A stretch of DNA of 63,055 bases, counting the filler, from Reticulomyxa filosa (taxonomy: Eukaryota; Protista; Foraminifera), in the NCBI GenBank assembly GCA_000512085.1. It is 19 parts of 19 records of this genome, joined end to end, with 100 filler letters (N's around TTAATTAATTAA, not from the genome) between each part and the next. Parts side by side here need not be neighbours in the genome. Positions count along the whole stretch, not along the records: positions 5,503 to 14,053 come from ASPP01005357.1; 18 more parts are not named here. One strand, 5' to 3'. A program made the position numbers and the translations under genes. The number at the start of each line of letters is the position of its first letter. Within the stretch, counting starts at the first letter, position 1. The notes beneath the pieces are model-generated. The model was given only the letters and a program-made list of their open reading frames with translations. It had not been told where the DNA came from and made no database searches. Of the stretch, positions 1 through 63,055 are shown one piece after another.

Positions 1-112
1 TATATATATATATATATATACATATATATGTTTATATATTAAAAAGGTTGTATGGTACATTATATCAGTCTTTGACTTTTGTTGTCAAAAAAAAAAAAAA
101 AATGGACATATG

Positions 113-625
113 TTATTTGTTCCAGCAACTGTGAATTGAAGTAGCTTCCGAAGCGGTGACGATACTCGACCCGGAATGCATTTTATATAAATGACCTTTG
201 ACATTACCTACTCCGCCATTGTGACCATTCACATTTGTGTTCGTATATGTAGGCAAACTATTGGAGCGTGTGGAGTCATTTTGTGCAGTGTTGAAATATG
301 CTTCCGGGGAAACAACACCTTGATTTAAATGTGTTGCCTCTGCTGCTTCATCCTTCTCAACTTTTATTGACGCTACTACTTTGCCCAAGCTCTCCTTTTT
401 TTGTGGTACTTCCATTGCACTATTACTTAAATTTAAATGATCCATTTCGTTTTTCTCGCTCCTCTCTTCTTCTTCTTCTTCTTCTTCTTTTTCAGTCATT
501 GTCGAGGGCGCTACGTCTTGCTTTTTGCCTGCTTCTGTCATCATTTCTGTTTTTTCCTCTTCTACCTCTTTTTTTGTCGGTACTCGGTTTGAGTGGGATT
601 GTTCAAAACTCACCTCCTTGCTCAT
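113..625 (-). CDS. Hypothetical acidic low-complexity protein (possibly a first exon)
   Basis: 170-aa ATG-initiated ORF with coding-like composition and a poly-E tract. No family recognised. Confidence 0.5.
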   Translation of the reverse strand: MSKEVSFEQSHSNRVPTKKEVEEEKTEMMTEAGKKQDVAPSTMTEKEEEEEEEERSEKNEMDHLNLSNSAMEVPQKKESLGKVVASIKVEKDEAAEATHLNQGVVSPEAYFNTAQNDSTRSNSLPTYTNTNVNGHNGGVGNVKGHLYKMHSGSSIVTASEATSIHSCWNK

Positions 626-1183
626 TATGTTAAGGTCGTTTTGCGTCTGTTTTATTTTTAAATTATGGCTTTACTGTTTTTTGGACACGTGGCTAGTCAA
701 TTCTTCTCAAAGATTATTGTTGTTCACAAGTAACACTATTTTTCACTTTAACTGGATAGCCAAAAGATGTTTTCATCAATTATTGCGTTTCATTGCAACA
801 AAAGATTTTCACACTACAGTGCTGCCCTACGCCAAGAAAGCGGGAAAACATAACCGCAAACTTACAACTCCATCAGTACAAACATATTGCCATCTATTGA
901 TCCTCTTGTCTATTTTTTAATATTTAATTAGTAATTTATGGTACTTTGTCAATTTCAGGATTAAATAAATCCAACGGGTGTAATAAGTTATATACTGAAA
1001 ATGCCAAAGATACATGGAGAAGAAAAAAAAAACGAACGTTAAAAAATATGGCCCAATAATTGGAGTGCATATGTTTATATAACTTCTGCCACAAGTAAAA
1101 AAGTATTCTTTTTTTCTGCGTTGTCTTCGTCCCAAAAAAAAAACTTTGAAATAGTCCCAAGGATAAGTGGGCTCATCTAAGCA

Positions 1184-1634
1184 ATGTTGCATCCCTTTTC
1201 CAGTGTTACGCCGAGTGACCATCACATGAAATCGACCTCTTCAAATAGAAGCAAAGGAAAGCAAATGGATCAGACAAGCCTTTCCACAGCACCAAAAAAA
1301 GTGGCAATGGTTCGGCGTAACACAGGGTACTACAACAACAGCAACAACGGCCAGCCATCGGACATAATATCACAAAAGGAAGAGCAATTGGACAGCAGTA
1401 GTGGCAGTGCTTACCAGTGGAAAAAGAGGAGTAGCTTAACCGCCGGGGGTAGCACATGTGACAGCGAGTCATTTACAGTGACGTGCTCGAACGGCAATGA
1501 AAGCCATCACCACCATGATAATGAAGCGAGACTGCTGGACCATGATAGCGATATGGATTCCGAAAAAGAAATGGAAACCTACCCATTTCTGGCAAAGCAC
1601 AGACACACTTTGACCGACGTTATAATTTCAAACG
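1184..1634 (+). CDS. Hypothetical Ser-rich protein, 5' part (runs off contig)
   Basis: Open frame to the contig end, GC-richer than its flanks and divergent from the 113-625 ORF. No family recognised. Confidence 0.5.
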
Positions 1635-1734
1635 NNNNNNNNNNNNNNNNNNNNNNNNNNNNNNNNNNNNNNNNNNNNTTAATTAATTAANNNNNNNNNN
1701 NNNNNNNNNNNNNNNNNNNNNNNNNNNNNNNNNN
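1635..1734. other. Artificial contig-joining linker (first of 18)
   Basis: 44 N + TTAATTAATTAA (stops in all six frames) + 44 N. The same 100-bp block starts at 1635, 5403, 14054, 17640, 23270, 25842, 31129, 34913, 39548, 43542, 45013, 46154, 47947, 52826, 53940, 56728, 60511 and 61617. Confidence 0.98.
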
Positions 1735-1812
1735 AAAAAAAAAAAAAAAAAAATTATTAATTTTTTAAAAAAAATTTTTTTTTTTTTTTTTTAACAAAAA
1801 AGTATTGCACAG

Positions 1813-3516
1813 TTTTCACGCAAAGACGCAGAAAAGATGAGCGAGTACGACGACTTCCTAAGTCATTTCCGTGATTTGTTACAGCCGCTGCTGGACGATG
1901 CACCCCCTCCAGGAGTGTTGAGCTACAACATTGACGGACTTGGATACGACGTCGATGGGACAAAGAAGAGCGAGAAGAAAGGGAGACGTCTGAAGGAAAT
2001 CTACAAAATGCACGCGTCGCAGTATTACCAATTGTGGCAACAAATGCGAAAGAATAAAGACCGATTGCCCGACTTTTACGAGTTTATGACGGCGCCGGCG
2101 AATGTGATACTGAATCGATGGTTCGAAAGCGACATTCTGAAAACCACGCTAGCCACCGACGCCGTGATCGGCAGCATTCTCTCGCCCGCAGATCCTGGGT
2201 CGGCCTATGTGCTGTTGCATCATGTCATGGGCGAAGTCGAAGGACGACAAGGCGTATGGGCATACTGCCAAGGAGGCATGGGCTCCATCACAAAGGCCTT
2301 GGCTCAATGCGCAAAAGATCACGGCGCACAGATCCTCACCAACGCCACCGTCGATCGCGTCCTGCTGCACAAACACTTGTCCACTCCTCCAAAGATCAAA
2401 GGCGTTGTCATGAAAGATGGCACGCCTATCTATGCCAAAGTCGTCCTAAGCAATGCCACGCCCTATCATACCTTTGTTGAATTGCTGTCCTCTAAAAATA
2501 CCACGTATACATATCTATATATGTGTACATATATGATTTTTTTTTTTTTTTTTTTTTTTTATAAATATGCAAATAAATCTATTTCAATGGACTAAACAGA
2601 GACGACGTAGACGATGCGGCCATTCGTGCACTAATCCCACAGTCGTATTTGCAGACCATTGAACACAGCGATTATGCTTGTGGCGCGTTCAAAATCAATT
2701 GCGTGGTCGATCAACTGCCCAATTTCCAGTGCATTCCCAATGAGTCGTACAAGGCAAGCGATGGTCAGCTGCGGTTCAAAGTCGGGGATCAACACAAAGG
2801 CACTGTCCACTTTGAGTCACGCTTGACCGAACTCGAGGATGCCGCTAAAGAAGCCAAACGTGGCATTCCTGCCACTAGGTTGCGTTTTTGTTTTGTTTTC
2901 ATTAGAGAAGAAGAAGAAGAGAGGAGGGGGTCGTTATTGCATGTTTGTGCATGCTGTACCTTTTTAACGTATACGTACATATATGTGTGTGCGCATAATT
3001 TTTTGAAACAATATACTGTACATTTGGATTCACAGACCTGTGATCGAAATGACAATTCCCAGTAGTTTGGATGACACATTGGTGCCGAAAGACAAACTTG
3101 GACAACACCACATTGTTCAATTGTTTGTGCAGTATGCGCCGTACGAATTGAACAAAGAAGAGTTGGGGGTATCCAGCTGGGACGATGGAGACTTCAAACA
3201 GCGATTTGCTGATCGCGTGTTCCGCATCATTGATGAATTTGCTCCCAATTTTAGTCAATCTGTGTTGCATCGCGATTTGTTGTCGCCAAGAGATTTGGAG
3301 CGGGTATTTGGCCTTCACAAAGGCAATATCTTCCATGGCGCCTTGTCTTTGAACCAAATTGGCTATTGTCGACCTGTTTCAAAGTACAGCAGCTATAGAA
3401 CACCTATCGAAGGCCTATATTTGTGTGGAAGCGGTACACACCCTGGAGGTGGTGTCATGGGAGCACCCGGAAAAAACTGTGCAAAGCATGTGCTGTTTGA
3501 TTTAAAAATGTACTGA
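1813..3516 (+). CDS. PYROXD2: PYROXD2-like FAD-dependent oxidoreductase (phytoene dehydrogenase family), 5'-truncated, 3 exons seen
   Basis: Exons 1813-2504, 2600-2878 and 3036-3516 splice in frame across GT-AG introns. Motifs: LKTTLATDAVIG, GSAYVLLHHVMGE, WAYCQGGMG, RPVIEMTIPSSLD, GNIFHGAL, YRTPIEGLYLCGSGTHPGGGVMGAPG. Confidence 0.9.
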
Positions 3517-4521
3517 TCCCATATATACATATATGCATCTAGCGCGTGTGGTAGGCGTTTCTTTTGTAACAATAGCCACGAAATACAAAAATGACCTTTG
3601 TATACAACATTACTGATCAACGGTCTTGTGTAAGTGATAATAATTTTTTTCGTGGGTAACATTGTACTCATTTTTACCTTGTAAAAAAAAATAAAGAATA
3701 AAATAAAACTACATACACAAAAAATGTGTAACTTTTTCAATAAACTCATATGGAGAAGGAAGATCATTTATTTTGGAAGTTTTTTAAATTAATTGTCATC
3801 ATGGATTGTTCAAAAACAAGTAACAAAAAATGGTAATACATCGACAAAGCATCCACTTTATCGCAAACACTGAGCTAGTAGTTGTGTTGAAACAAAAGTC
3901 TACTTTTATAACTAAGAAGATGATGTTCTTATGAAAAATGACTATCTGTATGTCGTTCTCTTTCCTTTAAACCATGAAACAGTAGTTATTGCACATTTCT
4001 GATCGACCAAAAAATCCAGCAAAAAGCGAAAATCTAGGACTTGGTGTCAAAGGCACAATATTTTAATAGAAGCGGTACTAATTTTTTCAAAAACAAGACT
4101 TTGCATCGAGACGAATAACAAAATTAGTTGAATAAACGCTTCAAAAACAAAAACTATCATATAGAAAAAAAATGCTACAAGTAAACTTTAACATAAAGAA
4201 TATCATAATGCAAACGAATGTTTTTCAAATTTAATTAAAAAAAATATAATAATCACTTCAAACTTTTCAGAAAAAGTTACTTAAGAAAATTTTTGTTTGA
4301 TTTTGTTGTAGATACATAGAACAAATCACATAATATATTTCATCTATGTTGTAATATCTTATCTTTTACATTTATTTGAAAAGATATACATTCAATTTTT
4401 TTAGCTGACTTTTATAGTATGCATTTTTTTATAACAAAAATTTTACACTATCAAACTGTAAAGAAAAAGTAATCTATTTAACAAACACATATACTTGTGT
4501 TTAAAAGAAGCTTTTATGTGT

Positions 4522-5121
4522 TTAATACTTGGTGGTATCGCCACTGGCCTTTATCACAGCATGAATGAACTTAAGCATTGAAGCAATAAGCATATCACAC
4601 AAATAACTTTCAATATAGTCAATTGATTGCTAAACTCATCAAATAGATTTTCATGAACTATGCTTTCTGTTGATATTCATGTTTGTTTGAACTATTTTTT
4701 CCAATTTTGGACAGTCATCACGCCAACCTTGAAGTGCTTTGCCAATTTTTGCATAGACTTTAAACCCAAAAGCGTTTGCATAGATATTCCCTTTGTAAAC
4801 TAGTCAAAGTGTTTCACCAGAATGCTTTTTACTTTCTTCTGTGTTATTTTGCGTTAAATACTTTAATATTGGTCAGTATAATTAATTTTAAACTTTTTAT
4901 TTAGTAAGATAGTTTTTTTGAAGATGAATTTTCAAACTCCTGAGGAAAAAGAAGGATGCAGAACTTTTCAAATAAATGCAAGAGAAAATATATTATGTAA
5001 TTTGTTCTATGTATCCACAAAATTATTTTATTTTAGCTCTTTTCAATAAAAATATAAAAGTCAAATACTAAAAAAGCAAACATTTTTTTGGGTGTACTGT
5101 TTTTTTTTGCAAACTACTGTA
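4522..5121 (-). mobile_element. Internally deleted Tc1/mariner (IS630-Tc1) relic with one terminal inverted repeat
   Basis: The minus strand reads an HTH-like KLAKHFKVGVMTVQNWKK*FKQT..NINRKHSS joined to a Tc1-type C-terminus LIASMLKFIHAVIKASGDTTKY*. An upstream end reads TA|CAGTAGTTTGCAAAAAAAAACAG on the minus strand (5121-5097). Confidence 0.65.
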
Positions 5122-5196
5122 CTGGATAATTCAGTTTGCAAGTTTAGTGTTGGTGTGTATTGCATATTTAAAAAATTGCATTTTGTTTTTTTTTAG

Positions 5197-5220
5197 TACA
5201 GTAGGTTGCAAAAAAAACTG
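5197..5220 (+). repeat. Tc1-like terminal inverted repeat, second copy
   Basis: TA|CAGTAGGTTGCAAAAAAAACTG is near-identical to the reverse complement of 5097-5121 and to 31038-31061. Confidence 0.6.
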
Positions 5221-6035
5221 ATAAACTTCAATAAAAGAATATAATTTTTCTCAAAAACTAAGAAAGATACAAGACTAATTTTTTTTTTAAACATATCTAC
5301 GTGACTTGAAGATTACTAAAAAATAAACAAAAATATTATAAGATATCATGGTGCAAATGCAAGTGCAAACTATTTAAAGCTTCACAAAATTTTAAAAAAT
5401 CANNNNNNNNNNNNNNNNNNNNNNNNNNNNNNNNNNNNNNNNNNNNTTAATTAATTAANNNNNNNNNNNNNNNNNNNNNNNNNNNNNNNNNNNNNNNNNN
5501 NNATTTATTTAAAAAAAGACAAACAAACAAATGAAAAATAAAAATGTCAAGGTTTGTTGTAAATAACAATATATTTAAAAAAGATATTATTCTTGTCTTA
5601 CAACCTTGTTTTTTTTTTGAATGGTATCTTCTCTGGTGTTATCAAAGGTTAACACCAGAGTTGTAAGACATTCAGTCTTTATAAATATATAAAAACTTAA
5701 CTAGTTTGAGAAAAGGAAATAAACAAACAAAAAACAAAACAACAAAGCAGTCCCTTTTTTTAAATATATTTTTCAATAAAATGAAAAAACAAATTTTGTA
5801 ACTCAAATATGTAATTCTTACAAAAATTAGCTGAAATATTTACAGTTTATTTAATTATATCTTTTTTAAAAAGATTTTGTCATTTAACCAGAATTTGTAA
5901 TTGTTTATTTATTTTCATATACAATACAAACTTAAAAAAAATATTTAATCATGCCATCCAAGTCAATACTTGAAAAAAATATTTAAAACAATGTGTTTGG
6001 CTCTTTTTTCAATATTTCTGCAACAATGATGTACA

Positions 6036-7519
6036 GTGAGTTCTGAATTTTCAACAAGTGAAAACAAAAAGAAAAAGTTGAAACTTTTGGGCGACCAGAC
6101 ACTGGTGCTAAGAGAACAGAAATACCTTTATTACGACGAAACGCATCAAAGTAATTATACAACAAGTTTTAGAGCTAACCCTGCTGGGAATGGGAATATT
6201 CTACCTGTCGCATCAGAAAAAAATATAAACTACAATAATATTTATCTTCAAAAACATAAGCTCACTGGAGGAATGAATTCGTTTGGAATACAAACGTTGA
6301 AGCATGAAAAAGACATACAAAAAATTGAAACTACGAACTTGGTAATAGTCAAGCTAAGCTATGTGTATTTTCACGTGGTCTTTTTATTGATTAGCGCAAC
6401 ACCAAAAAACATATCAATTACAAATTTGAGAAAAAGATGCCAACATATGATATAAAGACAGAGAAAGAGCTAAAATTAGTTTTGAAAAATTGGATGACTT
6501 TATGTTCAATCGAATCCGGATGGATTGATGAATTTGACAAAATTATTTCGCGATATGTTGAGTGTTCTAGTCACATTGACTATCGTGTTACATTTTTTTT
6601 TGACAACAATGATTGCAAACACCAAATATTTTAACAGGCCAAATACTTTAAGTTTTTAAAGACTTTTCAAGGGCCTTCTGGATGTGCTTGTGGTGTAAAA
6701 TTTTCACTGGATGGCAAGCAAATTGTTTCCGCGACCAATGACAAAAAAATAAGGATATGGGATGTAGCCTCAGGAAATGAATTACAAATATTGAAAGGAC
6801 ATCCACTTCGTGCCACTTATGTACAATTTTCGCCAAATGCTAAAATGGTCGTTTCATGTTCGGGAGACAAGACAGTCATATTGTGGGATGTTGTTTCAGG
6901 GCAAGAGATCAAAAGATTAGAGGGACATTCCGGTAATGTAAGAAGTGTTCAATTTTCACCTGATGGTGACACTGTTGTATCATGTTCATTTGATAATTCA
7001 ATTCGATTGTGGGATGTTGATTCTGGAAAAGAAATTAAAAAAATGGAGGGGCATTCCCATTTTGTAAATGATGTAAAATTTTCAAAAGATGGGAAAATGC
7101 TTGTTTCATCCTCATTAGATAAAACAATTGGAATATGGGATGTGAAATCAGGTGAAAGAATAAAACATTTGAAAGGGCATTCAGGTGTTGTGTGGAAAGC
7201 ACAATTTTCGCCAGATAGTGTCTCCATTGTATCTTGTTCAAAGGATAAAACAATTCGAATATGGGATGTGGCATCAGGGAAAGAAGTACGTAGATTTGAT
7301 GGATATCCAAGCTGGGTAAGTGATATTCAATTTTCGCCAGATGGTCAAACTATTGCATGTTCAATGGACAAAACAATTTTATTGGTTCTTATGAAAACAG
7401 GATTAGAAATACAAAAATTGGAAGGTCATTTTGATAGTATACTTGGCATAGATTTTTCGCCAAATGGTAAAACCATTGTATCTTCATCTGATGATGGAAC
7501 TATTCGATTGTGGGGATGA
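6036..7519 (+). CDS. WD40-repeat protein with an N-terminal W-box exon and about 7 WD repeats
   Basis: Exons ~6036-6341, 6458-6556 and 6638-7519 are phase 0 and in frame. Repeated GH...V.FSPDG..IVS.S.D.TIRLWD units, ending TIRLWG*. The true start is uncertain. Confidence 0.85.
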
Positions 7520-8425
7520 CGAAATTTAAAAAACTGACAATGTTTTAAAAATTGTGTGAACAAGTTCAAATGAATTAAACTTTTTTTAGCAAGAATAATA
7601 AATTTGTTTCAGGACAATTACCATTTATATCTCTTTTTTGTGTTCTTAGTTTAAATGTAATTCAGATCACTTTTTTAATGCGATACGATTCAGATATACA
7701 TTACTATGGCATCATTCTGTTTTTTCATTTGTTTGAAGTGGAAAAATCTTCGTTTAAACTTTAACATTTTTAACATAAAATTTACTTTGTCTTGATTTTT
7801 TCAAGATTGAGACTTAGTGACGAATGTACTCCCATACAAATTGCAAAAACGATATCTCTACACCAATAATACAACAATTTGCCAAACATAGATCAGTCCT
7901 TCAAACCCTTTTTCACAATGATTACTTGCTTATCTCGTCCCAAAGGCATAAAACAGTCAAGTGAATTAATGAAAAATATGCATCAGTTGGATTAAAATAA
8001 TTTAGTTCACAAATTTAAATAAAAATTACTGATTCAAATGTTTTAATTTTATTGAGTTTTTTTTTAAAATAAAACTTTTAATCAAATATTGGATGTACTG
8101 AATTTGATGTATCATTTTGTTTTGACAATTTTTTCATTTTAGTGATGTTCCTTAATTAGCTCAACACTTAAAAAATATCTGGCAAAGTAATCATAAAAAT
8201 TAAAACATTTTCTTTTTTAAAATCATTTCATATTTAAAGATTTCAACAAATAATGCTTTTGTGTTGAAGTAATTTGTTTATGATTTTTCGCTCAAACCTT
8301 TTTTTATAGTCAAATTTTTTTAAAAAGAATATGATTCAATCTGAATTTGAATACCATATTTATTTAATTCAAGACAAAACTCAAAGTGCAAAAACTTTTA
8401 AAAAAATTAAAATCACTTTAAGTTG

Positions 8426-9750
8426 TTCAAAAACTTTTTAATTTTTCTAAATAGTAATTAGGATAAAGATCTAAATCTCTATCAACAAACAAATAAGAAT
8501 AATTTGGAATATTTTGATATTGGCTTATAATCGATCATATGTTATTCCATTCAAAGCAGTTACAAGCTCACTCATAATTGAATTTGACAATGGGCATACA
8601 AATTCTTTTGGAATATCTTGTTGTTTAGAATCTTTATCAGAATCAATATCAATGATTGGATATTTTGAACAAATTTCATTAAATGCATTATAAATATTAC
8701 AAGCTTGAATAAACATATCAAAACGAAATAAACCCATCAAACTGTTTTTTGATATCTTTGATAAAGCCATTCCATCAATTTTTTTATTTTGAGCAATCAC
8801 ATTGTATTGATTTATTTATTATTTGTTAGTTTCAAAGTATATTCAATAAAGCTTGCAATATCTTTTGAATCCCATGTATTCCACTTTTTTCCTAACTTAG
8901 TCCACTTTTTTCCATCCAATTTTGACTTTCTTCTAATCTTTTTTTAATTGGATATTGAATGCATTAAATTCTTTTAATAAATTGTTACTAATTTTATAAA
9001 TTTCGTTTATTGTGTATTTTTTTGCTCAATTTGTTGTGTCATACTGTTCAATCCTCCATAAAAATATATAATCATAAAGATCTATAAATGAATACATATT
9101 GGCATCCTTTAGGGTATGACAAATTGATAATTTTTCATAATCAAATATTTTATTTTGTTCATCATATTTCATTAATAATCCTGTGTTACGACAAAACAAT
9201 ATAAAACGATTGATTAATTTTTCATCATCCCTTGTAAATGGCACAAAACAATGATGTTGAAGTCCAAATATGTGTTTTCTCTTGGAATTGTATTATTTTT
9301 AATTCCATTCAATGATTTCATCGTTTTCAAATCAATCGCTTCAATATTTTGTGGATGATAAGCTATCAACAATAAATCATTATTTATTCCACCAATCAAT
9401 CCACGTGCTCTTAACTCATTATCAATTTCCCATACACTTTTATACCTAATCTAAAATGTTTGTTTTATTTGACCTTTACCTTGTCCTCCAAAAGATAACA
9501 AATAAATTTCATTGGGATTTGTTTGTGAATGATTCAATTGTATAACACAATGTCCATCAAACTTAATATCATTTGGATAAGAGCAGACGTACTTATACTG
9601 CATCATTCTAGTGTGATACGAGTAACAGTCGTTAGTTTCATAGCCTCCACAAAGAAGAAGTTCATGTTTGAGAAAAATACATTGAGAAGCTGCAAAAGAT
9701 TTTGGTAATTCAGGCAAAATTTCAAAGATGTCGTTGACTTGAACGGACAT
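8426..9750 (-). pseudogene. Kelch-like / SAM-like / U-box fusion pseudogene
   Basis: Kelch-like N-terminus (ELLLCGGYETNDCYSYH, LLSFGGQG). The frame is broken into fragments 9451-9750, 9214-9399, 9026-9244 and 8525-8800. The last fragment has a SAM-like KIDGMALSKISK followed by the U-box IPKEFVCPLSNSIMSELVTALNGITYDR, interrupted by a stop. Confidence 0.75.
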
Positions 9751-11472
9751 GTTAGATGAGCATTTTTTTCTTTTTTTAAAGTGTCTCGACAATCCCCCCT
9801 TGGTCTTGTTTTTTTCAAAATATTAGTTCTTTTGTTTTGAAATTTTTTTTGGTATTAATTTATTGTGATTTTTGATAATTAGAGAATACTCTCAATTTGA
9901 GGCCGCTTGAGTGGAGAGTTTTGATTTTGGATTTATCGTGGGCAAGGGGAGGTAGAATAATTGAATTGTAAAAAAAAGTCAATGATGTCTCTTCTTTTTA
10001 ATGTTTAGTACTTTGAAAAAAAGCACATTTTTTTGTGTGTCTTTTGAATGTAACACAAACTGAATGTGTAGATTTGTTTTCAGACTCACAACTGTTTTTC
10101 AAAGAAAGTATGCAAGATATTTGCAGAATTATATACATTTTATTGGGAGATTGACGTTCTTTGTAGATATTTTTGGTAAGTTTTTAATTAGTTGATTTAA
10201 TTGATTATTTATTGTCTGTGTTATAAAATAAAAACAAAACATTTTTTGTTGTTTTAAAATTAGTATGTCGTTATTCATTATAATTACTTCCTTAATTTTT
10301 TTATTCTAGTTATCTTTCTTCTTTTAAACAAAAAACGACACTACGTGGAATAATTTCAAAAGATTTGCTCGTGTTTTTTGTTGGTTTTTTTTTTTTAGTG
10401 TAATTAAATTTATAAATCTTCGCCTAAATTTTCTTTCACGTTGGAGCTGCAGAGATTTTTTTACACAGCTAAAAACATTACTAAACTAGATTGCAAAAGT
10501 CTTCAGTCTTAGAAAGTGATCGAATAAAGAAAAGCTTCACCATAACGAAAAGTATAGTGGCAAAATGTTGTGATCTGAATAAAAGGTTTTGCAAAATTGC
10601 ATAAAATCCTGCTTCTGTAAAATTGAATCATTTATTCAAACTTCAACTTTTTGAGTTTTATTGTACATATATCATTTATCTATATTATCACGTTTTCATT
10701 AAAGTTTCCAATGAAAAGGACTGGCATTAGGACTTTAGAATGATCTAAACTTGTCCATTTCGAATGCGCAATCCTGAGGAAATTTTTTTGAAAACGTATT
10801 GCCAATGATTGGTGCTTTTGTTAGATTAGGATGTAAACCGTAAATGAATGAAACATACGTTTTAACTAACAACACTGATTCAATTTTAGAATTTTTTAAT
10901 TCTAAAAATCTTTTCTTATGTTATTAATAGTGTGTTTTCTTTTGATTTACCATTGGTCGAGTTTTCATTTTTGGAGACTAAGTCAGTCAATCGTAACACC
11001 AAATTTAGTTCATTGTAATGTTTCATAAAAGAAAGTTCAATTATGACATTATCTAAGCTTTTCGTTCCGACCACAAATTGAAGGTTTCAAGTTGGTATAA
11101 GGCAGTATCTAAAATGACCACAACAATTTCCAATTTTTTATTTTTAATCAAAAATATATTGAGAATTTAATGGGACATCTAAATGATGGACAAGTGTCAG
11201 TGATATTAAAAGTTCATTAAAAAAATCTTATTACAAATAGTGAAAAAGCATAGTCATTAACACATTTTATTGTGAACAACAAAGTGAAAACATTGTTTGA
11301 AGAGATTGAATTACGTTCACTGAAGCCAAAAAATGTATGTTCAAGGTGTCAAAAAAAAAAAAAAAAGGGGGAGGCTAAGAAAAAATCTGAAAAACATCGA
11401 TGAAAGTAGACCCACCCTCATAAATTCTCTCAAGTAATATTAAAACAGCATTTCTTAACAAAAAAATCACAA

Positions 11473-13974
11473 TCATGCCACGCGAACAGGAGTTTCGTCC
11501 ATGTCTTTGATGGATGGTTTGTTTTCAGTACCAGCCCGGGTTGGAGGTGGAGCAACGTGTATTTGTTCTGATTTTGGCGCCAAACTGAAGCGGATTGACC
11601 TAGCACGCAATTCGAAGCCTTTCTTTTCTTTTGCCCATGGATAAACTTTTTCGCCAATATCAAATGGTTGCCACTGCAAGATTAAGGCCTGCTCGTGATC
11701 AGTCAAAGGATGTTCCAAGGCAGTCACATTCACATTATCAAATCTAGTGTATCCATACATAACCATATCCCCCGCCCCCAACAAAAGCATTAAAAAAAAG
11801 TGTTGTCAAAATTGCACATTGAAAATATAAGATATTTCTTCAACTGTATGCGATTGAATCCTTTTTCATCAATATAATCATAAAGTTTATCTTCGAGAAG
11901 GTTTTCACCGTTGATAAATTTTAAACGAGCCAAAATGTACATGTGGGCTTGAAAAACGTTGTGGAAGATGCGATCGATTCCGATTAACTTTAACAAATGA
12001 CTACGCTTAATCAGCTTCATGACAGGATATTTGACATCGGTCAGTATTAACGCGACATTGTTTTGGTCTAAATGCTTGTGTGCATTGTCCAACGCGAGCA
12101 CGCCGCTGCTGTCCATATCATTGATAGCGCTGCAATCCAAGATCAAAAAGTACAATTGCTTGGCGCTTCTTCGATGTCGTTCCACGACCACTTGGATCGC
12201 GCGTTTGAAGTAGTTGACATTGCCAAAGTATAAGGCCCCATCGAAGCGGAACACGACGATACCCGGTGTTGTGATGGCGTTGGGCCACGACGTGATACTG
12301 CCATACATTGTCGTATGGGCAATTCGACCCACAATGGCACAATGAGGTTTACTCGATCTTTGAACCAAAAACACAATGCTAAGAGCAAATCCAACCTCGA
12401 TGCCCTCAAAGATTCCCCACAATGTGGTGCAAAGCAACGTCACTGCGACAATGTACGAGTCTTTTGTGTCAATGCTGAATATCTCTTTGATCTTTTCGTA
12501 AGGGAACATTCCCACGCACGCGTTCCATACAATGCCTGCCAGCACACTACGTGGTAGCCAGTAGAGCAAGTTTGGACACCCGCTTATTAATATCATCACA
12601 CTAATCACCACCGCCGCGCAAATCCAGTTGAACACCAATGTCTTTGCGCCCGCTTGGTCTATTTTATGTGTAATGTGATACACATATACGCATTATTATA
12701 TATTGATAGGAGGAAGCACAATCACGCATTTTCGACATTTTTAAAAAAAACACACACACAAACACATTCAATTCAAACATCTCTCTTGTTCTTCTTCTTA
12801 TACAGTGTACATATCACATCTCGAGATGTGAATAGTTGCCTTACCTGCAAGTGGTGCGTGAGTGAACACACCACCGGCCGGGAAAATGCCAAACAAGCTA
12901 CCGATTAAATTAATAATTCCATGGGCGTACATTTCGCGTGTTGGGATCAAATCATATTCGTGTTTCAATGCATAATTGGCAGCAACTTTTTTTTTTTTTT
13001 TTTTATTGAAAAAATGCATTTATTTTTAATTCAAACGATCAAAAAAAAAAAAAAAAAACATTACATGAACAACACTTATAAACAAAAAATATGTTACAAC
13101 AAAAACAAAAAGGGGGGAAATTGTATACGTATTTTTGGAATTTTGAAGAATAAAAAACAAAGAAATGTAAAAAAAAAAAACAGAATTAAGAATTCTTTTT
13201 CGTTAACCGGCAATGTGTGTGGTAAAGATGACGACAGCAGCAGACAAAGCTTGCAAAAGAAAAATGTTAGGATGACGATCGACCAAAGAAAAATCCAAAT
13301 CGATTTTGGTGGGGAATCGGATGACAATTTCTCCAATAATTTCAGGCGCATGCAAAGTGCCCTTGTTCCAGTTTCCTTTGGTGGCATGATCCAAAAAGCG
13401 GCCGCCAAAGTTGATGAGAGTGAAAAACACCACCAGGATCAGGGTCATGGGTGTGCTTTTCATGATCTTGCTGTACTTCCAATTGGGGAAGTATTTGGGG
13501 ATACCTTTGAACGTCATCAAGGTGGTAAAGGTGGCAACACAGCACGCAAATGCCTTCCAATTGAAAGAATCCCAATGTTGCAACAGCTTCACATTGTCGA
13601 TCCACGTGGTGGTGTGTGGATTCAATGCAAACGCATACTTGAGTTGCGAAGCTGCGATTTGCAAGGCCGCTCCTCCGGTAAATCCCAACAACACCGGATA
13701 CGCCAGAAACGATGCAATAAATCCGATGCCAAACACTGCCATTCCAAAGTAAAACACGCCCGTCATAAAGGCCAAGGTTTTCACACCGTCGCGTACGCGT
13801 CCGTCAACGACGCCGCCGGGAAGTTGGTCATCACTGCGAGAGTCAAGATTGTTGACATCGAACTGCATCCGAATGTCACATGGCGAGACGTGCCAAACAA
13901 TGGGTACAAACACATCCCAATGCATGCCGTATATAAGCCAAGCGCCGGACTCACACCGATCACACCCGTATAAG
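11473..13974 (-). CDS. SulP/SLC26 anion transporter with STAS domain, 5'-truncated, multi-exon
   Basis: Sulfate-transporter motifs GLYTACIG..LYPLFGTSRHVTFG, PVLLGFTGGAALQIAASQLK and LPRSVLAGIV, followed by a STAS region (PGIVVFRFDGALYFGN..LILDCSAINDMDSSG). One frameshift near 13785. Confidence 0.9.
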
Positions 13975-15585
13975 CTTTTTTTTTTTTTTTTTTGTGTATA
14001 AGTAAAAAAAAAAAATAGTTATGGACCTTTTTTTTTTTTACTAATTCTGAAATNNNNNNNNNNNNNNNNNNNNNNNNNNNNNNNNNNNNNNNNNNNNTTA
14101 ATTAATTAANNNNNNNNNNNNNNNNNNNNNNNNNNNNNNNNNNNNNNNNNNNNCTCAGCATCGGAATAAAAGATGCACACTTACAAAAAAAAGAGAAGAA
14201 AATATTATGTAAAGTTAAAAACTGTATAAAGTATCCTTGAAAAAAACAATTTCAATGAAAAATACAGAATCATGCATTTTTTCATTGAAATTTTTTGGTT
14301 CTTTTTCATAAGTTATTTCATCAATGAGGAGCGCAATCAAAAGTTAAAAAAGCCAATGTCTCGTCAGTTGAGAGTTACTTGGCTGTTGCTACTTTTGGCT
14401 AACGAAATTCAACAATTGGAAAATTATCTCTATACGCATAGCGTGTCTTAGATTAATGAAGAAAAAAATCAGTGAACAACTTCATTCTACTAGCAATAAC
14501 AGCAAAGGTAGAACAATAAAATTTTAAAAAAGCAAAAACAAAATAGTAAAAAGAACACGAAGTGGATGCACAATTTTAATTCATCCCTTTGTTCGTGTAG
14601 TAAGATTATGGATGACGTTTATGAAATACTATAGAGTTCCACTTTCCTCTTTTGTTAGAGAATGTCTCCAGAAATTGTTCGAAGACTTTCACACTCATTT
14701 GGAACAAACTTTTTGCCCTTTGTGGATACATAACTTGCTGTCAAAAAATATATCCACATCTTCCTTGCTATGTCCTGTTTGTAGTGATAACGACCAGTGT
14801 TTCAAAATTTTTTAAAATAATATATGAACATATACAAAAAAAGCAAGAAACCAACGCAATAATTAGAGCTTTTGCAGGTATTTGTAAACTTCTTCTCAAC
14901 GCTGCTGTGTAAATATTGTTGTATTATCTAATACAAAATAAGTCTAAAATCAGCACAAAAAACATTCCTGGTGGATGAAAGTTCAATCGGAGAAAGTATT
15001 TATTTAGAAAAGTCAATCAAAAATATAATTGCGATTATTTTATATTTATATTTCTTTGGGGTGGTACACTAAAAGTTTTGGAAAACAGATAACTAATACA
15101 AGTAACTTTTGCGGTCGTGCCTGTTTTTTTTTTGAAAAATAATTTGAACTAAAATTTCCCATTGTTGATAAAGTTCGAAGCAATAAAAATTAAAATAATA
15201 AATATATACTCAAGCTTAATTCTGTTGACAGGATATATATCATTGAAATCAAAGCGCGATACTTGGTCACTTGTGATTTCAAATTTCATTTTTAGTTTTT
15301 TGATTTACCCCAACGGTCAAAAGGATATACAATTGAAAACAAACAGTTGATTTCTTTTTTCACTTGCTTTGGTATTTGTTGTTGTTGAGATTGTGGTGTA
15401 TACGTGTTCCCTCAAACCTTACAAGTCAATCCCAAACACTGCGTGCGAAGGGGGGGGGACGAGGGACGAAAAAAAAAAGATCACTTTGTTATGAACAAGC
15501 ATGTAAATTGTGTTTAATTTGATCTTTATGAATGGGGGGGGGGGGGGGAAAAAATATTCAGGAGGAGCATAGTCCAATATAATAA

Positions 15586-16115
15586 ATGTCATCGAAACCA
15601 ATAAAACGAGGATCAATATCGTCGCATCCGGGCGGTAGAGTTAATGTTCCATTTTTTATTTTTATTTTTTTTTTGGGTTGGCATTTGCATTGTTAGTTGT
15701 CCGCTTTTTGCAAATATGGTATTGTGTTGTTGTGTAATAGCAAAAGTGGCCAAGTGGACGTATGAACCCGAGAAACAATGCTGACAATGGCGGAAATAAC
15801 AGTAATAATAACAACAATAATAATGGCAACAATAACAATAATGGGGCTAATCACGGCAATATCGACAATCGAAACAGAACGGGAATGTCCAATGCTTCCA
15901 TCATTGACAATGGCAACAACAGTAACAGCATTAATAACCCTGGCAATGGCATTGATAACAATTTAAGTACTGTTGATAACAACTTCGTAAATAATAATAA
16001 TAATAATAATAACGCAAGCGGGAGTGAAATGCGCCGTTCCAATTACAACCTGGGCAACAAAGGTATCCCCACAAATCGTGTTCTTTTAGGTGTTAACAAG
16101 AGAGGAAGCAATGAC

Positions 16116-16172
<57 letters not shown>

Positions 16173-16736
16173 CTATTATTGTTATTACTATTATTGTTAT
16201 TACTATTGTAAAAAAATGTATACATGTGTAGTTTTTTTTTCAAGGTCGCACTTACAATCGCAGAGGGGGCATGATGGGAGGCAAAGTGGTCGGGGGTGAA
16301 CCGAATAACATGCATGGCAATTATTCAGGACGATTTTCTTCTTCGACACAAATAGTGCGTGTTGTCGTCTTTCATCTCCCCTTTTTCATTTTCTGTTTCT
16401 TAAGATTGACAATAAGGAAACAAAACATCAAACAAACAAATAAACAAACGAAAAGAATCAGAGAACAATGACAGTCGGAGCGGGATATCAAAACCAACCA
16501 AACTCCTCACAAAAAATGAGCATGAATATTGGACAAGTTCCATCTCAACCCAATACCGTTTCGCCAATGCTTTCAACTGGACAGCAGCAACAGCAACAAC
16601 AACAGCAACAACAGCAACAACAGCAACAACAGCAACAACAACAACAACAACAAGTTTTTTACATTCTCTACTTTTTTTTTTTGTTTACTGTTTTCATATG
16701 TGTGTATGTAAATAAATAAATGTAAATGTATATACA

Positions 16737-16773
<37 letters not shown>

Positions 16774-16783
16774 GTATAACGTA

Positions 16784-16815
<32 letters not shown>

Positions 16816-17550
16816 AACAAGGGCAATATACAGGGACACTTGATAACAAATCAATCAATGGTATTTTCGCATGCGAATCCAAATGTACGACTTTCGTGGG
16901 CTACTCCGGCCGGCAGTTCTGGACACATATTGCAAGCGCAGCTGCTTCAATCTCAGCAAGCACAAGTGCAAGGACAGACACAAGGATCATCCCAGCCACA
17001 AGTGCATCAGCTGCTAACCACTACAATGGATCACACTTTGAATGAAAATGAAGATAATCACAACCATAACCATAACCATAATCACAATCACAATCACAAT
17101 CATAATCATAATCATAATCATAATCACAGTCATAATCATAATAATAATAGCCATAATCATAATCACAGTATCAATCATACAATGACAAAGGAAATGAGCG
17201 ACTACTCCAATCGATTGCAAGGATCCGAAAATCAAAACCAATCAGTGACAATGTCGACCCCGTCTGGAGAAATGAATAATGCATCATCTTCTTCTCCCTC
17301 TTCTTCTTCATCATCATCATCTTCATCATCCTCATCATCATCATTATCATCGTCATCATCTTCTTCATCCTCCATTCCCATGCAATCGCTTCCGTCTGTC
17401 CCAACACAAACCCATGTGACATCCACACCACAGTTGCAGTCACAAGCCATCCCTGTATCGTTGCTCAGAACCAACGACCCAAGCCAAGCTCAGTCGTCTG
17501 TTTCCATGTCTGAGTCATCCCTTTCCTCGTCCCAGTCTACCAATATTCAA
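15586..17550 (+). CDS. Hypothetical multi-exon N/Q/H/S-rich low-complexity protein (3'-truncated)
   Basis: ATG at 15586; exon 15586-15639 splices in frame to 15741. Poly-N, poly-Q (~16582-16652), (HN)n (~17056-17166) and poly-S tracts, separated by GT-AG introns rich in microsatellites. Confidence 0.6.
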
Positions 17551-17739
17551 GTATTTTTTTTTTTTGTTCTTCACAAATTGCGTTTTTTTCGTTTATCCCC
17601 TCCTTTAGCTTTATACATTTGTACTTTTTTTTTTTTTTCNNNNNNNNNNNNNNNNNNNNNNNNNNNNNNNNNNNNNNNNNNNNTTAATTAATTAANNNNN
17701 NNNNNNNNNNNNNNNNNNNNNNNNNNNNNNNNNNNNNNN

Positions 17740-18715
17740 CGATACAAGGCGATTGGCAATGAGGCATTTGAAGCGAAGCAATACACGCGAGCGTTTAAGT
17801 TGTACGATCACGCGCTTAAGATTATCCAGCACAACAGCACCTTTAGCGACGAGGAGAAGGCGCAGTCCAAGCCGCTCGTCACGTCGCTCAACTTGAACTT
17901 GGCGCTGGTTCATTTGAAAAGGGACGAGTTCGTGGAGTGCCGCATGAAAGCAGACGAAGTGCTGAAAGAGGACAGTCGCAACCTCAAAGCCTTGGTGCGT
18001 CGCGCACAAGCGCATATCCACTTGGTCAACAATGATTTGGCTAAAGAGGACCTCAAACTTGCTTTAGAAATTGACCCCGATAATGATGTTATTTTTTCTT
18101 TTTTAATTTTTATTTAGTTTAATTTTTAAAAAAAAAAAAAAATGGACGTATACGTAAGAATTAGAATTTTTTAAAAATTCTTTACTCCAATTTATTATTA
18201 TTTTGTGTGACATACATTTTGTTAGTTCAAAATTATATCCAAAAAATTGTTTGCGGATATATGTGTGGGGGGGGGACATGATGCATAATTATATAGGATG
18301 TAAAAAAGTTGATTGCGATAAATAAAAAGAGAATGCAACAACACAAGCAAAAAGACCGCCAAGTGTACGGTAATATGTTTGTGCCGAAGTCGAAGAATAA
18401 TGATGAGACCAAGGTCGAAGAGATAATGATGGGGAAAGCAAGGATAATAAGGACGAAGAGGTGAAGGAGAAGAACCAATTTGCTGATGGCATTCTAAACG
18501 CAATTGCGCACAAAGAAAACGAAGACACAAAAGTCGCGGAAACAAAAGAACATCAATACGGACAAGAAAAAGCGGACACTACGGATATACATCATACTGA
18601 AAGCCAGCAACCGCCTCAGCTTCCTGCGCAAACCAATCCGATCAAAGACCCTGCACCTATCCTTTCGGCAACTTGTGAAAATCAAGATGTCAAGTCGTCT
18701 TCTCCAGAACAGTAA
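17740..18715 (+). CDS. TPR co-chaperone domain of an FKBP/CyP40-type immunophilin, C-terminal part
   Basis: Three TPRs (KAIGNEAF..Y, NLNLALVHLK, NLKALVRRAQAH..AKEDLKLALEIDPDN), intron 18088-18296, then KDRQVYGNMF, typical of large FKBPs. Apparent frameshift near 18420. Confidence 0.8.
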
Positions 18716-20468
18716 TTTCCAGGGAGGGGAGAAAAAAATAAAAATTAAAAAAGTAAAAAAACTTGGAAAAAAAAAAAAGACAAAATTAAACAAACACCAG
18801 ACGAACTGGAAAGAAAAAAAAGCCTTTGCTGTTTGTTTGTTTGTTCTTTTTAATTTTGTTTGTTGCTTTGGCGTGATTCATATAAAACCCAAAAGAAGTT
18901 TTTTCTTTTATATGATGGGTTAACGTGCCCCACGTTTCAAACATTTGACAGTTTTGAAAACTACACATTTTTTCTTGCTGCCTTTCATGGTATATGCTTG
19001 TTTCGCTTTGCAAAAAAAATCACCATCTCCCTGTGCATTTTGTATATTATATAAAAATGTACGTTTTCCCAAAAAGTATTCGGATGGAGGAATTCTAGCG
19101 ACAAACTTATTATTTTTATTTGTGCCAAAAAAGCACATGTAAATAATCTCATAAAATACTTCTAATATTGGCTAAGATTATAGCATATCCTTGAAAAAAT
19201 GTTCTTAAACAAGGTAAAAAAGTTGAGCTTGGGGTGTTAAAAGCGAGTTTTTTCTCATACTAACAATTTTCTCATTACGCTCGCATCAACGTAACAAATG
19301 GCAGTCCACGACTTCGCTGATTTGAAATGTTGCACACGTTTGGGATTTTTCTGCCGTAATCCTTCGTTAGACCCGTTTTTGTACGGCACATTGGGATTTT
19401 TCCTGATCGGATTGGCTTTGTGCTTTTCAAGCGCATTGATGTCAGCAGCTAAACACAGAATGTAAGTTATTTCAAATGATTACAACAAATCTTTTCTTTG
19501 TTTAAGATACCGTATAAACCAAAAAGATTCAATGAACCAAAAAAGAAAAACGGTAAAAACAAATAAAATAGATTGGCAGTTTACTTGTCAACCATTTTAT
19601 GATCTGTGTGTACATCATGTGGCCTGCGCATGGTTGCATCAATGGCACCCATTGATATATCCAAACTTTGAAGACAATGCGACTGATTGCAGTTCGACAA
19701 CTTCGTCCCTATATCTTTTTTTTTGTATTTCCAAAAACTACATGAGAATTTACATTTACCGTTTGTTGGGGGGGTAAAATCTACAGACGCATCTTCGGTA
19801 CTGTCAGAGGGCTCTCGCAGAATGTTGTATGACTTGAAATATGACTAAGTTCCAATAACAATGAGAAAAATCGTGTTTGCTTTTTATTGAGTTTTTTTTT
19901 GCACGAACTTTTATAACTTGTTGCAGTCTTTTTTTGGCTACCTTCCAAATATTTTTTTTAAACTTCAAATATCCTTTCCTATTTGAGGAAAAAACAGCTT
20001 TTATTGGATAATGAGTTAACAAGGAACAAGATCAGCCAACTAAAAGTTACAAATGATTCATATAACAGTGTATCTTCGCTTTTTTTTGAGGAACGAAACA
20101 TAGGTGTGGAGACCAAAAATCGTTTACAAATTTTTACAATATTACGCACAAAATGTCTGAGTTGATTTATATTTGTCGATAAAAAAGATTTTTTGTTGGG
20201 GTCTAAAATGCTTTCAGGAAGTGTAAAAGGTACTTAGAAAGAATCACAAAGGACAAACGAAAAAAGTTGATTTTTCAACAATAAGATAAACTGCAAACAA
20301 CAACAGAAATAGTGTCGGATTAGAAACGTCTTGAAGAAAAAAAAAGGAGCGCATCTTTAGCGCCTTGGTCTTTTGAGTGGATCTTTACATTTTCCTTTAA
20401 AAATTTTGGTATTATGAACGACTTGAATTTTTTCCCTCTCTTTTTCTGCTTTTCTTTCTTTATAGATT

Positions 20469-23181
20469 TTAGTCTTGATGTAACGAAGGGAAAAAACCCT
20501 CAAGCACAGATGGCCCATCTTTTCTTTGCCATCGTTTGTAATAGTCATCTAAATTTGCTCTCCTTTCACGAAATGATAGCCGTAACTTTGAATCGCTACT
20601 TCTAAAAAAAAGCATATCGCAGAGTATAAATATGGTCCAATATGTTAACAAACCAAAAAAAAAAGTTGCAACATAACTGAACAGCACGATTAGCCTCTAA
20701 AGCAGTCAATCGTACTAAAGGAGCCAACACATGTTGTCGCACAACCATGTTGTTGACTAAAGGACCAAAGCTTCCGACCTTGTCTTTTTTATGAATTTGT
20801 ATTCGAAATAAGCCATTTCGCAACGGATAGATGACAATATTTACGGTATTGAAATCTGTGGAAATGGTATCAGGTAAATAAGAGCGTGTATGTTCGGTCC
20901 AGACAATATTGACATGATCATTTCCAACGTGTCGCTTTCGTTCGGTGTATTGGGTATCACCTTCACGTACACGCATGCGCGTGGCGACATGGAAGATTAT
21001 CTCATAGGTGCCAGTGGCAAAGTAACAAGCAAATCGGCCGGTAGAGCTGGCATCCAATCCACCCACAAATCCCTCATGCACACTTAAATCAATCAGCCAG
21101 CCCAAATCATCAATAAATTTTTCGTAGCAGTAGCTGCCTTTGTCATTGCCCAGAATGTAATGTTGGTGGTTTTTGATCACGTCCAACATATTCAACTCCG
21201 ATTTTATGAAACTCTCGTCTATCATTTTATTATTTACAAATCATTATTATTACTATTGTTATAATATATACATATACATTTTTTTGGTTTATGGTTGCAT
21301 TACAACTCTTTCAAACCATTCATAAAAAAAAAAAAAAAATTATCTCCACATTCATTTCGAAAGATACATATATATATATACATATGCATGTATAAATAAA
21401 ACATACGTGGTGCTTTGAGATCGATCCATCAAGTCCAAACGCCTGTAGAGTGTCTCGGCCTCTTGCGCGGGCACCATGCCCAGAACATCATTGTTCATTT
21501 GAAAAGGATAGTCCTTGAGACCCAGCTTCTCCCAGTCGGGCCACGTGTGGCGAGTGGCACTGCTCACATGAGGACCCGCGTCGGAACGGGTGCGCGACAA
21601 TATGATGCTTTGTCTCGTCTGCTGTTGCTGTTGCTGTTGTTGCACCTCCTTGTGAGACGGCAGCTTAGATGCATTTGTGTGGAAGCACTCGGTGGGCGGA
21701 CTGTATCCGGATTCCTTGCGCGTTTCCAAAAACGAAAAGGTGAAGTCGCCCACGCCAATGGTTTGTCCAGGAGTGAGCAACCCCAAATGTGAAAACAGAA
21801 AGCGACTGCAATCGAATTGGTTCAAACAAGCCATATCTCCTTGCGGATGAGGGTCTAAATCAAATTCATTCATTTTTAGCATTGGTGAAGTATTGCCATT
21901 GTTATTGTTATTGTTATTGTTATTGTTATTGTTATTAGCAGCTGTTGCACTCTCATCTCGCAATGGAGACTGCACCGCAGCTAACACTGGAGTACTACTC
22001 GTCGAACTCGCCGGAGAGCTTTGCAAATCCGTCGCCAATTCGTGGTACTTGCGGGTAATCGGGTCCACACCATACGCACCTTTCATCTCCCGGTCTCTTG
22101 CCATTTTGAATTCGTCATTTAATTCTCTTTCTTTTGCTTCCTATACATATATACATACATATATGTATATATGTGTTACATTTAATCAATTAATCAAAAC
22201 ATAACATGCCCACATAAAAGTATACATACACGTATACATATATATATTTATATACATATATAAGAAAGAGTACTTGATCACTTAGGAGAGAGAACAAGCG
22301 ATTACGCTCCTTGTTGGATAAAATGCCAGTGGGTAAAGCGCCGAATTGTGAATAGCGTGCCTTTCGTTCGTTTTGGACTGACTCACGAACGCTCAGCGGC
22401 GGCGGCGAGGAAGGGGTGGCGTTGCCTACGCCGACGTGTAGAGTGTCGGAAGGCCTCATATTCGCATTGTCGTCCGCACCACTGCCGCCATGGTCGCGAT
22501 GATAATTCGAGCCGTGTCTCTTTTTTCTTCTTTTTTTTTTTCTTTTCCTTTGGTCTTTTCTTTGTCTTTGTTTTGTTTTTCTCCTTGTCTGACTTCTTCT
22601 TCTCCTTTCTTGTCCTTTTCTTTCTTCTTCTCCTCCTCCTCTTGCTTCTCTTTTATTTCTTTTTCACTACTATTGTCGTAATACTCTACTCTTCGTTCTT
22701 TATCATCGTTATCATCGTTATCATCGTTATCATCGTTATCATTGTTATCATCGTTATCATCGTTATCATCTTTTTCATCATTATCTTCCTCGTCTTCCTC
22801 TCCTTCTTCTTCTTCTTCTTTTTCTTTTCTTTTTCTTTTACTTCTTTTTTTTCTAGATCTTCCTCATGATCGTGCCCTTGCTCTTGTCTTTGATCGATGC
22901 TGTTGGCGTTCCATTGGTTTCCGTCCATGTCGAAGACGATGGAGGAACTGATGGACAAATTGGCTTTGTCACGCGGCGTAGGGTCATCCATCGCCGCGGA
23001 AATCGACAGCCCAAACTCATTTTCTTTGTCCACGTCGGTAGATTTCCCATTTTCGCTGTGCTCGCACTCGTGCAGTTTGTTGCCAATGTACTGCAGCACT
23101 TGGGTCAGTCCATCCGTATGGCTGGACAAGTCGTAGTGGAACACTGGCTTGTCTTGCAGGTATTGTGTCAAAGGAACAGTT
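20469..23181 (-). CDS. RapGAP-domain protein, RalGAP alpha-subunit-like (5'-truncated, multi-exon)
   Basis: EIIFHVATRM..RKRHVGNDHVNIVWTEHTRSY..TDFNTVNIVIYPL..FGPL matches the RapGAP Asn-thumb region in RalGAPA/tuberin style. The upstream VLQYIG...HEC resembles RALGAPA. Frameshifts in A-runs around 22500-22850. Confidence 0.8.
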
Positions 23182-23369
23182 GCTTTTTTTTTTTTTTTTT
23201 TTTTTAATAAGAATAATTTGAAATTAGTATACACATATATATATACATATATATGTATATATATATGTANNNNNNNNNNNNNNNNNNNNNNNNNNNNNNN
23301 NNNNNNNNNNNNNTTAATTAATTAANNNNNNNNNNNNNNNNNNNNNNNNNNNNNNNNNNNNNNNNNNNN

Positions 23370-24426
23370 GCTAATATCAGAGATATTGATGAACCGAATA
23401 TGGGAAGGGCTATTTTACGCGTATTGGATGAGTGACAAGCAGTTGGTACAGCAAGAATTGGAATTGGTAATAACAACAATGGTCCACCATTGCAGTGACT
23501 GGTATACGCTGTCGCACGAATGGACTCGCATCGATTTTCTACGGATGGATAAGTTTATGAGTTTGGTTCGCCATTTGATGCATCAGTGTTTGGACTTTTT
23601 GGCCTTGAATTCGTGGGACACGAGTTTGTGTCAATCTTTTTCCAATTTGTTTTTGAACAACAACCCGAACAATGCCGACAACCAACCGCAAGGGAACCGA
23701 GTTCTGTTCTGTGACTCCAACAATCGAGGATCGGCCTATCATTTGTGTGACATTTTTATGGATGAATTGATCAAAGTGTGCAGCGTCTCACCTGTTCATT
23801 ACTTATTGAAATGTGCCAAGAATCAACATTTGCAAGCAGAAAAAAAAAAGACAAAGAAGTTATTGCAAAAGCAAATAAACAATAATAATAAGAATATTGG
23901 TGTGATGAACAGTGGATGGAATCAATGATCCCAGAATCCTTGGTGCAAGACCAAGTACAGGTATTGAAGCAATATCGCCCGCCAATCACGTTTGATGCGT
24001 TGTATGTGCTGTTGACCTCTTATGTGAATGTGTACCTGGAGTCGTCGGATGAACGCCAATAACTGCATGTGCTGCAGACTGTCGTACTGCAACTGGTCCA
24101 AAGCATGAATTTGATCGACGCAGGTATCATCGTCGTGTCCTTTTCCCTGGCAAAGCCGACTTTGATATCATCGAGCCGAAATTCAATTTTGGCTCGACCA
24201 AAAAATCCAATTCCACTGTTCATAGACAAACCGGCAACGTTTTCATCAATAACAACAACGGCGGAGATTCTGGAAAGGAAAAGGACAAAATGATGATGGA
24301 AATAATCACACCAATGCCAATTCCAATGATAATTATCAGTTTGATTCGCAAAACAATGAACTGCTGAAATTCATGGATGATGGCATTCCTCTTGGAATGG
24401 ACGTTGATGGAAAAAATTACCAATAA
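23370..24426 (+). CDS. RRP1: RRP1/Nop52 family rRNA-processing protein (5'-truncated)
   Basis: RIWEGLFYAYWMSDKQLVQQEL and EWTRIDFLRMDKFMSLVR match the Nop52 domain. The 3' exon limits are approximate. Confidence 0.8.
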
Positions 24427-24699
24427 GATTTAAACGATATTTATGGAAGTCATCAGTTTTTTTTTCTTTAAACATTCGAATGTTCAAAAACAAATAAAAT
24501 AAATGTTGTATTTTTTTAAAATGAAACAAAATTTTTAAATTAATTCCTTTAAATTTCCATCACCTGCTTACAGTGTTATACTTATTTGCTGTTTGTGAAT
24601 GCTTTTTTAAAATATTGGAAAAATTGTTTTGGCGTTATATCTGTTTTTTGTTGGTCGTTTGACTGTTGCAATGTTTGTTTCCTTATCATTTCTATGTCT

Positions 24700-25420
24700 T
24701 TACACTCTAATATCACATGCGCTATTTGTTGTTACCACCATGGGTATGTCTTCGTTTGCCTTTCTACTTTCTTATCTATAGTTCTCTTCCAATTGAAGTT
24801 TGGGTTCCCATATTTCCTATTTCTACTACTATTGCGCTTCACTTACTATTCACTTTTGTTGCTGTGCTTTTTTCCACATTTAGCTGGAGTTTCCATTCTT
24901 TGCAGTATTTATTGATTACTTCAAGGATTTTTCAACACTTTGTCTCGAGTTTTTCTATGTGGTTAAGTCATCTGTATACATTAGGCATTTATGTACTCTT
25001 ACCCTATACATATCCTGATATTTGGATACCTCATTGATCTTTTTGATTAGCTAGTCAATGTACACATTGAACAATAGTCCACTCGTTGAGTAGCCTTGGA
25101 CGTTACCCCCTCCCCCCCTTTACAGGTACTGGTCTTCAGTAGCATCCATTTATTTCTGGGATCACACTTCCTTCCCTCTGCCTGCCCATTATGTTCTTGT
25201 TCCGTTTCTTGTATTTCTTTCAATATTTTATTGTACTTGTCTTTTATTTCCAGGTATCCTTCTTCTTCCTCATCATCGTTTGCACTGTATAGTTTCTCGT
25301 AATACTTCATTATGATTTCCATTCTTTCAGTCTCTTGTACTATCACGTTGCCATCATTGTGTAGCGGGAACTATCCATCGATGTCCTCCTTTCTTATCCT
25401 TTTGAACATCAAGGTTTCCT
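24700..25420 (-). mobile_element. Degenerate non-LTR (LINE) retrotransposon ORF2 fragment
   Basis: On the minus strand: linker-like NDGNVIVQETERMEIIMKYYEKLYS, RT motif GNVQGYSTSGLLFNVYID (~25050-25110), KCLMYTDDL (YxDD at 24967-24978) and ILEVINKYCKEWKLQLNVEKS. Contains stops and frameshifts. Confidence 0.8.
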
Positions 25421-26045
25421 TAGAATTGCAAAGCTATAAACTGTTCCCAGATTATATTCTAGTCGAAAATGGAGAACTTGACTGATATTTCAAAAGTGAA
25501 AACTGGCACTTCTTCAAAGTCTTTGGATACTCAGCATTCTCACGACAGAATTGGTTCAAGATTATTAGGCAAAACACAAAATATCCAAAATGAAAGAAAA
25601 TCTTTTGTAAATTCATTTTTCGTGAAGATTATTCCACAAATATGCAAGTGGTTGCATCTCATATATCTCACGTTCATCCTTTGAACCTGGAACCCCTCTT
25701 CGACAAAACTCATTCGTTAGTTAGACCTTTCCTTATAGTTCGAAGTTAAATTCATCCCCGATAGAAGATTTCACAAGTAAAACTGTTGAAAGAAATACAG
25801 AGTTGTTGCTGCATTCTTTAGGCAACAGTACTTGCGATTTTNNNNNNNNNNNNNNNNNNNNNNNNNNNNNNNNNNNNNNNNNNNNTTAATTAATTAANNN
25901 NNNNNNNNNNNNNNNNNNNNNNNNNNNNNNNNNNNNNNNNNAACCTCACATATGATTGACAACAACAATAAAAAAAAAAAAAGTGGATCGATTTTTGTGA
26001 AGCACAAAAATGTTGTGTTAACAATCGCAAAAAAAAAATAACAGC

Positions 26046-29000
26046 TGTGCAAGCACTTTAATCAACTAGATCGTGATGTGCACGGAAAGATAACGGACTC
26101 TATTTTAGCCTTTCTAATGCAATTCAAAGACGACTCTGTGAGAGTCGAATACTTACAAACAAAAACATGCTTTTTTTTTTTCTCTCCCTTCCCTCAAAAA
26201 ATTTTTGTTTAAGAAGGAGGGATCGCTGTTGTCGTCTGAATGTAATTGATTTTTTTTTCTTCCCCACTTCAAATAAATTTTTTTACTGAGTACAGCAAAA
26301 GCATATACGAATCCAATTGGAAATTGGTTTAGCGTATGTCTTCATTCAAAGACCGGATTGGCGTGACGCAGTGCAACATTTGGTGCAAAAGTTGGCAACA
26401 GCAGACACGATGTGGCTGTTGCTGGAGATCTTAACGATCTTGGCCGAAGAGGTGTTTGATTGGAAAATTCCATTAAGCGACAAACTGAGGGCTGCTGCCA
26501 AACAAGTCATCTTTTTGTTTATTTATTTATTTTTTTGTTTTATCCATAATGCTTTTTTTTTTTCGAAAAAAAGAATTTAGAAAAACATGCCACGAATTTA
26601 TTAAAAATGCTGGACATGCTGTTTCAAAAGACCGAAGGACATCGAACTGGTTTGCAATGTGCGGTAAAAATTGTGTTTGTTTGCTTGTGTGCTAAAACAT
26701 AGTTATATTCGTTGATTGTTTATTTGACTGATTGATTGATTGGGGTTTAATCTGTGATTGAATCGGTCCGAACATGCAATGATGCGAAAGGTATTCAAAT
26801 GCTTCCGTTCGTGGCTGTACCTGATGGACAAAATGAACGAGTACTTGTCGGAACATTCCAAACTAACAACCTATCTGTTCCAAGCGTTGAAAAAAGAAGA
26901 GCTATTCGTTGTCGCTGCTGGCTGCATTTGCAAAGTTTATTTATTGAGTACACTCAAAAATTCACTTTTTTTTTTTTTTGGGATTGGGGGGTGCACTATG
27001 GAGTAGCTTATCCAGCTACAAGCGCGACCTGGACAATTGAACAATGAAAGCGAGGTTGTATACCCACCGCAGCAAGAAACTTGGAAGAAATCGTTTTCTT
27101 TTCTTGTACCCCAAGTGATTGACACATTGCCAATGTTCAGTTTCGTTATTATTCTTACGATTATTATCATTATTTATTTTATTTGGATTTTAAAAAAAAG
27201 AGGGTAAAGAAACAAAGTTGAATCGAATGTTTTACAGAAGCGGCACTAAAAGAAGGAACAAATGGAATAGAGAAGGTGGAACATCTTTCCAAAATTTACG
27301 TTCACACTGCAGACGTATACTTGGAATGGATATTGCAAGTTTTGCAATTAAGAAAAAAAAATTTCTTTTTTTACTTTTCTTTTGTATACGTATGTACATG
27401 TGTCGCATTATTCCAAAAGATATTTTTTTGTTGGATGAAAGGACAGTGACAGAAGATCGCGACAGTTGATTGGCGTGTTGTTGGAAACTCTGAAAGTGCA
27501 CGAAAGTATCCACATACGCGCGTACCCGCTAATGTTTTGGGATCATTTTTTGGACCCGTTTATAATCGAAGTGAAGGGGATGAAAGTAAGTGAGGACGTC
27601 GATGACTTTGGCAGCGATTTTATACGTAATTGGGAGGGGTGGCCCAAGTGGTTCATTGATAACGTAATCCCACAATTGACAATGGCGATGCTGTCCAACT
27701 GTAAATGGCCAAACAACGTGGATGACCAAAACCAAGACCAAGATCAAGATCGCGAGCAAAACATAGCCGTGCAACTGGACTTGATCCACTCACATCGATG
27801 GGAATGCAGTGACATTATCGCCAAAATCGCCAAAATCATTGGTTTGCGACGGCTGCTTCAAGAGTTGTTCCACATGTTGACACCGCTGGTAAATGTTCCA
27901 AATCCTTCCCCCAAAGTATATGCGCAGATTGAAGCAATTCTATTTGTAATACGTACCAATTACAAAATGTACGAAGTTCCTGTTGCAGATGAAGACTATC
28001 CCTTAAAACAAGCTTCGTCTTTTTTTTGTATACGTCATATTTATACATTTATATAGTGTAATTTGTTTTTTTTTTGGAAATAAAATATTCGTCAATTAAT
28101 TGTTTATTTTTTTTTAGATATTTCAGATAATCCCACGGTTGGAAAGCAGCCACTTTCGCACACGATGCGCAGCAATCTCATTGATTGCACGGCATGCAAA
28201 CAGTCTAAACATTGGAGAGGAACTGTTTGATAAGTGCATGAAGTACGTATGTCAAGGACTGGGAGATGTCCGCGTGAGCAATGATGCCGCCAATTGCATT
28301 CGATGCGTATGCGAGGAATTTTGCTTTGAAGAGGTCTTTGTTCAGCGCTACTGGAATACATTGATGCAAGTGTACGAGCAATCGTTTCGTCTACCTATTC
28401 AGGATGCATGTGAAATTACGCAAGGCTTGACACTCATCGCTTGCGGCTTGGGCAGCTATGATCATACCCAACGTTGTCTCCAATCCATCTTGGACACTCC
28501 CGTCAAATATCTGACCGAAATGATCAAAACCCAAGCCAAAGATATGCGGAATCAAAAAGAGCAAATCAAAGTGTCTTTATTAGATGTCTTGAAACGAATC
28601 TCCGTCATTTGGAAGTTTTGCAGCTTTTCGGCCCAAGTTCCTCTTCACACCAAAGATGAGATGGATCAAGTGCCATTGTTGTCCTTGTTCTTCCGAAAAT
28701 TGTGGCCCTTTTTTAAAATCATTTTGCAAACATATAAAGTTATCATGCAAAAAAAAATTCCAAAAATTATGTGCACATATATTATATATGCATACATATA
28801 CATATATATCAAACCAAAAGAATGATGACGAACTGATGGAAAGAACTACTCGTATTGTGAAATACACAATACAAAAACAACCAATGACTTTTGTAAAACG
28901 CAATGAAAAGGACTTCGTTGACATATTAGAGACAGTCACTCAATTGTTCCAGCAATCTCCAAGATCGTATGTTATTTAATTACTTACTTTTTTTTTAATG

Positions 29001-30028
29001 AAAAAAAAACACATTTAAAGTTGCTGCCATTTTTTGGTACTATGTGCTTTGCTTTTGAAAAGGTGCTTATTGTACGTTGTGTCAGTATATATCGACGAAT
29101 ACGGACAATCAGTAATGTCCAATAATCACTTGATCAACTGTTTGTTTAAAGTATCAAAAACAACGTTAACGCTGTTGTCAAACAAATCAAAGTTATCGTG
29201 TTGTCAAAAAATAAATCAAACATTACATTAAAAAAAAACAACACTAAAACATTGACAAAACAAACACAATAAATAATAATGATGGTAATGAATAATTAAG
29301 ATTTGAAGATTATCCAGATGTCGTCGAAGACTACTTTGAATTGATTGTACAGTTCATTAAACATTTTCCTCAACTATTTTTGCAAAATACATCGTTGGTG
29401 GAAACAATATTTACCAGGGGTTTGGATGGGCTGTTAATACAACATGATAAAGCATTACAATCCATTTGTCGATTCTATACTTGTTTCATCGCTTTGGCAC
29501 GAGTTTTGTTGGATAGACGGGAAGACTCACAGCGTAGTGAACGTTTCGCCATTGATATGACTGAAGCTACCTCCAGTGTCAATCCCAAAAGTTCATCTAC
29601 GGCGATTGAAACAATCAAAAAGGGAGAATTTGTTTGTAAGTTGTTGCGTGACCACGGAAGGCAATTAGTGTTGCAAATTTTGAAAGGTTTAATGTATGAA
29701 GTATTTCAGCCTTCGGTGAGTCATTTGGAACAGATCCTAGAACAAATGTTTCAACTAGACAAAAATATGTTGTGTGATTTTATGACATATTGTCTGAAGC
29801 AGTTAAGTAATAATCTTTGCGTTATTTTTATCTGCACAATAAATTTATTACTTAGGTTTTTTTTCTTGCTGATCTAGGAATAGTGAACTTAATGTACAAA
29901 CTGAAGATCCATCCCCACAAGAATTTTTCGAAAGATATTCTCTATCAAAAGGACGACAAGAACGTCAAGATTGTGTGCTTGATCTTTGGAAGGCCTCAGA
30001 GCGATATTTGTTGCGAACAAAATATTAG
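26046..30028 (+). CDS. Transportin-3 (transportin-SR/MTR10)/importin-13-like karyopherin-beta, multi-exon, 5'-truncated
   Basis: QLEIGLAYVFIQRPDWRDAVQHLVQKL..LLEILTILAEEV near the N-terminus and YPDVVEDYFELIVQFIKHFP..LDGLLIQHDKALQSICRF near the C-terminus resemble TNPO3 HEAT repeats. The last exon ends at TAG 30028. Confidence 0.75.
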
Positions 30029-30299
30029 CTTTTTATTTCTCAACTATTTCCAAAATTGTGCAAGGCTTGAATAACTAAAGAAAGTGCTTTGCGTTCATTA
30101 GGAACAAATACACACAATTAAGACACATGTTAACTACGCCATCTTTAAATATGGTTTTGATTTGATTTTTATTTCATAATTATGAAATTTACAAATTTTT
30201 TTATATTAAAAAAAGAGTTAATAATCGAAACAAACAAACTGTGAATAAATGTTCTATAAATATTTTTTAACTGATTTTCTCTCTAATAAATAAATTTAA

Positions 30300-31039
30300 C
30301 CAAAGGCTTTAATATTTATCATTTAATTTGTTCTGGGTCAAATGATAATACAGTTCGTGTATGGAATGCAGAGACTGGCGGACAAATTCAATTATTCAAA
30401 GGACATTCGAATTTTGCACATTGTGAAATTTTCAGGATATCATTATCCTAAGTATTGTCGTAGTGTCATTTGTTCTTCATCAAAACTATTTGTTTTTAGG
30501 ATTTTAAGATGATTAACAATATCGACTATTCAATGAACACAATGATAGTTTATGACATTGAATTTTCATCATTTAGTAGTGATAGCTATTTGTGTTCTGA
30601 ATCTAGACACAAAACAATTCGTTTATGGGATATTGAAACAACAAAATAACTCATTGCGTTTGAGATGATAGGACTATTAGTATAAAATATGGACAAATGA
30701 AATAAGAGACATTGATAGTGCAAATACAATATTATCTGGATCAATAGATAAAAGTGTTCGTTTGTGGGATATTCGATCTGCTTAACAAATTCAATTGTTC
30801 AATAGACATACGCGTCATGTATATGCTGTTGAGTATTCGTCATTTATAGTAAGCAATATTGAGATTTGTGGTATTCAAATGTGATATACTCTGGACCAAG
30901 TGATAAAACAATTCGTTTTTGGGATATTTGTTCAAATAGAATGATTGTATTATGGAAGAAAAGAATATTTTATCTTAAATTTATAGAATGAAAAAAGAAA
31001 GTAAGTAACAATGAACAAAATTTAAGTGGTATAGTAGTA
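30300..31039 (+). pseudogene. WD40-repeat pseudogene (paralogue of 45113-46070)
   Basis: Fragments ICSGSNDNTVRVWN, KTIRLWDIET, NTILSGSIDKSVRLWDIRS and DKTIRFWDI, with many stops and frameshifts. Close nucleotide similarity to 45113-46070. Confidence 0.85.
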
Positions 31040-31128
31040 CAGTATATTGCAAAAAAAACTGCAATACTTAAATGGCACTATATGAAGAGAATTAGATTTT
31101 CTCCATGAAAAATAAGATTTAAACATAA
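31038..31128 (+). mobile_element. Left end of a Tc1-like element
   Basis: TA|CAGTATATTGCAAAAAAAACTG matches the TIRs at 5097-5121 and 5197-5220. WD40 homology stops at this point. Confidence 0.55.
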
Positions 31129-31282
31129 NNNNNNNNNNNNNNNNNNNNNNNNNNNNNNNNNNNNNNNNNNNNTTAATTAATTAANNNNNNNNNNNNNNNN
31201 NNNNNNNNNNNNNNNNNNNNNNNNNNNNTTTTTTTTTTTTTTTTTTTTCCCCTTCCTTCTTTCCTTCTTTCCTTATTATTCT

Positions 31283-31912
31283 ATGGTGCTGCATCTCGCG
31301 ATAGCCGAGCCAATAACATTAGAGCTAGTGAACGCAAGATCGATATCGTCAGAAATGGCCTCTACCCATTTGCTGGATGGCGCGCGTAGTGAACGACTAG
31401 TTCTGAGCGTGTCGCAACTGGATGTGGCTCCACCTATGCCCATCGAAGACAGCGTCAGCGTGCTGGACGCAATTGTGACGGCCGAGTCGAAGCACTTGCA
31501 AGTCACCAAACGAGACGACGTCCCCATTGAACAGATTATAATGAGTGCCTCCAAAACGGGCAACCCGGTGTTGCCAACCGAAGATAGTGTAAGTGTCAAC
31601 GACAGTCGTCCGGATTGGACTGAGCTCAGGGACAATCGAAACACTCTCAACTATAGCAACATTGTGCCTGCACAACCTCAGATATCTTTAGACTTGAGCG
31701 CCATTTTGGAGGTATCCATCAACGACAAAAAGTTCTTATCGAATTTGCCTGTTCTCACTGATCAAAATAGTGATAATGTTAGTGTACATAAAAAAGGTGA
31801 CAATAGTAACGCACACGAAAACAGTGATAAGGCTCCTGCTAACGAAAGTAGCGATAAAGCCATTGCTATTCAATCCACTGAACAAAATAAACCCAATGAA
31901 GGAACATTATGA
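31283..31912 (+). CDS. Hypothetical protein, probable last exon
   Basis: 209-codon GC-richer ORF following a polypyrimidine tract. No family recognised. Confidence 0.5.
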   Translation: MVLHLAIAEPITLELVNARSISSEMASTHLLDGARSERLVLSVSQLDVAPPMPIEDSVSVLDAIVTAESKHLQVTKRDDVPIEQIIMSASKTGNPVLPTEDSVSVNDSRPDWTELRDNRNTLNYSNIVPAQPQISLDLSAILEVSINDKKFLSNLPVLTDQNSDNVSVHKKGDNSNAHENSDKAPANESSDKAIAIQSTEQNKPNEGTL

Positions 31913-33194
31913 ACCCACTCACGCTACATACACACGAACATCAAACGAGGTATAACGTATTTGTGCAGATTCTCTTCTTGTTTTTGTTGTTTTTTGGTAT
32001 TAACTTCTTCCAAACATCAAATGGCCTGGAAATGTTCTTTTGATCCTTTTCAAAAACAAATGCTCCACGGTTGATTGTCTGGACCAAACATTTTCATTAG
32101 TTTTTTATTTCTCTTCTTTTCTTCAATATTTTGTAAACTATGTTTACTTGCTTTCAGTACTTGCTAATAAAGGTCTTTGCTTTGGTATTTGTTAAGAAGT
32201 AATTTATTGAAAACTGGAAATTATACATCTTTTCTGTTCCACTAGAAAAGTTATTTTTACTTTGTACTTTAGTAGCTATGCACAAAACATACTATTGTAA
32301 ATGGCATTACACGCGAATACAAAAAGGTCTAATGAAATAAATTTATTTTTAGGTTCATCATGATATATTAATTTAAAATGAACAAATTGCTAATTTTTGT
32401 ATTTGTTCGTTTTAGTGATATCTTTTTTTTTAGCTACATATTGTTTTGAATAAAAAAGTAAATATTTGATCAAAAGTTATTGTGCATTACTGCAAGACAG
32501 ATTCGGATTTAATTCCAAAGAAATATTCAAATATGACATGTTGAACAGTGTACACTATTGTTTATATTATAAAGATAATTTCTAACAATATAATGCAACT
32601 TGCCACAAAACTTAAAACATAATGAATTACATTATGTTGCAAAAAAGCTTGCATACTTGGCATCATCTTATAAATAGAATATATTTTTTAAATGAAAAAT
32701 AATCGTTTAAAACTAATTTTTTGAAAAATATATACAAATCTTGTCATTTTTAAATATGAAATTGGTTTGATCAAGGGTATCATTTTTTCATATGACTTTT
32801 GAAATTTCGCATGAACGCATATAAATCGAAAATGTACTTCCAACACGAATATTTCTAAGAAAGAAACAAAAAGATTAAAAAATTTCAAGTAGCATGGAAC
32901 TTTTTAAAAATATTCGTAGTCTTTAAAAAAATTTAACTTTTAAAATTGAACTTGTTGAATTTTTTAAATAGTTCTTGTTTTGTATTAATTTTTTTACATT
33001 TGCATAATTTTATTTTTATTATCTACCAAAGGTTTTCAACTAGTCAAAATTTGGATAAGTAAGTGCAATTTTATTAATTTTACATCACTTTCTTCAAATT
33101 AATTCATATTTCTTCAATCTTGTGAACTTGTAAGTATCTAAAGTGAAGTATAGTTTTTTATTTAGTAATAACTAAGACTTGAAGTTGAATAGAT

Positions 33195-33808
33195 TATATA
33201 CGATTACAAAAAAGATAAAACCGAAACTAACTGAAGAACATAAAGCAAAGCGCCTTAATTTTATCGATGAACACAAAATTAAACTGTATATGATTGGAAA
33301 AAGCTGTATTTTGGAAGAAATAAAAGTTAATTTGTGAATTCACTGCATGTGGAAAAAGAAGAACATAATATTAGTTATAGAGAAGTTTAGAAAAGTCAAG
33401 GTTTGGTGAGTAGCATCATGGCGTGTGAGTGCTTTGGTGCTAAAGGCGTTGACATTCTTGCAAGATTGAAGTAGACGTTAATTGCAAAATCTATAAAAAA
33501 ATATTTTATGATGAAATGTTAAAAAGCATTCAATACTGCTTACAAACTGATTGTTTTTACAAGATAACACAAAACTCCACAAATACAAAGCAGCAAATAT
33601 GTTCATTAAACAAAACAGAATGAGCGTGATTAAGTTCACTACAAATTTGCATGATCTAGGCAATAATCAAAACAAAAACTAGCACCATAAATATAGAAAA
33701 ATTTGGAAAAAAACGGTAAAAAGTATTTTAAAATATATACAAAAGCTTAATTAAATGCCAAAACAAATACAAGCTATTATTGACATCAAACGAAAGTTAA
33801 CAAAGTAA
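33195..33808 (+). mobile_element. Tc1/mariner DDE transposase pseudogene
   Basis: KKIKPKLTEEHKAKRLNFIDEH..DWKKLYF..EEIKVNL, SIMACECFGAKGV, FLQDNTKLHK..HDL and MPKQIQAIIDIK..TK* follow the Tc1 motif order (KPLL..RL.FA..H, W..V.FSDE.K, VMVWGCF, QDNAP.H, PDLN, SMP.R..AVI). Contains stops and frameshifts. Confidence 0.8.
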
Positions 33809-34244
33809 CAATAGATAATATTTAAAAAAATTTTTAAATTGTAAAGGAAAAAATTGTTTAACCTAGAATGACTTATTTAAAAGCCAGCATCATATTTTAA
33901 AACTTCAACATTTGTATATATTTTTAAAAAATTATGTCTAAATGTTGTTTTTTCATTGAGAAAATCAACAAGTAGTATATTCGGTCTGTCAGTGTTGTAA
34001 TTCTGTATATGTTAATTGTGTAAAATTAATTAGAATTATGCAGCGAATTTAACATTTAATTCTTCAATTGTAACTTCAAATATTTAAACTGTTATTATAT
34101 CTATGATATGACACTGAACTGACTGTTTACTAGTTGTTAAGATACGACACCAAGGGGATCCTGTTTTAGAAATCGTGAGAGTGCAGGGTCGGTACTAACA
34201 AAGATTTAGTCCAGTTCTCATATAAAACAGTAAGGAGAGACAGA

Positions 34245-34792
34245 ATGTATGATGATATTATTCATTTGGCAATGGATCAGCAATTGCTGACCGAAATAAG
34301 AGAAAGAGACGTTGTAAACTATAAAAAACTACCTTTGTGGAAGGAATTACAAAAGTCAGGCGATACAACAGAACTGGAGCAAAAATTGTCAGGAGAAAAG
34401 CAATTGACATTTGAAAACATATTTTTTAAAGAGCCTGTTGGGTATCATTTGATGAAATCCTTTTTGATCAACGAGCACAGTGTGGACAAGGCAGTGTTTT
34501 TATCAGATGTGGAGGTACGTGTGACCAAACAAAAACTTTGAGGGAAAAAAAAAAATCTTTTGAGTGGGGTGGGGCGGACGGGTGACGGGTTTGGGAATAA
34601 CTCAAAAGGTATTCAAAACATTGCAAGATCCAAGAGCACGCGAACAAGTATCACACAAGATATTTGAGCGTTTTTGCGCGGCACAAAAAGAAGAGGATAT
34701 ATGGAACCCATCATCGCGCAACAAGGGGTTGTCAGTGTTTGAAAAAGTGAACGAAGATGAAAAGGATGAGGAGAAAGAGGCTAACAAAGCAG
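34245..34792 (+). CDS. G-protein-coupled receptor kinase-like N-terminus (RGS-homology domain), 3'-truncated
   Basis: Exons 34245-34514 and 34609-34792 splice in frame. An N-terminal helix (DIIHLAMDQQLL) and LTFENIFFKEPVGYHLMKSFL..FLSDVEVFKTL..R.QVSHKIFERF resemble the GRK RH domain. The kinase domain is not in the contig. Confidence 0.65.
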
Positions 34793-35139
34793 GTGTTATA
34801 TACATATACATATATATATATTATGTATATATAAATTGTTATTATTTTTTTTGGTTGTAGTGTGTAGCATACAACTAAACCATACACTATGCTGTATCTT
34901 TTTTTTTTTTTTNNNNNNNNNNNNNNNNNNNNNNNNNNNNNNNNNNNNNNNNNNNNTTAATTAATTAANNNNNNNNNNNNNNNNNNNNNNNNNNNNNNNN
35001 NNNNNNNNNNNNCTATGACCTTCAATGATCAAAAAAAAAAAAAAAAAGAAGTGATTGATTAGACAAAATGAAAACAAACAAACAAACAAACAAACAAACA
35101 AACAAACAAACAAACAAATAAAAAAAGAAAAAAAAGCAG

Positions 35140-37634
35140 ACGCAAAAAAAACAACCAATTCTCAAAACAAAACACTAATAATTGACATATCACATATGGC
35201 TTGTTCACTGGCGGTGGTCGAGGCCAAACTCACTCGTGGCCGTACAGACATTGTGCGAAGTTAGATATAGAAAATTCAACACTTGTGTTTGTCTTTACGT
35301 CACTATGTAATCTATTCTACTCTGTTGTATAAGCGTAGATGCAATTTTTTTTTGATTTATTGAATAAATAAAAATATACATATACATATATATATATATG
35401 TATATATTGTTATATTTATTGTATGTATATGTACATATACATATACATATATATATGTATATGCATATGTGTATGTATACATATACATATATGTTGACTA
35501 TATGTGATGTGATCAAACATAAAAGCGCATATAACCGGTGGGAATGACTTGAGTGGTGTGAACTCAATACTGAACGAATTGTCTTTACATGTAATAACCC
35601 GCTTTGTGGAGCAATACCAACGCTATCATGAAGATGTGTCGTACTTGTCGAGCGCACTCAACGGGTCAGAAAGTGAAGTGGAGAATAAGAGTGAAATGGC
35701 CAATGGTGGCAATCACGGCATGGATGGACACAGTCTCGGACATGGCACGAAAGACAACAGTTCGAAGGGCATGAATGGAACCATGTCCGTGACTTATAAT
35801 GCACAGCATCGAACTGACTTAAACAATTCGGGAGCTGTCTCTGCTTCTGCCCCTGCTTCTGCCTCCGCTTCTTCTTTCGACAAAGCGCTATCTCCGGTAA
35901 TCGAGGTCAATGTCGGACACTCATTGAAAAAAGAAGCACACAACGCCAGCAAACTAGGCTCGTCCAATGATTGGAGGAATGCCAATCTGCATACCCCGCA
36001 CTCGCAGAAGCCGAATGACACGGTGCATCCCAGTCATGACGACCATGCCATGGCCACACAAAACAAGCGCCGATTGTCCAAAGACGCCGAGACCGCAAAG
36101 GACCACAGACCCAAACATCACAAAAAACTGTCAATGGCAGATCGCATCTTAGCACAATACAGCTCGTTGACCACGCTGGAGTTGTCCGACGACCAGACCA
36201 TGGACGACGGTCATGACACTTTATCTAATGGGCAGTCCTTTGAAACTGCCAATGGCAAAACGGGCCCTCACAAACAACCGGAGGAACCGCTTGTTACCCA
36301 TTGGAGGAGGCAGTCTTTGCTGGATGAAAATAAAGAGCTGGTATGTGCAAAATAACAAATTTTTTTTTAAAAAAAAAAGTGAATTAAATTGAATTGTATT
36401 AAATTATCAAAAAAAAAAAAAAAAAAAAGTGGAATGAAGATAGCAATGAAGAAGATGGAAATGAGGACAACAATAACAGCGATGAAGAACAAAAAGCATT
36501 TCAACAAACGATCGAAGAAAAGAAAAGAAACGAAGCAATGAAATGCCGTTTTCGAGCGCGTATGATATGCTCCAATGTGCTGGAACATTTGCACGATAAA
36601 TATCTACGGGACATTTCTTTGCACTACGATCGCTTTTACGGTGACTATTCACTACATTTAAGCATGAAATTAAAGACTTTACAACAGCTCATTATTGAAC
36701 CTTTTATTTTTGAAATTCGACAACAAATTGATCTGGTGCTCACACATACACTCTTTTTATATATACATATGTATATGTATATGTATATATGTATACGTGT
36801 GATTAGCTTCAAATAACATTTATTCTAATCAACTTTTTTTTTTTTTTTTTTCCAAACTACAGTTGTTACAAGAAACCACCGAAATCGACGTCAACGAGGT
36901 CAATACCTGCATTGTGACCGGAGATTGCGCAACAATTCCATCTGTGCTTGATTGCATCCAAGAATATTTCGATGTGAACAATGAATTCAAGAACGACCCC
37001 GTCGTTTCTTATGGTTGTGCTTTGGTTTGTGCAACTGATCAAGGTATATCAAAAAACACATACACAGATGCATATCTCGACAAAGAAACAATGTCTCTTT
37101 CTCATCTCGCTGAAAATAAAGTTAATTGTTTTTTTAAAAAAAAACAAAAAAAAACAGAGTTGACGTCACAACCATTGAGCTTCGAGAAGTTGCCAATGAC
37201 AATAAAATTATTGGATCCACTCACTGAAAACAAATTGCAAGTGGTTTTGGCGAAACATACCTCGTGTCCTTGTAAAAAAATACAGCTGATGACAACCTGG
37301 ATGGATGACCAAACTGGTATGCTGTTGCCAAAAATCTCTATTAAATTTCCAAAAAAAAAAATACTTTGCTTGTTGTTTCTTTTTTAAATCCCAACTGCTG
37401 TTCTTCAATTTCACAGAGATTCGGTTGAAGTTTTATGAAGGTGAAGGAACGAAAGCATTGCAGTGCAATTTTATTGGTGAGTACCGAATACGTGGAATTA
37501 CTCCTCGAAAAGCTGGGGTTCCACGAATTACCTTAATATTAAATATTGACAGAAATTGCTTGTTTGTTGTCAGTGCAGAAGATACCACTGATCCTTCCTC
37601 CCCTATTCCGCTCGTCATTGCCAGGGGCACATAA
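35140..37634 (+). CDS. Highly divergent Hsp70-family protein, C-terminal part, lacking the helical lid
   Basis: Segments are colinear with Hsp70: TLIIDISHMACSLAVV, CIVTGDCATIPSV..IQEYF..DPVVSYGCAL, and the substrate-binding domain TSCPCKKIQLMTTWMDDQTEIRLKFYEGE..IGEYRIRGITPRKAGVPRITLILNIDRNCLFVVSAED. The stop follows soon after. Confidence 0.75.
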
Positions 37635-38889
37635 CTGCAGTCACAACCTCCCAAAAATAAAAATAAAAATAAAAAACAATCACTGTTGCAAATTCTGTTA
37701 TGGTGAGCAAAAATTGTACAAAATTTGTTTGAGGCGTTGTCCTCCCTCTTTTTTTTCCCCCATTTCCAATTAATTTTATTCTTTCTGTTGGCTTGTACTC
37801 TTGAGTAAAAAAAACTGGGTTCTTTTGTTTTGTTTGGTGGAAAAATAAATATTCAACATCAAAAACACCATCTTAAAATCATTATTAATCTTCACAGTTG
37901 TAAAGAATTTAAGTACTAAACAAATAACATATCTAACAAATATTTCATCTTTATGAAGATATTTACAAGTGAGAATCATTTTTGTGACCCTTCATGCTTG
38001 TGTTTACATGAATTTTACATTAATGTTCATTTTCGGATATACATAAAAATTAATCTTTATTTCTTCGATTTGTGTCCTCATCGACACTTGATATTTTTTC
38101 TTAAATGAATCTTTAACAATATAGTTAAGAACAGAAGGAATTCTACTATTATTTAGTTTAACTTTTGTTTACGTTGTATTAAATGATTATTTGAAAAAAT
38201 GCTATTTATAAATGCATTAAATATAATCACAATTAGCTAAAATTGATTTCTTCATAATTTTTGAAACACAAGACAATAAATTTTAACTGCAATGCGAAAA
38301 ACTTTACTTTAAAAAAATTTATAAAAAGTGTAATGCATATGCTTATTTTCGGGGGGACCCCTATATATATTTACATTTAAAAATTGAGTTTATATCAGAG
38401 TATTTAGAAAATATTGTCGCATAAGCCGATAGGACTTCATTTATGTGTTTATTTTTTTTTTGTGCAATTAATCACATAGAAACAAATCAAATTTAAGTAA
38501 TATTGTTTATTCATAACACTTCTTTTTTTGGAAATTTTTTATTTATTCTTTCTTTTGATTTGTTTGTTCAAAAATGAATATAAAATTGTTGCATGACAAC
38601 TGGATGAACAAGACATCATTAAAATTTCTAAATTTATTTGATTTGAAAATTAAGTTTGAACAAACAAGATGTTTTTTGTTTAGATACAAATTTGTAAAAT
38701 TAAAGTATTTACGTTTATCCATCACAAACTTTTGCGATAATACATAGAGAAGTTTGCAAAATATAGCCCAAATTCCTTAAATTTTTACTAAATTTCTAAA
38801 ATGGATACTCATTAGTGTCCAGCGGATCAGATCTTGACGTTCGACAGTGTCAAGAGGGGGAAGAAAAGTTCGTTTGAAAAAAAGCGGAC

Positions 38890-39517
38890 ATGCAGGCATT
38901 ATCAAGGCTTTCATTGTGCAACTCATTTGGCATTAATTCCAGCCTAATAGCTTGTCAACACATAACCAAGAGGTTCAGGTCACATAAACGCTTTCCTGAG
39001 TTGGATGTGAGGGACAGACGAGACTTACATGCCGAAAAATTCAAGAAAGAGGAAGTGAAAAACACAGGTGCGATATTGCTTATTTTTCTCGCTTGTGACA
39101 AATGGCAGAAATTGAACATTTAAAATTTTCAACTGAAATTAGAAACAAATCGGATCAAATCAAAACAAAATAAAACAAACAAAAGAGCCAATAACCGATT
39201 GTATATGGCACACTCCCAAAGCGGGCTGGGAATTAGTGGGAACATCACCAACCAATCCCCGACAACTTCGTGTTGTCCGATCATGGACCCCAATTCCAGG
39301 GTTGCGCAAGTCTCGTGGCCACACAACCGGGTCTTTACACGCGATCTTGCCGGATACTTCGGTTGTGTGGACTGACTACGCGCCTGCCCTGACTGCTCAA
39401 ATCATTAAGTCTGGTGGTCGTAATTGGACGGGGAGGATCACTTGTCGTCATCGAGGAGGCAACAGAAATAAGTACATGTATCGAGCCGTCGATTTTACCC
39501 GATCCATCCATGATGAA
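38890..39517 (+). CDS. rpl2: Nucleus-encoded mitochondrial ribosomal protein uL2m, 5' part
   Basis: Presequence-like N-terminus, intron 39068-39185, then KSGGRNWTGRITCRHRGG..YRAVDFTR, the bacterial-type L2 signature. Confidence 0.8.
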
Positions 39518-39679
39518 GTTTTTTTTTTTTTTTGTGAGGGGGGGGGGNNNNNNNNNNNNNNNNNNNNNNNNNNNNNNNNNNNNNNNNNNNNTTAATTAAT
39601 TAANNNNNNNNNNNNNNNNNNNNNNNNNNNNNNNNNNNNNNNNNNNNTATATATATGTATACGTATATGTATATATTGG

Positions 39680-41202
39680 ATGAATGAACATATTCAAACT
39701 GAGCATTGTCTTGTCCATACTGTTGGATGTCTCTCGATCTTGCAATACTTGAAAATATCTTATCATTGCAGTGTCGTTTGAAGATAGGCTCTGTTTCATT
39801 GAATCATTCAAAAAAAAACAAAAAAAATAAAAATAAAAAAAATAAATGGAAAGTGGAGTTTGTATTACATATTGTGAACCTGAATGATTTGCACAGTGGT
39901 AGTGTTGTAAGTGATCATCGCAAGTCGGTGAATGATGTCGACATGGTCGACGTGTTTGTACATTTCCCAATCGACTTCAATGTGTTGACTAATCGAAGAA
40001 ATGTTCTGCCACAGGTACGACACGATATCTCTCATATCCGACAACACACTGCTTTTCATGGTTTCATCGACAAGCACGTACAGATTGAAAGCATTTGTCA
40101 CACAAACTATCAGCCATTCAATTGCACACAAAAATCTCAACAAAAAAAAAAAAAAAAAAAAGTAGCAAGATATATACATATATGTATATATCTTGCTACT
40201 TTTTTTTTGTTTTGTTTTGATCAATCAAACAAAACTGTGTTGTGACGGCGACGGAGATAGTAAGGACCGTGGATGATTTGATTGGAATGGGACGGCCAAC
40301 TTGGAAAGGGGCGTGCAAAGCGTTTGCTGACGCTTTACGCCAAGGTTGCTACTGGACTTGGACTCTTGCAATTCACTAACACGAACACACCAAGCGTCCG
40401 TACTTTGCCATGCATCCCATTCTATTATGTCGTCCATTAGTCTTGTTCGTTTATTTTGTTCCAAGCCAAAGATGTTTGTACCTTTCTTCTATGCAAATTC
40501 AATCAAAATTCAAATAAGTAAACATTATAAATACATCATAAGTGAGGAACAGGGAAAACATAATTACAACATAAACATTAACAATGACTGAATGTATACA
40601 CTTACGGTAATAGACACGGTCAAATTGTCAAAGAGATCAAATTCGTCCATATTGCCCAGACAATATAAAAAGTGATGATCAGTACACCATTGGGATGCAA
40701 TGTGGTCTTCCTCATTACTGTAAAGTACATTGTAAACTGCCTTCGAATATGCTATTGTGTCGATCCATTGATACTCATTTTCATTGGCTTGTGTGTCATT
40801 CACATATGTTATTTGGTAGTAATTATCTCTTGCTTCATCTTTGCTATTCGCATTTGCCACAAACACTGATATCCCTATTCTTATTTCTTCTTCTTCTTCT
40901 TCCTCTTCTTCTTTCCTTTCGTATTCAACTCGAATTACATCTTCCCAGATTTCATAGTATAATGCCAATTTGAACTCATCAAACCATAACTCATCTTTCA
41001 GTCTTTCTTTCCACTCAACCTCACTGTGGCATACGTAGTCCATGCAATATACTGGCCTCCTTTCCTCAACATTCTCTCGGCAACATTCTAACGCCAAAGG
41101 AAAAGAAATGCCTTGCTTCACTTGACACGAAAACAATACACACACGCTTAAAATCACATAAATTAACTCTGGATTAAGTTTCAAAAGATAAAGAATACTC
41201 AT
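39680..41202 (-). CDS. Hypothetical secreted or membrane protein, multi-exon, 3'-truncated
   Basis: Hydrophobic N-terminus, then several GC-richer exon-like ORFs (40564-41202, 40225-40464, 39865-40120) separated by AT/microsatellite introns. Confidence 0.45.
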
Positions 41203-43641
41203 TTAAGGGCTTATTTGTTTTTGTTTATATTACAATACACGTCCCCTTTTAATTACCAACACGAACAAGTCTCATTTTTTTAAAAACTATGCATCACTTA
41301 TTTTCTAGTGTCTCTCATTATTTTTGGATAAAACAACTGTTTCGCTTTGGGAAAAAGAGGATAAACGAAGGAGAGAACTCCGTTCGTAACATAATTATAC
41401 ATTATCGGAGGTATTTTAAGCAATTCTACACTGCAAACACACCAAAACGACAACTTTTTATGTCAAGTAATTTGGTACAAGTTACCAGTTAGAAAACAAG
41501 TGCCCCAAAAGAAAACAAGAGGCACGGGAGGATGAAAAAAAAAAGGTACTGTAAATCTTCTCCAAGAGGTATTCTCATAATTTAAATATGGCCTTTTCAT
41601 CACAAGATTCAAGTTGTACTTCAGAGATCCAACAACTGCAACATGAACTCAAGGTTGTGACATACAACATCATCAGATAAAATTTTGACATACAAAAAGT
41701 CCCCTTAACGTAAAAAAATACCTGAACAGAGAAAAGAGGTTCAAAATGTTGAAATTAGATGTCTTGTTGCCTCTAAATTGGTGCAGCAGGTAAGTCTTTG
41801 TGTTTTAAAAAAAGATAAATAAGGCTCTTTTTCTTTAATGTGTCAAAAAAAAAAAAAAAACAACTACGATAAAAAATGTATAATCGAATAGACGATTCGA
41901 TCACTGCTTCAAACATTGTGTATTGACGAGGCAGTTCTTTCGAACGACTCGTTTCAAATTTGTATCCCTGTTTCGTCGTACACCCAGCATATTGACGATT
42001 GGAAAGGAGCATCACCAATGAACACTGAGAAACATGGCTCATTAGAATATAAAAAAAGTGCGTATAACTGGTCGAATGGCCGGCGGGCGTCAGTATTAGC
42101 CACGCAAGTCTTTCCACAACTGCTCCAGCAATGTTCTCAAGTTTTGAGGGAGGGGAGAGGAGTGATAACACTTTTTTTTTTTTTTTTTGCACATCTTGTC
42201 TCTCTCTCTCTCGTCCCTTTTCTCTTCGATTGCTTTGTATGAAACATAAATCCATATAAATGTTTCTTTCCCCTTTGTCAAACTTTGATGTTGTGTCACC
42301 CTTTTTCCAAACAGTATTGTCAGACCATTTCTAGGAAGTTGTTTCCCAATGACAAGAAAATAGCCAAAGAGTTCTCATTATTGTGTGAGGCTTCAGTTAC
42401 AACACGTTACTTTTTTTTTTTCTCATAAACACAACTCTCTCTCTTTTTTTCCCCTTCCCCCCCCCCCCCTCTTTTGCGTTTCTTTTTGATATTGCATGTT
42501 ATACCTACATACATTTTTTTTTTTTAACTTTTTTGATACATTTCGTTTCGTTTTCTCTTTGAAGTACTTCATCCAAATTACTTTTTCTTGCTTTGTACGT
42601 ACACATACTTACGATTTTTAATGCAACACTTTTTTTTTTTTTGGAGGTCGGAGTAAAGAAGAGGAGATTAGGAGGGACATACTTGATTGTCAGGTAGTCT
42701 CTGTCACTTAAGGAACAAAACAACATAAAATAAGGTTTTATCGTGCTTGCTGAGTTCCAATGTGAAGCTAAACAATCGGTCTGCAGAAACGCCATTGATA
42801 TGTCACAACAGTGTGACCAAGCATAAGTTGGATCGTGTGTTTTTACAATACTTGCCAGACAAATATAGACATTTTAAAAGTGTCAAAAAAACAGCTTACA
42901 GCGTGGAAAATTTGCAAAAACCTTTTTTGTTGTTGAGTTTTTTTTTTTTTTTTAGGTTCTTTTTTTTTTTTGATCGTAATGTGCCAAAAAAATTTTTTTT
43001 TTTTTTGTGATGGGATGGGGGGGGGAAGGAATTGTACAACCACCGTCTGACAGAATTCCAAATGAATTATCAGCCACTGGAGCCACTTGCATTTCCACAA
43101 AAAGAAGTTAAAGATGTTGCCTTCCCTCCGTTTCTCGTATTTGTTGCAAAAAAAAAAAGTATCTTCGATCATACAGAGCGTTAACATTTGAAAACGAGAG
43201 TATTCTGTCTTTTTTGTTTTATCTTTTTTTTGAAAAGTGAGAAAGATTTTTTTTTCTTCAAATTAATTTGTCTTTGTCAGCAATTGGGTAGGTTGTTCCA
43301 AAGTGGAAAAATTTTTTTTTTTTTTTTGGAATCCTTGTGTGATGCCTGTGTCCACTTTGTTTCGTGGTTTTTGGTCTGTGAAACAGCATGACAGATCCAG
43401 TGTGACAGACAACAATAGTCAAGAGAGAATAGATACCACCGCACAAATGTTGCTTGCAGAATTTGGTAAGTTGGAAAAACACGATGATGCAAAAAAAATA
43501 TATATATATTATATTGAGTGACAACAGCTTCTTACCAAAGTNNNNNNNNNNNNNNNNNNNNNNNNNNNNNNNNNNNNNNNNNNNNTTAATTAATTAANNN
43601 NNNNNNNNNNNNNNNNNNNNNNNNNNNNNNNNNNNNNNNNN

Positions 43642-43995
43642 TTGAAATTGTAGTGGACATATCACTTTCAAGGTACCAATTATGACGTTGGATCATATCA
43701 CTTCGATAGTACGTGACATTATCATGCGGCTGAATAGGACATGAATTCGGATTGGCTTTCAAAAATTGCTTCAAACAATTCTCACCAATGATAGGTAGTT
43801 CACCAGTGCCCTTGTGTTGTGGACAAAAAAATTCGGTAGGATAGTTGGCAACTTGTTTGCAGAGCAGGTAGATAAAGCTTTCAAATTGCTCGGTTGATTT
43901 AATTGTAATATTCAATTTTTATCGAAGTACGATTGTTTAATAGGAACTGAACTTTTTAGATCAAGATCAATGAGTAATTTTCTATCTTTTTTCCC
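43642..43995 (-). pseudogene. RING-like (TRAF-type) zinc-finger gene fragment
   Basis: FIYLLCKQVANYPTEFFCPQH..IGENCLKQFLKANPNSCPIQPH has RING-like Cys/His spacing. The first Cys is lost and there are an upstream stop and frameshift. Confidence 0.6.
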
Positions 43996-44405
43996 AATAA
44001 GGGGATAAAATATTATTTTTTGATTTTATCCTTTTCTAAAAAAAACTTTGAGAAAAACTTTTTTGAGTCAACAAGAATTTTTTTGCTGATACTTGTTCGA
44101 CTTCATTATTGTAGATGTACTTTAGTGTAATGCTAGAATTATTAAAGTAAAATTTTATCTTATTAAATGTTTGATATTTATTTTAGATATTCCCTGAAAA
44201 ATTTGAATAAAAACATAAAAAAACATTTATATCTTGTGTCATACACAATTGCAAATTTAATAAGGGGAACAAAATTTTACTCATTTCTTTCATTACTTAA
44301 TAATACAAAGGAAAGTAATTTTGTAATTATGAAATAAAAATCAAAATTATTTAAAGATAGCATGTGTTAGCAAGATATTTTAATTGTGCTTTTTTCAAAA
44401 TTTAT

Positions 44406-45012
44406 TCATCTAGTGTATTTTATAATAATTTTGTTAAAACCATCGATCCATCCTAATCTTATCTTTAATTTTCGAGCCCAATATTCAATAATAAATTTTG
44501 TTTCAATGTTTGACTGTTTATTATTTATTATTTGTTAATAAGTTTTATACAATAAAATTTACTTGTGTTTCATTAAAATAAAAACACAAATCATTACCAA
44601 CAGTGACGAATCCCATGCACGCACTTTAGTCTTCATGTGAGTTAATACTGCTATATTTTTATCTGATCCTCCAATGATATGTATATGATTGTCTTCTTTA
44701 CTCCATATTGCAACACAATTATATAATGGACTGGGTAAAGTGTTTTCAAATGTCATCCATTTATTTTCTCGAATTGAATACTTGTGCACTAATTTTGAAA
44801 CAACAGTATTGAAACCATATCCACCTTTCCATCCACCAAAGAACAAGATGATATCATTGATACACACATATGCATATTGATAGAATGTTTTGATATTATG
44901 ACAAACAGGTAGTTTCTGAAATAGAAAAGTGTTGTTATCTTCATCATATTCAATTGATAATCCTGTATTTTTTTTAAACAACAGCATTTGATAATTTTGT
45001 TTATATTTTTGA
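44406..45012 (-). CDS. Kelch-like beta-propeller protein, 3' part, ending in a W-box exon
   Basis: ILFFGGW..VHKYSIRENKW..LPSPL..IHIIGG Kelch repeats, intron 44514-44597, then final exon SNIETKFIIEYWARKLKIRLGWIDGFNKIIIKYTR*. Confidence 0.75.
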
Positions 45013-45112
45013 NNNNNNNNNNNNNNNNNNNNNNNNNNNNNNNNNNNNNNNNNNNNTTAATTAATTAANNNNNNNNNNNNNNNNNNNNNNNNNNNNNNNN
45101 NNNNNNNNNNNN

Positions 45113-46070
45113 AGATGACAAGACAGTTCGTTTATGGAATATTGAGTCAGGCAAACCAGTTCAATTATTTAATGGACATTTATCTTATGTGTATTGTGCG
45201 AAGTTTTCGCCATATCATCGTAATTATCATAATCGTAACGTCATTTGTTCTTCTTCAAATGACAAAACAATTCGTTTTTGGGATGTCAAAGATAACCAAC
45301 AATTGAAAATATTTTATGAACATGCATATTGTGTTCGTGCAATTGAATTTTCAACATTTAGTGGTGGTCGATATTTGTGTTCTGGTTCATATGATAAATC
45401 TATTCGTTTATGGGATGTTGATAAATCTAATTCATTATGTATTTTCAATGAACATAAAGGATGTATTCGTTGTGTTGCTATTTCACCGTTACAAAGCGCT
45501 AAACATAATAAAAATGATAATGAAAGTAATAGTATTGGTGTGATCGGTGGTAATGGATATACTATTTGCTCTGGATCAGATGATAACACAATTCGTATAT
45601 GGGATATCGAAAAAACTAAACAATCAATTGAATTTAAAGGACATGACAATACAGTAATCAGTGTAAAATATGGACCAAATGGATCAGGGAATAGTGGTAC
45701 TTCAAATACGATATTATCTGGATCATGGGACAAAAGTGTTCGTTTGTGGGATATTCGATCTAGCCAACAAATTCAAGTATTTAATGGACATAACACTCAT
45801 TTAAATGTTGTCGATTATTCACCGTTTGTAGTAGATAATATGGAAGCTCATGAAATTTCAAATGTCATATGTTCTGGATCATGGGATAATACACTCCGTT
45901 TTTGGGATATTCGATCAAGTAAGAAAGAATTGCACGTAATGAAAGAAAATGACAATCAAAATAACGGAGTACTGTGCGTTAAATTTATAAAATTTAAAAA
46001 TAAAATTAATAATTTTAGTGTTTATTTATATTATGGTACTTGCGAAGGTACCATTCGTATTTGGGGATGA
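45113..46070 (+). CDS. WD40-repeat protein, 3' part
   Basis: Uninterrupted ORF with repeated CSGS.D.TIR.WD units, ending GTIRIWG*. Confidence 0.9.
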
Positions 46071-46319
46071 ATATTTTTTTCATTATTTAAATCAAACCTG
46101 ATAGCCGTTGTCCTTGTTTTGCTCGGCCATTTGTTTGTTTGCTGTGTTGATTGNNNNNNNNNNNNNNNNNNNNNNNNNNNNNNNNNNNNNNNNNNNNTTA
46201 ATTAATTAANNNNNNNNNNNNNNNNNNNNNNNNNNNNNNNNNNNNNNNNNNNNTAAAAAAAAAAAAAAGGGGGAGGCGAGGGGGGGGAGGAGGGAAAAAT
46301 AATAATAATAATAATAGTC

Positions 46320-46910
46320 TTCTCACCAGTGCCTTGGGTGAGCTTATCTCCGGCAGTCGCAATTGGTCTGGCACTCTTCATAATGTGCTGTGCTGCTTCC
46401 GGCCCGAACTCGTCTCCAAACATGCCCTTCAAAGAATCTTCCAAACTTCGGAAGAGCGATATTTTTCGACTGTGTTCATTGAACGCACGATCAACTGCGT
46501 CTTGCAGCTGCCTCCCAACGTTTGAGTTCTTTTGGTCCTTTTTCACCACAAGTGCTGCTCGCTTCGTCTCTTTGTTCGCTAATATTATATAGTCTTCGTC
46601 GTCAAGGCGCGCGTCTTGCACCTCGAAATGTCCCGTCACCCCTTGCTCGTTGTTTACATTGACCTTATGCTCTTCTATGGCGTCTTTGGCCAAACCTATT
46701 GCAAGCTCTTCTTCTACTTCTTCTCCAAACAACCTTTTCAATGCGTCAAATTGACTCGCTTCTCTTTTGTGCTGTCTGAACACTTGACTTTTCTTATCCT
46801 CTAACAATTTGTCATCTCGAGCATTGTCTCCAGCTTTTATATCTACTCCGACATCAAACATATTGTGCCTTTTGATTAGATATGCCAAGTGTGGAGTTGA
46901 TTGTAGAGCC
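46320..46910 (-). CDS. Hypothetical charged protein, internal exon
   Basis: About 195 open codons bounded by intron-like sequence. Carries a duplicated F..H.R..S...LK..FG.E motif. Confidence 0.5.
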
Positions 46911-47313
46911 TTAATGTATCAGCTCAATAATGTCTTCAACCGAAAAAAAAAAAATTTTGTTATTTTTTTTTTTGTTAATCTACTTTTAAATTTTAGTTTC
47001 TTTGACAGAGAATACCTTCTTCTAAAAGTAAAACAAAGAGGTGTTATAGAAGCAGAAATAACCTTTTCATCTGAAAATTTTTTTTGAAAATTTTCAACAG
47101 TTTTCCTATTTTACAACTAACACATCCAATTGCTGCTTGTCAAAAACTCAGTGTATAAACTGACTCTTTTCGTAGCATCAGGACCTTTAGAAGAAACTTT
47201 TGTACATTGCAATAATAAGTCTCTGTATTTTTTCACAGCAAATAGTGTTTTTTTTCTTGTCTGAAATTTTTCTTTATCCTTTTTTTTCAGAAAAATTTGA
47301 GGTGTGTTATCGA

Positions 47314-47884
47314 ATGTACCCCAAAGACGGACAATGGACAACGATGAATCAAATTAATTCTCAAGTGAACGCTCATAACAGGTCAAGTACGACTAATATA
47401 ATTGCGTCTGGATTGAGGAACAGTGAGCCGGCAGCAACCCTGTTAAAATCACAAGGACAGTCGATGACAAGTGAGCAGTCGAGATACGACAATCACGGTG
47501 AAAGTGAAGAGCATCAGCAGAAGAAAAAGAAGAAGAGAATGACAGTAACAGCAACAACAGCGACGACGACGACGACGACGACGAGGAAGGAAGAAGAACG
47601 AGGCACAGCGAACAGAAAGATGAGTTGGAGATTGCAAGGACAAGCAGAGACATCATTGAACACAAAAGCGACCATTCCAGCAATGGCACTGACGCTAATT
47701 AAAAACGAAGCGTCAGTGGGAACGGAGAAGGAATATTGGAACGACAATTGCAGTCATTACAAGTACAAGTTGATGGAACGCGACAATGAAATATGTTTGG
47801 GTGATGTTGTCGCCGCTTACGTGAGCAATCGCCAAGCAAACGACAGTCAAGCGAAGTCAGTCAGATACGTAGGTAAAATAAGTG
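47314..47884 (+). CDS. Hypothetical protein, 5' exon; possible start of a CAP-Gly domain
   Basis: The ORF ends ICLGDVV...SVRYVGKI just before an intron. VRYVG resembles CAP-Gly, but the GKNDG core is not visible. Confidence 0.4.
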
Positions 47885-47894
47885 GTCATATTAC

Positions 47895-47931
<37 letters not shown>

Positions 47932-48096
47932 GCAACACACTTATTTNNNNNNNNNNNNNNNNNNNNNNNNNNNNNNNNNNNNNNNNNNNNTTAATTAATT
48001 AANNNNNNNNNNNNNNNNNNNNNNNNNNNNNNNNNNNNNNNNNNNNTTTTTTTTTTTTTTTTTAATAAAAAAACAAGGATCGAGAGGAAATTAAAA

Positions 48097-48615
48097 CTTG
48101 TTAAAACGATTATCCACCAAAACAAAAATTTCGTGGGTATTTGTGCCATTGGATAAAGTTTCTGCAGGCAAATAAAAAGAAAATGCTTGGTAACCTCCTG
48201 CACGATGATCTCCAATGTAATTGCCGTCGACATACAACTGACAGTAAAAAGAACATGCACTGAAATACACCAGTATGTCGTGTAACTCTTCAATTTCGAC
48301 AAAGGCTCGGTAAAATCCTGTCCCTCGCGGACCTAATATCCCTACGGGAGCAACGTCAAAACTGTTAGGGACTGTCACAAGTTGTGGCGTCAGTTCAATC
48401 ATCTGCTCTGTGCTTATATTCGAAAAGACATCAAAATTATTCTGATATCCAAAATACCATTCTCCATCCATTACTTGCACTGTTCGCGTTGGATAATGAG
48501 GCCAATAAGGCAGTGTATTCGACCATTTCCAGTTTGTTGATGGCTTGTTGGACAATATGCAGCCCCACAAACTTATTAGAAATAAAATTCTGATGAAAAC
48601 ATGTGACCACATCAT
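48097..48615 (-). CDS. Glycoside hydrolase family 2 (beta-glucuronidase/galactosidase-like), secreted, first exon
   Basis: Signal peptide, then MDGEWYF, VTVPNSFD, G.GFYR, YVDGNYIGDH.GGY..F and IFVLVDNRF, matching the GH2 sugar-binding N-domain. Confidence 0.8.
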
Positions 48616-48997
48616 TGATCTTATCCTATTTTTTTCATTCAATTATTTCTTTTCAATTTTATATTTCCAAAAAAAAGTTAATAGAAATAAGTTTCACTAA
48701 TATATCTCGGTTTTCAATTTTATTCAATTTTCCAGAACTGCTTTGTTCTTTTTGCAAAAAAAAAAAAAATATCTTACGATAATATAAATAATTCAATCAA
48801 GTTTGTTCGTCGATTGTAAAAAGAATACAGACAATACTTTGAACAGATAAACAAAAAACACATCCGAGTTATTGAAAACGTGTCTACAGTAAATCTGTGT
48901 TACTTTCTCTTAACAACACAAGTTCCGTCCTTCTTTGACTATTTTAAAAAAAAAAGCAAGCTATTTTGAAATAAAGATAAATCGGATTATTGAAGAA

Positions 48998-49456
48998 ATG
49001 GACGTTACTACTAACGAAAAAAGAAATGAAATACTGCTGTTGGTAAGTTTTCCTTTAAAATCTTTTCAGTACATTTTGTGTTATTACTAACAAAAACACA
49101 GTTAGGACAAGTGCAATTGATAATTCAAAACTGGCTTCGCATTTTAAATATTAAATTAGGATGGATCAATGATTTTGACAGATTGGTTACAAAATACGTT
49201 AAATTTTTTTTTTTTTTGTCCTGAATTGAATAAAATGCTCATTGATTAACATATATATGTGAAGTATTTTTCAGATGATCAAGCCATTGTGTCTTGTTCA
49301 TTGGATACTACGATTCGTTTGTGGGATGTGAAATCAGAAAATGAAATACAAAAGTTAGAAGGACACTCAAATTGGATTACAAGTATTGATGTTTCACCAA
49401 ATGATGATATAATTGCATCATGTTCTTATGATAGAACAATCAGAATATGTGGATAA
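48998..49456 (+). pseudogene. Internally deleted W-box/WD40 gene
   Basis: A 15-codon exon (48998-49042) and a W-box exon (49102-49197), then only the last two WD repeats, ending RTIRICG*. Confidence 0.75.
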
Positions 49457-49667
49457 CATTAGAATGCAAAAAAAAAAGTTAATATTTAAAATGAAATATT
49501 ATTAAGACAATCGATTTTCAATGAAGAAACGACATTTAATTTAAATTTTTTTTAAGTATTTATAGTTTTCAAATATAATTTTGTATTTTTTATTTTATCT
49601 TTATTAATGTGTTCCCACAATTACGAAGGAGTAAATGAAACAACAATTATTTGTTAGAAAAACAATG

Positions 49668-50528
49668 CTAACCCCAAATGCAAATTGTACCGTTTTTTGA
49701 ACCATAACACAGATTAATATAATATTCACGACTATTATTGCTTTTTTTTAATTGTATAAATTTAAGACAAAATATTCCATTATACTCTTTACTATTATCT
49801 CCATTGATTACATACAGTTCCTTCTTATTTGATCGAATATCCCAAAAACGAATTGTGTTACATGCGTTGTGTATCCGTTGAGTAATGCAATTGCCGATTA
49901 TGTTTGATATCCCAAAAACGAATAGTTCCATCATCTGATGAAGAACAAATGACATTACAATGATGCTTAAGATAATGATATGGTGAAAATTTCACACAAT
50001 TTACTCTATCTAAATGTTCATGGAATAAATGAATTTGTTTATTGGTCTCTACATCCCATACACAAACTGTACAATCATATGATCCAGAACAAAGGAATTG
50101 ACGATCATCGATTGTGAAATAATCAATGCCACATACACAACAAGTGTGTCCAGAGAATATTTTAAGTAATTTGGACATTGAGCGGAATGTGTCAAGCATA
50201 AAGATATTCTTTGACTATGTTAAATATTGATTATAATAATAATAAATATATATTTGTACATTTTAATTGTCATGGAATGACAAGTGAAAAAAATAAACAT
50301 AACATAATTGATAACAAGCACGTTTAAATCATTAATCCATCCGAATTTTATGTGAAATATTCGAATCCAATATTGAATAATCATTTGGATATCTTCTTCT
50401 GACTAAAATTTGATCATATATCACATGCAAAAACACAAAAGCTAAAGATAATTAGCATTCTTAAAGATTGAACTGAAGCTTACCAATGCCAATTGCGTTG
50501 AATTTTGTCCATTATTGAGAGTGGTCAT
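49668..50528 (-). pseudogene. Internally deleted, frameshifted W-box/WD40 gene
   Basis: A 15-codon exon (50528-50484), a W-box exon (50402-50304), two WD repeats, then an out-of-frame jump near 49860 to the terminal repeat (NTIRFWDIRS..GTICIWG*). Confidence 0.8.
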
Positions 50529-53500
50529 CCTTTCAACTATTTTTTTTGTTTCGGTGGTGTAAGAAAATGTTTTGAACTTTTTTATTGGAGGATGTTAAAA
50601 AAACTTTGAAAAATAAAGTTAAAGAACATCGTAGTTATTTAAAAAAAAGAAAAACAATTTGTTTGAAATTGAGTTGATACGTAAATTACAAGTTAATTTC
50701 TTATTCCCAAAGAATTTTACATAAACTATTCGTTTGTTTGAAATTTAAATTTGTAAACTCGATAGTAGATTGTCTCTTTTTTTTTGTTGCAAATGTTTGC
50801 TTTTTGATTATCATAATATTCAAATTGTAATTTAATATTAACAATATGACCACAACAAAGCAAGTACTTGTACATATCATTTAGTTTTGTTTTATTTAAA
50901 AGAAAAATAGTAACTATCCAAAGTTGGGTACTTTTAATACTTTTTTTTAACGAGAAAAGCGCTACAATCGATATTTAAAAAAGGATCCTCTAAAAGTTCA
51001 TATGATTCATTTTATAATTTTTTTTTAGTTGCTGATTATCATTTGGTGTCTATGTCGAATATTATTTTATGAATATGTATTTATGATTGTTTTTCAAATG
51101 TGTTTGACATAAATAACACGTTCAATCTTATATATTTCTACATCCACAACAACAATTCCTCATTCAACTCATAAAATTTAAAAAAAGTAATTTAATTCCT
51201 TTAAAAAGCAATTCAATATTGATAGTTTTTCTCAAGATTTTCAACTACTTTTGTGCAGATGACTTCTTTGGCAATCTGGAAATTAAAAAATTCTTTTGCT
51301 AAGCTTTGAAAATAGTAAAACAGACAATTGATGACAGAAAAAAAAAAAAAAATCTGGAACTGGACCCTTTTTAAGAAACTTTTACATTCATCAAAACCTT
51401 ATTTTAAACATTTATTTATGTCAATGTATTTTCATTCTTTCATTAACATCCACTTTTTTAATAAGAGATTTTCTATTTCACAAAGTGCAAAGATACACTT
51501 TACCATTTGATGTCCAAGTACTTTTGAGAAATTTTCACCTTGAAAGTCTCATGTTAAAACAAATCAATACTTGTATACAAATTATTCGACATAAAATGAA
51601 ACTATTGTAGCAATATATTTTGCAAGTTCTATCAATTAAACTGATACAACCCAAAACAAACACTTGATGAATGCGCTTCAAAGCGAAAATAACACAACTT
51701 TACACTATCAAAAGTTTGATTGAATCCTAAAACAAAATCAAAACAATATCGTGCTTCTTTTTAAAAATATGAACTACATCATTTTGAAAAATTAGAATGT
51801 TAAATCAAACAAAAAAAAAGGACATCTCTTTCTCTAATCAAGTAGTACTACTTCGTTAACCAATATTGTACAACTCCAAAAAAAAATCTTTTTAAATTTA
51901 TTATTTTTGGCCTCTCAATTGTGAAGATATTTTGATTTTTGAATGACACAAAACAAATTAAAACATAAATTTGAAATTAGAAATTGAAAAAAGTATTCCT
52001 GACAAAAAAAAAAGTTGAAAACAAAAAGGAAACGTCTTATGAGTGATTTTTTTTTTAATTGCAAACTCTGTTAGTTGTTATATCAATTATTAACTTTTTC
52101 TTCTTGTGTTTCCTTTTTTATTTATCAAAAAAAAAAGGTAAAAAAGAGAAAGTGTGTTCAAAAAAGAAAGACAAATGTTTTTATTGCAAAAACCTGGTAT
52201 AAAATAAATGAATAGTTTGTTATACTAAATTTTACAAATTCTTGTAATATCATTTTTTTTGGAATCGTGTTATTCGTTTATGTTCGATTGACGACGTATT
52301 ATTTTTCGATTCAAAAAAAAATGTATTTAAATAAAAATAAATTATTATTTGTTTTTATTTGATCATTTAACATAGATTTGCTCCATGTGAATCTTTGGTG
52401 TGGCTATCATCTTTATAATTTCTTTTCTTGTGATAGATGTCTTTGTATGATATATATATTACTGTCACAATTTTGCATTGCAAATTGACTATAAATATCA
52501 TTTAATTATATCAAGTACCAACACTATTTTAGTGATTTCAATGATTGGACAAAGTGCAAACCGAAAAACACAGAAATGAAATTGTCCAAGTTCAAAGACT
52601 AGCAATTAAATTGCTTTATATCCACTCTAAAAGTGTGTTTTGTGATTATGTTCGCAAATCACTGATCGGAAACAGTTTGACTAAATTCTTCACTTCCATT
52701 GAAGACAACTTAGCATTTGACTGTCATAAGCATGTCGCAAAGAAAACTGAACGCCTAAAACATATCTTATGATGATAATTGATTTTCTCAACGAAAAATC
52801 AACATTTAGACCTAATTTTTTTTTTNNNNNNNNNNNNNNNNNNNNNNNNNNNNNNNNNNNNNNNNNNNNTTAATTAATTAANNNNNNNNNNNNNNNNNNN
52901 NNNNNNNNNNNNNNNNNNNNNNNNNAAAAAATACTTGGGTTCGGATTGCAGCATCATTATCCTTCATAAAACCTTTCATTATTTATATTGAATGCTTAAA
53001 ATCCTTTTTTTCCTTAAACGTATAAGACATACCAGGGCATGCTTGGGTTAGATTCATGTCCAAACAATCAACCGATCCTGAGAAAGAAAACAAAAAAAGG
53101 GACAATTATGAATTTGTTTTTTTATTTATTTATTCTGTAAACATTTGAATGTGTCATGTTTTTTTTAAAAGGTAAGTTTTGAGTATAATTTAACGTTCTC
53201 CGTTTCTAATAAATGTCACAGTACTTTGAGGGTCACTACAATCTGCTTTATTATTTTTATATGTACATTTTTTTTTTTGTTTACGTACATAAAGAATTTT
53301 CTTTAAAAAAAAAAAGGGGGAACGATATCAGAGAAAAAAGGTACCCTCCCCCTTCGTAGATATCATAGAAGCGCTTTTTGTGGATGTTACCTTTTTCAAT
53401 AATTGATTCAAATGCAATAGCCATACTTTCCATGAATACGATTGTTTCTCTTCTATAGCAGCAGTCCATATGTATTTTTATTATTTGGAATTTTTTTAAG

Positions 53501-54039
53501 AAACAACATTGAAAGTGATAAAGATTAGTTCTGAACTAACTTTGATGATAGATAACTTGAAGAACCACACACGCAATAGCTCTTGTCTATAAAGATTGAA
53601 ATAGACGTACAAACTCTGAAAAAAAAAAAGAGTTGTCGGAACAAAATAGCGACAATTCATTAATGCAAGTTAAAATAAAGCTGGAAACTGAACAAAATGA
53701 AAAAATACCTGTGAAATCACTGTTTTATTTGTACAGATTTTTGCTAAAAGTAATTATAACAAAAAAAAAACTCTATACAAATATCTTTTTGTCTAACTTT
53801 ACACATGAAAGACGATGAAGAGAAATAATCGAATTTTAACAAAAAAAAAACCAACAATCCCAATTGGAATTAAATGTGTATTTATCAGATTGACCAGAAA
53901 AACTGTTCAAATTTCTATCTTCTTTTTTCTGTTCATTCCNNNNNNNNNNNNNNNNNNNNNNNNNNNNNNNNNNNNNNNNNNNNTTAATTAATTAANNNNN
54001 NNNNNNNNNNNNNNNNNNNNNNNNNNNNNNNNNNNNNNN

Positions 54040-55395
54040 TTTTGCTAGGAGAGCAAGCAAGTTATCAAAAGTGAAGCAGCTGCACAGTTATCGTCAGTCG
54101 TGAGTATGCAAGGAGGAAATGAAAAACAGCCCGACAGAGAAGAGGTATTACAAAAAGAAATTGCAGCTTTACGTGAAGAAATAGAAAAACTAAAACGCGA
54201 AACTCGTTATGTATTGCCAAAGGAAACGACAATGCCGGACGCGACGTCAATGGAATTGGAGCAATGTGCAAGAAATGAACATTGTCCAGAAATAGAAGAA
54301 AGTATGGTGGAGATAAAAGACAAAATGAAAGAGTGGCAAACACTAATGGTAATGCCAGATTTCACAGAGCTGAAAAGTGAAGATATTTGGGCTAATGATG
54401 GCACGTTTCAAGTGTGGAAGCGACAACAGCTGCAACAAATGGAAGATATGTCTTCCATGGTTATTAGCGTGCTGCAATGCCAACAAAAGTTATCAGAAGA
54501 AAGAGAAAAAAAAGCAACTGAGTTGAAGAAACGAAAACAAGAGTACGTGCAGGTTGAATGCATGTGCGAAACACAATTGCAAACGAAAGAACAGCTCAAA
54601 GCACAGGTGGAGATCTGCTTTCGGCAATGTGTGGACGCCATTCAAAAGTGGAATGATTTTGTTACAAAGAAAATTCAAACCAAAAAAGAGGTTCGATTGT
54701 TACAACATGCTCTCGATATGAGACAAACTCTTGACATGCAATGTGAGGAACATTTTAATAAATTGAAAGAATGGAATGAACTTATGGAACAACAGATCTA
54801 TAAAAAAGACGAATGGATTGCAGACATGTATGAGCAGCTTCAAAAAACATGGTACAAATGGACCCCACAAGAGATTACGGTGTTCATGGCGCAAACATTG
54901 AAATGTGAGAAAGCTGAAATGTCCAAACTCCACGGCCTACTTTGTAAACATAATATCAATGGCCAATCGTTACTTTCTATTTCTAAAAAAGAATTCATCG
55001 ACATTTTTCAAATTCAATCTTTTGCCAAGGCTTCTTTGATTTTTGACAACATCCACAAAATTGCGGCCAAATATCCCATCCCCAATGGTCAACAACAAAA
55101 ACGAGAACCAGATCCTACAATTCCAACAGAATTTCTCTGTCCATTGAGCAAGACTATTATGAACGATCCAGTCATTGCCTTGGACCAAATCACTTATGAC
55201 CGCCTATCGCTTCAAAATTTTTGTCGTGACAAAACTAATCCTCTTTCTCCTTGCAACGGGAAGCCTTTGACAAAAAACGGAGAGCTGCTTTTGTATTCCA
55301 ACCACTCCTTGCGTCGACGGATTCAGCAGTTTTTGTATCAGTGTCACGAAACAAGTCCAGACGATCAAGAGGGATCTTCCTCTGTCTCACGATGA
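54040..55395 (+). CDS. Coiled-coil / SAM-like / U-box E3 ubiquitin ligase
   Basis: Long coiled coil, then the SAM-like WTPQEITVFM..LCKHNINGQSLLSISKKEF, then the U-box IPTEFLCPLSKTIMNDPVIALDQITYDR..SPCNGKPL..LYSNHSLRRRIQQF. Confidence 0.85.
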
Positions 55396-55841
55396 TTTCG
55401 TATTTCTAGTTTACTGTTGAAAACAAGACTTTAGATGTGCAAAAGTGATTTTTTTTTGGTTTTGTAAAAATCTCGAACATAATACTATTCACATCAAAGT
55501 TATATTTTTTGAAAAAAGTGTTTCTCATTTCAAGCTACACAGTATCCAAAAAGAGTAACAAGAAAAAAAAAAAAGAGTACCAACACAAAACCTGAGAGGT
55601 AGTCCAACAACAACAAAAAAAAGAGCCAGTTCACAATTCAGTAATTTCACATGTTTTTTTTTTTTTGCGACACACTCTTCTACCAAGGTTTTCAAAGCGA
55701 ACACACATAAAACACCTTTGCACAGTTTTCAAGTAAAAAAGTGTACGTCACTTATTGTAACAATCTCAAAACAAAATATAGAGGGAAAAAAAAAGGAGGA
55801 AGGAGAGCGAGGGGGGGGGGGGAAAAAAAAGTCATTCAAGA

Positions 55842-56660
55842 TCATTCGTATTCATTGATCGGTAATTGTAAATATTGAACTTTGCCTTTGCGCTCCTCCG
55901 GGACCTCTATTTCGTCATCACTAATACTGTTGAGGGACTCCGCGCTGGTGACAGTATCGGCATATTCGCTTTCAGCGTACTCAGAGCCATTGTCTCCAGC
56001 GTCGCGACTCATAGCAGAAAAGCCAGCAATGGCCATATTTCTGGCATCTCGTAAGGACCCGCCCATCATGGACACAGGATGCAAGGGGCCGTAGTTGGAG
56101 CCATGCGACATCGTGGCGCCAAACCTGGAGCCAGAGAGAGGTTTTAAAGACGTGGTCATTGGCATGGTCGGGAGTAATCCATTGGGGATGACAGTGATGG
56201 AAGGATTGATAGCGATACCATTGGTAGTCGTCGTCGTGGCCGTCGTGGCTGTCGTGGCAGTCGTGGTAGTGGTGGTCGAAGTAGTGGCCGCTGGAGGCGT
56301 TCCAAGAGTGGAGTCGGTAGTGGGACTAACATTGGAGTCGGTGAGAGATACGTTGGTCAGGACGACGCCTTTGGAGGATATTGGCTGCGTTAACGTTTCG
56401 ACATTGGTCACATTCTTTAGAAACTTCTTTTTTTCTTTTTCCCACTTGCGATGCTCCTTCAAAAACTTTTTCTTCTCTTCGTGCAACTTATGTCTCTCCT
56501 CGGTTATGCCGCGGTGCAATTCCAGCACCTCCTTGTGTCGCGTCTCGACGTCCTCTTGCTGCTTGCGAAACACATCCGCCCTTTCTTTTTGCTCGTCCAC
56601 CATTTGCTGCCAGTGGTCTCGCTGGCGCTTCAAGTCCTCTCTTTCACGAATTAACAATTC
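55842..56660 (-). CDS. Hypothetical coiled-coil plus Thr-rich protein, last exon(s)
   Basis: 271-codon ORF with a charged coiled coil and a poly-T tract. No family recognised. Confidence 0.55.
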   Translation of the reverse strand, partial: ELLIREREDLKRQRDHWQQMVDEQKERADVFRKQQEDVETRHKEVLELHRGITEERHKLHEEKKKFLKEHRKWEKEKKKFLKNVTNVETLTQPISSKGVVLTNVSLTDSNVSPTTDSTLGTPPAATTSTTTTTTATTATTATTTTTNGIAINPSITVIPNGLLPTMPMTTSLKPLSGSRFGATMSHGSNYGPLHPVSMMGGSLRDARNMAIAGFSAMSRDAGDNGSEYAESEYADTVTSAESLNSISDDEIEVPEERKGKVQYLQLPINEYE

Positions 56661-57224
56661 ACTTCTGTCCTTTAAATCTTTACTCTTTTTTTTTTTTTTT
56701 ATAAAAAAAAAAAAAAAAAAAAAAAAANNNNNNNNNNNNNNNNNNNNNNNNNNNNNNNNNNNNNNNNNNNNTTAATTAATTAANNNNNNNNNNNNNNNNN
56801 NNNNNNNNNNNNNNNNNNNNNNNNNNNAAAAAAAAAAACAAACTGTTTGAAACAATAAGAGCAACATAATAATATATAATTACTTTCATTTCGCAGGAGT
56901 ATTAAAAAAAAGAGAGTAGTAATTGAAACAAGCAACAACAAGCAACTTTTTCATTGTCGCTGTTTCTTCTTCCTTCTCTTCCATTCAAAGTACAAGTACC
57001 AAAAACATACAAACACAAATAATCAAAAAAGGCCCTTTAACAAGCCAAAAGGAAAAAAAAAACTTACAAATAGATGATGACAAACCAACTTCCATAACTA
57101 TGGCTTTTGTGTCCTTTTTTTGACGCTATGAGAACAAAAGAAAAAGAAAAAAAGAAAAAAAAAACGAGATTCAACAAAAGAAGCAAAGACTTTGAATGAA
57201 TACATAGATAGCAGAGAATGAAAA

Positions 57225-60200
57225 TCATTGACAGTCGGAATGAGCCGTTTCAGCAGCATGTTTGGTAGTGTTTGGATTGGCTGATTCGGGTACATGGTTT
57301 GGAGTAGCAATGGTAGTAGTGAATGATAGCGACCTGGTCGATGACAATGGGTCCGAAAAAGCATATCCGGACATAACCAGGGAGGAATGTGATAAAGAGG
57401 ATGAAGAAATTCCGAAAAGGTTTGCCAAGTGGCCACTTTGGAATGATTGTGATTGCGATGTTTGTGAAAATGTGATTGCATTGGATTCGTTATTGTTATT
57501 TCTCTGCAGCGACGAATCCAAAAGAGAATGTGTTGGAACATTCAAACGACCCGCATCTCCTGTTTTGGTCGCCTCTTGACCAAGAACAGTCGATGAAGAT
57601 AAGACCGAAAGATCTCTACTGTCGTTCTCATTCCGCGTCCTTTGTGGGACATGATCGCTCTTTGCTTCATTACCAGGAGTCTCTTGTGGCCGTTGGTCGA
57701 GTTTTGGAGCCAAAGGCAAAGAAGGTACTGACTTTGATTTCAAAATTGCGTGAGCGGAATCCTGCGAATGCTTTGTTGCGGTTTGAGGTTGCGCAGCACT
57801 TTTCCTCCAATGAAGTGTTGTGCTCATATCAATGGATTGTTCCACAGGACTATGATCAGAGTCATGGCCAAAGTGTGTGTCATTACCGAAATGGGACTTG
57901 ACCCGCTCCTGTCGTTGAGAATAAGTAGCACTACGAAGCAAACAAGTGGACGACGTCTGAGTCCGAGGAGACCTCCTTCCCTCTTTCAAAGTGGTGCCAT
58001 AGTCCCTCTCGTGAGGCGACTGCACAGTTGGCAGCAATTGCAAGTGCAAACCATTGGCACTTGGCTCCAATTGTACAAAGTCGTTTTCGACAAGAGTGTT
58101 ACTGAGATGATGAGCACGATATGGCGAGTGTTTATGGGAAGGAATGTCATGATGTGACAAGTCGACTGAATGCATTCGAATTTGATGGGGGAAGTGTTTC
58201 TTTGTTGGAGTTGTTTTTGTTTTTGCTTTTACTTTCTTCTTCTTGGGAGAAGAGACAAGAGGAAGAAGGGGAGAAGAAACAGGAGGAAGAAGAGGAAGAA
58301 GAGGAAGAAGAGGAGAACGCACATCGTCATCGACAGTGCAAAGAACATCTTGATCTGTTTCCACTTCACTTGTGCTCGGTATTAAATCGATTTCAATGCG
58401 AGGAAGATTTTCAAACTTGTTCTCCGTTTTGATTCGCAATGCATTGCATGAGAGAGCTCCTCGAGTGGGCTGTGAAGCAATCGCCGTCAAAACGTGTGTC
58501 TTCGACTTATGTTCCTTTGGCTTTGAACGCTTGAACGTGGTCTTTTTGTGTTGCGTTATCATAGAACTACTGCTATTGCTATTCGCCAGAGTCAATCCGG
58601 CACGTCCGTCAGCACGTCTTGTCTTTGGACCGGCGTCAAATGCAATTCGAAATGCACTTGACGAACGTGTAGTGTTCGTCTTCGCAGGAGGTCTGATCTC
58701 ATTCTCAGGTCGAGAATGGAAGAAGCTCTGAGGAAAATCATGATGGAACAATAACGGAGGCGGACTATGGCTTTGACTTTGACTGTGGCTCGGACTATGG
58801 CTCTGACTTGGACTCACACTCCGACTTTGACTGCCTCGATCTTTGAAGAATGGACTGTCCATCGAATGACGCTCTTTTCGAATCTCTGTGGGATGAGTCT
58901 TTTCGTGACCAACCCCAACAAAGTCGTGCCGTGTTTGCGTGTGTGGCCGAGTGGACGACGATGACGATGATGACGATGACGACGGAGGGAAAAAGAACGA
59001 TCTCGTCATCGTTGTCATTGTTGTTGTTGTTGTTGTTGTTATTGTTGTCGCTGTTGTCGTTGTCGTTGTTGTAGCAACGTCAGTCGAGTTTATCAATTGT
59101 CTGTTATTGATATCGTGGGGAGGGGATGAAATGGTCGTGGGACGCGAGGGCGAGGGCGAAGGCGAAGCCGACGACGATGACCAAGGCATTGATCTCGCTG
59201 AAAAAAAAAAAGGAGACACAGACACTGTGGATCGCGACGTGGACAACGGCATCACACTCGTATGATTGGTGTGTGACAGAGGAGCCGATGCCATCTCCTC
59301 TGTGTCGTCGATATTACCATGAAACAACTCATCGCTTTTCGTCCGTTGCTCGACCATTCGAGTCTCATCCGTCATCTCTTCCGTCGCATTGTCAGAGAAA
59401 AACATCAACGAACGTGGGGCACTTGGACTGAACAACACAAAATCCTTTTCTTCTATTTCGTTGTCCACCTCATGTTCATTGTGTTCTTCATTAATACTGG
59501 CCGGATTCGTGCGAACAATAGAGTTTTCGGCCGATGTATGCGACATAACGGACTCAGTCCCTTTTTTTTTTTTTCATTTATTTAAAAAAATTAAATTAAA
59601 TTAAAAACAAAGCTAAACTGAACTAGAGACTTGAGAGGTAATAGATTCTTGAATAGGGGGTAAGAAGGGTCTCGCAAAGGCAGTTAGTGCAGGATTGACC
59701 GTGGACTTGGACGAAATCCAATGCTTGTGACTGTTGTCGTGATGTTTTGCAAAGACGGCAGAGCTCGCCTGTGTTAATTTTGAACCTGTTTCCGAATTGT
59801 CGTTGTAACTTGATTTTTCGTCCAATTCTTTTTCATTACTCTCCATTTCCATTGGTGAAAGATATGCATCTTTGCTCTCGTATAATTGCATAACACTTTC
59901 ACTATCATCAATGGAAAAGGGCGTATCTGCATTTGCGTTTGCATTTACATTTACATTTACGAATGCACTTGTACTTATCCTTGTATTTGTGTTGAGATTT
60001 ACATTTGCATCATGCAATTCAGGGTCGTTTGCACCACTCCATGGCTGAGGAAGAAGAGCGTCCGTCCAACTGGTTGTAAGATCCTCGAGTTGGTCACTGG
60101 TAGCATTACGAGGGGTAATGCTACCCCGATGTTGATCTGATTTCGAGGAATGATCATGTGGGGGTGCATTCGTTCCAATATTTGACTGCTGCGTTTTCGC

Positions 60201-60290
60201 ACTCAAACGAGGGGAATCACTTGTTGTGTTGCCGTTCCTAGAGTTTTCCTCCTCTTTGTCCCAATATTTCTTTACCACCACAAAGTCGCC
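57225..60290 (-). CDS. Large Ser/Thr/Pro-rich disordered hypothetical protein (exons ~59620-60290 and ~57230-59560)
   Basis: ORFs of 222 and 773 codons separated by a short AT-rich intron-like gap. No domain recognised. Confidence 0.6.
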
Positions 60291-60869
60291 TGATAGTTCA
60301 CTTGACTGATTGTCATTTGTTTGTTTGTCCGTTTATTTTGGTGGGTGCGTGTGTACACGTATGTATGATTCACTCCCTTTGTTATCCGTGTTAACAAGTC
60401 GTGCAAATAAAAGGGTATTATTTAAAAAAAATAAAATAAATTGTTGAAACTGTCAACTCTCTTGAATCAAATCGGGAAAGTTTATTTTTCAGGTCGTGTT
60501 CGCTGGATAANNNNNNNNNNNNNNNNNNNNNNNNNNNNNNNNNNNNNNNNNNNNTTAATTAATTAANNNNNNNNNNNNNNNNNNNNNNNNNNNNNNNNNN
60601 NNNNNNNNNNTTTTTTTTTTTTTTTTTTAAGATCTACGACTTAGTGGCAAATGGATTACAATAAACGGCAACATACGTATAAACATGTATACATGTACAC
60701 AGGGTGTGGACGGGTAATACTCTGTTAATTACTGGTTATATCGGCGCAGAGGCTTTGTTTATTGTTATTTGTTGAGTGGAATCGTTTATGTCTATGCTTA
60801 TGCATATTTTTTTTTTTTTCTCCAAAAAAAAAAAAAAAAAAACATGACGAAATTTAAAACAAAAAAAAG

Positions 60870-61616
60870 TCGGATCAATAGCCCCATTGGTGTCATCACT
60901 TCGTTTATCGACATATGTGCTCGGATTTGATGATAGCTTTTACTTTCGCAGAGAGTTATTTCGATTAGGAGTAGTGGTGACGGTGGCGGGCTTGATATAT
61001 GTCGTAGCGTATGCGCTGAAGGCGATAGGAGTTGTGAGCGAGTATGTGCGAGTACTAGTGATAACGTACGACTTGGTGCTAGCCATATTTTTCGGATCAT
61101 ATATTCAGACCAAGTGGGTGATGTATAATAATGTCGTCGTGGCACCCAATAAGAAACAGCATGCGCGGTTTTCCTTAAATTGGTTTGCGCCTGTGACGCA
61201 ACAATCAGCAAAGAGCTCACGGTCACGCTTGGATAGTGACTCGGATATGAGATCAACAGGAGATGTTCGGACAACACATAAGTATTGTTGCACTTGCGCG
61301 TTGTGGTGCCAAAGGATATCCTGTGCATGCTGTGTGTCGATTGCCAATGGTAATGCGACACGCACTTTCGACAATTTACGTAGACATACAAACTCGGCAA
61401 GGATTGTCACTCAATCCTCGGTACCCTCTCCTCTTCGTAATGACCACGACGTCGTGGTGGTCACACGTACCACTCACGTCGAAATGGCCAAAAGTCTCAA
61501 CGATAGTGCCAATCGAAAAATGCTGTTGGGGTCGTCTTCACATACCGATAAAAGTGCTTCCCCTACGTTATTGACACTCTATACAGTGCTGGCAAGCAGT
61601 GCCGGGGTGGATGCAT
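60870..61616 (+). CDS. Probable 7TM-RGS protein, internal part
   Basis: DDSFYFRREL followed by two hydrophobic helices ending QTKWV, a linker, then TLYTVLASSAGVDA at the contig end, which resembles the first RGS helix (L..VL....G...F). Confidence 0.5.
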
Positions 61617-61716
61617 NNNNNNNNNNNNNNNNNNNNNNNNNNNNNNNNNNNNNNNNNNNNTTAATTAATTAANNNNNNNNNNNNNNNNNNNNNNNNNNNN
61701 NNNNNNNNNNNNNNNN

Positions 61717-62538
61717 CACCAAATTAAAGCGCTGGAAGACCATCTCGGCTTAAAGCTATTTATGCGTAAAAACCGCTCTTTGTTATTAACCGAAGAGGGG
61801 CAGAGTTATTTCCTTGATATCAAAGAGATTTTTCTGCAGCTGCATGACGCTACCGAAAAATTGCTGGCGCGGGGCGCCAAAGGCGCATTGACGGTCAGTT
61901 TGCCGCCGAGTTTTGCTATTCAGTGGCTGGTGCCGCGTTTAAGTTTGTTCAGTGAATTAAATCCGGATATTGACGTGCGGATCCGCGCGGTGGATTCGGA
62001 AGAGGGCTCATTAACAGATGATGTGGACGTGGCGATTTATTATGGGCGCGGCAGCTGGCGTAACCTGCATGCCGACAAACTACATACCGAATATCTGGTG
62101 CCGGTTTGCTCGCCGATGTTACTCGGGCGTAGCCAGCCGTTAAATGAACCGGCTGATTTGCGCCACCACACGCTGTTGCACGACGGCAATCGGGAAGCCT
62201 GGAAAGCCTGGTTTAACAGCCAGCAAATTAAACACGTTAATGTGAATCAGGGGCCGATTTTTAGTCACAGCGCCATGGTGTTACAGGCCGCTATCCACGG
62301 GCAGGGCGTGGCGCTGGCGCATAATGTGTTGGCGCGGCCTGATATTGCCGCCGGCCGCTTAATGGTGCCGTTTAACTACGTGTTGCAAAGTAAAGATGCT
62401 TATTATCTGGTGTGCCGTGATAACCAGATTGAGCTTGGCAAAATAGCCGCGTTTCGCGATTGGATGATTAAATTGGTCGCCAAAGAGCAGGAAGCTTTTA
62501 ACGAGCAGCATTTTATCGTGGCGGAGCCACATGATTAA
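61717..62538 (+). CDS. gcvA: Bacterial LysR-family glycine cleavage system activator, 5'-truncated
   Basis: HQIKALEDHLGLKLF.RKNRSLLLTEEGQSYFLDIKEIF..KGALTVSL.PSFAI.WLVPRL..QGPIFSHSAMVLQAAIHGQGVALA is near-canonical GcvA. Intronless with bacterial codon usage. Confidence 0.93.
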   Translation, partial: HQIKALEDHLGLKLFMRKNRSLLLTEEGQSYFLDIKEIFLQLHDATEKLLARGAKGALTVSLPPSFAIQWLVPRLSLFSELNPDIDVRIRAVDSEEGSLTDDVDVAIYYGRGSWRNLHADKLHTEYLVPVCSPMLLGRSQPLNEPADLRHHTLLHDGNREAWKAWFNSQQIKHVNVNQGPIFSHSAMVLQAAIHGQGVALAHNVLARPDIAAGRLMVPFNYVLQSKDAYYLVCRDNQIELGKIAAFRDWMIKLVAKEQEAFNEQHFIVAEPHD

Positions 62539-62575
62539 CCAAGCTTGGCAGAGCCACATGATTAACCGAGCTTGG
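62524..62575 (+). repeat. 27-bp tandem duplication spanning the gcvA stop
   Basis: GAGCCACATGATTAACCAAGCTTGGCA followed by GAGCCACATGATTAACCGAGCTTGG. Confidence 0.9.
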
Positions 62576-62615
62576 TGGCACCAGATGGCTGACCTGTGCC
62601 GGCAGGCGTTGTTCA

Positions 62616-63055
62616 ATGAAGCCTACTGATGGTTTGACTTTTTACCCGGTGGCAGCAGCCAAGGCCACCGCGTTGTTGTTGCATGGCGCCGGCGCTGCGG
62701 TGCAGTCAGAGTTTTTCGCTGAGTTGTTGCCACAGCTGCAGGCGGCTGGTGTGCAGTGCTGGACTGCTAATTTTGTTTATATGCAACAGACGTTGGCGGG
62801 GCAGCGTAAAGTCGCACCCAAGGCTGACAAGCTGCTGCCGGAGCTGACGGAACTGCTCGATTACGTGCGCCGGCACAGTGGCACTGAGCTGCCAATCTGG
62901 CTGATTGGTAAATCAATGGGGGGACGGCTTGCCAGTTTGTGGCTGGCGCAGCCGCAAGTTGATTTGACTGGTATCACCGGCGCGCTAGTGCTGGGGTATC
63001 CATTGTGCCCACCGGCTAAAGCTAAAGATCCGGTTTCAGCAAAGCAGGTTAGCCT
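62616..63055 (+). CDS. Bacterial alpha/beta hydrolase (KANL3/Tex30-like family), 3'-truncated
   Basis: Not in the ORF track because it runs off the window. Translated from ATG 62616: LLLHGAGA..NFVYM..WLIGKSMGGRLAS..LGYP, with the nucleophile elbow GKSMG. Confidence 0.85.
   Translation, partial: MKPTDGLTFYPVAAAKATALLLHGAGAAVQSEFFAELLPQLQAAGVQCWTANFVYMQQTLAGQRKVAPKADKLLPELTELLDYVRRHSGTELPIWLIGKSMGGRLASLWLAQPQVDLTGITGALVLGYPLCPPAKAKDPVSAKQVS

What the first reader, a model, noticed from the sequence alone, without database searches (positions are those of the whole stretch)
6342..6556. A portable 'W-box' exon shared by WD40 and Kelch propeller genes: candidate lineage-specific F-box/SOCS-box-like adaptor
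Seen: four copies of one 32-33-aa motif. They are TEKELKLVLKNWMTLCSIESGWIDEFDKIISRY (6458-6556,+), LGQVQLIIQNWLRILNIKLGWINDFDRLVTKY (49102-49197,+), SEEDIQMIIQYWIRIFHIKFGWINDLNVLVINY (50402-50304,-) and SNIETKFIIEYWARKLKIRLGWIDGFNKIIIKY (44513-44415,-). Each starts its own phase-0 exon, and each upstream exon ends in the same junction TTG|GTAA. In the three WD40 genes the exon ends right after the Tyr codon and precedes the propeller; in the Kelch gene it is the last exon. Known: F-box, SOCS/BC-box and DCAF H-box motifs are short helical tags that dock variable propeller receptors on cullin-RING ligases. Inference: this is an unnamed docking box, spread by exon shuffling over a large, fast-evolving substrate-receptor repertoire, possibly for defence or prey/pathogen recognition.
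Basis: partly seen in the sequence, partly recalled or inferred. Interest (0 to 1): 0.8.

Follow-up and report, generated by a model that had tools for sequence, protein, structure and literature searches.

The report
Lineage-specific helical box beside propellers
A 33-residue helical motif with its own small exon recurs in about 200 genes of the foraminiferan Reticulomyxa filosa, always next to a WD40 or Kelch propeller; it is real and apparently undescribed, but nothing yet ties it to ubiquitin ligases.

Summary
The piece is a Reticulomyxa filosa contig, and its gene is ETO30695.1. Window 6458-6556 encodes a 33-aa box flanked by AG and GT splice signals, lying directly before a seven-blade WD40 propeller.

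A profile of 11 copies found 196 representative proteins (E <= 0.001) among 1.84 billion. All 20 whose names I looked up are R. filosa. Ten further genomic copies on six contigs show the same exon design:
- WD40-linked copies end at Tyr|GT.
- Kelch-only copies run four codons further to a true stop.

There is no Pfam or PDB sequence match, so no F-box, SOCS box or LisH was detected.

One new point: the box often lies between a Kelch propeller and a WD40 propeller in one protein. Box sequences cluster by their partner domain, which suggests few shuffling events rather than free portability.

AlphaFold2 models both propellers confidently. It leaves the box helical at pLDDT about 50 and does not fix the orientation of the two propellers (pTM 0.50).

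My best reading is an autonomous association or neck module that folds on a partner. The ligase-adaptor idea is untested and has no direct support. Interest is moderate.

The parts
6036..6341 (+). Upstream coding exon of the WD40 gene (ETO30695.1). It ends in TTG (Leu) and contains the subfamily's 'GGMN' motif about 24 residues before its end. The true start codon is uncertain.
   Evidence: Paralogs P0047, P0062, P0143, P0161, P0208, P0217 and P0237 share ..GGMN.. x14-24 ..L directly before the box. No Pfam domain.
6342..6457 (+). Intron 1 (116 nt, GTAATA...AAAG). The NCBI model instead splices 6342-6394 and adds 21 residues.
   Evidence: Paralogs go straight from Leu to the box, which favours the longer intron. 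No RNA data were available.
6458..6556 (+). The box exon: 99 nt, 33 codons, phase 0 at both ends. Predicted helix - short turn around the invariant Gly-Trp - helix.
   Evidence: W12, G21 and W22 are invariant in the 11-copy alignment and were preset by the pattern that selected the 144 copies; among those 144, I23 is 97%, F26 96%, K28 86% and Y33 94%.
6557..6637 (+). Intron 2 (81 nt, GTTGAG...AACAG), in frame but with a TAA at 6632-6634. The NCBI model reads 10 extra residues into it.
   Evidence: Paralogs continue Tyr then A-K-Y/N-F-K-L-L-K, matching the exon that starts at 6638.
6638..7519 (+). WD40 propeller exon, seven 42-residue repeats, stop at 7517-7519.
   Evidence: Pfam WD40 E 9.4e-77 with 7 stretches. 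45-52% identity to named R. filosa WD40 proteins. 126-nt tandem signal.

Best explanation
The box is a Reticulomyxa-specific module of 33-34 residues, built from two amphipathic helical segments around an invariant Gly-Trp. It is encoded by a dedicated phase-0/phase-0 exon.

It forms the 'neck' directly N-terminal to a greatly expanded clan of HET-E-like WD40 propellers. In roughly one copy in eight it also lies directly C-terminal to a family-specific Kelch propeller. Three architectures result: Kelch-box-WD40 two-propeller proteins, Kelch-box proteins that end there, and box-WD40 proteins with varied N-termini.

I infer that it is an autonomous protein-protein association element that becomes ordered only on a partner. 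The partner is most likely another box (self- or cross-pairing of propeller proteins) or one common docking protein. I do not think it is an integral part of either propeller.

Shown: its reality, copy number, exon design, architectures, lineage restriction, helical prediction, and lack of match to known boxes. Inferred: the association function and the identity of the partner.
For: - Recurrence: 196 profile hits; 154 copies in the 152 proteins analysed.
- Lineage: 20 of 20 named hits are R. filosa, and the metagenome scan found none.
- Exon design: confirmed on 10 further genomic copies.
- Architectures: Kelch-box-end (P0129, P0207, P0256) and Kelch-box-WD40 (P0191, P0200, P0231, P0255); counts.
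- Autonomy: the box keeps its invariant residues without a WD40 in cis (Kelch-only genes) and without a Kelch (WD40-only genes), while the flanking N-terminal regions cannot be aligned between subfamilies.
- Fusion logic: split and fused forms have near-identical boxes, up to 82%.
- AlphaFold2: the box is helical but has pLDDT about 50 in two contexts, while the propellers reach 80-98. pTM is 0.50 for the two-propeller protein, so no fixed intramolecular packing is predicted.
- Sequence pattern: the hydrophobic residues follow a 3-4 spacing along both helical segments (column table).
- Some members carry a charged segment of about 50 residues, which looks like a coiled coil by eye, just before the box.
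Against: - There is no direct evidence of any interaction.
- Low pLDDT may only reflect shallow alignments (10 and 25 rows).
- The two models disagree: a hairpin, one long helix.
- Pooled pN/pS of the box exon is only about 0.54, and close Kelch-type pairs show pN about equal to pS, so constraint outside the invariant positions is weak.
- Many gene models are fragments, so architecture counts are lower bounds and some 'fusions' could be merged gene models.
Confidence: 0.45

Rival explanations
1. One reading: the box docks propeller substrate receptors onto a cullin-RING or other E3 ligase adaptor, like an F-box, SOCS box or DCAF H-box.
For: The architecture is analogous. A short helical box sits next to a variable propeller, N-terminal to WD40 (as in F-box or H-box proteins) and C-terminal to Kelch (as the SOCS box is in WSB/ASB proteins; this comparison is from my own knowledge). 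Kelch-box proteins have no other adaptor domain. The family is large and variable. The conserved, low-pLDDT helical segment fits a docking motif. A fragment of a U-box lies near a member of the same Kelch family in the window, but this is weak and may be coincidence.
Against: No sequence similarity to F-box, SOCS, BTB or LisH models even at E <= 10, and none to any PDB chain. A box between two propellers in one chain is not the usual layout of such receptors. No adaptor binding was tested.
Confidence: 0.15
2. A purely structural linker: an intramolecular helical neck or cap of this WD40 clan, inherited with the propeller and with no partner of its own.
For: At least 80 of 154 copies are followed directly by WD40, and the first propeller strand begins 2-5 residues after the Tyr. 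Box sequences co-diverge with their neighbouring domains.
Against: At least 8 Kelch-only proteins keep an intact box with no WD40 in cis, and 3 of 3 checked at DNA level have a real stop codon. AlphaFold2 does not pack the box on either propeller.
Confidence: 0.2
3. A hitch-hiking relic: the box looks conserved only because the family expanded recently, and many copies are pseudogenes.
For: pN is about equal to pS among the closest Kelch-type pairs. The assembly holds many truncated or degenerate copies, for example the Kelch relic in the window.
Against: Copies that are only 27-58% identical overall keep the same seven positions invariant, while adjacent N-terminal sequence is unalignable. 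Exon boundaries are conserved across subfamilies.
Confidence: 0.1

Closest known systems
F-box (e.g. F-box/WD40 proteins such as Cdc4, beta-TrCP; F-box/Kelch proteins of plants)
   Same: A short helical module next to a WD40 or Kelch propeller, in a large variable family.
   Different: No profile match. The F-box is about 45 residues with three helices and is N-terminal; this box has 33 residues, one or two helices, and can lie C-terminal to Kelch or between two propellers. Skp1 binding is untested.
SOCS box / BC box (e.g. WD40-SOCS proteins WSB1/2)
   Same: A small helical box at the C-terminal side of a repeat domain, as in the Kelch-box proteins.
   Different: No profile match, and no recognisable BC-box or Cul-box pattern. 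Most copies are N-terminal to the propeller.
LisH (with CTLH) in WDR26/Gid7 (WD40) and muskelin (Kelch)
   Same: About 33 residues, predicted helix-turn-helix with a conserved Gly at the turn, found beside both WD40 and Kelch propellers. LisH dimerises, which is the function I favour here.
   Different: No Pfam LisH hit even at E <= 10. The loop is longer, the conserved residues differ (Trp, Trp, Phe, Tyr), and there is no CTLH. The resemblance comes from my own knowledge of LisH, not from a test.
DCAF H-box / helix-loop-helix of DDB1-binding WD40 receptors
   Same: A helical motif directly N-terminal to a WD40 propeller that is ordered only when bound.
   Different: There is no sequence model to test against. 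DCAFs have no Kelch partner. DDB1 binding is untested.
HET-E / NWD-type WD40 repeat families of fungi
   Same: The propeller itself: highly regular 42-residue WD repeats in a strongly expanded family. One member has a weak NACHT match before the box (P0226).
   Different: Those families have no such box, and the NACHT match is below Pfam's threshold.

Membership tests
F-box (PF00646 / PF12937) | Sequence match to the family profile | tested here: not met
   hmmscan of the window copy and of 11 copies at E <= 10 gave no F-box hit.
F-box (PF00646 / PF12937) | Binds Skp1 | not testable with these tools
   No multimer modelling or experiment was available.
SOCS box | Sequence match to the family profile (BC box plus Cul box) | tested here: not met
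   No hit, and no PDB chain matched the profile at E <= 10.
LisH (PF08513) | Sequence match to the family profile | tested here: not met
   No hit.
LisH (PF08513) | Two-helix hairpin that dimerises into a four-helix bundle | tested here: inconclusive
   AlphaFold2 gives a helix-loop-helix in P0072 but one continuous helix in P0191, both at pLDDT about 50. Dimerisation was not testable.
WD40 repeat propeller (PF00400) | Seven WD repeats matching the profile (applies to the gene, not the box) | tested here: met
   E 9.4e-77 with 7 stretches in window 6638-7516.
Kelch propeller (PF01344 and relatives) | Kelch repeats in the partner proteins that carry the box at their C-terminal side | tested here: met
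   Above Pfam's own cut-off for at least one Kelch model in six proteins: P0129 (Kelch_1 44.1 bits, cut-off 20.1), P0207, P0241, P0191:1-660, P0255:1-256 and P0200. P0200 was shown only by the precomputed Kelch hit in that call. P0256 and P0231 match below the cut-off.
New box family (this report) | Profile of alignment A1: W12, G21, W22, I23, F26, K28, Y33 with hydrophobic 3-4 spacing | tested here: met
   The window's own protein P0124 scores 61.4 bits, E 4.3e-12, in the whole library.

The most novel reading that the evidence does not exclude
The box is a foraminiferal counterpart of the F-box: a new, sequence-unrelated docking module. It would plug about 200 fast-diversifying WD40 and Kelch propeller receptors into one common effector (an E3 ligase adaptor, or another hub), or let Kelch and WD40 receptors pair combinatorially. 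Either way it would give this giant syncytial cell a lineage-specific recognition repertoire.
Probability: 0.15. Interest if true: 0.75.

Novelty: new variant of a known kind. Interest (0 to 1): 0.45.

Why it matters
Short helical boxes beside propellers (F-box, SOCS box, LisH, H-box) organise large receptor families in well-studied eukaryotes. Rhizaria are almost unexplored in this respect.

Here one free-living foraminiferan has about 200 genes sharing a sequence-novel box with a cassette-like exon, including an unusual Kelch-box-WD40 two-propeller architecture. If the box proves to be a docking or pairing module, it would be an independent invention of the 'box plus variable propeller' design, and a handle for finding what these expanded propellers recognise.

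There is also a practical point. Many R. filosa gene models read through the intron after the box, so the family is systematically mis-annotated.

Tried and rejected
- **Own genome:** The genome search 'own' holds no genome for this window.
- **Sequencing runs:** none was listed, so read laying was not used and splice sites have no RNA support.
- **Word-index search limited to the box region of P0072:** only 2 candidates, uninformative.
- **Metagenome scan with the box profile:** 210 pattern matches, none confirmed. The query is short, so power is low.
- **ESM Atlas look-alikes of the box:** only foraminiferan WD40 clusters and generic helical hairpins.
- **Idea that the window's exon 1 ('GGMN' region) is a decayed last Kelch blade:** rejected. 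An HMM of the Kelch-to-box linker scores about 0 bits on all GGMN-type N-termini.
- **A second, degenerate box near the Kelch relic in the window:** none found by a six-frame HMM search.
- **pN/pS of the 99-nt exon from 10 genomic copies:** 0.54 pooled, too noisy to decide.
- **Literature:** six searches of the held library found no description of the motif. The R. filosa genome paper is not held.
- **Joined spliced model:** Exons were searched by reference, and the full-length protein used was the database's own model (P0124).
- **Profile-profile comparison (HHpred style) with F-box, LisH or SOCS alignments:** not run, because no tool-derived alignments of those families were at hand.
- **Fold search:** not used for the box, because stretches with pLDDT below 60 are dropped.

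Full report
**What the piece is**

The WD40 exon (6638-7516) finds its best named relatives, at 45-52% identity, in Reticulomyxa filosa. The profile search then returned a 527-aa protein carrying the window's box letter for letter. This is P0124 = ETO30695.1, on a contig of 8551 bases. That contig matches the piece exactly: record ASPP01005357.1, locus L007. So the window is a naked freshwater foraminiferan contig. Non-coding DNA has about 21-31% G+C.

**The observation**

From the sequence itself:
- The upstream exon ends TTG at 6339-6341 and the intron begins GTAATA at 6342.
- An AG at 6456-6457 precedes the box.
- The Tyr codon is 6554-6556 and is followed by GTTGAG.
- An AG at 6636-6637 precedes the WD40 exon.

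The upstream exon and the box are in different frames, so splicing is required. The box exon is 99 nt with phase 0 at both ends.

NCBI's model uses other sites. It adds 21 residues before the box and 10 after it. No sequencing run was listed, so this rests on homology only.

**Recurrence**

Ten of twelve named R. filosa WD40 hits carry the box directly before the propeller. Their alignment (A1) has seven invariant positions: W12, G21, W22, I23, F26, K28 and Y33.

A profile of A1, scored against 1.84 billion representative proteins, gave 196 hits at E <= 0.001 and 38 at E <= 1e-10. All 20 whose names I looked up are R. filosa. A metagenome scan confirmed none. The 46 weakest hits were not listed, so a relative in another organism cannot be fully excluded.

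Pfam gave nothing for the window copy, nor for any of 11 copies at E <= 10 apart from three unrelated single hits. No PDB chain matched the profile. Searches of the held literature found no description.

**Exon design in other copies**

I fetched six further contigs and located ten more boxes.
- **Start.** Each begins at an AG acceptor, or within four codons of one. In at least five cases there are in-frame stops immediately upstream, so it is a separate exon.
- **End in WD40-linked copies.** They end Tyr|GT (GTTAAGT, GTTAGTT, GTTCATT). One subfamily runs two codons further before GTATAT.
- **End in Kelch-only genes.** All three copies run four codons past the Tyr or Phe to a genuine stop, with no donor.
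- **Upstream exon.** In the clearest cases it ends Leu|GTAA or GTTT; two copies end in Lys or Ile, and two could not be placed.
- **Annotation error.** Many deposited proteins continue after the Tyr with Val plus hydrophobic junk. This is read-through of that intron. It is a systematic annotation error that independently marks the intron position.

**Architectures**

In the 152 proteins analysed there are 154 boxes.
- At least 80 are followed by recognisable WD repeats.
- 20 are preceded by the last blade and linker of one family-specific Kelch propeller. Of these, 8 end there and 7 continue into WD40.
- Pfam confirms Kelch before the box, and WD40 after it, in P0191, P0200, P0231 and P0255.
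- Other N-terminal contexts are short or low-complexity regions, a conserved 'GGMN' motif (the window's subfamily), a charged segment of about 50 residues, and one weak NACHT match.

So the box is not confined to one architecture. It is, however, almost always the neck of a WD40 propeller.

On a tree of the 33 columns, the Kelch/non-Kelch label changes only 3 times, against a mean of 16.3 (minimum 11) when labels are shuffled. Kelch-only boxes are up to 82% identical to those of Kelch-box-WD40 proteins. The tree is short and the rows are related. With that caveat, the pattern indicates a few fusion or truncation events followed by family expansion, not free shuffling.

**Structure**

With a 10-row alignment, AlphaFold2 models P0072 with helix 11-30, a loop at 31-35 (around the invariant Gly-Trp) and helix 36-48. 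These have pLDDT about 50, while the propeller exceeds 90.

With 25 rows, the complete Kelch-box-WD40 unit of P0191 gives two confident propellers. The box appears as one long helix at pLDDT 47-50, and pTM is only 0.50. No fixed packing of the box, or of the two propellers, is predicted.

The column table shows hydrophobic residues at a 3-4 spacing along both halves. The box is the best-conserved segment outside the propellers yet is modelled with the least confidence. That is what is expected of a segment that becomes ordered on a partner, though shallow alignments could also explain it.

**Interpretation**

Three facts argue that the box is autonomous:
- It persists intact in Kelch-only proteins (no WD40 in cis).
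- It persists intact in WD40-only proteins (no Kelch).
- It joins the two in fused proteins with nearly identical box sequences.

The fused and split forms suggest that the separate Kelch and WD40 proteins work together. An amphipathic helical hairpin is a plausible pairing or docking element. I commit to that reading at 0.45.

It has architectural analogy but no sequence support and no test, so I put it at 0.15. A purely intramolecular neck gets 0.2. It is disfavoured by the Kelch-only genes and by the models. A hitch-hiking relic gets 0.1. It is disfavoured by invariant positions shared across copies that are only 27-58% identical, next to unalignable flanks. pN/pS is uninformative (0.54 pooled).

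**Comparison with known boxes**

It works like F-box, SOCS-box, LisH or H-box modules in layout. It fails the only membership feature I could test, the profile match, for F-box, SOCS and LisH. I therefore file it as a sequence-novel variant of the 'short helical box beside a propeller' theme.

The name 'W-box' is already used for the WRKY DNA element and should be avoided.

- I did not search a joined spliced model. Exons were used by reference, and the database's own protein was used where a full chain was needed.
- No reads tool was used, because no run was listed.

Noticed in passing
window 9026-9792 (-): A truncated member of the same Kelch family that elsewhere carries the box. It is 52% identical to the N-terminus of P0207, and a later block matches too. 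It is annotated only as a 157-aa hypothetical protein, has no box downstream, and is probably a decayed copy. It lies tail-to-tail with the box-WD40 gene.
   Followed up: partly
window 8525-8610 (-): An unannotated ORF ending in a good N-terminal half of a U-box (Pfam U-box positions 1-28 of 73, E 0.0016). It is cut by a stop right after T-Y-D-R-L, with no GT donor nearby. Fragment or pseudogene; any link to the Kelch relic upstream is unknown.
   Followed up: partly
window 11790-13925 (-): A SulP/STAS sulfate-permease gene with 39-50% G+C in a contig whose other parts have 21-31%. It is split into two gene models by the annotators, with long poly-A/T runs in the gaps. I did not examine whether this is codon bias or foreign origin.
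   Followed up: no
window 11476-11790 (-): A 105-codon ORF directly downstream of the STAS exon, in the G+C-richer zone, with no Pfam match. It may be a further exon of the permease gene.
   Followed up: partly
window 5544-6557 (+), NCBI model ETO30695.1: The deposited gene model seems mis-spliced around the box (21 + 10 extra residues), and its first small exons in AT-rich DNA look doubtful. Across the family, many models read through the intron after the box Tyr.
   Followed up: partly
L001 (ASPP01020642.1) 758-6869: A box-WD40 gene lies head-to-head with a Kelch-box gene about 1 kb away, followed by a second Kelch-box gene in tandem. L003 carries two box-WD40 genes. Family members cluster in the genome.
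   Followed up: partly
window 6262-6273 and paralogs: A conserved K-L-C/Y-G-G-M-N motif lies 14-24 residues before the box in the window's subfamily (8 proteins). It is not related to the Kelch linker, and its function is unknown.
   Followed up: partly
P0020, P0203, P0239 (N-termini): One box-WD40 subfamily has long Asn/Arg/Tyr/Gln-rich low-complexity N-termini before the box.
   Followed up: no
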